This document shows, one piece after another, positions 1-64,000 of a stretch of 64,000 bases of DNA. The DNA comes from Octopus sinensis (Eukaryota). A program made the translations under genes and the position numbers. Under the pieces are notes generated by a model. It saw nothing but the letters and a program-made list of their open reading frames with translations. It was not told where the DNA came from and ran no database searches. The stretch lies in the NCBI RefSeq assembly GCF_006345805.1, contig NC_043003.1:20150001-20214000 (forward strand), read 5' to 3'. Position 1 is the first letter of the stretch. Each line of letters begins with the position of its first letter.

Positions 1-707
1 TTCAAATCAATAATTTCTTATTAAATCAAGATTTTTGCAGTACAGTTTAATTGATACGCTACCACGGCCATTGGGTTTTAGATGTTACCATTTCTATTTC
101 TTTAAAAAAAATCAGAAATGTTTAGTGAAGCCGCCAGCAAATTTTCTTTTAGGTATCTTAACCGTATTTATATGTTTGCCAAAAGCGAATTTAAAAGCTA
201 TTCTCGTTTTCAGCGATGCATTTCCCGAGGCATACTTAATGTTGGTTTCAAGTTGATAGCAACAGGTTAGAGCTTTTTCCTTACTATTAACGTGAATATC
301 GCTTGGAGCAGTGCAATTATAAAATGGGGAAGAAGCTGAGAAGCATTGTTCCTGAATATGTTTCTGAAATTAGGATAATTAACAGGAGATGCGAAATTAT
401 ATATATCGTTCAAATTTTCGCTGCAAATTTGGTATAAGCGAGAAATTATCGATAACGTTTTGATATGACAATGGATTAAATGAACGTTAAGAAATGTTAG
501 GTTATTGTGAATATTTTTCGCAGTTCTACTTTGTAATTAAGTACAACCAAATTGTTGAGTGAATCACTAAGTCTAAAAACTGTAAGAAGAATATAAACAT
601 TAATATATACAAACTTTACTCCTGCTTTTAAGGATATCTAAAATTATAAGCTAACTGTTTTGCACTATTATTATCTTCACGTATATGCTATAGTCATCAT
701 ACAATAC

Positions 708-900
708 TTATATATTATATATAATTATATATATATATTATATATATATATAATATTATATTATATATATATATATATACATACTATATATATATACATA
801 TATATATATATAATATATTTATATATATACATCTAATATAGGATAAAATTTTCGAAAAAAGTTCTATCATGGCCAGAATAATAAAAATACCTTTAAAGGT

Positions 901-938
<38 letters not shown>

Positions 939-1258
939 TATATGTATATAATATATATATATAATATGTATATATATATATATATATAATATGTATATAT
1001 ATATATATATATATATGTATATAATATATATATATATATTATATAATATATATATATATAGTATATGTATATATATATATAATATATATTATATATATAT
1101 ATTATATATATATATATTATATGTATATATATATATATATGTATTATATATATATATGTTAATATATGTATATATATATATATATGTTATATATATGTAT
1201 ATATATATATATGATGTATAATATATATATATATAATATGTATTATATATATATAGTG

Positions 1259-1298
<40 letters not shown>

Positions 1299-1631
1299 TG
1301 TGTAATATATATATATATATATGTGTATATCTATATATATATATGTGTATATATATATATATATATATTTTATGTATATATATTTATATATATATATGTA
1401 TATATAATATATGTATATATATAGTATATATATATATGTATATATATGTATATATATATATATGTGTATATATATATAGATATAGTATATATATATATAT
1501 ATATGTGTATATATATATATATATATGTGTGTATATTATATATATATATATATATGTATATATAGATGTATATATATATATGTATTATATATGTATATTA
1601 TAATATATATATGTATATATATATGTATATA

Positions 1632-1680
<49 letters not shown>

Positions 1681-1700
1681 GTATATATATATATTAATAA

Positions 1701-1737
<37 letters not shown>

Positions 1738-2167
1738 ATGTATATTATATGTATATATATATATATATGTATATATATATGTATATAATATATATGTATA
1801 TATATGTATATATATATATGTGTTATATATATTATATATATGTATGGATAATGTATATATGTGTATATATTTATATATATATATTAGTATATTATATATA
1901 TATATATAGGGTATCTATATCTATATATATGTGTATTATATATATATAATATATGTAGTTATATATATGTAATATATATATTATATATATATATGATATA
2001 TTATATATATATATATATTATATATGTATATATATATGTATATATATATATATATATGTATATAATATATATATGTATATATCTATGTATATATATATAT
2101 GTATATATATATGTATATATATATATATATAGATATAATTCTGTTATATATAATAATATTGTATATA

Positions 2168-2212
<45 letters not shown>

Positions 2213-2389
2213 TATGTAGTGTATATAGTATATATCTATATATATATTATATGTAGATATATTAGGTATATATATATATATATATATGATGTATATATGT
2301 ATATATAGATATATTATATATAGTATATATATATGTATATATAGATATATATTATGTATATATATATATATGATATGTATATATATATG

Positions 2390-2422
<33 letters not shown>

Positions 2423-2444
2423 TATGTTATATATAATATATATG

Positions 2445-2476
<32 letters not shown>

Positions 2477-2970
2477 TAATATATATAGTAGTATATGTAT
2501 TATATATATGTGTATATATATATATTTATACTGGATATATATTATATATATATATATGTGTATATATATAGATATATATGTGTAATATATATATGATATG
2601 TATATATATAATATGTGTAGGATTATATATATATAATGTAGGATATATATATATGTGTATATATATATATATATATGCATATATATATATACTGTATTAT
2701 AGTATATATATATTATGTGTATATATAGATATATATGTAATATATATATATATTGTGTCGTATAGAGTATATAGTATATATATATAATATAGATATATAT
2801 TATATTCGGTGTTATATATAATTATTGTATATATATTATATATAGTATATTAGATATATATATATATATGTTATATAGATATATAGATATGTGTATATAT
2901 ATATATATATATATATGATATAGATATAGATATATGATATATATTTATATATATTGTATTACTATATATA

Positions 2971-3003
<33 letters not shown>

Positions 3004-3047
3004 TGTATATATATTTATATATTATGTATATATATATATATATATGC

Positions 3048-3083
<36 letters not shown>

Positions 3084-3096
3084 ATATATATTATAT
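708..3096. repeat. ~2.4 kb degenerate (TA)n microsatellite, interrupted by a short unique cassette at ~831-901
   Basis: Seen directly. The overlapping YI-rich ORFs are translations of the repeat. Scattered substitutions and indels may be consensus noise. Confidence 0.95.
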
Positions 3097-3570
3097 GTAA
3101 GTAAGGAAAGTTTTAAAATGCAGAATGCTCAAATTGAAAGAAAAATTTAATAAAATGAGAAATTGATCAAATATATAAATATATATTATTCAACCGGTTT
3201 TCGTCATTGTATGACTGTCAAGAATATTTATGTTTTAAAAAGTTTTTTTAAAACTTAGAAAGGGGAAGAAAAAAGAAAATTGCATTGTTTTTTGTAAAGA
3301 ATAAGATAAAAATGTACAAAAATAAAAAATAAGTTCTCCGATACATTGTGAGTTCGTTGTGTATCTTGATTTTATGGCTTTGTTCACGGAAAAATACCTT
3401 GAGGGGTTAAGATCCAAAGGGATTAAGAGCATGTGTGTGTTGTTTTTAATTAAGCATGTTGCAGGATGGAAGTAAGTAGTAGTAATGTGGTTCTGGTTCT
3501 TCAGTTCCTGTGTTGTGAGTCAGGGGAGACAACTCTTTTGAGTTCTTCATAAAACCCAAATTATAAAAAT
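3097..3570 (-). mobile_element. Probable PLE 3'/pLTR remnant in (TA)n with a decayed hammerhead-like motif (3187-3226)
   Basis: Minus strand reads tattc-TTGACA-gtca tacaa tgac-GAAA(a)-ccgg-TT-gaata: stems I and II are present, stem III is palindromic, and the core is one nt short. Flanked by (TA)n and (TC)n. Confidence 0.45.
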
Positions 3571-3643
3571 TATCTATCTCTCTCTCTTCTCTCTTCTCTC
3601 TCTATCTATATATCTATCTATATATAATATATGTATCTATCTA

Positions 3644-3696
<53 letters not shown>

Positions 3697-3729
3697 ATAT
3701 ATATATGTATATATATATATATGTATGTA

Positions 3730-3766
<37 letters not shown>

Positions 3767-3901
3767 ATATATATATATATATAGTTAATCCAAACAAGAA
3801 CAAAGAGAAAGCACAACAACGCAAGGACGTGGAACAAATATAGTGTTATTGGACGCTCAGGAAAGGAAAGAAAGAAGGAAGATTTAACGAACACTAGCAT
3901 A

Positions 3902-4083
3902 GGTGTGGCTGTGTGATAAGAAGTTTGCTTTTCAACTACATGGTTCCTGGTTCAGTCCCATGTGTGGTAACTTAGGCAAGTGAAGTTTACTATAGCTCCT
4001 GTTATCTATCTATATCTATCTATCTATCTTCTATCTATCTATCTATCTATCATCTATCTTCTATATATATATTTATCTAGGTG

Positions 4084-4154
<71 letters not shown>

Positions 4155-4454
4155 GTTTATCTATGTTGTGTGATATATATAATATATATATATATATGTA
4201 TATCTATGTGTGTGCGTGTATATATATATATATCTGTGTGTATGTGTGTCTTTCTGTCTGTATTTGGTCCCCCCACCCACCGATTAACAACCGGTGGTGG
4301 TATGTTTGCATCCATGTAACCTAGCGGTTCGGTAAATGAGACAATTGACTAAGTACCAGACTTTAAAAAATAAGTACTGGCGTCAATTAATTAACTAAAA
4401 ATTCAAGCTGGTGCCCCAGCATGGCCGCAGTCTTATGCCTGAAACAAGTAAAGG
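3902..4454 (+). mobile_element. tRNA-derived SINE family A copy with expanded internal microsatellite
   Basis: Head ggtgtggctgtgtgataagaag..ggttcagtcc and tail ccagcatggccgcagtc..tgaaacaagtaaa match more than 10 other copies in the window. Confidence 0.8.
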
Positions 4455-5202
4455 ATATATGATGCATACGTATGCACACATATTTTATTAGAATTATATA
4501 TATTATATACGTTTATCGTATGTATAAGTGGTATGATCAATAAGTATCCGGACTGTTGCCATATTAACGAAGCTGAGGCACGCAAAGTTGAGCCGCTTGG
4601 CACTGATTGACCTTAAACTCTGCTGTGCATGTGCAGTAAGTTTTAACGTTCTAGCTCACTTCCGCTGTTTACAGCAGTGTTTGTAACCCGTCATCGGCGT
4701 GTGACAATCACCAGCTAGGGGTGAGAAGTGATTTCGAACGTAAATACATAGGCTTTTTACTACTCAGAAATCCGGGTCCGTGTGTATCACGTCAGGCTAG
4801 AGATGGGAACAATGATTTCCCTTTGCAAATACTGATCGGGCACAGACAGTGTATCTTTACCCAGCTGGAGAAGATGTATTACTGGGGCTATAAACTACAG
4901 TAGCATCCTCCCGTATTAGGTGGCGAATATACTTCACAATATATATAATGTGTGCGTATGTGTGTGTATTTACAACATCTATATATATTATATAGTTTTC
5001 CTGGCGGTATATATGTTATGTGCAAATATTTCTATGTTTCTCTATAAGTCTTTCCAGCTATCCACCTGCCTGTTTATTATATATCAAAACTATATACCTA
5101 TTTATCTATTATCCTGCACCTGTACAGATAACATATATGTTTGCGTATATCTGCCTATATACATACAGATGTGGTTATGTAAGCGGCTGTGTGATAAGAA
5201 GG

Positions 5203-5359
5203 TGCAGGCGTGGCTGTGTGGTCAGAAGCTTCCTTCCTAACCACATGGTTCAGGGTTCAGTCCCACTGCGTGGAACCTTAAGCAAATGTCTTCTATTATA
5301 GCCTCGGGCCGATCAAAGCCTTGTGAGTGGATTTGGTAGTCGGAAAGTGAAAGAAGCCC

Positions 5360-5397
<38 letters not shown>

Positions 5398-5605
5398 TAT
5401 ATATATGTATGTATATTTGTGTGTCTCCACCATCGTTGGGCAACCGATGTTGGTATGTTTGCATCCCCGTAACTTAGCAGTTCGGCAAAAGAGACCAACA
5501 GTATAAGAACTAGGCTTACAAACAATACGTCCTGGGGCTGAATTTGTTCAACTAAAGGCAGTACTCCCGTATGGCCGCAGTCAAATGACTGAAACAAATA
5601 AAAGA
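5203..5605 (+). mobile_element. SINE family A, near full-length
   Basis: A-box-like TGGCTGTGTGG, B-box-like GGTTCAGTCC, central (TA)n, and the conserved tail ggccgcagtcaaatgactgaaacaa. Confidence 0.85.
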
Positions 5606-6546
5606 ATACACAATCTTGTGTGTAAATATATATATGTTCAGTTATATATATATATATATATGTTTGTGTGTGTGTGTGTATGTGTGTGTGTGTGTGTGAT
5701 GGTGTGTTTGTATTCAAATGTTAATCGTGTTTGATAATATTTACACAAGATCACAAGTGTGCTCATAGTATGCACTTGAATCCAGTAGAGTTGACACAGT
5801 GCAATGGCTGATATATTACTATTGATTAAATGAAGTTCCTTGTACTTCAAGAACATACTTGTTTTTAATCGATTCAGTTCTCAAATCACAAAAGGCACTG
5901 TCCGTCTTGGTAGAGGTTAAAATTAATACCGTTGTGGAGTAAGGCCCATGCATCTCCGTGGTTGTGCGTCCTGTAAGAAATGGTAGCTAAATCTATTGAA
6001 AATTGAATACGAATGAAACTGGTACAGTCATAATGTAATCTCACGCACACTGTGTTTGAATAGAAAGATTAGTTGGTCATGGCTGTAAAGTCTTTCAGCA
6101 TATGTTTACCGGATCAGAGATAACTTGGAGTTAAACAACATCAACAACTTAGCAACACTACAAAAGAACAACAATTACTGTAACGTAACCGTCCCCATAG
6201 ATTATACGTAACTCTGCTTTCGCGAATACATACATAGGCGAGGAAAATCTATGTGGATGTACAGTCTGCTAGAAAGAGCAGCTAAATGCAGTGCAAATCA
6301 CATCCTGTGAGCTATAATGAGACACATTAGATGATGCAATTTTAAGATTCTGAAAAGACGGTGAAGCACACAGCTGGAACTCATTCGAACGTATATCCCT
6401 TTTTAGATTCGACCTGATTCAAACCACCACCACCACCGTAAGTCCCACTCTTAGATACAGGTCAGCCTTTTTTTTCAAGTCGTCCCCGTCATGATAGTAC
6501 TGTTTTTTTTTTTTAAAAACATAATAACGAAATATATAGTAATTAT

Positions 6547-6964
6547 AAGGCGGCGAATTAGCAGAAACGTTAGCATGTCCGCCGAAATGCTTAGCGATAT
6601 TTCATCTGCCGTTACGTTCTGAGTTCAAGTTACACCGAGGTCGACTTTGCCTTTCATCCTTTCGGAGTCGATAAATTAAGTACCAGTTACGCACTGGGGT
6701 CGATGTAATCGACTTAATCCCTTTATCTGTCCTTGTTTGTCCCCTCTATGTTTAGCCCCTTGTGGGTAATAAAGAAATAAGGAACGTTAACACGCCGGGC
6801 GAAATGCTTAGCGGTTTTTCGTCTGTCTTTATGTTCTGAGTTCAATTTCCGCCGAGGTCGACTTTGCTTTTCGGGGTCAATAAATTAAGTTGCGTACTGG
6901 GGTAGATCTAATCGACTGGCCTCTCCCACCAAAATTTCGGGCTTTGTACCTAGAATAGAAAAGA
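6547..6964 (+). mobile_element. SINE family B dimer (two monomers with different tails)
   Basis: The unit aaacgttagc..gaaatgcttagcg..gagttcaa..gaggtcgactttgcctttcatcctttcgg.gtcgataaa occurs twice, with the same arrangement at 28615-29012. The central domain resembles the MetaSINE core (inference). Confidence 0.85.
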
Positions 6965-8177
6965 ATATATAGTTATTATATTATCCAATGAATTCTTCCA
7001 TTCTAAAGAAGCTGGAGTGTGATGTGAATGAAATTTAATGTACATCTCAATTGTTGTTATAATTGTTTTTATTTAACCCCAGGTTATGTTTCCTGTAACG
7101 TGGTTATAATCAGATTTTTCACTTATGGCCATCTATTCTTTTATACAGCATAGCTTTGCAGACATTGCATATCAAGGATCATATCCCTTAATTAATGCTT
7201 GTGGTTGCAAATGATTTTTAGGGTTATTTAAATAACTATATAGAAGCTCCCTCTTTGATTCGCTGAGTTCTCAGTTAAAATCTTTCTATAACGGGCCATA
7301 CATTGTCGAATCGATAAAATGAGTGACTCCAACATAAGAACGCCTGTCAGTCACAAAAAATAAACCTCGAGGGAGAATGTAATAGTTATTTCTAGTAGGT
7401 TGGTCGAGCACGTAGAAGCTCCGTCGTTGGCTCGTCTTAGTGCAATTATATCATCAGAGTGTTTCAGACGTAGATATGAATCTTCAAATATTGGTATCTG
7501 ATATAATATCGATCAGATAATTTACTATAAGAACTGTAAAACGTTTTAAAGCATAATTACCACTTTACAAGTGTGTCTAGCATTTCGTGTTCTCTCACTT
7601 TCTCTTATGTTTCTTACACTGATGACGACATATCTGTGAAATATTGACGGTTGTTATTGCTGTCTGATAAATAATGATAGACTTTGTTGCTCTTGTTTAT
7701 TGTAACTGACTATGACAGATTATGATAATTATGCTGTTGACGAGACAACAACGGCGAGGCAGATGACGAAGACGACGACAACGACGACGACAGCGACAAT
7801 GATAATGATGCGGACGATGGTGATGATGACTTGTGGAGGACGCTGGTATTGATGCTGCCTTTACTGTTTGTGTTATAGACTGTCGTATTGTTTATGTTGG
7901 TTTTGACATGTCTGTGTTTGTGTACACTGTTATTTAATCATTTGAATTCTATCCTCTAGAGAAGGAACACTTTTTCTCCCAAACAAACAAAGCTCTCGTC
8001 ATCAAAATTTAGAAAAAAAAAAAGACAACAACGATAAGATTTGAACTTTAGATAAGTCTTAGATATATTTACTGTTCCGATTAGATACTGTATTTGTACT
8101 AGTGTACCATTAACTAATCACTTCCTTTGTTTGAAAAAGCTAACTTTTCAAGATTGCTGTTTAGTAATATAGTTAAG

Positions 8178-8488
8178 TTTGTTGTTTGTTCCTTCTCGAG
8201 CAACGCTTGGCTCATAGGGCCGGTTTCTCTGGTTTTCTTGGCGTATAGGTTCCCCACCTAGACGGGAAGCCGGTCCGTCGCAGGTGAGCTGAAAGATGCA
8301 GGAGGAAAGAGTGAGAGAAAGTTGTGGCGAAAGAGTCAGCAGAATTTCGCCATTACATTCTGCCGGAGCCGCGTGGAGCACCTTACGTGTTTCGCTCATA
8401 AACACACACATTGCCCGGTCTGAGATTCGAACCCGCCATCCCTCGACCGCGAATCTGCAGCTCTAAACACTTGGCCATTTGCCTCCAC
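8178..8488 (-). mobile_element. tRNA(Arg)-like-head SINE (family C)
   Basis: Minus strand GGAGGCAAATGGCCAAGTGT..GGGTTCGAATCTC (Pol III A and B boxes), homologous to the head at 11611; (AAC)-like tail. Confidence 0.8.
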
Positions 8489-9963
8489 ATAGCCAAGTCT
8501 ACCAATAAACATATCGGAGTAGCTTTGAGGACACATTCCTTCCCTCCTCTCTCCCTTCGCCTCATCAGTCTCGTAGGCCCTGGAAGGGCCACGGATATAT
8601 CGTTTCCTCCTAAAACTAAAACACCATAACATAATCTTTTGCAACAGTCAAAGAACTACCACGTGACTTGTTAATTTACTGTGTCAAAATGTTAGAATGA
8701 AATCTACTTCGTTTTAAATATTTCTAGTTTAATTTTCTAGAGTAAAACAACAATCTCGAGAGCACTCAAATTTATTTAGAAAATATCTGATTAAAACTGA
8801 AAGAATTGAAGTAGTATTTCTATTCATGTAACTGTGGTGTGAGAAGAATTATACAATGTTATGAATGAATTAACCTTTCAACGTTGAATGAATATCGAAC
8901 GGTGTTGGGAATGCAAAATGGCGTTGTAAAACTACGCACATATTGAAAATTATAGAAAGGTGTCACCGATTTTGTAAACTCTATTATTGGTCCACTGCGC
9001 ATTTTGTCGACCCAAGAAGGATGCGAATAAAATTTATTAGAGGGTTCTGAACTCAGTACCGAAGATTAAAAGACGGAACTTAACACAGATACACAATTTT
9101 TCTGCTGTTTTGCTGATCGAAGAAAAAGAAAAGAGAAACAGTTTGCTGTATTTAGTATGTTCCTTTGCGTTCTTAGTTGAAAACGAATTTAGGGGAAAAA
9201 TCCATAAGTTTCTGAGCATCCAAATTTCCATTTTCCTATTTAAAATACGAGTCCTTTGTTACTTCTGCTTCTGCTTTGTCAAAAGAAACTATTATTATAC
9301 AACAACAATTACGCAATGAAAAATATATATATGCAAAGAAAACCAGCGTTCATTGCAGCCATTTTCCCTCGTTGTTATGAAACGAGAAAAAGTAAATACA
9401 AAAAGACGTGTTTTAGCAAGGAAATAGTAAAAACGAAAATCGCATTAAAGTTACTACGGATTTCTTTTCTTTTTTCTTCCTTTGCAACATACTATTTCAA
9501 TACTGGAGTAAGAATAAAGACTGCAATGACTGTTATATAATTTCCTACAATAAACCGATATTTCGTTTATTCTGCAAGAGTTAATAAACAGATACAAACT
9601 CTCCCCGCCATCTCATACACGATTTGTGCTCCAAACTACTTTGAGATTCACGTTACACACTTTATAACATAAACGACACTCCATTAAAGAATAATAATTG
9701 AAAAAATATTATTGGAGACAGTAAAAATATGAGAATGAAGAATCTGCCATTTTGTTTGATGTGTATAAACATACATGCGCAGACGCACGCACAAGCTCAC
9801 ACACATACACACACACACGCACACACATACACACATACACACATGCACGGATGCGTACACAAATACATGCAAAAACATTTCTGCGCGTGCACACTTCTAT
9901 AATGTACTTTTTGTAATTACATGTATATAAGTATATACAAATAGAACAGGCCAACATAGAAAG

Positions 9964-9994
<31 letters not shown>

Positions 9995-10026
9995 TGTATG
10001 TATGTATCTATCTATTTGTCTGTCTG

Positions 10027-10059
<33 letters not shown>

Positions 10060-10172
10060 TTATCTGTCTGTCTGTCTGTCTATCTATCCATCTATCCATG
10101 TACACACACATACACACAGATACACGCACACACACACATATACATATACGCACAGATATATACATATATACA

Positions 10173-10208
<36 letters not shown>

Positions 10209-10224
10209 TATATACATATTTTTA

Positions 10225-10503
10225 TTTTACTTGTTTCAGTCATTTGACTGCGGCCATGCTGGAGCACCGCCTTTCAGTCGAATAAATCGACTACAGGACT
10301 TATTCTTTGTAAGCTTAGTACTTATTTTATCGACCACTTTAACCGAACCGCTTGGTTCCGGGCACGTAAATGCACCAACATCGATTGTCAGGCGATGGAG
10401 GGTGGAGGAACAAACAACCCCACCCATATATATATATATATATATATAATTTCAACAATTGAGGGTAAAATGTGGCAAAGTAATTTATTTTACTAAGCCC
10501 TTT

Positions 10504-10535
<32 letters not shown>

Positions 10536-10705
10536 CTATATACGACGAGCTTCTTTCAGTTTCCATCTACCAAATCCACTCACAAGGCTTTGGTCGGCCT
10601 GAGGCTATAGTAGAAGACACTTGCCCAGGGTGCCCCGCAGTGGAACTGAACACGGAACCATGTGGTTGGGAAGCAAGCTTCTGACCACGCGGCCACTCCT
10701 GAGCC
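10225..10705 (-). mobile_element. SINE family A, full-length
   Basis: Reverse-complement match to 5203-5605, with a longer internal (TA)n region. Confidence 0.85.
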
Positions 10706-11039
10706 TTAAGTATATAAGTGTATATGTGTGTGTGTATATATTTATGTACGTGTATGTCGTGGCTGTGTGGTAAGTAGTTTGCTTCCCAGCTACACGGATC
10801 TGTGTATCACCTTGTGCAGGTGTCTTCTATAAAAGCCTCGGAGCGATCATAGCCTTGAGAGTGGATTTGGTGAACGAAAATTGAAAGAAGCTCGTTGTAA
10901 ATATATAAGTGTATGTGTGTGTGAGTGTGTGTGTGTGTGAGTGCACGTGTTGATGTATGTATATATACATATATCTATGTGTGCGTATCTCGGCTTCCAT
11001 TTAAGTATGTTTGCATGTATGTGTGTATATGTATACATT

Positions 11040-11099
<60 letters not shown>

Positions 11100-11116
11100 T
11101 CATGCGTGTATGCATC

Positions 11117-11149
<33 letters not shown>

Positions 11150-11610
11150 ATATATTATATATATATATATATAAATATATATATATATGTATATGTATAA
11201 TATGCATTAATATATATTTCACAGTTAAACGGGGAATTATTTTAGTATGCAGATGCATTAGCGAGAGTGCTCAATAAAAATGCTACAAATATCAAGGATA
11301 GAAATTTGAATGAGCCGCAATGAAGAAACGGTGAAAACAAATAAAAAGCAAAAAGCCAAATATCTAACACCTATACCATATATCGTTATACACACTGGAG
11401 AGTATATTTGTGTGAAAACTAGGTTATATATATATATAAATATTAAGAGAAGGAAAATGCGCGTAATTAATATATTTTTGATGTATCTTAAAGGATAGAA
11501 TATTATGATTGTACACCGGATTCGTGTTTCGCTAATCATGACATAGAAATTGGGAAAAATATTGCAATTTCGTATTTTCTTAGTTCATTTTGCTTGTATG
11601 CGGGTTTACT

Positions 11611-11994
11611 GTGGAGGCGCAATGGCCCAGTGGTTAGGGAAGCGGACTCGCGGTCATAGGATCGCGGTTTCGATTCCCAGACCGAGCGTTGTGAGTGTTT
11701 ATTGAGCGAAAACACCTAAAAGCTCCACGAGGCTCCGCAGGGGATGGTGGTGATCCCTGCTGTACTCTTTCACCACAACTTTCTCTCACTCTTACTTCCT
11801 GTTTCTGTTGTACCTGTATTTCAAAGGGCCGGCCTTATCACTCTCTGTGTCACGCTGAATATCCCCGAGAACTACGTTAAGGGTACACGTGTCTGTGGAG
11901 TGCTCAGCCACTTACACGTTAATTTCACGAGCAGGCTGTTCCGTTGATTCGGATGAACCGGAACCCTCGTCGTCGTGACCGACGGAGTGTTTCC
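11611..11994 (+). mobile_element. tRNA(Arg)-like-head SINE (family C) with 13-bp TSD
   Basis: TGGCCCAGTGG A box and GTTTCGATTCC B box. TSD atgcgggtttact at 11598-11610 and 11995-12007. Confidence 0.9.
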
Positions 11995-12159
11995 ATGCGG
12001 GTTTACTCTTTTACTCTTTTACTCTTCTACTTGTTTCAGTCATTTGAATGTGGCGATGCTGGAGTACCGCCTTTAGTCGAGCAAATCACCCCCAGGACTT
12101 ATTCTTTGTAAGCCTAGTACTTATATTGTATCGGTCTCTTTTGCCGAACAGCTAAGTTC

Positions 12160-12800
12160 ATACTCAGGCGCGATTTGTATTTTCAACAAATATATTTTCT
12201 TTATTTCATTTTAATTGTATAGAAATTGTTTCCTTGCACTGGTAGATGGGGAAACCGTGAAGTTTGGTTGGAGATTCCCTGCACACCTCTCTATGTTTTC
12301 ACTCAATGGTATCTGTTCATACCTTGGGATTAGGATCTGTCCCTTATGCAGTGGAGTTCTTTGTCTAAGTGACATCCTTGTCTGGCCAATATAGTTGTGT
12401 CCACAACCTGAACAAGTTGTTTCATAAATTACGTTTTTTCGTGCACAAGTGAAATTTGTCTTAATTGTGAATCTCTGTACTTGTTAGAAATGGAATTGCG
12501 AACGTTTCAGTAGGGTAGAGACTGTTCCACGATTTGGACGTCCGCATTTTTTAACTATTGGCTTCGTTCTTGCTGCGCGTAGCTTTGCATTTGTCACTTG
12601 ACCTTTCAATGATTTGAGTTGCTTTTTACATTTGACGAATTTATATATTTGAAGAATGTGGTTCATCTTTGGATCCCTAGCGAGCTTTGGTAGATTTTGA
12701 ATAATGGTGTCGTATGCCTCATTGTTTCTAGGGTTGTGTGTCGACATATAGGGTAGTATTTTTAGATGAGGTGTGAGATTTTGTTTTGTTTCCTTTTGTT
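12160..12800 (-). pseudogene. Penelope-like element fragment: linker plus GIY-YIG endonuclease (decayed)
   Basis: Minus translation ..KKCGRPNRGT.. then FTCARKNVIYETTCSGCGHNYIGQTRMSLRQR..H: a GIY-YIG motif with a Cys-rich linker typical of Neptune-type PLEs. Stops and frameshifts are present. Confidence 0.85.
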
Positions 12801-12802
12801 GA

Positions 12803-13018
12803 ATTGAAACCGATATCTAACAAAAACTAACGAACTCGAAGCAACATTTTCTGTTTAGTTTAGGCCGTCTGAAACACACCAAAAGAAATAGTCCTTTCAA
12901 TTTAGTGAAAAGGATTTGCACAATAGTGTTTGATAGTCGAGCCCTTGGACTTCAAGACCTCAGAACAACACTAGCTGAGATACACTATCCATCCTCACTT
13001 ATAGATGATGGAATCAAA
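12803..13018 (+). pseudogene. Penelope-like RT thumb fragment, inverted relative to the adjacent EN fragment
   Basis: IETDI*QKLTNSKQHFLFSLGRLKHTKRNSPFNLVKRICTIV..LAEIHYPSSLIDDGIK resembles the PLE thumb motif TDIY.K.T..Y..F.S.HP.HTK.NIP..L.RRI....YP..LI. Confidence 0.75.
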
Positions 13019-13719
13019 TCATCATCATCATCATCACCATCATCACCGCCAATCGCATCTTGTGTGCAACGTCCTGGCTACACAGCATATGCGGTGCCCC
13101 AGCAAATGGCGGTGCCCCAGCATGGCCACAGCTTGTGAGCTGAAACTAAATAAAATAAAAAATAAAATAAAATAAACACATTTACGCTTCATATACGATA
13201 TAGTGAAAGATTATGGCGTTCATCAAAATTAATTGCCCAAAACGAAAAATAAGGCTTAGGAGCTAACGTGTTAATATATCATACCCAGTACTGCCATAAT
13301 AATAATTATTATGAAGTCTTACACAGAATATTTTGCTTACTTATCTTTGGAACACCTTATAGTCTATTTGGAAAAATTTCTCACTGTCTTCCGAGCGAAG
13401 TTCTAATAATATTTCAGAAGATCACTTTGAGTTCTTTGTCATCATTGAACAGACGTGTTCCAGACTATTACAGACATATTAGTCACAAAAATCGATGCGT
13501 GATATATTTTCAGTTTTGACGTGAATGTTTCTACGTATTGTTCAATAGACACAGATACCTCCTAGTCATCTAATTGGTTAAACTATATCTTTGTGAGGAC
13601 AAAACATCCAAAATTGCGACAGTCAATTGTTTCTTTGTTAATTCTATATCATTCAGTTGACTTCATCTGCTGGCTTCGATATTATTTCATTTTGATTGCT
13701 TTTCTAGCTGAGAATCGAT

Positions 13720-13915
13720 TGACTTTGGTGCATTTGAACTCAGACCTGTTTCAGTGAGCCATGGTTGTTTTCTATTTTAAGTAGTAAGTGTAGTTGAGGG
13801 AAAATGGGGCGAACTTTGGTGCGTTTTAACTCAGGTCTTCCATTTCTGCGAGCCACAGATATTTCTCTAGTGAAAGTATTAAGTGCAGTCGAAAAAGAAT
13901 GCGTTGAACTCAAGA
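13720..13915. repeat. Diverged ~92-bp tandem repeat, about 2 units
   Basis: actttggtgc.ttt.aactcag..gagcca..aagta.taagtg.agt.ga recurs at ~13721 and ~13813. Confidence 0.6.
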
Positions 13916-14299
13916 ACTTAACTCCCTATGCAAACATGTATTTGAGAAAGAGGTGAGATCGCAGTTACTACTACTCTCAGATTACACACCAATTCATCCA
14001 TCCATCCGTCCATCTATCCTACCACCCATACATCAAATCCACGAGCATACGCACGTGCGCGCGTGTGTACACACACAAGACACGCAATCGTTCAGAGGCG
14101 CACATACGCATATGCCTACACACACAGACACACACACGTATGTATTTTTTTCCCTTCCATCTAACTCCATTTCGTTTTCGTGTTTACTTTCTATTGAATT
14201 GCCATTTGGTTGGGGCGTATTCATAGAAATGTTTCATGTGTTTAAGTATGGATGCAAAGATGTTTTTTTTGATGGTTAGTAACCTTGCAGCAATAGATG

Positions 14300-14300
14300 T

Positions 14301-14333
<33 letters not shown>

Positions 14334-14342
14334 GTAACGATG

Positions 14343-14384
<42 letters not shown>

Positions 14385-14474
14385 GTAATGATTATGATGA
14401 TGATAATAATAATAATAGTAATGATTATGATGATGATAATAATAATAATAGTAATGATTATGATGATAATAATA

Positions 14475-14527
<53 letters not shown>

Positions 14528-14981
14528 AATAATAATAATCACCATTACCACTAAAAGCATCGGAATCATTATCATCATTATAATTGACTTACTCATCATC
14601 ATCGTCATCACCACCACCACCACCACCACCAAAAACAACACCAACAGCACCACCACCAAAAGCAGCAACAGCAGCACCACCAGCACCAGCAGTATCACTA
14701 CTAACAATGTTTTCATCATCATCATCCTCATTCATCTGCACCTGCACCACCACCACCACCACCACCATCCTCCTCCTCTTACTCCTTGTCATCATCATCA
14801 TCATTACCGTCGTCTTCACTGTCTTTGTTATCATCATCATCATCAGCAGCAGCAGCAGCAGCAGGAATAGCAGTTGTATTAAACACTATCACGACCATTG
14901 AAACTACCACCACCACCACATCATTGAAACCACTACGACCATTACCAACACCACCGACATTATTAGCATCAGTAACACCAG

Positions 14982-15012
<31 letters not shown>

Positions 15013-15113
15013 GTTGTTGTTGTTGCTGTTGTTGTTGTTGTTGCTGTTGTTGTTATTATTATTATTTTTATTATTATTAGCATCACTATCACCATCATCA
15101 TCATCACCATTAC

Positions 15114-15163
<50 letters not shown>

Positions 15164-15220
15164 ATTATTATTATTACAGTTGTTGTTCTTGCTGTTGCTG
15201 TTGTTGTTGTTGTTGTTGTT
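14300..15220. repeat. Compound trinucleotide array (AAT/GAT/CAT/CAC/CAG/TTA/TTG)
   Basis: Seen directly; it produces homopolymeric ORFs in all frames. Confidence 0.95.
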
Positions 15221-15528
15221 TACAAATGCAATTCAAGAGATTCAGGAGCGTTAATATTTGTAAAGACCCCCAGAAAACTCAGTGGTATGTTGTGTGGATA
15301 TCAATTTAATAACTTAGTAACCTTAGGTCGCGGATATTGATTAAATATCAGATGTTTTCTATACCAGATTATACACGATACCGTACTATTTACGCAGAAC
15401 AAGGTATTAATCTTCTATTTCTTTCTGGTTGCATTTATTAACTGCTCCTGCAGCCCTACGTACACACATCAATAGACTTTTACCCGCATATATATACATA
15501 CAAACCTGTACATACATACATACATACA

Positions 15529-15562
<34 letters not shown>

Positions 15563-16305
15563 CATACATACATGTATATATATACATATATATATATATA
15601 TATACACGCTGATACTTAGGCATAGACACGTACACACTCAACAGTATATATATGTATATGCATAAACATGCATAGATACGTATATACATAATACATGTAT
15701 ACAAACATGCATACATTCATGCATATACATATAGCCGGACACACACATATTTATATGTAGCATAGCAAATACGAATAACAAATGAGAACAAAAGTTCAAG
15801 AAACTTTCGCAGGTAATGTTATTAGGTTCAAACTTAAAGAACGTGAAAAAGTAATTGATTAAACAAAAGTAGGACGTTTTGGAAGATAGTTCTTTGTCGA
15901 TAATAGAGAAAAGTCCAGGAATGATTGAAAATAGAAGGAAGTGATAAAATGAAGAAACAAATGAGGTATGACTCAGGAAATAAAAAAATGAGTTGCGCCA
16001 TCTGTGTATCATACAAAATGTAATATACTTCGTTAGAAAGCGTGGAGAATTGTCTAATATAAAATATCTTGAGAGACTTATTGCGTTAAAAACAATATAC
16101 ATATCGCAGAAAAACGAACATCATTACCGCAGTGACTTACGATGCATTTATATATCTGGTTGTCACAATATTTTGTGATAACCAGTACTTAACACAACAA
16201 AGTTTTTACAAAGCTTTTACATTTTACTTTTGACAATCTTTTTCTAAAAAAGTGAGACCGGTTAAAATTGTATTTTCAAACCTTTCATATATATACATAC
16301 ACACG

Positions 16306-17520
16306 CAAGGCGCGTAAGATATTTGATGAGGACATACATTTTTGGTCATTCATGTATTTTTTGTTTACTCTACATAATATTTGTTTCCGAAAATAATAAT
16401 GGCAGACCTTCAGCTTACTCAAGAAGTGAAGGGGCATGTTGTTATCACGTCTATAAAGGCTGAGCATAGCTATTTAGAAATATCTCGACTTTTAGAAGTC
16501 GCTATATCTTTCGTCTACAAACGTAAGGAATTAGAGATAGAAGATGGAAGTGTATCACCAGTATTAAAGCGTAAAATGTATTCTAAACGCTCTGAAATCA
16601 CCAGAACACCTAAAGTTATTCAGCAAGTTAAACATGCCTATGATTACAATCCCAGAAAACCTACAAAGTCGACTGCAAAAGATCTCAATGTGTCAGAAGA
16701 AACAATCAGAAATGTTGTCCACGAACACATCTGATATAAGTCTTATTTGATAAGGTAAGGTCAATTTAAGTCAATGAACGCAAAAAAAAATCGCTACATC
16801 AAATCTAAAAGGATCTCAAACAAAATGAAAGATGCAGCAGAAGATCAAAAAGTTCGACCAAGATCAAAACGTTAATAGAAGAAATGACAGATGGTTATTT
16901 TGTAGACCCTTCTGAAGTTCCAAGAGTTACGCAAACAAAATTTCCTGCAACTGTCATGGTTTTAGGGGTTGTTAACAATGAAGGACATGTGAGTCTTCCT
17001 TATTTCATTCCACAAGGAATTTCTGAAAAAAAATTGTTAAGTCCTGGATAGCAATGAAAGGCCACATATGTTTCAGCAAAACTCTGCACCATCACGCAAG
17101 GCTCAAGTAACGTAGGAATGGATGGCCGAACATTTTCATGATTACATAACCCCTAACATTCCCCTATTACCTAACATTCATAATTCCCCAGATCTCAATC
17201 CGTTGGATTATTACGTGTGGAGCATTGTTGAGAGAGAGAGTTCAATGGACACGCCGAAAACACCAAACATTCTTTGAAAGCCGCCATAATAAGAGTGACG
17301 TCCAAAATGAACCAGGACTACTTGATTCACGCATGTACATGATTTAAATCTCGTATAGAAGCAGTTATTGAAGCTGAAGGTGGCTTTATTGAATGACATT
17401 ATAGAAAAGAAAGTTTATTTTTATCCTCATAGCATTTTTTGATTATAAAGTTATTTATTATTATATATCTGTTTTCTTTTTATGAACGTGAATCTGTCTT
17501 CAAATATCTTACGCACGTTG
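16306..17520 (+). mobile_element. Tc1/mariner DNA transposon, DD37D (maT)-like, decayed transposase (~16399-17396)
   Basis: TIRs caaggcgcgtaagatatttga / tcaaatatcttacgcacgttg followed by TA. Translation gives an HTH region (..RKPTKSTAKDLNVSEETIRNVV) and FQQNSAPSRKAQVT*EW..NSPDLNPLDYYVWS..EAEGGFIE*. Spacing is consistent with D37D once a small insertion is allowed for. Confidence 0.9.
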
Positions 17521-17526
17521 TATATA

Positions 17527-17569
<43 letters not shown>

Positions 17570-17641
17570 GTATACATATATATATGTGTGTATGTGTGCG
17601 TACGTGTGTATATACACGCGCACATAAATATATATATATAC

Positions 17642-17705
<64 letters not shown>

Positions 17706-19359
17706 CTTATGACTCGCCCACTTAAAATCTAATATGACCCATCTTTGAAAATGTTTTTTTTTTCTCATAAATACTTCGTGGCAAATATTAAAACCTGTTC
17801 CAGAAAAAGGATTTTAACGATGTATATCCTTCATTTGAGAAGCATTTATAAAAGTCAATAATTTTTTTTCCTTTCATGTACCTATCTTTACATTTATCAT
17901 TTGATTGCAAATAGATAACTTCCACTTGAATATCTGATAGAAGTGTCTTAACAATGGAGACAAATGGGTTTTGAAAGATTCTTGATGCTTTAGATTTTCA
18001 TTGATACCTGAAAAACGTATCTTCAGACTAGTGAGAATGTCGTAAGTAAATTCGAAAAACTAACAAAATAATAAAAAAATAACCGAAAAACCTCGGAAAC
18101 TACGCAACAAAAAACATGGAGGCGTATTTGTTTGTTTTATTTTTCGCTGTAGGGAAAGGGATTATTTATCATAGGCGAGTGAATAAAGTGAATTTATATC
18201 TAAAAGCTTTCACTGAAGTATATATGTCGCATATAATCTCAGCAAACCCTCATAAGATAAGATTGAACTTATGGAAATGTGATTTTAAGTCAGTTACGAA
18301 TGCTGATTCTATAGTAACCACTGATTTTTCATAATTAAAAACACAACCCTCAGTCGCCCTCCGAAGTTCAGAAGATCGTGAGATAACTTACCACCACCGA
18401 ATCCCCTTACAGTCGTGTGGTAGGCAAAACTATATTGTTCTTCCCCGGAGTGCATACAATTGAATAATATTCATTATTAACTGCCAACGTCTCTCCCATA
18501 TGGCAGATTTAAATGTCCCTACCAGTAAAGAGCCAGTGAAACACATTATATATTGTATGTCCCACATCGAAACAAGTCTCGTTCAGCGAAATCTTTTCCT
18601 ACACCCCATATATTTTTCACTATCAACTGTATTACATTTTGACTTTTTTTAAAAACGATATTGCTTATTCAGTATTTTCTCAAGTTATAAAATATCTTCC
18701 CCTGTTGATCTATGAATGTTGCTCGCTGAAGCTGGTTCTATCGTCACTTCAAAGTTAACATTAATTCCCCGGACGAACAGTAGGAAAATCGAAATGTCAC
18801 ACACATCTGTTGATTTATGAAAAGCTAGTAAAATCACTGAAAATCCTGTACGCCATTGCTTTGCAGGCATTAGATGCTGTTTTCTATGTATTTGATACTC
18901 CAAGTATATCTTTTTGTATAAAGACAAATATTCGTGAATAAATCTATCTTTTTCTTATACTTCATTCTACAGCTGTTGCTTTTATACAAATTTTATTCAA
19001 TTCTTTCTTAGTTAAGAAATAAACTAATCATTAATCTGCTTTTGTTACAATATCATTATTAGCATTTATCTTAAAGAAAATTATCGCCGTGATGAGAAGT
19101 TATTTGAAGATTTCATATTTCTCACGACGAAGCTTCTAGTGAGATGGTGATTATTAGATGAATGCTTCATTTAGAAATACCTACATCTGTGATTCATTCC
19201 ATGCCCTTGCAAAAATTTCATCGCAAATTACCCACAATAACTTTTTCTCAGTTACTAAATATCCTATACTTTAATGTTATTTATGCGACAACCATATCAA
19301 GTTTGCTTCTTTTCTCTTCTGCGGTAATGACACCCCCAACACTCACACACACACACACA

Positions 19360-19416
<57 letters not shown>

Positions 19417-19595
19417 TACACACAGAGTCGTAGGCACACATACTTATAGTTATAGGGCACGTGATCTTACAATGATCTTACAAATTCAGTGAAATACAGG
19501 TTGAAGATGGATATTAAATATAACAATATTTGAAATCAAAACGTTAATAAAATTAAGCTATATGTATAAAATATTTTGTAGATAATTTAATATAC

Positions 19596-19880
19596 ATAGT
19601 TATCGCCAAACTAACATGGCAGTCCAGAAAAATAGGACGAATACTGCCGTTGATTAGCTCCAAGAGGCCCTCGCCACTAGCTAACTATGTGACACACAAA
19701 ACTGTGTCCGTTATAACCTTCGAACAGGGGAGGTCAGCAGCTTCCCCTTGCTGGTCTGGCATCCACAGACTAGTTTCGAGGTACTTGCCTCTTATCAATA
19801 TGGAGTAGCCGAACCCAGCTAACCAACGGTAGCATTCGTCCTATTTTTCTGGACTGCAATGTGAGCTTGGCGATAACTAT
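19596..19880. mobile_element. Inverted-repeat cassette (~63-bp arms) enclosing a hammerhead ribozyme; probable PLE pLTR derivative
   Basis: Arms atagttatcgccaa..gtccagaaaaataggacgaat..ccgttg..tagct / agcta..caacgg..attcgtcctatttttctggac..ttggcgataactat. Confidence 0.75.
19762..19804 (-). ncRNA. Minimal type-I hammerhead ribozyme, U3:A8 core variant
   Basis: Minus strand: tccata-TTGATAA-gagg caagta cctc-GAAA-ctag-TC-tgtgga. Stem I is 6 bp (one G.U), stem II 4 bp, stem III palindromic, cleavage triplet GUC. Confidence 0.75.
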
Positions 19881-20627
19881 TAATATCCAGTACCGCTGTC
19901 ATAGTCTCCTTTAGAGAGAATTAGAAATAATGATATTTCTATTAATATACATATTTTCATGTTTGTAAGTCAAATGTTGTGATCCTATGTTACTATAATT
20001 TATTTTACTTACTCACATGGTCTGGCAGAAAGGGATACGACAATTTTGCATCTCGATCAACTTAAACGTGTTCAAACAACGAAAAGTTTGGGTAGAAAAA
20101 TACGATTTTCCTTAGTTTTATAGTATATAAAAACAAAATGGCTGCTACAGTACAAATCACTGATTGGTTATTAAAAAAAAACGGGCAACAACTGAAAATG
20201 TCACCTTTTAAAATGGCAACTTTTCCGAAAAAGTTAACCGAACATATTCAGCTTCCATAATGAAAAAGAAAGTGATGATGATGACGATGATGATGACGAT
20301 AATGATGATAATGATGATAATGATGATGATAACATTAATAATAGTATTCCCTTTTACTATAGTCACAAAGTCCGTAATTTGGGCGGAAGGGCTAATCGAT
20401 TACTTTACTAGTACTTATTTTATCGATCCCGAAAGGACGAATGGCAGAATTCAACTCGGTGGAATTTGAATTCAGAAAGTAAAATCGGAAGAAATGCAGC
20501 ATGGTGTCCAGTGAGCTAATGATTCTGCCAGTGTGTGCCGCTTTAACAAGGACGACGACAGCGATAACAATAATAATGACAGCAGCAACAAAAACGGTAA
20601 CGATGACAACAACAACAACGATAATAA

Positions 20628-20857
20628 TATGGGATCTATAAGCAAAGCTGTATGCAATTGGTTGAAGGAGATTGGAAGGAGATGGGAATAGAAAGCCCTG
20701 CAGAGATCCTAAAGTTTGCTTCTTAGGGGCAGATTATCAGGAGAGTCTTAACCACTTGAAAGACTATTGAAAGATTAAGGAACCTAAGGTTACGTGGAGT
20801 AACCTGCGACACGCAAATTCCATCAGGCAGGAATAACAACAAACCTGAGTCAAATCA
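20628..20857 (+). mobile_element. 3' end of an R4/Dong-like (RLE) non-LTR retrotransposon inserted in (TAA)n
   Basis: Decayed translation GSISKAVCNWLKEIG..(fs)..IIRRVL resembles the R4/Dong C-terminus (LG...K.L..WL..IGI...LLG...I.RRVL). It is followed directly by (AAT)n, the known Dong target. Confidence 0.55.
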
Positions 20858-20866
20858 ATAATAATG

Positions 20867-20916
<50 letters not shown>

Positions 20917-20917
20917 T

Positions 20918-21127
20918 CCAAATTTTGGCACAAGGCCAGAAATTTCGTGGGTGGGGTAAGTCGATTGATTACAACCCCCCAGTACTCAACTGATACTTAT
21001 TTAATCGACCCCGAAAGGATAAAAGGCAAAATAGACGTCGGCAGGATTTGAACACAGAACGTAAAGACGGACGATATCTCGCTAAGCACTTTGGCCGGCG
21101 TGCTAACGATCCTGCCAGCACGTCGCC

Positions 21128-21128
<1 letters not shown>
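20918..21128 (-). mobile_element. SINE family B monomer embedded in (AAT)n
   Basis: Reverse-complement match to the monomers at 6547-6964. Confidence 0.8.
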
Positions 21129-21198
<70 letters not shown>

Positions 21199-21931
21199 AT
21201 AACAATTATAAAAATAATTAAAATGATGAATAAAAACAAAATTATGCTAATAATAATGTCAATAACAACAATCATGATAATAATACTACTAATAAACATA
21301 GAATAATGATGAAGATGATAATAATAAGAAAAGCTAATAATGTTAATAATAGTAATGACAATAATAACGATAATGATGAGGATGATGATGATGATGATGA
21401 TAATAAGAATAATAAAATTAATAATAAAAATGATAATAGTAATTATGATAATGATAATAAATAATATCAATAATAAATAAAACATTAATAACAATTTTCG
21501 TTAACCTATAATCAGATTAATGTAAGTATTTTATATCCTCATAAACACATACACACATACACACACACGCACAGAGAAATACAAGAATCGTGTGGAAAAT
21601 TTTCAAAACCTACGAGAAAATATCATGCAAATAATATAAAGAAATCAAGTAATTCATTTTGTCAGAAATCATTGTCAAAGATTGAAATTGGATTGACAAT
21701 TAAATTGGTGGAATTCAGATTAATATTCATTAAGTGATAATCTTTGAGAGTCAATTTATAGTGTACTCAAAAACATTTAATCAGACATATATACATACAT
21801 GCATATATACGCCTATAAACACTCATGCAAACATACATATTAACATAAAAAATATATACATACATCCCAAAATAATATATATATATATATATATATAATA
21901 TGATATAATTATATTCTATAATACATATATA

Positions 21932-21980
<49 letters not shown>

Positions 21981-22197
21981 AGTGGATGTAGAGAATATTC
22001 GTATAATAAATATAATAAAATATATACACCATATATATAATATATTGTGTATATATATATACGTATATATATAAATATACACACACACACATATGTATGT
22101 ATGTATGCATATATATACATATATATATATGTGTGTATATATATATGTATATATATATGAATACATACATATATACATACATATATATACATATATG

Positions 22198-22249
<52 letters not shown>

Positions 22250-22864
22250 TATATCCATGTATGTATGTGTGAGCGCATGTGTGTTGCATGATAAGGATTA
22301 GTGTTAAGGTTTCTGAGCAAAGTGAATAGTTGATTGAGATTAATTGCATTGTAACACGCAAAATCTTCCAGAAGCATTTTCTCTTACCCATCAGCATACT
22401 TACACACATAGAACTGTATACCATATCGTACAGATGCACATGCACACACAGTCATACTTGCATACACATACAGAAGCTACCGATTCTTGCATATATACAA
22501 ACATACATCCTCATATATATATATATATATATATATACAACGTGGCTCCCACTTTCAAGCTGGTAAGATTTGATACAATATATTACCCTTCTGCTTGTTG
22601 CCCTAAGTGGTCATGTACTGACGAGTAGACATAAATACTATCATCCCCCGCTTGAACCCGGTAGAACATCGGGGATGGGAAAACTTGAGGAAGTGTGAGA
22701 GAGAGAGTTTCACCAGCAGTCTGTTGGAATTCAGCTTTCCGTTGAGCAGACAAGAGCAACGCGAAGTAAATTACCTGGTTCAAGAACACAACGCGTCACC
22801 GCCTCGTACACGGCAGAACGCACGATTTCACTACTTCACCCCCCCCCATATATATATATCTGTA

Positions 22865-23270
22865 TTTTACTTGTTTCAGTCATTTGACTGCGGCCATGTT
22901 TGGAGCACCCCCTTTAGTCGAGCAAATCGACTCCAGGACTTATTCTTTGTAAGCCTAGTACTTCGTATTCTATCGGTCTCTTTTGCCGAACCGCTAGATT
23001 ACGGGGGACGTAAACACACCAGCATCGGTTGTCAAGAGATGTTGGGGGACAAATACAGACACACAAACATACACACACACATATATATATATATATATAC
23101 ATATATACGACGAGCTTCTTTCAGTTTCCGTCTACCAAATCCACTCACAAGGCTGAGGTCGGCCCGAGGCTATAATGGAAGACACTTGCCCAAGGTACCA
23201 CGCAGTTGGACTGAACCCGGAACCATGTGGCTGGTAAGCAAGCTACTTACCACACATCCACTCCTACGCC
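22865..23270 (-). mobile_element. SINE family A, full-length
   Basis: Matches the family A head, central microsatellite and tail. It explains the 207-aa ORF at 22652. Confidence 0.85.
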
Positions 23271-24723
23271 TATGAATACAGAAAACAAAACAAAAGAAAA
23301 CAGGTAGACAAAAAAAATAAACAGGTATACCTAGAAATAGTACTTCAAACCTGAAACTCGCTCTAGCATTAATTATTGCGTGAAAGAAATTTAGTTGAAG
23401 TTATCTATATACTGTACAAAATGTTTTGAGTGTTCTCCTCATTCGTCGAAAATATGCAACTTTTTAATACACATAGGCACATGTAGTCTATAATCTTGTT
23501 ACATTTAGAATATATTTTTTACGAAGTGTGAGAAAACAACCAAAGTAGCATGGAGATCATCGGCAATTGTTTATACAATGTATAATCCCATGCAAGATTC
23601 ATATAATTAATGTCTCAGAAATAACACACCTCAACACCGAAAATGCCAAAATGTATCAACATACTAACTTTATGGGAAAATATTATCGGTATCGCTTGTA
23701 TATAAATTACACTCTACTGATATGGCCCAAGTATGTTAAAACTCTGTATATGACATAATTTATATTCAGATAAAGAATATATCCACCATTACTCTCCTAT
23801 GCCATCTGGAAATTAAAAGGATCTCCTATACAGAAGAAAGTAAATCTATTGTTCAAAAAGCCATAATATGCTAGATGTAACATACCCGGTATACTATAGG
23901 CATCATGCAAAAATGTACTTGATCTTAATGGCAGCAGGTAATGTTAAAATAGAGAGACGAGACATTGTTCAGTTTTCTCAGAAGACGGAAAACACTTTCG
24001 TAAAGACTTCGGAATCCAAGCGAATTAAAATAGTTTTCTATCATAACATTTGCGATGTAGAGTAATCTTCTCTTTGCCCCCAGCAAAATTCGGTAGCGTA
24101 ATTTCTGTTACAAGCGAAGTGAATATTGAGTCGTCCTTCTATGAAACATCAGCTTAAACTATTATTAGAATACATTAAGAAGTAGAGTTGATGGGAATCT
24201 GAAATACCGTGTAATGTTTTCCTTTACATTTCAATTTGCCATTCATTTCTGAGGATCATGTGGTCGCTTGCTCCGCTAGAATTAGAAGCCAAATTTTTCC
24301 CTCAATCAACATACGATCGTTTTTAAAAAATACGAAGACACAGTGAGTAAATAACGTTTAGATAAACTCTTTGGATAAAAGCGAGAAAATCACGACTTTA
24401 ATTCGTTTGATCACAGATCTAATAGGATATCTTTTATCTGAAACCTAAACGACAAGACAAGCCATAACAAATTCAACATATCTTCTGGAATCTTACATAT
24501 TTGTTAGTGCGTATGCATAAGTGTTGTTTTTAGTTTGGATGCAAAGGAAATCAATTGAATGGCTTTTGTAAATATATATATATATATATATATATAGCAT
24601 AATACGTTATACATGTATGTATATTCTTGTAATTGTCAGTTTAGTAAATAAATAAATAAGTTGACATAATATAATGTCTAAAAGTTGATGAACTACCTAT
24701 TGACCCCCTCCATTTTCTTATTG

Positions 24724-24805
<82 letters not shown>

Positions 24806-25682
24806 AGAAAAATAAATTTAAAGAATTTTAAAGGTTATTGGAGAACTGGAATGGTAAGAGTGGCACTGCAAGGACGAAACTGTAAAGTTAATGTACAGAA
24901 AAGTGTAGAAGCCTATGATGGGAGATAGGAATGAAATGGGTGGTTGAAGGTATGAAAATAGGAAGAAAGATCCGCTGTCTACTAGAAGAGTAAATTTGTA
25001 CTTATGTATATATACGCCTCCAAACTCATGCACCTACGCATCACCATATTTACATATATATTTTTACGTACAGAAACACACACACGCACACACACATTCA
25101 CACATGCTCACAATATCTGTCTATATACGCATTCTCTCTCTTTCATCCCATCTCTCTTACAAACACAAATATATGTCTACATACTCACCTCCTTTGAGAT
25201 CCCAATGCTGGATGAAAAAGGATGAAGGCTACAAATGATGTTTTCAATCTAAAGAGAATACATAAATTTGACGTGGTTACTTGATTAATTTTATTTGTAC
25301 CACAATGAAAAGGTAATACATATATGATTTATGATATAAAGGAACCAGCTCAACAAAATAACCAAACAAGAATCCTACATATGTTTCAATCAGGCGTTAG
25401 GTTTGACTCGTTAATATTCAAGCGATTATAAAATTTAAAAAAAAGCCACATTTAGTCGGATATCTTCAGGGACAGATGTGTATTTTCAGGTGGTGAACAA
25501 CGAAATAATAAGGCGAGGGCCGTGTTTTCAAATAATCAAACGTAAACAATAATTTATTAGGACACATTATTGGACTGTATATACATATAAACTATGGAGT
25601 TTTGTTTCAATATATTTGATAATATCAATTGATATCCGGATTGTTGTAATCCCTTACGAGGAAATTACAACCTCAATATTTG

Positions 25683-25750
<68 letters not shown>

Positions 25751-25752
<2 letters not shown>

Positions 25753-26120
25753 AAATGTTAGCGCTCAGCAGTGTTAAGGCGTAAGAATCATATTGGTTGC
25801 TTGAAATATGCTTGTGACATATTTCAGCTGCTGAAAGGAAAATTCACTGCAGTTGCCGTGGACAAAAAATTATTTCTCTTAGGGTAAAAAGATGTGAAAA
25901 CACTGCTTTTTTTCCAGTGTCGCCAGCTATCAGGAATGCCAGACGTCGATGTTTCAAGTTTTTTGACTCTTGCCAATGGGATGTACCTAAGAAACGCAAA
26001 TCTGAACAAGCTTATAAAGCAATAAGCATTATGTAAAATACAGTCAACGTTGTTGACAGATTTGCGCTCGTAGATCGCCCGATCGTGGAAAAGTAACGAA
26101 ATGTTAGTGCCAAGCAGTGT
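25751..26120. mobile_element. (TA)n-flanked cassette with 24-bp terminal direct repeats
   Basis: agaaatgttagcgctcagcagtgt (25751-25774) and cgaaatgttagtgccaagcagtgt (26097-26120), with (TA)n on both sides. Confidence 0.55.
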
Positions 26121-26159
26121 ATATATATATATATATATAATATATATATATATATATAC

Positions 26160-26840
26160 ACATCACATCTTTACACATCACATCACATATGATGTGCCAT
26201 ACTAATACACACACCAACTAATACATACTAATACGTACTAATACATACTAGTACATACTAATACTTACACCAACCCTATACATACACACGTCCAGACCCC
26301 CGCATACGCACTTATACTCTCTCACACACACACACACACACACACCTATACATACCAATACGTACTAATACATACTAATACATACTAATACATACACCAA
26401 CCCCATACATACGCACGTCCAGACCAATCTTACGCACTAATACTCTCTCATACACACACACACACCCGTATACATACTAATGCATACACCAACCCTATAC
26501 ATACACACATCCAGACCCCTCCCACGCACTTTTAGCTGGTCACTCAACCCTTTTATCAACCCTATTATCTCCCCTTATTTCGCTCTCGCGTCTCATGTTT
26601 GATCTTTGACCTCTGGCCGAAATCAGATCGCCATGTTGATTCGTTAGCTACTGCACGCATTTTTTTTCTCTCCTTCTTTCTGTGTTTTTCTCTCTCTGTG
26701 TATCTTTCTGTTGAAGAGCGTAGGCTCGAAACGTTAAAGACTTGTTTTATTTATATTTCCTGAGCGCCATACTAATACAATTGTTCGTTTGTCTTCCACC
26801 TGCCTTCGTCTTTTGTTTATTTTCATAAAGCTTCCCGTTA
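26160..26840 (+). mobile_element. (TA)n-flanked PLE-type cassette with ~120-bp x3 internal tandem repeat and hammerhead-like motif (26703-26740)
   Basis: Units ..catacaccaaccctatacatacacacgtccagacc.. repeat three times. Motif tcttt-CTGTTGA-a-gagc gtag gctc-GAAA-cg-TT-aaaga; the same family occurs at 35052-35087 (minus). Confidence 0.6.
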
Positions 26841-26865
26841 TATATATATATATATATATATAAGT

Positions 26866-27128
26866 GAAGGCTCGTAAGGTCGTGAGCTTAATTCCCGGTG
26901 ACGTATTGTGTCCTTGAGCAAGACACTTTATTTCCCATTGCTCCAGTCCACTCAGCTGGGCACATTCTGTGTCACGCTGAATCTCTCTAAGAACTACGTT
27001 AAGGGTACACGTGTGTGTGGAGTGCTCAGCCACTTGCGAGTTAAATCCAGTTACGACGACGAGGGTTCCAGTTGATCCGATCAACAGAAGAGCTTATATA
27101 CCCCTCGTCGTTGTAACGGACAGAGTGC
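26866..27128 (+). mobile_element. 5'-truncated chimeric family C SINE
   Basis: The 5' part matches the 54811 subtype (gtccttgagcaa..ctccagtccactcagctg); the 3' part matches the 11611 subtype (tctgtgtcacgctgaat..gaactacgttaagggtacacgtg..cctcgtcg). Confidence 0.7.
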
Positions 27129-27163
<35 letters not shown>

Positions 27164-28614
27164 ATACATACACGCATATATCTAAGAAATGGTGAGATGT
27201 TGGAGATGCTGCTTCATGCGTCTGGGTGAGAAAGAAATTTGAGTAAAAATTGACCCTGTATGTATTTCCTTTGCCCCAAGTCTTTTTAGTAACCGAGCAT
27301 TCAACCATTTTTATTTTTTTTTTGGTGGGGGGTTATGATTTGGTCTTCCTCAGATCAGCTGACGTGTATCTTGCTCCGAATATGACTATTCCTCTTTCAA
27401 GTTGTACATTATCTCAAATTGTACAACTCTGATCTTACTGACAACCTCTACTCGCGTCTCTAACACCATCGTATACTGTATCACTTACAGTAATTGATTG
27501 GTAAATTCGGTCACGATTCTGTTTGCTTGTAAAAAGATCTCAACTTTTTTCTCTCTTCTTGAAGTAGGACAAGCATAAGAAGAGTATCAATTCTCTTGTT
27601 TCACGTGTTATCTACTTGTTATTAGTTTGTTAATACAGAGAATGTGACTAGAAATGAATGGTAGATCGAGGTATAAAGGAAAACATTGCACGATAGCTCA
27701 GATTTTCCTCAGCGTAATGCGTTCTGATAAATGTTTAACCTTGTGTATCATAGAAGGATGACTCATTATTCCCTCTGCTCTTTGCTTGTAACAGAAATTA
27801 ATCTACCGAATTTTGCTTGGGGCAAAGGGAAAATTATTCTATTTTCCGATGGCTTATAACGTAAACCAACATTTGAGACTCTTACATTTCTTTTTGCCAA
27901 CGCAGAACATCAGTAGTTGCCACGGATTTTAGTTTTATTTTGGTTATATATTTGTAGTTTTTGTTCTCAGCCTCTTGTTTCGTCGCCGACTTTTGTGCCC
28001 GATTTCAACTGCATTTTAATCATGTTACACTGACATCTTAAAACATCTTTTCCTCTATCTCCATCTTTATTAATCGTCTTTCATTTCCTTTCATTATTCA
28101 ATATTTCACTATCTCTCTCTTCGTTTTTCTTATATTTCCTGTTATATATCTTCTCATATTTCCCCTCTCTTCATCCCAGTCTAATTCCCGATCTAATTTC
28201 GCGACATTATTCTTTTTGTTTTCCGTCAATTGTTAATTTGTTTCTTTATTCTCCTTCTTCTGTTTTCGTTGTTTTTCCATTTGTATCTTCATCTACTTTC
28301 TATTTCTATGACTGCGTTTGCATTTCTCTTTCTCTCTCTGTCTTTTCCTCGTTTTTCTTCTTACTTCTCGCCTTGCCTCAATTTATAGTCTAAATGTGTG
28401 TCATTCTCTAATTTTTTCTTTCTTGGTAGTCATTGTACTTCTATTAATTTTGTGTTTGATAATCCTTAATTTTCTCAACTTTTCCTAAATTTTTAGATTC
28501 GTTCCTTTATTAAAGTTTCTTTTTTTTTCTCTCTCTCTAATCTCCCTCGTTTCATTCATATCGCACTCTTTCTTTCTTACATTTCTTTTTCCTGTATCAA
28601 TATTTAGCCATTCT

Positions 28615-29012
28615 AAGGCGGCAAACTAGCAGAAACGTTAGCACGCCGGGCGAAATGCTTAGCGGTATTTCGTCTGCCGTTACGTTCTGAGTTCAAATTC
28701 CGCCGAAGTCGACTTTTATCCTTTCAGGGTCGATAAATTAAATACCAGTTACGTACTGGGGTCGATCTAATCTACTTAATCCCTTTGTCTGTCCTTGTTT
28801 GTCCCCTCTATGTTTAGCCCATTGTGGGCAGTAAAGAAATAAGAAACGTTAGCATTCCGGGCGAAATGCTTAGAACTATTTCGTCTGTCTTTACGTTCTG
28901 AGTTCAAATTCCGCCGAGGTCGACTTTGCCTTTCATACTTTCGGGGTCGATAAATTAAGTAACGGTTGCGTCTTGGGGTCGATCTAATTGACTGTCCTCC
29001 TCCCCCCAAATT
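28615..29012 (+). mobile_element. SINE family B dimer
   Basis: Same two-monomer arrangement and junction as 6547-6964. Confidence 0.85.
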
Positions 29013-29034
29013 GTGCTTCTCTTTCGTCTCCCCT

Positions 29035-29123
<89 letters not shown>

Positions 29124-30044
29124 TTACCTGCTACTCTTTTCTTAGTTCCAGCCACAACTTCAATCTCCCATGTTATCAATGTAAGATTTACGATTTAATA
29201 TTGAAATACAAACCTTTTTCTCGCACTTTATCCAACCAACCGCCCTTCGACTCTAAACCCTTCCCCACTTACCCCTTCCTCCTTCTATCCTCATTTCCTC
29301 GTTTTCCTGCTAAAACTATCAATCAATCTATTTAGACGTTGTAAAATATTGAGAGCTAAAATGGCGGACAGTAAAAAGAAAACAATGAAACAAATGGCTC
29401 AGATTACTTCATTTCTGCAGGCAATTTCTGATTAAGGTAATATAGAAACGAGTAATCGGTTTTCAATATGGTATCCAAGGACCTTTCACGACACTAAGGG
29501 ATGTATTAATATATCTGAACGACACTCAGGTTATAGTCACTGCGGACATTTCCATAAGATTATAAGCGAAATAATGCTAAGACTAATGTGATGTTATGCT
29601 TTGTTTAATAGAGTAGTGCATTATAACAGTGTGTATTGCAGTTTCTAATGTTTTAAACAGATGTACAGACTATTGTGGAATAGAAAGCTGTTGTGTATTT
29701 TATTGCAGAGCAGTTGTATAGTGTCGTGTGGTGTGTATAATGACGTAGAGCGTAGTATAATGATGATGTGTATCAGAAAGTTTTACTGTTTAGCCTCGAG
29801 TCAATTCTGATCAAGAAGGCGAATTATAGCATTCTCTCCACGACAATCCCACCTTACTTGCATACGAAACATCCAGGATTACATTATTCAATAATTTTCA
29901 TTCTCCCCTTTCTAAAGATAGTGTCATGTGGTTGGAAAGAAGAATTCTATTGCCATTCTAGCAGGTGAAACGAAGACGTGGAAGCTTCCAGTTAAGTGTA
30001 GTGCAACACAGTGTTGCATCATCTTTTATTTTTTCATTTTATCG

Positions 30045-30257
30045 TTTTACTTGTTTCAGTCATTTGACTGTAGCCATGCTGGAGCATTGCCTTGAGTTTC
30101 TGGTCGAATGACCTGACCCTAGCGCTTATCTTTTCTAAAGCCTTGTTGTTATTCTATCAATCTCTTTTGACGAATCGTTAGGTTATGGGTACGCTAACAC
30201 ACCAACACTGGTTGTCAAGCGGTGGTGGTGAGACAAACACAAAGATACACACACACA

Positions 30258-30302
<45 letters not shown>

Positions 30303-30322
30303 TATATATATACATACATACC

Positions 30323-30397
<75 letters not shown>

Positions 30398-30552
30398 CGA
30401 CGGGCTTCTTTCAGTTTCCGTCTACCAAATCCACTCACAAAGCTTTGGTCGGTCCAAGGATATAGTAGAAGACACTTGCCCAAGGTACCACGCAGTGGGA
30501 CTGAACCCGGAACCATACAGTTGGGAAGCAAGCTTCTTACTATACAGCCACG
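30045..30552 (-). mobile_element. SINE family A
   Basis: Matches family A; long internal (TA)n. Confidence 0.8.
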
Positions 30553-31978
30553 CAGTTTAAGAAAGCGAATTAAATGCGTTACGTTATGGTATATTGCAGC
30601 GTAGTATACTGTGCTACAGTGAACTCATGTGTAATAATGAGAAATACCGTAAACTATGATGTTCGTGTTCCTTTGTTGCTATTGTGATAATGTCCCAAAT
30701 CGGCTCTGATCTATAGACTTATAAGCAAAATCATTTTATGTATCACTACTCCGCCTTTTGCAGACGTAAATCATTTAGAATTACGTTATCCAAGACGCTT
30801 GGTTATAATTCAATCGGATGTCAATGTTATTTCCAGCAGGTTGGTTGATCATGCAAAGACTCCTATATTGGTTCGTGAAGTATGACGTAATATAGTGAAG
30901 TTTATACGAGTTTAGTGCAATTAGCTTTTGTAGAGTGTAATGTATTCTTCGGTAGCGTAGCTGTCGTTGGCTCACAATTCAGCTCTGATCGAACAGACTT
31001 AAGACATATGAATATTTATAGGGATGAGTGAGAGGTCATCCGAGGACTTTGCTACATGTATGGCACAGAGAGGTTAATATCACAGGAAATGCAGTATTAT
31101 AGTTCGGACATGTTCTACTTTTAACACTGTCTATTCTATTTCTGTGTATTAAGCATTTTTTTTATAGTTGTTTAGCTCCACGTTCCAATTATGACAGTTA
31201 CATATATTCCTTTATACTATAGTCACAAAGCCCGAAATTTTAGGGAAGGGGTTTAGTCGATTACATCGACCTTAGCGGAATTTGAATTCAGAACGTAAAG
31301 ACGGATGAAATGCCACTCAGCGCTTTGCTCGATGTGCTAAGGATTCTGTAAACTCGCTGCCTTATTAAATTATTCAATTTAAATGTATAATATCCAAGAC
31401 TTTTTTTCTAGCGATTCTATATTTTGTAAATCATTACATGAATTCTACATGTTTTATCCTCTGTGTACAAATCACACTTGCAATAAATAACACAATATCA
31501 TATCTATACATTATTCTTATTTAAATATTCCATGTTCAGATAAGGAATAACACTAAATATGAAACATAATATTATTGATACCAGCATAGAATATTCTATT
31601 TAATTCATGTTATTACTGAACGTTTATGAGACCAACGGTTTGTAAAGTTTTGATAAATCCATCGTAGTACAATATCTCGTTAGTGTTTAAGGATTTCTAA
31701 TGTATTGTGATGATTATCAATACGAAGATTCACTGCGTAAAGGATGGGGGTGGGGCGGAAAAACAAGATTATTGTGTTACCGACAGAATCCACTTGTATT
31801 ATAACTTGAATCGATACTGTAGAACAAACATAACCGAGACTCATAACTCACAGCGATTTCTGTGTATTTAGTTGTGAATGGGCAACACGAGTATCATCGG
31901 AGAGAAAAGTAAGTTCTTTCTATTTGTGTTCACTTGAAAATCGTCTCACGAAACTACGATCTGTCTCTCCCTCTACTC

Positions 31979-32029
<51 letters not shown>

Positions 32030-32147
32030 CTATATATATGTACACACATACGCAAATGCACACACACGCACAGATATCTATGTATATATTGTATATGTAT
32101 GTATGCATGCGTGCATGCATGTATATACGAATGCATGCATGCGCGTG

Positions 32148-32179
<32 letters not shown>

Positions 32180-32297
32180 TATATTTGTTTTTATTTTAAG
32201 TTATGTAAAGAGATGAAGACTAAACAAAAGGATTACTTTTTAGTAGAGCGTATATTACACTTTTACAAGGAAAAGAGTTTAACAATGACTTCGAAGT

Positions 32298-32443
<146 letters not shown>

Positions 32444-32490
32444 GTCTGTCTGTCTGTCTGTCTATCTTGACAAATGAATGACGAACGAAC

Positions 32491-32546
32491 AGTTGCCAAG
32501 CGATGTTGGAGGGACAAACACAGACACACAAACATATACACACACA

Positions 32547-32591
<45 letters not shown>

Positions 32592-32758
32592 TTACGACGG
32601 GCTTCTTTCAGTTTCCGTCTACCAAATCCACTCACAAGGCTTTGGTCGGCCCGAGGCTATAGCAGAAGACACTCACCCAAGGTGCCACGCAGTGGGACTG
32701 TACCCGGAAACATGTGGTTGGTAAGCAAGTTACTTACCACACAGCCACTCCTACGCCT
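32491..32758 (-). mobile_element. SINE family A (head and middle)
   Basis: Matches family A. Confidence 0.8.
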
Positions 32759-32917
32759 ATGCAATAAGCAAAAAGACAAACAAATAAAGAAACAGTTACT
32801 AACAAATATGGTGCTGTTGGTTTGAATATATTTTGGTTTACATAAAAATTGGCTTCGCGTAGTTCACAGACATTTCTTATTCTAAGCCTTCTCAATAATA
32901 ATTCACTAATACCGATA

Positions 32918-33152
32918 CATATTTCTTTACTACCAACAAGGGCCTAAACACAGAGAGGACAAACAAGGACAGACAAACAGATTAAGTCGATTATATCGAC
33001 CCCAGTGCGTAAACTGGTACTTAATTTATCGACCCCGTAAGGATGAAGGGCAAAGTCGACCTCGGCGGAATTTGAACTCAGAACGTAGCGGCAAACGAAA
33101 TACGGCTACGCATTTCGCCCGGCGTGCTAACGTTTCTGCCAGCTCACCGCCT
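32918..33152 (-). mobile_element. SINE family B monomer
   Basis: Reverse-complement match to the first monomer of the dimers. Confidence 0.85.
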
Positions 33153-34214
33153 AATACCAATACAGATCTTTTAACGTTTAAATTGCGCACAAAGTTTCAG
33201 TAGTTTTCTGAAAATCGACCCTTACACTTCTGTTAAATTTTTAAGGTATTTGTAGGCGTGGATCTTGTCATAAGCAAGCGATAAATCTTGAATATTACCT
33301 GAATTAACTTTCTTCGAACCCCAACTTCCTCTGTAGTGTGTGGAGAACTATTGCTGAATGAAGTTGTTTCATCATCAATCTTATTTTTTTCTTCCTCCAA
33401 ACCATCTTGATATTTGTATATTTAATTTCTTCTCGAACACTTAATTTTTATTGTTCTATTGTTCGTTTTGTGTTGTCAATTTTTTTTTCAGAACTGTTGT
33501 TTAGCACCAGTTTGCTGCAATCAGCTGATTTATAATTCTAACATAACATGCTTCGAAAACGGAAATAACTCCCTGATACATTGACTGCTGTTGGGAAGAT
33601 TAAAAACAACTTGACAGGTTCGCACGTTTGTAGTGAATCGAAATATGAAGGGGTGCGCAGGGATGATGTTCAAAAGCAGAGATGCCTTACATTCAAAGTA
33701 ATTTTTCTCATAGTAACGTTTGCTCTATCTATCTCAAGTTTTTCTGTTAGATTTCCACATAAGAGCTAGACAAGACATAAAAACACTTTTCATAGCTCCT
33801 TGAATATTATGATGATAAACAAGCAATAGTTTAAACTCTTAGTTTCTTGTAGCATTCGCTTCTCAGAGCAATATAGGAGGATCTTTTACTGGCGAATAAT
33901 TGGTCATCTGAGGTAAATATAAGTTGTGGAGAACAAACTTATCTAAATTAACCCGACCATTCACTTAGAAGTGAATGGTCGACAGGAAAAATTAAACTTA
34001 GCGGATACTTACACTTACTGTTGTGCTAAAAATCCTTTACATATGGCCTGGATAATATCACTTACCAGTTCCCTATTTGTCTGAATACTATGGATATTTT
34101 ATCGATCCATAAACTTTTCGAATCGTCTATGAGAAGGAACAAACGTATGAGTAAATTACACAGCAACTTCTTTCTTCAAAGAAAGAGTGATGAGTGATGT
34201 GATTACATATCATT

Positions 34215-34363
34215 TGTGTGGTAAGTAGCTTGCTTACCAACCACATGTTTCCGGGTACAGTCCCACTACGTGGCACCTTGGGCAAGTGTCTTCTACTATA
34301 GCCTCAGGCCGTCCAAAGCTTTGTGAGTGGATTTGGTAGACGGAAACTGAAAGAAGCCCGTCG

Positions 34364-34397
<34 letters not shown>

Positions 34398-34635
34398 TGT
34401 ATGTATGCATGTATGTATGTATGCATGTATGTATGTATGTATGTGTGTATGTATGTGTGTGTATATGTTTGTGTGCATGTGTTTGTCTCCGTAACTTTGC
34501 GGTTCGGCAAAAAGAGACCGATAGAATAAGTTCTAGGCTTACAAAGAATAATTCCTGGGGTTGCTCGACTAAAGGCGGTGCTTCAGCATGGCCGCAGTGA
34601 AATGACTGAAACAAGTAACAGAGTAAAAGAGTAAA
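34215..34635 (+). mobile_element. SINE family A with internal (TATG)n
   Basis: Matches family A. Confidence 0.85.
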
Positions 34636-34920
34636 CACTTTATATGTTCATAGTATTTTTCAAGATTTGCTGTGATGACATATTCGGAAGCGTGATACTC
34701 ACTTGAAATTTTCTTAGCAAGTTTTCCCTTTGTCGATTGGTTCATTATGATTTTTAAAGTTTGCAGTACACTCTTAATGATTTAGCAACAATACTTTTCT
34801 CCTTTTTCTACTATAAACTTTAATATGGCTTCTAATACTCTTCCTTTCTCCTGCATCACAAATAAGATATTCAATACTCAAGGTTCTGAATAATCTATAT
34901 CAACGAGCGATTGAGAAGTC

Positions 34921-34962
34921 ACTGCTAATGAGCCTACGACTGATAGGCGAAACTCGTCTAGT
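34921..34962 (+). ncRNA. Minimal type-I hammerhead fold with G5A core change (probably inactive copy)
   Basis: actg-CTAATGA-gccta cgactga taggc-GAAA-ctcg-TC-tagt. Confidence 0.55.
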
Positions 34963-35051
34963 CCGTGATCCTAGTCACAAATGGGGCGGTTATCTCCTCT
35001 GCTAGAGTATGTGTTGTGTGTGTGCGTGTATATATCAGGAATAGAAAAAGT

Positions 35052-35087
35052 CTTTTACGTTTCGAGCCTACGCTCTTCTACATAAAG
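35052..35087 (-). ncRNA. Hammerhead-like motif of the same family as 26703
   Basis: Minus strand: cttt-ATGTAGA-a-gagc gtag gctc-GAAA-cg-TA-aaag. Confidence 0.45.
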
Positions 35088-35181
35088 GGACACAGAAAAA
35101 AACAAGGAGAGAAACAAGGAGAGAAAAAAAAAGAGAGAAAAAATGTGTGTAATGGCTAACGATCTATCATGGCGATATATA

Positions 35182-35262
<81 letters not shown>

Positions 35263-36329
35263 ATATATTGTGAGCTTCATACAACATTAAGAGTTTTTAA
35301 CTCCCATTTCTTGGAATATTGGTGCTTCGTACCCTCAGGCACAATTAGTGACGATAAAAATTTTCCTATATATATATACACTCTCACATATGATTCCTGT
35401 TGCTAATTCTGTATCGCAGTTTAATGTTGAGATCCAAGACCTGGTCAGCGATCATTAGTAACCTTTCGTAGTAATTGTAGGGTTAAAAGATAACATATAT
35501 TTAGATATATATATATGTATGTATATACAAGTGTATATTTGTCTGTGCTTGTGTGTTTGTGTGTATTTGCCAATGTGCGTGTATGCGAGCGCTCGTGTGC
35601 GTGAGTAAATATTTCATGGACGTGACATGCAGCAAGTGAGAAGACAGTTTTTCTCCTTTATCGCAACAATTATTTTACCAGAAAAGATATATATATTATA
35701 CGCCAGATTCGACATGAGTAAGCTATATTACCATTCATGCTATCACTTCCTGCCACCTATGTTATTACTTACCATTCCTAACACTTATGTAAAATAGTTT
35801 TTATTCTGTGCTTTATTCAATGCATTTTATTGTCCAGGCAATTTACATTTTACACCATTTTGTCGGAAAATCTTCCCTGAAGGTATTCATATGAATGATC
35901 AATATATATCCTATTCTTGTCTTACAGTCTATTCTTTACTGGACGTCTTTTATTTATAAGTATTAGAACTAGGTTTTGCTAAGATTTATTATAGGTGCTT
36001 GGAATTATTCTTCAGTCTTCTAGTTATATCTATATCTTTCTTAGGCGAAACTCTGGTGTCTATACTCACCTTTTTACAATAGACATTTGTGTACAAGGGC
36101 AGACACAGCTAAGTGGTTAAAAAGTTTACTTCGTAACCAAGAGGTTTCAGGTTTAGTCCTACTGCATAGCAACTTAGCCGACTGTTTTCTATTATAGTTT
36201 GTTGTCTGCCCGAGACTATAATAGAAGACATTTGCCCAAGGTGCCACGCAGTAGGACCGAACCCGGAACCATGTATTTGAGAAGCAAGCTTCTTACCACA
36301 CAGTCACACCTGCACCTCCACACAGCCAC

Positions 36330-36852
36330 TATATATGTATATCAACTACATATGTGGAAAATCGGTGTGTGTTTGTTTGTGGCGTTGATTGCTAACTCCC
36401 CCTACATCGTTTTATTGATTTTGATGAAACCTGACACGTACATATCACACAGATATGTACACATGCACGCACATTCACACATATATACGGCCCCTGGAAG
36501 GGACCTTTATATCTACCTCATATAACTAATTTTTTTAAACACCCAAGAGAAATAACCCATAGCACCTGTACAATATTTTTTTTGACACTGAAGGGAAATA
36601 ACCCATTTCATTGTTTATGTTCGATTACTTTAAATATTGATTTTTTGTGCGTCCTATTTCTAATTTTTGCAGACAATATCATTTTTATACTTTATTTGAC
36701 AAATGAGTAGAATTCATGTCTGGAAACCTCGTGACATACTGATATTGTTGAAAAAAAATCGATAATAGGGCCCTTCCAATGGATCCTTCTATCTACTACA
36801 TATTACAAATATTTTATTTAAACATCTCAAGGGAAATAACCCATATCACCTT
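36330..36852 (+). mobile_element. Helitron/Helentron-like non-autonomous element with internal ~280-bp repeats
   Basis: The 5' pattern ..tgtgtgtttgtttgt..aact..gattttgatgaaac resembles non-autonomous Helitron-like elements (inference). aagggaaataaccca(t) recurs at ~36545, ~36591 and ~36829. Confidence 0.4.
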
Positions 36853-38233
36853 CATATGGAACTGAACTTGGAACCATGTGGTTGGGAAGCAAACTTATTA
36901 CCACACAGCTACTTCAAGTTATTATCCTTTCTAATAAAGTCAGAAAACCCCAAATTTTGAGTGCTCGACTAGTACTTATTTCGTCGACCTTGAAAAGATG
37001 AGAGGTAAAGTTGACCTCGGCAGAATTTGAACTCAAACCGCAGAGGCCGACGAAATGCTTCTAAGCATGCATGTGTGTGTGCGAGCGCGCGTGCGCGTTT
37101 GCCACCCTCACCACTGCTTGACAACTGCTGCTGGTGTATTTACGCCATAATAATCTAGCGGTTCGGCAAAAACGACTAATAAATCAAGTACCAGGGTTAA
37201 AAAAGAATTATGTAATGGGGTCGAGTCACTCGACTAAAATTCTTCAAGGTGGTGCCCCAGCATGGCCACAGGCTAATAACTGAAACAAGTAAAGGGTAAA
37301 ATGTTAAAGGTGTATATGTGTGAATATATGTGTATGTCTCTCTCTATATACAGAATGGACTAAGAGGAGTGGGAGGACAGAAAGTGTCGCTGAAGAGGTC
37401 ACAGATGTGTGACGAAAGATTTGCGGACAATGGACTTCAGTTAAAATAAGAACAGTAATAAACGAGTGAAGAAACAATATATAGTGCGCGTGTTTATTTG
37501 GCAAAAATATACAAATAACAATATCTGTATCAATACACGGTTTTAAATTAAGAATTTTGCAACACAGATTCGTGACCGTATGTGTGTGTGTATATATGTG
37601 TGTGTATATATGTGTGTGTATGTGTGCGTTTATGTATGAATATAATCGCATACATACGAACACGCACACAAACACCTACATATTTATATACATCAACATA
37701 CTATTGATTTTATATCATTTTCGGTTACATACATCATAATACAAAACACGATTGTTACAGCATGTAGTACATGCATTTTATAATTTTGAAGTCGGGCAGC
37801 ATATTCTTATTTCACCAAGAAACAAATACATCAATAATTCTCGTAAATACAATACTATAGCAATGATGTTTAATATGAGGGTACAATGAAAGTACATCCA
37901 AACAAGAACCATTGCAATGTAATGCTTCGTATTTATAAAGCATGCAATATATAACGTATTATTCTCTTACAGATGAAATACTGGAATCACAAAGATTATT
38001 GTATGAGATTTCTTTTCCCGCTTTTTATAATATTTGTAAATGATAGGCAGTATTGTTTTGGGGCTGGGAGCGGAAGGAACAAAATAACATTTGTCGAATT
38101 CTCAGAAGAGAATTTTTCATGCCATAAAGGTAAAGATCATAGCGATATTGAAATGTACAAAACGTTAAGGAAAAAAAAGAAGAATTGAGCTTTCGGGGAA
38201 AGATAACATTGAAGCCGGTTACTTCTGAAGACT

Positions 38234-38285
<52 letters not shown>

Positions 38286-38853
38286 TGTGTGTGCGTGTGT
38301 GTGTGTGTGCGTGTGTGGTGGTGTGTGTGTGTGTGTATTTATGTATGTGTGAACATCATATATCACACAGATATGTACACATGCACGCACATTCACACAT
38401 ATATGATCTGAAATGTAGAGAGATACACATGTAGAGGTACTGTAAGAATGTATTGTCTCCACGTATCTAACATGTGTGTATGTGTTGGTATATATATATA
38501 TGAGGAAAATAGATGACACAGGATAAACAATGGTTGTGTTTCTTACATTACACCTGTTTCTTTTTATTTTTACCATACACCTGTTTCTGCTATAAGATGC
38601 GCTGGACTCGTAGTTGAGTGTCTGAATAAAATCGTATAGCTTCATCGGAGCGTCGAGTATGAAGCAAGATATATTTGTGAAAAAAGAATTACACTTATGC
38701 AAAATACAGGGAAGGCATTGTTAGTGAGAAACTCATTGCTGTGACCAAAAGACAGTGACCTCCAAGTTTCGGTTAGCTAAGCCGTCGTTGGCAGTACGAT
38801 AATAGCTTAGCTGGCCGAAACTTCGAAGTCAGTAATATTATTGTTTAAGAATA

Positions 38854-38898
<45 letters not shown>

Positions 38899-38899
38899 A

Positions 38900-39583
38900 T
38901 ATTAACAATTAAAGATAACTTCTTAATAAGGAATCTTAAGAAATTATCAGGTAGATAGCGTGAAAAACCTCATAAGAGAAAAATTTCGAAAATAATTCTT
39001 TCCTATTGAACATATTAATTTATATTATATAGAGGGCATTATTACACATAAATGCCTCACGCTAAGAGGGACATAAGTCATTTCTACCAAAGAATTTTAC
39101 TAATCATACCAAATGCAGTTTTTCAAAGCAAGACATTTAAAAAAAGTGAATTTAGTCTTATATCACCTGTGATTTCGCACTAACCGCAGAAGAATTTGCG
39201 TCCATGCTCATCAGTAAGACTGATTCTGAACATATCATAAATAAACGACCAGTACCGTCGGAGTCGAACAGCCAACTGCTCTTTCTAACGAAGCACGTGG
39301 AGAAGTTTATAAATCATATATCCGGTAAATGGCGGGCTTCTTCGAACTGCATTTCGGATAGGAAAAGTTTTTTCGGAATAAATTTAACAATTAAGGATAA
39401 CTTCTTAATAAGAAATCTTAACAAGAAATTATCAGGTAGATAGCGTGAAAAACCTCATAAGAGAAAAATTCGAAAATAATTCTTTCCTATTGAATATATT
39501 AATTATATTATTGGGTATGATTAGTAAAATTTTTGGTAGAAATGACTTATGTCCCTCTTAGCGTGAGGCATTTATGTAATAAT
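38900..39583 (-). mobile_element. PLE pseudo-LTR-type cassette: direct repeat plus inverted segment plus hammerhead, in (TA)n
   Basis: ~38901-39025 is repeated at ~39384-39510; ~39038-39110 is inverted at ~39513-39583; both ends abut (TA)n. Confidence 0.8.
39154..39221 (-). ncRNA. Canonical type-I hammerhead ribozyme
   Basis: Minus strand: agtctta-CTGATGA-gca..(extended stem II)..tgc-GAAA-tcac ag gtga-TA-taagact. Perfect 7-bp stem I, 4-bp stem III, and all core nucleotides intact. Confidence 0.85.
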
Positions 39584-39599
39584 ATATATAATATATATA

Positions 39600-39630
<31 letters not shown>

Positions 39631-39631
39631 A

Positions 39632-39755
39632 ACAAAATAAGGGAATGACCACTAAAGTGGACACCTACTATGCTAAACATAGACGTCAAATCGATTTGAC
39701 GTCTATGTTTAGCATATTAAGTGTCCACTTTAGTGGTTATTCCTCTTAATTTTGT
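39632..39755. repeat. ~124-bp near-perfect loopless palindrome, centre 39692/39693, in (TA)n
   Basis: acaaaataagggaatgaccactaaagtggacac..tatgctaaacatagacgtcaaatc | gatttgacgtctatgtttagcata..gtgtccactttagtggttattcc..ttttgt. Confidence 0.9.
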
Positions 39756-39854
39756 ATGTAACACAATTATTAATCTTTCGGATATTTTAAAATATGCTAA
39801 GACCACTAGTTTTAACTGCTTACTATCAATTTCTACCCTTATAATACATATATA

Positions 39855-39899
<45 letters not shown>

Positions 39900-40260
39900 A
39901 GTATGTGTGCGTATGTGTGTGGTGTGTGTGTGTGTGTCTTGTGCATGCGTTTGTCTCCACAACTTAACAACTGCTGTTGTTCTGTTCATGCCCCATTAAC
40001 TTAATGGTTCGACAAAAGTGAAGCGATGGAATACGTACTAGACTTTTAAAAAATAAGTTCTAGGGTCGACTTGTTCGACTAAGATATTGAGAGCCGTGCT
40101 CCAGCATGGCCGCCGTCCAATGCCTGAAAGAAATAATAGCTAACAGATAAAAGCGACATACAAAAAAAAATGAAAAGACACACTCACACACACTCTCACA
40201 CAACAACCCACATACACTCAGTCATCTACACACACACACGTACACACACACACACACGCA

Positions 40261-40303
<43 letters not shown>

Positions 40304-41022
40304 ACACGTACACACTTGCTTGTACAGACTTATGTATATGTGGACCTGCACGTATGTATGCAGGAGCGACTACAATAAATTTTATTGCTAAGACATGAAA
40401 TCTGTTCGCTGATATTTTGCTTTACTACATAACACTTATTTCATCTGACAACCCAATTGTTATATGCGACTTCGAATACGTGAAACTTATATTATCTTTC
40501 ATGTTATTATTTTTAACACCTATATTATTTATACTTGTCATTCTTAGAGCCTCCATAAAAATAGCTATTTTCTTTTTTATATTCCTTAAGTCTCTATTTC
40601 ACTCAATGCATTTTATTCTTCTCGCTAATATATATTTTACATATTCTACCGCAAAGAAAGAATCTTCTCTAGAGCTATTGATTTCAATGTTCAATACAAT
40701 ATTCATTCTTTTCTCACATCTTTCTTTACTTTGCGAGACGTCTTTTATTAGTAAAGGTGTTATGACAAAAAATAGCTAAGATTTATTATGCTGTATTCAA
40801 TTTGCACATAGCTTTCTCGCTTATGTCTTAATTATACGTATGCGTAGGCATGGCTGTATTAAGACGTTCGCTTTGTAACCACGTGATATTGGTTTCTCTC
40901 CAACTGCGTCTTTTTCTACAGCTCTGGGCCGACCAATGACTCGTGAGTGAATTTGGTAGTAGGAAACTATGTGGAAACCCGCCGTGTACATATATATATG
41001 GATGTGTGTGCGTATATATGTG

Positions 41023-41081
<59 letters not shown>

Positions 41082-41139
41082 TATGTGCTTGTCTGTCTGT
41101 CTGCCTGTCTGACTGCCTGTTTGTCTGTCTGTCTCTCTT

Positions 41140-41171
<32 letters not shown>

Positions 41172-43125
41172 CACGCACACACAGCTGTATCGACCAGACT
41201 ATCAAATGCGGTTATACACCGCTGGTTACAATGCGCTGGAATATGTCCTCAACGCCACCATTCTGTCATTACGGTCCTTTATCCACTGCTTAGGGGGTAA
41301 AATCTCCCACTCCAGCACAGTGTCCTTCTCAGTTGCCATGCTTGCCAAAAGAAAGTTTCCAAAAAAAAAAAAAAGGTCCAACACAAAGTTAAAAAATGTT
41401 CAATAAAAACACAAAAAAGAACAGAAAGACAGAGTAGAGAAAAATAACGAAAGAAGACAGTTCAATTCACGGCAACACAATTCCGCCACTGCGGTAATCC
41501 ACAAGAATACATGTACTCCAGTTCACCTTCGCGGCACAAAGATTAATTCTTGCTGTCCTCGTACTCCTTGCCTGTGGTAAATCCAATGGAACTTCCAGGG
41601 CACGAACATAATCACACAAAGACAATTTTCACAAACCTTTTTTTTTTTTTGCGGAGGGAATACGCCTCCTCAAAAACACAATTCTCACTGCAAAGTGAGA
41701 CTTTTCGCACGACCGCAGGCAGGCAAATATCTGGAGCAGAGTGGTGACTGTTGCTCAACAAAAATTATTAATGACTGAAGAACAAAACTCCACTAAGCCC
41801 CCCTCCCCCAAAAATAACGCCCACCTGTAGTCGAGCTTCAAACGCCCAATATTTCCCGTCGAAAGACGTGACTTCCAAGTAGCAAGAACTCTCCTGTAGC
41901 AAGGCAAGCAAGCTACTTACCACATAGCCACTCCTGCGCCTATCGTCAACTTAACGTGGATATTTCGTTAGAATATAGAATACTGCGTTATTTACCTTGA
42001 GAGAAAATCTCATATTCATGCATGGTGCGTAACAGCACTCATATTTATATCGCTGACAGACGAGAACCGACTGCTATGGCCGCCAGAACTGCCAGATCAC
42101 ATGATTTCGCCCTGCTTGGACTCCATATTGGAGTTTATGATGTTATTTTATTACATAATTGCCAATTGTTTCAACAATTTCACGGAAATTATTCTCGCAT
42201 TGTCTCTGTTAATAATGAGCTAGTCTTGCATGCTTTATAATATACATTACACAGCTGTTCATGCAATTATTTCTTCAGAAGCTTTTTGATGAATATAATA
42301 CTAAGAAGTAACCGGTCATCTCGCATAAATACGAAGTGTTTAACAATGATCAGAATAGATGGCAATGAATCAAGAGTTAATCAAGAAAAAAAGAAGGAAA
42401 GAAAGAAAGGAAGGAAGGAAAGAAGGAAGGAAGGAAGGCAGAAAAGAGAAAAAGAAAATGGAAATAAAATCTGATGTAGAGAACGAACAAAAATTCAAAC
42501 TTTGAACTTGAGAAAATCTTGCATAGTTTTACTGTTCCGTTTAGGCATTGTATTTGTAATGTGTGTATTAGTTGGTTAACTTCGTTTTTTTTAAGACATT
42601 AAATTTTTCAGATGCATGTATGCATGCGTGCATCACTCTCTCTCTCTCTGTTACATGTATACACACACACACACACACGAATGGCGGCATCCAATTTGCC
42701 TGAGTTTTTTAAAATAAATTCAATCACATCAATCCACTTCATCTTTGGTTAGTGATAATCGCTTTAAAAAAATACCGATAGATTTCTGTTTCTTTTACAA
42801 ATGCTGATTCTGTGAAAATTGCTGCATGCAAGTATTTCAAAAGATTGATGCTGCTGAGCTTCTTAAAAATAAGCCCACAAACATATAAATAAATATTGAA
42901 CAAAGTCACATCATAAAGCAGCCTCTGATCTTTTCTTTTAAAAAGATGTGTCACGATGCGAATAAAGCTGAAGTACCTAAGTGCAAAACAGTGGCCTACA
43001 ACTTGGGGCATACATACTTTTTGGTGATATACATGCATAAATACATAATACCTACATATATACATACATACGCACGCAAACGCACACACATACATACATA
43101 CATATATATGCATATACATACATGT

Positions 43126-43186
<61 letters not shown>

Positions 43187-43265
43187 TCCCGGGTTGAGTC
43201 GGGGTTAACCACAGTAAATAAGGTACTCATACATAGCAGAGTAAATAATTTATTTTATAGAAGGA

Positions 43266-43313
43266 GCTTCTACAGGACTAGAACTGTTTCATTCAAAAAA
43301 ATCATCAGGAAGC
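43266..43313 (-). ncRNA. Type-I hammerhead motif with weak stem II near the inferred PLE 3' end
   Basis: Minus strand: gcttc-CTGATGA-tttttttgaat-GAAA-cag ttctagtc ctg-TA-gaagc. Confidence 0.6.
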
Positions 43314-44270
43314 AAGTAGACCAAGAGTTTGTTGGCATTTATACATTTAGGCAGGTTTAAATGGGTGGTGGTGGGGGACTTTTTTGGGGGTAGGCATGGC
43401 GCAAAACTGTCATTATTAGGGGAGTGGTCAAAGGAATCGGTGGTAAAGTAGATAAAAGAATAAATAAAAGAATAAAAGATAAAATAAAAATAAAAATAAA
43501 AAAACAAAAAAATATAAATAGAAAAGTTTTAGGTAAGTGGGGAGACTCTCACTTGTACATCTACATATATATATACATACACATATACACACCCGCCTAT
43601 TCACATATATCTATACATATACATACATACCCACATATACATACATATATATATATACATACATACGTACACATACACATACATATATATATATATATAT
43701 ACATATATCTACACATACTCATGTACGTACACACAGATACACAAACACATACACATACATACACATATGTATACCCACTCGCACATATATATACAAATAC
43801 ATATACATGCACGCACATACACACACATTTTTATTCTCTTATTTTAAGTTTATTAACTACTTTTGTTTATATCTTTATTTTTATCTTCACCGGTCAAACT
43901 TGTCCCAAGGGATCTCTAAAGATTCTGTTTTTCTATCTACTTACTGATACGAACGCAAGCACTTACTCACGCCCACACATTCACACGTACACTCACGCAC
44001 AAGTTATATTCATACACGCCTACATCTACATACATTCACGTATATTCACATACACGCATACACATACATACCTCAACACACCCACAGAAGACTAGTCCAT
44101 ATATATACACTAATTAATATATATACACATATACATGTACACATACATACACATACATACATATACATACACATATACACATATATATACATATATATAT
44201 ACACATATACATTCATATACATATACATACACATATACACTCATACATATATACACATGCACACATATGC

Positions 44271-44305
<35 letters not shown>

Positions 44306-44673
44306 ATAATATATATATATATATATCACCGGAAGCTTATGAAATATATATATATATATATATATCTACACATACATACATACATACATGCGTACACATA
44401 CACACACACACACGCGCGCACACAAGCGTACACATATATATACATATATATACACATACATACATACATATACATATACATATCTATACATATATATATA
44501 CGCATATATATACATATACATACACACATACATACACATACACATATATACACATCCATATACATACACATCCATATATACGCATATATATACATATACA
44601 TACACATATACATACACATACACATATATACACATCCATATACACATACACACATACACATATACACACACAT

Positions 44674-44727
<54 letters not shown>

Positions 44728-45188
44728 TTACACACACATTTTTACACACATTATATATATATATACACACATACACATACACACACATACACATATATAT
44801 ACATATATACATATACATATATATACATACATATGTGCACATATACACATACATATTATACATATATACCTACACACACACACAAGCACATACATGCATA
44901 ATGTATACATATGTTTATACAAATGCATACATACACACACCACTCTCACGCGCCTCCTTATATACATAAAAACATACATGCATACAAACGCATACTCATG
45001 TAATAAATAATGATAATAATAAATAGATATATTACACATGCAGTTACCCTTTGTACAGACGGAAACATACATATAAACATACACGTATATACCTATCTAC
45101 ACATATGTATATAACATACATGCATGCACATACACATAACTCTACATACTTACAAATACATAAACACACGAGCGTACACACACACCAC

Positions 45189-45242
<54 letters not shown>

Positions 45243-45483
45243 TACATATATACATATATATATATATAATGTGAAATAGAAAGATGAATAATCTTGTAGT
45301 AGATTAATCAAAAGTTTAACCGATACCTTAGTAGCAAAAATCACAGCAGTAAACAGCACGGTTGGAGGTACAACCATCTGGCGTTGCAACCGTGCGTTGG
45401 TGCGGATAATTGAAATTAAAACATTATTGGTGAATTGAAGAAATGGAGCTGAACGCAGATTGAACAGAAATCGTTTTCTTTCA

Positions 45484-45566
45484 TTCTACCGTGTTTCGAA
45501 AGGCACAAATTACCAAATCCGATTGAATAATGGGACCATATTGTGTCTTTCTCTCTTCAGGAAGAA
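45484..45566 (-). ncRNA. Type-I hammerhead motif with long stem II, in a nested cassette (45270-45640)
   Basis: Minus strand: ttc-CTGAAGA-ga-gaaagacacaa..ttgtgcctttc-GAAA-cacgg-TA-gaa. Stem I is short. Confidence 0.55.
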
Positions 45567-46292
45567 AAGGAAATCCGTTGGAAAAACAAAACAGAAACAG
45601 AGGCGGAGCAAAAAACAATCGAATTATGCTCCTAAGAGCCCATACATATATACATATATATATATATATACACATACATATATACACACACACACATATA
45701 CACATACATACACATACATACACACACACATACACATACATACATACATATACATACATACATACACACACACACATACACATACATACACATATATATA
45801 CATATATATATACACATATATATATATCTACATATACACTACACATATATATATATACACACACATACACATACACATACACACACAACACATATACACA
45901 TATATATATGTGTGTGTATATATACATACACATATACACACATATATACACTCAAGCGCATACATGCATAAATGTATACATATGTTTATACAAATGCATA
46001 CATATACACACACTCACGCGCCTCCTTATATACATAAATACATACATGCATACAAACGCATACTCATGTAATAAATAATGAATAATAAATAATAGATATA
46101 TATACACATACAGTTACCCTTTGCACAGACGGAAACATACATATAGGTATACACGTATATACCCATCTACACATATGTATATATACATACATACACATAC
46201 ACACAACTCTACATACTTACATATACATAACACACGAGCATAACACAATATATATATATACATATATATATAATATATATATATATATATAC

Positions 46293-46332
<40 letters not shown>

Positions 46333-46686
46333 CATACACATACACATACATACATATATACACATATATACATACACATACATACATACACACACATACA
46401 CATACATACACATATATATACATATACATATACATATATATATATACATATATATACATACACACATATATACATATACATATATATATATATATAAACA
46501 TATAAAATATAAAAATCCACACACATACGCACATACCCGTGTACATACATATACACATACATATACATATACACGCACTCACATACATGCGTATATTCCT
46601 ACTAACACCTATTCATTTCTATACATATATACATTACATATATACAGGTGTACATATACAATCTGTGATTAGTCTTAGGAGGAAAG

Positions 46687-48407
46687 TTAATCGGGGGTGC
46701 TGGGGAACGGTGGGGTTGGGGGGTTTTTGTGGGGTGGGGTGTCGTCAATCGGTTGCCGGGTGGGTCTATAGTTCTTGTAGTTTGCATAAATTTTATGCAT
46801 GCAATTTTGGGAGTGTTCTGAGATCTTGTTGAGGAGATGGCCTTTGGCGAACAAGATCTCGAGGCTCTCGGAAATGCAAAGGTCACAGCAGGTATGGCCT
46901 CCTGTGTACGAACGCGCCTTCTGTAGTAGTCTCCACTTGGTCTTGAAGGGGATGGAGTTCCTTTTAAGGTACCAGATGTGGGCGGCGAGGGTAGTTTGGT
47001 TGGATTTATCCGGTCGCCGGAACGAGTGTGTGTGGGCGTACCAGCGGGTCTTGAAGCTGTTTGACGTCATTCGGATGTACGATTTTCTTTTATCATCGGG
47101 GCCTGATCTTACCTCGCATGTATATACGAGGTCCCTCTGTAGGCAGTTGTTATTGAGGGGGCAGGTGGTTTTATCAGGGCAGTTGCAATTGCTATCGGAT
47201 GTTGGATGGGCCTCGGAAAGAGTAGATATATTAAGTTTTTTCACGTTGTTGTTGGCTAGGTTCCTGGCTAGATTGGGCGTGGTAGAGTAGGAGAGTCTAA
47301 TGGTATTCTTATTTAGGATAGTATAGTACTTATGTTGGGTGGGGAAGTGTTTCTGTAGGAGAGTGAAGAAGATTTTAGCTACAGGTGTAGCGACCTCACG
47401 GTTGAAGGGGGGGGGTTGTACCAGCTAATGTGTCTTCGCCTATTTTTCCTGGGTTGGCGTGGGGCTATACTAGTATAGGTGATCTTATCTTTAAAGCCAC
47501 TGCGGGCCAGGGCCTCGTTGTAATAGGGGGCTGCGGCGTTAAAGATATCTTCAGTAGCGGACAGGCTAGATATTCTAATTGAGACACTTTTTACTAGGTT
47601 GTCTAATATATTTTTGGGGTGGTTGGAATTAATATCTATATATCTAAGGGATTCATTTGGTTTGTGGTACGGGTAATAAAGTGAGGTTTTTAAGTCGAGG
47701 GTAACGTCAAGGAAGTTAGCTTTGGTTAAGTTGGATTCTAAGGTAATCCTAAGGCCTAAGTTTTTAAAAAAAGTGTAAAGATTTTTCCGGAACCCATCCG
47801 TGGTCCTGGGGTTTATTTGCGGAGGGCAAAAAGGCCATCATCGCGGTAAGACCACCGGAGAGGCCTGTGAATAGGGTCTTCAGCTTATGGAGGATGAAAA
47901 GGCCCACAAGGTCACTTATTTCAGCCGAGTCGCTAGCACCCATGCTGACGTCGAAGGGGGTCACAGATTTTTTGTTGATCCAGTGGGATCCGTCGTGGAA
48001 AAGAAAAGTCTTACGTGCGTGGAGGATCACATCTTGCTCGGCCTCGGTGATGGTGGAGGACCTCCTAGCGAAGTTAATCGCGTCGATCAGCAAGTTCTCC
48101 GATATGGAGGCGTAGTAGTCTTCGATATCTAATTGTAGGAATCGGGTGTTGCTTTTGTCAGGTAAATCCCGGAACCAGGTTATTGCCTCGGAGGTCCTAT
48201 TCCAGAGTGGAAGAAGCGAAGCTTCACGCATTTTTGGTAAAATCCTGTCCAGGATCTTCTTGCTGACGGATCCGATGTCAGACTTGGTCGGGTTAATTAG
48301 TCGGACCGACGGTTTATTTTCGAAATTGTCCTTGTGGTCTTTCAGGGTGAAGTGTGGGGACTTCACCCTCAGGGGTTCAGTTCGGTCATCGATTTTAAGG
48401 GAGGTGG

Positions 48408-48410
<3 letters not shown>
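46687..48410 (-). pseudogene. PLE reverse transcriptase plus GIY-YIG endonuclease ORF, 5'-truncated and frameshifted
   Basis: FTLKDHKDNF..RLINPTKSDIG; FLQLDIEDYYASI; FDVSMGASDSAE; YRDDG (47834-47848, after a 1-nt frameshift); NFLDVTLDL..YHKPN..NSNHP; ISWYNPP.FN; CNC..CPLNNNC linker; LVYTCEV..SYIRMTSNSFKTRWYAH..CDLCISE..LLN. Possibly Nematis-like (inference). Confidence 0.93.
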
Positions 48411-48440
<30 letters not shown>

Positions 48441-48441
<1 letters not shown>

Positions 48442-48712
48442 GTGAATGTCAAACGATGAAATGAGTGCGCAACACCGCATTGGTGGATAAATAATTTCTT
48501 TATTTGTGAATTAAGGCTATCAGTGGTTTCATGTTGAGAAAAGTAGGGAAATATCTTTGTGTCATAACAATTTTTCAAGCCTATCACAAGGAAATAAACG
48601 GTCTCCAAGATAGAAACAAACAACTTTCTCCATGCAATCGGCTTGAAAATTGTTAAGACTTTAGGATATTTTCCTACTTTTCTTAACATGGTAGCTTTAA
48701 TTCACAAATAAT
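48441..48712. mobile_element. (TA)n-flanked inverted-repeat cassette (48501-48581 / 48640-48710) carrying a U3:A8 hammerhead-like motif (48514-48582, minus)
   Basis: Minus strand of the left arm: aggc-TTGAAAA-attgtt..aacat-GAAA-ccactga-TA-gcct. The right arm has lost the GAAA/stem III segment. Confidence 0.65.
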
Positions 48713-48715
48713 ATA

Positions 48716-48793
<78 letters not shown>

Positions 48794-49467
48794 ACATGTA
48801 TGTATATATCTACATAGGCACACACACACACACACACAAAAAATATTTTCATTATGGAATAAGGCCAGCAATTCGATTACATTCACCCAAGAAATTAAGT
48901 GGTATTATATTTTATTGATCTGGACAGGATGAAAGGCACTGCGAACTTCGGTGATATTTGAACTCGAACCAGAAAAAATACCACTAATCATTTTATCCGT
49001 CTTGTTAACGATTCTGCTAGCTCGTCACCTTCATACATACACACACACACAGACACAACACACACACACACACACACACACACAATGATACAAACACGCA
49101 CGTACACAATTATACACACACATACACACTGACATATATACTTATAACTTATGTCGACTAGTGCAATCAAGACTACAACTCAAGGCATTTATATAAGAGA
49201 ATATAAATGTAAGTTAAATGCCGGTATATAGAAAGTCTTTGAGAGGAAAGCGGTTGAATCTCAGGGAATTAACTTCACCAGCCTGAATTACAACAGATGA
49301 AAAGATTGCACTGATTAAAATTAATAACTACACTCGTGCGAAAAGAAGTTGCAGTGCGCCATGCCGTATTTCGTTATATAGTTTGAAATGTGACAGAATT
49401 TACATCTCACACACGTATGCGCACACAGACATACGCACGCACGCACACACACACACACACACACACA

Positions 49468-49520
<53 letters not shown>

Positions 49521-49722
49521 TCTTCATTGTCCATAGTTGTGCATTCTTCTTCTTCTTCTTCTCTTCGTCTAACTTTACGTTCTGAGTTGAAATTCCGTCA
49601 AGGTTGACTTTCCCTTTTGTCCTTTCGGAGTCAATAAAATAAGTATCAGTTGATCATTGGGGTTGATGTAATCGACTTACCCCTCCCTCCGAAATAACTG
49701 GTCTTGTGCCAAAATTTGAAAC

Positions 49723-49782
<60 letters not shown>

Positions 49783-49783
49783 T

Positions 49784-49996
49784 TTGGCGGTGTGCTGACA
49801 GAATCGTTACCACGCCGGGCGAAATGCTTAGCGCTATTTCGTCTGCCGTTACGTTCTCAGTTCGAATTCCTCCGAGGTCGACCTTGAGTTTTATACTTTC
49901 GAGGTAGATAAATCAACTACCATTTGATAGCTGGGGTCGATGTAATCGACTATCCTCTTCCTCCAAATTTCAGGCCTTGTGCCTTTTGTAGAAAGG
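49784..49996 (+). mobile_element. SINE family B monomer in (ATT)n
   Basis: Matches family B. Confidence 0.8.
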
Positions 49997-50038
<42 letters not shown>

Positions 50039-50595
50039 GAGTGAGAGAGCAGTTCATGCCATCAAAGTGACACTGGGGTAAAATATACGAAGCCCAATAT
50101 ACCCATCATGACTACCCGTCTGATAAAGGTACACCAGGCACATGCATCACAACCATATGTGCGCGACATGGTGATCTCATATCAAGATAAACAGCACATG
50201 ACCTTGCAGGTGGGGCCAGTTAGAATTTTCTTCAGGTTGAGTAGCCCATCCCGCTCAAACGGTCCCTGAATAAGGGTTGCTTAAGGATGTTGAAAGAACC
50301 ACCCATGTTTCCAGAGGTGAACTATTGAAACCCCAAAGAATCCCTCTCAACACATGGCTATGATGCTCCCCCACTACCTCTGCTCGTGATCAGAGATGCA
50401 CATATCGTCAGCCACTAAGGGACATGCTCAACTGGTTAAGGTCAAACAACTGACAAGCAAATCTGTGGTATTGAGCAGAATATTTGCTGTAGCCCATCTT
50501 TTATACCAAGACAAAACAATGTACATGATAACACTTCCAATCAGTTAAGATCAGAAGCCATGAGAGCCACTGCCTGGTACTGCATCAGGGCATTT
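50039..50595. mobile_element. ~555-bp unique insert flanked on both sides by (ATT)n; unclassified
   Basis: Sharp boundaries within (ATT)n, higher GC than the flanks, no long ORF. Its terminal 17 bp (tactgcatcag.gcattt) are repeated at ~50661. Confidence 0.5.
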
Positions 50596-51557
50596 ATTAT
50601 TATTATTTATTATTATTATTATTATTATTGTTATTAATATTATTATATTATTATTAGTATTACTGCATCAGAGCATTTATCATTATTATTATTATTATTA
50701 GTTCGTGATTAGGTAGAGGAATGACTACATGGCGAAGAAGCACATTTTGAAACCAAGTGGTTTCGTGTTCTGTTTAATGTTGCGATAGTTTGGATAATAC
50801 TCGAACCAATACAGCCTAGTACTTGTGTTGCGCAACTAGAGCAAACAGGAGGTCTTAGAAACTTATTTGTGAGTCCTGATGTATTTTTGCTCGTTTTTGT
50901 CGTCGTTGCTGATATTCTTGGTGCCGCTGTCGCTGTCATCAGAGACGTGTTCCTTCAATGCATATGTTGATGATGATAATGATGATGATGATGATTATGA
51001 CAACGGCGACAGCGATGGTGGTGACGAAGACGATGTTTTTAATGAAATGACGATTTCCATGGAAGATAACAACAACAAAAGTGACAAAAAAAAACCCAAA
51101 TAAATAATCGAAATGAAAATGGAATATCTAGAATTTTTGAAACAATTTTCTAAGAACACGTATTACAAAATACAACAAAAAAATTAATTAAAAAAACCCA
51201 GAAAAGAAGATAGTATAAAAGAACGGAGGAATATAATGAAATTCAATCGAGCCAAATAGAATGGAATGAAAGAGAATGGAAAAGAAAAGAATGGAATTAT
51301 TAAAATATTTAGTTCTGTACATGTTTTCTTGCAAATGGCTTCCGTTAGTATTTTTATATTTCTTTTACGTGTCAATTTGAAAACGAGTTTATTAGATAAA
51401 TGGATTTGAGATCTTACATAAACATCAATACAACGTTACGTATGGACAGATACGAAGACACGCGCCAACACATATTACATTTGTTGATATATATACGCAT
51501 ATCTTATGTGTGTGTTTATCTCCCACTCTTTCTCTCTGCTTCTGTCTGTATGTCTGT

Positions 51558-51599
<42 letters not shown>

Positions 51600-51670
51600 T
51601 ATATATATATATACATGCATATACTTTTATATATATATAGGTATCTCCATGCATATAAGCATATCAATCC

Positions 51671-51771
<101 letters not shown>

Positions 51772-52125
51772 TCTTTTACTATTTTACTTGTTTCAGTCAT
51801 TTGACTGCGGCCATGCTGTAGCACCGCCTTTAGTCGAGCAACTCGACCCCGGGACTTATTCTTTTTGTAAGCCTAGTACTTATTCTATCGGTCTCTTTTT
51901 GCTGAGAGAGATAATACATATATATATATATATATATAATATATATATATAGATATATATATATATATATATATATATATGCTAAATCCTGGTATATATA
52001 TATGTATGTATGAATGTGTGAGTGCGTGTGGGGCGAATGTATGCATGCATCTATGTATATATATATTTATATATGTGTGGGGTGGTATAAATATATCACA
52101 CACACACACACACACACACACACAC

Positions 52126-52183
<58 letters not shown>

Positions 52184-52218
52184 TGCTTATCTATCTATCT
52201 ATCTATCTATCTACCTAA

Positions 52219-52257
<39 letters not shown>

Positions 52258-52307
52258 CTATATATATATGTATACACACATTCACACACATATACATACA
52301 TACATAC

Positions 52308-52385
<78 letters not shown>

Positions 52386-53672
52386 GAATACACACATACA
52401 CACACACATGCATATACATATATGCTTTGATGCTGATTAGAAGAGACTTCTCTTTGAAACCTGGTGTGTTAAATAGCTGTCTATGTTCTTGTTTGATCTT
52501 TTATTGAAGATTTTTCATATTTAATTAATGGTCTTTAACATCCACTTTGATACATTAGCGTTCCAGTGGCTATTACTCCGTTAACATTTGGAAGTTACCT
52601 TAAGTTCCTCCTCAGAAAGAAATGGTGGCAAAATGGCGTATTTTCGTGTACTTTGCCTTGAGTCCTCAAGGATCATGTGAGGGTTGGTGATCATTCTTTT
52701 TTGTGCTTTTCCCCTTTGTTATCGAATGCTGTGTGAGCATGCATTTACAGGAGGGTGCTATCGCAACAGGCCACACTGCTGTATATTTTGTTCCGTGTTT
52801 TTTTTTTTAATCATTGAACTGCGGGCACGTTGGGATACCGCTTTGAAAGTTGTAGTCGAACAAATTGACCCCAGTACTTATTTTTTAAGTCTGGTACGTG
52901 TTCCATTTGCCTCTCTTGCCGAGTCGATAATTTACTGGGATGTAACCAAATCAACACCGGTTATCCAGTGATGGTTGGAGCTGAAGACAAACACACACAC
53001 ACACACACACATCTACACCCACAACTAAGCACACACACATACATACACCCAAGTATATATATACCAGGGTTTTCAACACAGTTTCCGTCTACCAATTGGC
53101 TCACAAGACATTTTTTGTTGATTCGGCGCTATACTAGAAGGCAATTGAACAAGATACCGTGCAGTAGCAATGGACCCGAAACTGCAAAGGGAATTTCTTA
53201 ACCACTCATGTCTGCTCCTACAGATAACAAAAAGTAAATAAATAAACAAAGAAGATGGATAAAATTTGGTTCCACAAAAAAAATGGGAAGAACATTTATG
53301 GAGGCTGTGGTCATCGTCAAACATTAACCAAAAACTAACAGGCAGAAATAGATACAACACTAACGAAAATAATACTAAAACTACCGGACAACCGATGCAT
53401 AAATTCTAAATAGGGTGTTGGAGACAAACATCTTCTGCACACCCATAACCATTTGCGGTATAACTCAAAGGGTGCGAAAATATGCTACTTTCAGCTTGAG
53501 AGCGAAGTTGAGATGCTTCCAAAACGATAGTTGATTGATGGATTTAGGAAAGCTATTCTTCCTAACTGAAAATAAAGGACTAATGATTCATAATGAAATA
53601 CTAAAATGCCTTAATAAAATTGAACAAAATAGAACATAGTCAAATATTCAGTACAAGATGTACGTATATATA

Positions 53673-54225
53673 CAGGGTCAGGCAAAATGATCTGACACAT
53701 TTGTAGGTTAAATAAAAGGCAAATGAAGTAAAGAAACAAAAAAGTGTTTATATTTTTGAAAAGTACATATAATGCCATTTTGTTTCATTATGTTTTAAAA
53801 ATTAAATCAGTCAAATGGGATCCATTATTGTCCACACAATGTCGAAGGCGTTCACGAAAGTTGTCAATAACTCGGCGGGTCATTTCATGTGGAATGGCAG
53901 TAATTTCTTGACGAATTGCATCTTTAAGTTCTGGCGGTGCGAGGTCGGCCGGTTGATTTTCGTTTCAATGCAGATCAGTAGCTCTGAAGTTGGTAACCAT
54001 AACAAGATCGTGTTTCGAGCTGGTACGGGATCATGTCTACCAAGATTGAAGTGCAAACGGAACGCTCTTTGTGTTGCAGTTACAAAATCGTTTGTTTTGA
54101 TAAACGTTTCCACAATGAAAGCGTGATGCTCACCAGTCCAATTCATGGCAGCATCTGAAAAAGAAACGAAAAACAATGCCTTTTATTTAACCTACAAATG
54201 TGTCAAATCATTTTGCCTGACCCTG
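53673..54225 (-). mobile_element. Internally deleted Tc1/mariner-superfamily element (553 bp), ~50-bp TIRs, TA TSD
   Basis: TA|cagggtcaggcaaaatgatctgacacatttgtaggttaaataaaaggca .. tgccttttatttaacctacaaatgtgtcaaatcattttgcctgaccctg|TA. Retains the N-terminal HTH MNWTGEHHAFIVETFIKTNDFVTATQRAFRLHF and the C-terminus ELKDAIRQEITAIPHEMTRRVIDNFRERLRHCVDNNGSHLTDLIFKT*. Confidence 0.92.
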
Positions 54226-54269
54226 TATATATATATGTGTGTGTGTTGTGTGTGTGTGTATTATATATG

Positions 54270-54318
<49 letters not shown>

Positions 54319-54361
54319 TATATATATGTGTGTGTGTATATTATATATGTGTATATATATA

Positions 54362-54395
<34 letters not shown>

Positions 54396-54810
54396 GATAT
54401 ATATATATATATATATTACATACGCACATATATGTATGTGTGTATATATACATATCTATTTGTCCATCTATATGCTATGATTACCCTGTTCCTTTGCTTC
54501 AAAATACTCATCCACATTCCCTTGTTCTGTTTGTGCATGTGTGAGTATGTGGTTGCGTATCTGGAAAGATATGTGTGCATAGGCATCTATATATATAATC
54601 ATATGGGTGTGCGTGTTTGTGTATGTGCATATATATATATATATATGAATATTGACTCAGAAGGCGTTTGTCGATTCGGAGCTATACTAGAAGACAGTTG
54701 AACAAGATACCGCGCAGTAACAGTGAACCCAAAACAAACAAAACAATATATTATACATACATACATATGCGTGTGTGTGTGTGTTTATATATGTGTGTGT
54801 GTGTGTGTGT

Positions 54811-55061
54811 GTGGAGGCGCGTAGCTTAGTGGTTAGGGTGTCAGCATCATGATCGTAAGATTGTGGTTTCGATTCCTGGAACGGGCAACGCGTTGTGTTC
54901 TTGAGCAAAAAATTTCATTTCACGTTGCTCTAGTCCACTCAGCTGATAAAAATGAGTAACGCTGCGACGGACTGTCGTCCCGGCCAGCTGGGGAACACAT
55001 ACGCCATTGAAACCGGGAAACTGGGCCCATGAGCCTGACTAGGCTTTAAAAGGGCGCATTT
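54811..55061 (+). mobile_element. tRNA-derived SINE (family C subtype)
   Basis: TAGCTTAGTGG / GTTTCGATTCC boxes; a second copy lies at 59792-60035 (minus). Confidence 0.85.
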
Positions 55062-55235
55062 ATTTTATTATATATATATATATATAAGTAAAAGCAATTA
55101 AGATTCAAGTGAGTTCTGTTGAATTCACATGAATGCGGTACTTAACTTAGATGCACCAGAAATCTATATGGTATTAACCATAAGATAATGCGGGGTGATT
55201 ATAAACAAGAAAAAAGCAACAAAAATGGATCAATA

Positions 55236-55325
55236 TTTCAGTACAATTGTTTCATACGAGGACCAGCTTTATTAAGGCTGCAAATATTGCAGCAAATGCA
55301 AGTGACCTGTACTCATCAGCCGAAA
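55236..55325 (-). ncRNA. Second copy of the same hammerhead on the opposite strand
   Basis: Minus strand: tttcgg-CTGATGA-gtaca..cgtat-GAAA-caattg-TA-ctgaaa. Confidence 0.8.
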
Positions 55326-55490
55326 AAACATTTGAGTTCACCAAACATCTGAGGGGGTGAGGCTACACTCCTGAAACATCAGGGATAGTTCTATAAAAAT
55401 CAGATTTAGATAATAGACGGACTTCCAAAGTTCTCTAATGTTGCACAGTCATATAACAGGTCTTAAAAAAGTAATTTAAAAAACCTGTTT

Positions 55491-55580
55491 TTTCGGCTGA
55501 TGAGTACGGGTCACTTGCATTTGCTGCAACATTTGCAGCCTTAATAAAGCTGGTCCTCGTATGAAACAATTGTACCGAAA
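55491..55580 (+). ncRNA. Canonical type-I hammerhead ribozyme; predicted cleavage after 55574
   Basis: tttcgg-CTGATGA-gtacg..(branched stem II containing gctgcaa cat ttgcagc)..cgtat-GAAA-caattg-TA-ccgaaa. Stem III is palindromic. Confidence 0.85.
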
Positions 55581-55637
55581 TATTGATCCATTTTTGTTGC
55601 TTTTTTCTTGTTTATATATATATATATATATATATAT

Positions 55638-55667
<30 letters not shown>

Positions 55668-55672
<5 letters not shown>

Positions 55673-56170
55673 TAACAAAGGGTGAAATTAATTAATTAAG
55701 AAGTAATTAGTAATTTCACGAAGTAGAATTTGGCATGAAAAAAGACCATTTTATGGTAAGTTTAAGTAATACTATATAATTAGGGTTCAGCAACGATTAG
55801 CTTCACCACACACCGAAGTTTTAGAATAGCAGTCAAAATCCTAACTATTCTTTCTACTTTAAAGGGAGTTCCCAGAAAAACCAAAGCACTTGAAGATATA
55901 TATATATTATATATATATATATAATATATATATATAAGTTATAACAAAGGGTGAAATTAATTAATTAAGAAGTAATTAGTAATTTCACGAAGTAGAATTT
56001 GGCATGAAGAAAAGACCATTTTATGGTAAGTTTAAGTAATACTATATAATTAGGGTTCAGCACGATTAGCTTCACCACACACCGAAGTTTTAGAAATAGC
56101 AGTCAAAATCCTAACTATTCTTTCTACTTTAAAGGGAGTTCCCAGAAAAACCAAAGCAAGCACTTGAAGA
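55668..56170. repeat. Near-identical ~230-bp unit duplicated in tandem with a (TA)n spacer
   Basis: 55668-55897 and 55937-56170 differ only by small indels. Confidence 0.9.
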
Positions 56171-57295
56171 TATATATATAATATATATATATATGTACAT
56201 ACATACTCATATATATACATATTTATATACATGCATATGCGTCTGTGTGTGTATGTATATATACATATATACATATATGTGTGTGTGTGATTATACGAAC
56301 ATGAGCGTGTCTATATGTGTGAGAGTATATTTGAACTCAAATCGCGTATTTTTGCTGCAATCATGTGTTGGCGTTTGTGTTTAGGTGCAATAGGCGTGAT
56401 TAAAGTGTTTGTATGCAGCATGTATTCACGTGCATATCACTAAATGCATCTCAAATTTCTAGGCAAAATACACTTGCGCATATTAAACTATGGATTGTGC
56501 TAATAGCAGCCATAAATCTCTCAGGAATGAAATGAAACCAAATAGTCATTCTAATCTATTAAAAATAAACGGCAAAATGTATTTTACGAGTCCATGAAAT
56601 TAATGCTGAAATATGAGCCACGCCTCTCTCCTGTATAGTGACACTCTTCTGGCCTGTCTATCACTTCGCACCCCTTTCCTTCTTCTCTTCTTTTTCTAAT
56701 AATTTCTCTTTCTCTCGCTTCCCCCCCTTCTTTTTCTCTCTTTTTCTCTCCTCCCTCTCTCTCTCCCTTACTCTCGCTGTAGTTCTGTTTCCGGTCGTTA
56801 CGATTTCAATCCAAGCCGGCCAGCTCAACTAGATCTATGATAGATCTGAGAAGATAAAAGGCGTTCCATCCACGACCATCTTATATTGATGCTCAGGAAT
56901 TGTATACCCAGAACTACATTATTTAACGTGTCTTTTCCTTTTGAGATAGCTTTTATTTCTTTACGTTTTACCTGTTTCTCTTGTTGAACAGCGACTGTGC
57001 CGGGGCACCGCCTTGAACGCTTTTAGTCGAATACATAGACCCAGTAATTTATTTTTAAGTCTGGGACTGATTCTATCAGCGTCTTTTGCCGAACAGCTAA
57101 TATTACCGGGACATAAACAAACTGACACCGGTTGTCAAGCGGTGGGGGTAGGGTGATAAGCACAAGCAGAAACTCACCCACATACACATACACATACATT
57201 CATCATACATACATTCATACATACATACGTACATACATACGTACATACATATATACATATACATACATATATACATACATACATACATACATACA

Positions 57296-57359
<64 letters not shown>

Positions 57360-57363
<4 letters not shown>

Positions 57364-57623
57364 CGGAGATGTACTCGCATAGCAAGTGATTTGATCTGAG
57401 ATCGTGTGCTGGAACGAAAACGATTGCAGCGTGGAAGGTATTTGTAAGTCATTTAAGAAACACACAAAAGCCGTTCGATTATGCAGCACGGATTTTTGTC
57501 AGTGAACAGGTCGCGGATTTTAGCGACGAAAATATTTTGACAAATTAAACTTAAATGTTGAAGTGAATCGAACGGCTTTTGTGTGTTTCTGAAATGGCTT
57601 ACAAATACCTTCCACGCTGCAAT

Positions 57624-57658
<35 letters not shown>

Positions 57659-57914
57659 CGGAGATGTACTCGCATAGCAGTGATTTGATCTGAGATCGTG
57701 TGCTGGAACGAAAACGATTGCAGCGTGGAAGGTATTTGTAAGTCATTTAAGAAACACACAAAAGCCGTTCGATTATGCAGCACGGATTTTTGTCAGTGAA
57801 CAGGTCGCGGATTTTAGCGACGAAAATATTTTGACAAATTAAACTTAAATGTTGAAGTGAATCGAACGGCTTTTGTGTGTTTCTGAAATGGCTTACAAAT
57901 ACCTTCCACGCTGC

Positions 57915-57918
<4 letters not shown>
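57360..57918 (+). mobile_element. Two tandem ~265-bp inverted-repeat cassettes (period 294), each with a G3:C8 hammerhead variant
   Basis: Units 57360-57624 and 57655-57918, with 58-bp IR arms (57423-57480 / 57566-57623). The loop contains tttgtca-GTGAACA-g-gtcgc ggatttta gcgac-GAAA-atat-TT-tgacaaa. Confidence 0.8.
57495..57544 (+). ncRNA. Type-I hammerhead fold with swapped G3:C8 core (identical copy at 57789-57838)
   Basis: 7-bp stem I, 5-bp stem II, GAAA, palindromic ATAT stem III, core GUGAACA. Confidence 0.65.
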
Positions 57919-57948
<30 letters not shown>

Positions 57949-58079
57949 TAATATAGGCTAACATTTTTTTCAGAAAAATTTCATCAAAAGTGGCAGCGTA
58001 TTAAAATACCTTTAAAGGTTAAAATTATAACCAACCTATAAACAAGGGCAAAATAAAAAATTATTTCTAAGCCTATATG

Positions 58080-58175
58080 TTATCAGCGGTTCTTGAGATA
58101 TCTTTTCCACGGACAAACAAACAAACAAACACGACTGAAAACAATACCTCCACCTTTCCTAAGGTGGAGGTAATA
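58080..58175 (+). mobile_element. Helentron/HINE-like terminus with perfect subterminal hairpin
   Basis: (CAAA)n followed by tacctccacctt-tcct-aaggtggaggta (58145-58172, 12-bp stem). Confidence 0.55.
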
Positions 58176-59090
58176 AATTATAAGTATTTAAAAATTGAGA
58201 GTTTCTTTTCAATCACCGTGTATGTCTGAGACCACGTGTTTCATAAGTGGGCTTAGAGAGTGTTGCTTTTTGTTAATTTTTACATTTTGTATCTCATTTT
58301 CGAGACAATAGCATCTTTAGTTACATTTCTGAAGGCTAGAATGATGACAGGAGACTGCTCGAAAAACTCGATGCAGAATCAATACCCACAGGATATTTAT
58401 ATTCGAAAGCTCCGTGTTTCGATATTTTTGACGATATCAAAAATATAAATGGGCAAATTCTATGGCTCACGCGCTGCAGACGTAATGTATATATGCCTGT
58501 GTAGACATACATACATACATACATACATACATACATACATACATACACGTATTTAATATATACATACACATATACATACACATTTAATATATACATACAT
58601 ACACACACACATACATATAAACACATCAGTGCATACATATATACATGCATACATAATGCATACATAATACATACATACACACATACAAAATACATACATA
58701 CATGCATGTATACATACATAAGTATACGTACACATACATGTATATCTATGTAGTACTGTATTGATTATTTAATCTTTGTTTACAGTGAATGGACTATAAT
58801 GGAAATGAGACAGACTAGTTTAACTCTTTCCTGTTGTGTATACGCTATAAATTGCTATATGCTAACATAATCCGTCTGTGGACATAAAAAAAATAAGTAC
58901 TTTTCCGTGATGATGGCCTAACAAGATTAGAAGCTACTTAGGGTGATACCGTACTCTATCTATAAAGGGATAAAAACCGTTATCTTTTTATTTCTTATTT
59001 GTTTCAGACATTAAATTGCGGTCATGCTGGAGCACCGTCTTAAAGGTTTCGTCGAACAAATCGAACCCAATATTAATTTTCTTAAGTCTA

Positions 59091-59130
<40 letters not shown>

Positions 59131-59720
59131 TGTGTGTGTGTGTATGTGTGTATAACTTATGAACAAGGGCAAAAGAAAAATTATTTCTATGTCAATATGC
59201 TGATAACAGACTTTAAATCGTCAGTTTCCACATTACAATATACATTCACTATAAATACACGTCGTGCTGAAATCGAGGAAAGCGAGCAAACAGAATTTTT
59301 TTTAAAATTCGTCATATATACACATATATAAGATGGATGGGAAAATAGCATAGAAGTAAGTCTAAGACTTCAATTTAAGAGGGTATTTAATAAAAAAATT
59401 ATATAAAGAATATATTACCGGTTTCGATGTATCCCATCTCAGTTTTTCTTCTGTCTGTGGGTTAAGAATATGTTTGGAGAATTTTCGCTGAAGTCTTCTT
59501 TAAATATAGTTTGGTGTAGAGTTCAAAGTGTAAGAGAATGTCAATTGTCTAAAAAAATCTTTGTACGTCCCTGCCATGGGAGTGGGTAAAAAGCATTGAT
59601 TGAATAGGATTTATCTCCACCTGTGTGTGTATATGTGTATTGTGTTGAATGTCCTTTCAATATGTCTTGAAAATGACCAGCTGTGAGTTGATGGGTGTTT
59701 TTGTTGTGAAGAATGTCATG

Positions 59721-59791
<71 letters not shown>

Positions 59792-59795
<4 letters not shown>

Positions 59796-60035
59796 GCGCT
59801 CTTTTAAAGCCTAGCCTGGCTCATGGGCCCGTTTTCCCGGTTTCAATGGCGTATGTGTTCCCTAGCTGGCCGGGACACCAGCCCATCGCAGCGTTACTGA
59901 TTTTTGCCAGCTGAGTTGACTGGAGCAACGTGAAATAAAGGGTTTTGCTCAAGAACACAACGCGTCACCCGGTCCAGGAATCGAAACCACAATCTTACGA
60001 TCATGATGCTGACACACTAAGCCACGCGCCTCCAC
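59792..60035 (-). mobile_element. tRNA-derived SINE (family C subtype) with (ATT)n tail
   Basis: Reverse complement of 54811-55061. Confidence 0.85.
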
Positions 60036-61581
60036 CTATATATATATATATGTGTGTATGTGTGTGTGTGTGTGTGGTGTGTGTGTGAGTGTGTGTATAC
60101 ACACACACACACCCGCACACACTTACATAGAACAGGCTTTCGCAAGTTTCTATCAAATAAATTCCCATACAAGGCATTGGTCGGTCCAGGGTTAAAGTGA
60201 AATACATGCGTCACGCATTAGGACTGAACCCGAAATCACGTGGTTGCAAAGCCAAATTTTTATCCACAAATCTATGCCTGCCCATGTGGTATAATTATTT
60301 TTACTTTTCACAGCAAGACTAAATTGATAAGCTGCGTGTTTGCTGAACAGAAACCTCTTACACTTCATTTTATTTTTCTACCACTAAATGTTTAAGTTAG
60401 CAACAGACTTCGAGCAAATTATTATTGATATTGTTATTTTGCTTCACTAAAACTCTCTTAAAGCGTCGCTTGAAAGCGAACTGTTAATTTATATTGCTGC
60501 TACTACGAAGTCCACAGCAGCTATTAAAGTGGAAACCAGCCTGTGGAGATTATAGTAAGTACTGCCTGAGTACAACAGAAAATATTTACACAAACCAATA
60601 ATGATAAAGATCGAGATTCTAAATTCACATTCGGCTCTTTATACAAAGGCAAACGTAATAATGCAATAATTAAAAAAAGAAACTAGCATGATCGTATCTT
60701 TCTAAATATTTTCCCAAACACTTAAACACACGCTGTAACGCACATATACTGCCATACACATACACCTACATATATACGTACGTATTTATGTATTTACATA
60801 CTGCATACGAAGATACAGACATAGATGCGTGCGTTAGTACAGGTATTCATAGGTAGGTACGTACACACACATTTATGTATGTGAGTATGAATGCATGTAT
60901 ATATGTAAGTATGTATGTTTTTAGCTGTTCGGCGAAAGTGACCGATAGAATAAGTACTAGGCTTACAAAGAATATACGTGTGTGTGTATGTGTGCAAGTG
61001 TGTGCGTGTGCGTACACATACACACGTACGCACATCTGCAATTATTTTGCTGGTTCCAGTCATTGGAATCCAACTAGTAAAAAGAAGAAACAGCGGCCAC
61101 CTTGAAGTGGGATGTAGCCATTCAAATGGAACATAATACCTGTTTTATTTTTAAGCTTGGTGCTTATTATATAGGTCTCATTTTGGTAAATTGCTCATTA
61201 ACTGTGACGTAAACAAACCAACAGCAGTTGTCACACAATGAGAGACAAGCACAAAGACGCACACACGCCCTCGCGCGCGCACTCACACTTACATCAGGCT
61301 TTGTGGAATTTCAGTCTACTATAGTTATATATAAAGCATTGGTTGGGCTGAGGCTGTTGTAGAAAATACTAGTGCAAATTGACGCGCAGTAAGAAAAAAC
61401 CCTAATCACGTGATTGTGAAGCAAACTTCTTAACAACACAGCCATACATAGATGTGTTCATACTTAGATATACTCATACATAGTTCGGCTATCTTAGCAC
61501 TTTAAAATACACTCTGTAAGTGGAATGATAAAGATATGTAAGAATTTCTCTAGGGTTAAACTTGTAACAGTTACCTTATTG

Positions 61582-61762
61582 TTTTATTGCCCACAAGGTG
61601 CTAAACATAGAGGGGACAAATAAGGACTGGTACTTAATTTATCGACCCCGAAAAGATGAAAAGCAAAGCCGACCTCGGCGGAACTTGAACTCAGAACGTA
61701 ACGGCAGACGAAATTCCGGTAAGCATTTCGCCCGACGTGCTAACGTTTCTGCCAGCTCGCGG
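61582..61762 (-). mobile_element. SINE family B monomer with internal deletion
   Basis: Matches family B. Confidence 0.75.
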
Positions 61763-62054
61763 TCTTAAACAAGTAACAGTTGCTACTTTCCAAATTCTGA
61801 TGTTGGAAACCAAATTCTGCCTCCTGGGAAGAATTCTGCACACACACAAACACACACACACGCACAAAGATATGTATAAATGTGTGTGCCTGTGTGTGTA
61901 TGTATGTGTTTGTATGTGTTTGTATGTCTTTGCGTGTATATGTATTCATGTGCATTTATACATAAATGTACATATGTGTTTGTGCGTATGTATTATGTAT
62001 GTGTATATATATATGCATATATTACATCTATACATACATTATATACATGCATAT

Positions 62055-62088
<34 letters not shown>

Positions 62089-62130
62089 ATATATACATAT
62101 ATATATATTATATATATATATAATACACAC

Positions 62131-62163
<33 letters not shown>

Positions 62164-62167
62164 CAAC

Positions 62168-62200
<33 letters not shown>

Positions 62201-62224
62201 CATATACATATATATATATATATA

Positions 62225-62308
<84 letters not shown>

Positions 62309-62896
62309 GCACATACACACACGCATATTACTTCCATACTGATAAGAGTATGATTGCACCTAACAATAAACACATAAACATGTTTATCACATGCCTATAA
62401 ACTTGTGTGTACATTAATACATCAAAACACAATTGCAAAACCCAAACACTCACATACTTCCTCCGCTTTATAGATTCTCACCCATTTAGCCACGATAACT
62501 CAAATACTCACACATATCTGTATACGCGCCCGCATATTAGCTTTGGCATATCCTTCCACGAATAGCAATTCACAGAAGATTAAATCAAATTCGCAGAACA
62601 TAAAGTAATTAATTATAGTGACAATCAGTATTTGAAACTATACACATATTCGTCCTACAATTCATGTCTCTTCTCTCTATCCGACTGACCAATTTCGTTT
62701 ATTCCGATGACCGAACAATTGTGAGCCTTTCACCTACCCACACATACTCTCATACTCTTGCACCTAGGCAATAACTTACAAATATTTGCCCTGACATTAT
62801 TGCTGCTCACCCCCTAGGATAACTTAATCAGTTGTGTGTATATATATATATATTCTTATATATACACACGCATACACACACACACACACACACACA

Positions 62897-62943
<47 letters not shown>

Positions 62944-63038
62944 GTGTGTGTGTGTGTGTGTGTGTATGTATAAGAATTTTTTGCGTAATAAGATAAAAAA
63001 CCAACGCTGTATAGATATTAGAGCATTTATAGATAGAA

Positions 63039-63092
63039 GGTTTTACAGCTGTTTCTAGGATATTAATTAATAATATCCCTCCATCGGAGACG
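63039..63092 (-). ncRNA. Decayed hammerhead-like motif in a microsatellite-flanked cassette (~62971-63321)
   Basis: Minus strand: gtct-CCGATGG-agggatatt attaatt aatatccta-GAAA-cagctg-TA-aaac. Stem III is palindromic; the core has two substitutions. Confidence 0.5.
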
Positions 63093-63429
63093 GTGTGAGA
63101 GGAAAATTAAGGCATAGTTAGTTTAGATGTGATACAAAATAGAGAGTGAGGTGAAGGAGAAGATAGATGTAAGATGCATGGGTATTGAAGTTGTAAATCC
63201 GTTTTATAGGCATAATGGTATATCTGCAATATTCCAATATCCCTTGAGTAAAATCCAAAAGTCCAACAGAGTTTAATGAGTCCTTCCAAATATAGAGTTT
63301 ATAAGCAATGTAAGATTCCCTTATATATATATATGTATGTATGTATATGGTCAGCTTGTTGCCTCATTTATTTTCGATGCGACAACTTACTGCTAATACA
63401 TTTGATTTTATGACAACTTCTGTCTAAAC

Positions 63430-63754
63430 CATAGGTTCTCAAAGTGGGCGCTACCGCTCCCTGGTGGGCGTTGAGATGGTCCAGGTGAGCACTGGTGCCT
63501 ATGCAGGCGGTGAGGGAGAGCGTTAGAGAAAAAGGTGTCTTTGGGAAGAAGGCAGTAAACTGGGTGACGCTATGAATTTATGATATTATTATAGTATTGT
63601 ATGCAAATTATATAATATATAAAATATCAAATTATTCATTGTAAATATAAATTAGCAAAATATAAAATATTTATACATAAAAACAGGGGTGGGGCGCTGG
63701 GGGTATTATGTGGCCATGAGGTGGGCGGTGGCCCCAAAAATTTGAGAACCTTTG
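63430..63754. mobile_element. Non-autonomous hAT (Charlie-like) MITE
   Basis: TIRs cataggttctcaaa / tttgagaacctttg. Target duplication (g)tctaaac on both sides, resembling the Charlie NTCTARAN preference. Confidence 0.8.
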
Positions 63755-64000
63755 TCTAAACGTTTATGCATTACCCACCACACATCATTAGCACTTAATA
63801 GAGAGACTCTCAAATTCAAACATTTCACAGCACAGCGAAGCAATTCTTATCAAATTCATGGTTGGTAATTTTCTTTGAAGAAATTCAATTGTCTAGACAT
63901 TGGTCGGGTCAAGTCATGTATGGGATCATGCGCTGTTTCAGCGTGTCGTCGCATCCACCGTTTGTCGATGTTTCTCTACACCTTGTGGATGACGCCTTTG

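What the first reader, a model, noticed from the sequence alone, without database searches (positions are those of the whole stretch)
57495..57838. G3:C8 swapped-core hammerhead (GUGAACA) inside a hairpin cassette
Seen: tttgtca-GUGAACA-G-gtcgc/gcgac-GAAA-auau-UU-ugacaaa, in the loop of a 58-bp inverted repeat and present twice. Both core changes together reproduce the C3G/G8C double swap, known mainly from engineered rescue experiments. Two independent transversions landing on exactly this pair by decay are unlikely (inference). It also has an extra G before stem II and a UUU cleavage triplet, which is usually weak.
Basis: partly seen in the sequence, partly recalled or inferred. Interest (0 to 1): 0.8.

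Follow-up and report, generated by a model that had tools for sequence, protein, structure and literature searches.

The report
Swapped-core hammerhead in octopus Penelope retroelements
Thousands of copies of a Penelope-like jumping element in this animal genome carry a small hammerhead-ribozyme motif in which two paired core letters have swapped places (G3:C8 instead of C3:G8), while related elements keep the pair as C:G or U:A, so the pairing is likely maintained by selection, although self-cutting is untested and probably weak.

Summary
Real, and not a decayed one-off. The motif is the minimal type I hammerhead in the pseudo-LTR of a Penelope-like retroelement (PLE; RT plus C-terminal GIY-YIG). 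A 23-mer spanning GUGAACA has 3,853 exact genomic matches; 90 of 100 arms sampled without regard to the core are G3:C8, none C3:G8; four subfamilies of different age and 6 of 6 near-intact ORF copies share it. Homologous motifs in six related PLE families read C:G (4) or U:A (2), so the 3:8 pair covaries. The extra nucleotide and U17 are ordinary for PLE hammerheads; the 58-bp inverted repeat is a PLE insertion by-product; the window's two copies are one local duplication. Copies start at one 5' site with an untemplated G (34 of 49), likely a cap signature, and show no excess of ends at the cleavage site (1 of 93): templates were likely uncleaved. Cleavage is untested. I found no natural G3:C8 hammerhead in the papers I could search (key papers not held); this scan noted G3:C8 before in phages and protist PLEs. 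New variant of a known kind; interest 0.5.

The parts
57361..57480 (-). Inverted, 5'-truncated copy of the element's 3' end, including the ~58-nt optional PLE 'tail' (57361-~57420); forms the left arm of the inverted repeat
57481..57624 (+). Direct copy of the element's 5' piece (pseudo-LTR end), from 2 nt inside the inferred transcription start to the tail-less 3' end
57495..57544 (+). Minimal type I hammerhead motif: stem I 7 bp, core G3 U4 G5 A6 A7 C8 A9 plus extra G, stem II 5 bp, GAAA, palindromic helix III AAUAUU, U17; predicted cleavage 57537/57538
   Evidence: cleavage site inferred from hammerhead numbering
57502..57507 (+). Swapped tertiary pair G3 (57502) : C8 (57507)
57594..57624 (+). 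First codons of the element's ORF (ATG 56 nt downstream of the predicted cut); frame continues through the tail in intact copies and is homologous to the sister family's N-terminus
   Evidence: joining to the main ORF is inferred, no copy with the junction was seen
57627..57655 (.). (TA)n tract between the two units; (TA)n also flanks both outer ends (target microsatellite)
57656..57920 (+). Second unit, local tandem duplicate (or assembly duplicate) of 57361-57626; hammerhead motif at 57789-57838

Best explanation
This is the minimal hammerhead motif at the 5' end of a Penelope-like retroelement family with thousands of copies, its core pair reads G3:C8 in nearly all copies, and it likely still forms the hammerhead fold and would cut itself only weakly, as a dimer or with the element's protein. 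Shown: family membership, parent RT/GIY-YIG ORF, fixation of G3:C8, Watson-Crick covariation of 3:8 among related families. Inferred: a capped transcript starts 23 nt upstream of position 3; with one motif per RNA the palindromic helix III has no partner, so the RNA stays uncut; the element's RT starts internally in the first ORF codons (two sites, ~58 nt apart) and copies back through the motif to the cap, which yields the many 150-210-bp insertions, often with an inverted second copy, in (TA)n or AT-rich targets. In tandem read-through transcripts two motifs would pair through AAUAUU and cut after U17. Identity ~0.95; measurable cleavage ~0.55-0.6.
For: Family: 3,853 exact matches of a core-spanning 23-mer, reversed control 0; 5,589 of a downstream 24-mer. 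Fixation: G3 30/30 and C8 29/30 in loci anchored upstream; 90 of 100 arms G3:C8, 0 C3:G8; 0 of 10 doubly changed copies C3:G8; 78 and 92 of the first 100 listed in two older subfamilies; no variant at >=2% at 57502 or 57507 in four runs labelled as four other organisms. Parent: 6 of 6 fetched near-identical long ORFs (715-1042 aa) have the identical motif 0.9-1.05 kb behind the stop; ORF has YVDD, CxxxCxxC linker and GIY-YIG-type motifs, sister ORF hits RVT_1 and GIY-YIG below cut-off. Covariation: sister family (~61% aa; 2,045 exact 32-mers) and five metagenome relatives have the motif in the same place with 3:8 = C:G x4, U:A x2, compensatory stems I/II, 15.1:16.1 = A:U, U:A or G:C, helix III palindromic in 6 of 7 families. 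Subfamily-diagnostic changes: 0 of 35 stem/core sites vs 4 of 7 loop II sites (p=3e-4). C3G/G8C partly rescues a PLE hammerhead, which needs protein to cleave (PMC11167929). PLE anatomy: two 3' ends, 9-16-bp target duplications in 15 of 33 spans tested, (TA)n at 43 of 85 3' flanks.
Against: No cleavage data. The engineered swap only partly restores activity (PMC11167929, PMC8495972). G3 pairs with U17 in the predicted ground state (P=0.67), like the inhibitory C3-G17 trap (PMC3884650); the active double hammerhead (-27.2 kcal/mol) is above two monomers (-29.4) and the cofold optimum (-31.3). Only 1 of 93 5' ends lies within 2 nt of the cut site, 1.3 expected if uniform. Stem/core constraint is not significant against the rest of the element (0/35 vs 11/142, p=0.08). 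Relatives carry other core departures (C9 in sister and L184; A5 and a 1-bp stem II in L188; no motif seen in 3 of 8 relatives), suggesting relaxed catalysis in this clade. C8-to-G is over-represented among single changes (48 of the first 100 of 288). Three of the five metagenome motifs were parsed by eye. Hammerhead mutants do not impair PLE insertion in vitro (PMC11167929).
Confidence: 0.62

Rival explanations
1. [quoted passage not shown]
For: Templates were uncleaved; G3-U17 trap and unfavourable dimer; multiple core departures in the clade; motif lies 16-65 nt behind the inferred start; PLE clades without canonical hammerheads thrive (PMC8557442).
Against: The 3:8 pair is a tertiary contact of the active conformation (established knowledge); keeping it Watson-Crick in 7 of 7 families, with GAA, a palindromic helix III and non-G N17, is what catalysis predicts.
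Confidence: 0.25
2. Neutral passenger: the motif died in a master element, two transversions happened to land on 3 and 8, and copying spread it.
For: Identity among copies reflects common descent, not selection; C8/G8 interchange is frequent at this site; constraint versus flanks not significant.
Against: All other core positions and both stems are intact although stems and loops have turned over relative to the sister family; unchanged through four subfamilies spanning 1.8-11.7% divergence while loop II changed.
Confidence: 0.11
3. A non-LTR retrozyme or MITE-like hairpin unit that spreads as a circular RNA or DNA transposon, as the tandem 294-bp hairpin units might suggest.
For: Two tandem units in the window; strong hairpin (z -16.8).
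Against: Other copies are dispersed, with variable inversion junctions; the tandem shares private changes and is bounded by (TA)n; direct link to a PLE ORF; 5' ends carry an extra G rather than starting at the cut site.
Confidence: 0.02

Closest known systems
Minimal type I hammerheads of metazoan Penelope-like elements (min-HHR; Cervera & de la Pena 2014, PMC4209133)
   Same: In the pseudo-LTR; type I; extra nucleotide between 9 and 10.1; G10.1-C11.1; palindromic helix III; U17 common; mostly solo copies from truncated elements; natural 3:8 covariation (U3:A8) known.
   Different: G3:C8 is in 0 of 56 listed motifs (53 C:G, 2 U:A, 1 U.G; my count); extra nucleotide is G (1 of 56 there); their descriptors demanded C3-G8 or U3-A8 and would miss it.
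PAc Poseidon element of Anolis (Frangieh et al. 2024, PMC11167929)
   Same: Hammerhead near the ORF start; two internal RT start sites giving an optional tail; AT-rich targets; unprocessed RNA as template; C3G/G8C double mutant partly active.
   Different: There the swap is engineered, here natural; ORF starts 56 nt after the cut site rather than in stem II; tail ~58 nt rather than 30-40; CxxxCxxC linker present.
Neptune/Nematis clades of EN+ PLEs (as described in PMC8557442)
   Same: RT then CX2-5CxxC linker then GIY-YIG with CCHH-type residues; microsatellite targeting; inverted 5'-truncated copy; tail.
   Different: Clade placement not tested against reference sequences.
Natural U3:A8 hammerheads (Perreault et al. 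2011, PMC3088659)
   Same: Compensatory change of the 3:8 pair in nature.
   Different: Transitions there; a double transversion here; section 8 of that paper names no G3:C8.

Membership tests
Hammerhead ribozyme (type I) | Three-way junction with stems I and II around the core | tested here: met
   7-bp and 5-bp stems; compensatory changes in relatives
Hammerhead ribozyme (type I) | Literal core consensus CUGANGA | tested here: not met
   GUGAACA; 0 of 100 arms C3:G8; no Rfam match
Hammerhead ribozyme (type I) | Watson-Crick 3:8 pair, U4 G5 A6, A9, G12 A13 A14, A15.1:U16.1, H17 | tested here: met
Hammerhead ribozyme (type I) | Site-specific self-cleavage 3' of N17 | not testable with these tools
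   Only contigs, no raw reads; copy 5' ends show no peak at the site
PLE minimal hammerhead | Located in the pseudo-LTR of a PLE | tested here: met
   6 of 6 long-ORF copies
PLE minimal hammerhead | Extra nucleotide 9/10.1 and palindromic helix III | tested here: met
   G 57509; AAUAUU
PLE minimal hammerhead | Active as a dimer | tested here: inconclusive
   Double hammerhead is nestable but 2-4 kcal/mol above alternatives
EN+ Penelope-like element | Single ORF with RT and C-terminal GIY-YIG endonuclease | tested here: met
   Motifs in L142; Pfam RVT_1 E=0.0015 and GIY-YIG E=0.0025, both below cut-off, on the sister ORF only; no significant Pfam hit on this family's ORF; homologs named RT-domain proteins
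EN+ Penelope-like element | 5' truncation, inverted 5' copy, optional tail | tested here: met
Neptune clade | CX2-5CxxC linker upstream of GIY-YIG | tested here: met
   shared with Nematis
Neptune clade | Phylogenetic placement with reference Neptune RTs | not tested
   No reference sequences at hand
Non-LTR retrozyme | Tandem arrays of hammerhead units with canonical loop-loop contacts, circular RNA | tested here: not met
   Dispersed, ORF-linked copies; the tandem here is a local duplication

The most novel reading that the evidence does not exclude
A naturally evolved, active G3:C8 hammerhead has been spread to thousands of sites by an octopus retroelement, in a PLE clade that has sampled every Watson-Crick version of the 3:8 pair seen so far except A:U and three versions of 15.1:16.1; such cores are invisible to consensus searches, so many 'hammerhead-less' retroelements would in fact carry one, and U17 would be the co-adapted partner that avoids a G3-C17 trap.
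Probability: 0.45. Interest if true: 0.68.

Novelty: new variant of a known kind. Interest (0 to 1): 0.5.

Why it matters
The 3:8 swap is the classic laboratory proof of the hammerhead's active fold; a natural, high-copy, multi-subfamily example with C:G and U:A relatives is a ready test of whether the pair rather than the G8 base is what nature selects, and of what hammerheads do in Penelope-like elements, an open question. It shows that CUGANGA-based searches miss whole families. The extra-G signature also offers genomic evidence that these short copies come from capped, uncut RNA primed internally, matching a mechanism so far shown in vitro for one element.

Tried and rejected
Rfam: no hammerhead hit. 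DNA search with the 85-nt loop alone returned nothing, an artefact of common-word filtering. 3' splice site reading of the upstream CTAAC...TTTCTCAG: set aside because 5' ends pile up at the A of that AG with an untemplated G, never a G in copies that run on upstream (0 of 40); an intron there is not excluded. A G3.G8 master lineage as evolutionary intermediate: G8 copies are scattered (21 changes for 27 tips, shuffles mean 25.8, 2 of 500 as low; duplicates included) and often in one arm only; rejected as a main lineage, excess unexplained. Expression: no RNA holder on record was listed; contigs of guessed-RNA runs cover motif and ORF but cannot show ends. Viral contigs: 22 matches to a 16-mer, none hammerhead-like. 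MAFFT alignment of motifs failed through wrong coordinates; replaced by a structural table. RT tree: this family and its sister group with support 100, nearest relatives C:G, but three rows were frameshifted, so deeper branches are unreliable. Four short metagenome loci (L190-L193) were not examined. Not held: Lunse 2017, Hammann 2012, Przybilski & Hammann 2007, Arkhipova 2017, Martick & Scott 2006.

Full report
Observation. Numbering: G3 57502, C8 57507, extra G 57509, G12 57528, A15.1 57531, U17 57537. Stems I (7 bp) and II (5 bp) form in the predicted fold. A loose descriptor finds both copies and 0 G3:C8 matches in 150 simulated windows. Rfam has no match. The two copies are a 294-bp tandem duplicate between (TA)n tracts, differing by one base and sharing private changes.

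It is a repeat family. The genome is 2.72 Gb; the best named homolog of the element's protein is from Octopus vulgaris, so a cephalopod is inferred. A core-spanning 23-mer has 3,853 exact matches, a downstream 24-mer 5,589, reversed controls 0. In 28 non-self loci from a DNA search, 23 have G3:C8, 2 A3, 1 C3.C8, 2 lost the core, 0 C3:G8. In 30 loci anchored upstream of the motif G3 is 30/30 and C8 29/30; in 100 arms not anchored on the core, 90 are G3:C8, 5 G3.G8, 0 C3:G8. Genome-wide in the 22-nt context, 152 copies change only position 3, 288 only position 8, 10 both, none of the 10 to C3:G8. Four loop II subfamilies with 1.8, 3.0, 6.9 and 11.7% divergence are all majority G3:C8 (78 of the first 100 of 185 and 92 of the first 100 of 1,841 in the two older ones, counted by eye). 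Runs labelled as four other organisms show no variant at 2% or more at positions 3 or 8.

The parent is a Penelope-like element. Longer copies lead upstream into an ORF. Six of six fetched near-identical long ORFs (715-1042 aa) carry the identical motif 0.9-1.05 kb behind the stop. [quoted passage not shown] Insertions show the anatomy described for PLEs in PMC8557442 (passages): an inverted 5'-truncated copy with a variable junction, which makes the hairpin; two 3' ends about 58 nt apart, the optional tail; 9-16-bp target duplications in 15 of 33 spans tested (many spans incomplete, two pairs are the same insertion) and (TA)n at 43 of 85 3' flanks. The tail reads as the ORF's first codons and resembles the sister family's N-terminus, as in PAc (PMC11167929, parts 1-2 of 4 read).

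The 3:8 pair covaries. A sister family (~61% amino-acid identity; 2,045 exact 32-mers) has a homologous motif in the same place with C3:G8, C9, the same extra G, compensatory stems and U or C at 17. Of 12 metagenome loci encoding relatives, 8 were examined; 5 have a homologous motif (2 found by my scanner, 3 by eye). Over seven families 3:8 is G:C once, C:G four times, U:A twice; 15.1:16.1 is A:U five times, U:A and G:C once each; helix III is palindromic in six; the extra base is G in six. One (L188) is degraded. This family groups with the sister (support 100) and the nearest outgroups are C:G, so G:C is likely derived (deeper branches unreliable). Within the family, subfamily-diagnostic changes hit 0 of 35 stem/core sites, 4 of 7 loop II sites (p=3e-4) and 11 of 142 other sites (p=0.08).

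What the copies say about cleavage. Of 93 arms anchored downstream, 39 end within -24 to -17 (numbering from core position 3), and 1 within 2 nt of the predicted cut, 1.3 expected. Among 49 arms that end at the A at -20, 34 have a G before it (p=4e-15 against 18% G), whereas 40 arms that run on upstream have C or T there. An untemplated G is what reverse transcription across an m7G cap leaves, and the site resembles an initiator (both recalled, not from a call). So templates were likely capped RNAs not cut at the motif. That fits a dimer-dependent ribozyme present once per RNA, and fits PAc, where uncut RNA is the template and cleavage needs protein, but it equally fits a dead ribozyme. Folding is not encouraging: G3 pairs with U17 in the ground state (P=0.67) and the double hammerhead is 2-4 kcal/mol above alternatives. 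PMC3884650 (passages) reports, as data not shown, that G3-C8 is more active with G17 than with C17, so U17 may be the tolerable partner (inference). C8-to-G changes are oddly frequent (48 of the first 100 of 288) but scattered on the tree and often in one arm only; unexplained.

Comparison with print. In Cervera & de la Pena 2014 (main text parts 1-2 of 4 and supplement parts 1-2 of 3) 54 of 56 listed PLE hammerheads have the extra base, 24 have U17, one has UUU; 3:8 is C:G 53, U:A 2, U.G 1, G:C 0 (my counts); activity is low even as dimers. Perreault 2011 (section 8) reports natural U3:A8 only. The engineered swap partly rescues (PMC8495972 passage; PMC11167929). Full-text searches turned up no natural G3:C8 hammerhead and no description of this family; also consulted without relevant result: PMC6765202 (passages, section 11 part 2), PMC7229834 and PMC11014351 (passages), bioRxiv 2026.07.22.740005 (part 1 of 5). 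Lunse 2017, Hammann 2012, Przybilski & Hammann 2007, Arkhipova 2017 and Martick & Scott 2006 were not held, so 'not in print' is provisional. This scan's earlier notes report G3:C8 motifs in phages and protist PLEs (unchecked here); none on this genome.

Verdict. It works like, and by every sequence test except the literal CUGANGA is, a PLE minimal hammerhead; catalysis is untested. New variant of a known kind; interest 0.5.

Noticed in passing
L147 ~6871, L151, L152, L162-L181 (sister PLE family): Sister family (2,045 exact 32-mers) has C3:G8 but C in place of A9 and a non-palindromic helix III; C9 recurs in L184 with U3:A8.
   Followed up: partly
L182 ~4973, L188 ~2358: Related PLE motifs with U15.1:A16.1 and G15.1:C16.1 swaps; L188 also has A5 and a 1-bp stem II.
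   Followed up: partly
family 5' ends, e.g. L252, L254, L260, L264 (window equivalent just before 57481): Untemplated G before the common 5' end in 34 of 49 arms, a likely cap signature marking the element's transcription start.
   Followed up: partly
window 57507 equivalent, L194-L213: C8-to-G transversions outnumber C8-to-T transitions among single changes (48 vs 38 of 100), without forming a clade.
   Followed up: partly
window 57531-57593: A>G differences are far more common in two guessed-RNA runs than in two other runs (57592: 39% and 15% vs 0.04% and 0.03%), as A-to-I editing of the hairpin would give; runs are from differently labelled organisms, so not shown.
   Followed up: no
window 46687-48510 (-): Broken copy of a different RT plus GIY-YIG-type (Penelope-like) element in three reading frames; no hammerhead seen directly behind it.
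   Followed up: partly
window 55624-56215 and 55200-55616: Another (TA)n-bounded tandem duplication (270 bp) and a 131-bp inverted repeat, suggesting such duplications are common here or come from assembly.
   Followed up: no
window 19798 (-): Loose U3:A8 hammerhead-like match, at the level seen in simulated sequence.
   Followed up: no
L147 ~7420 and L152 ~7700: Further CUGANGA...GAAA motifs with long stem II near sister-family copies, probably other repeat families.
   Followed up: no
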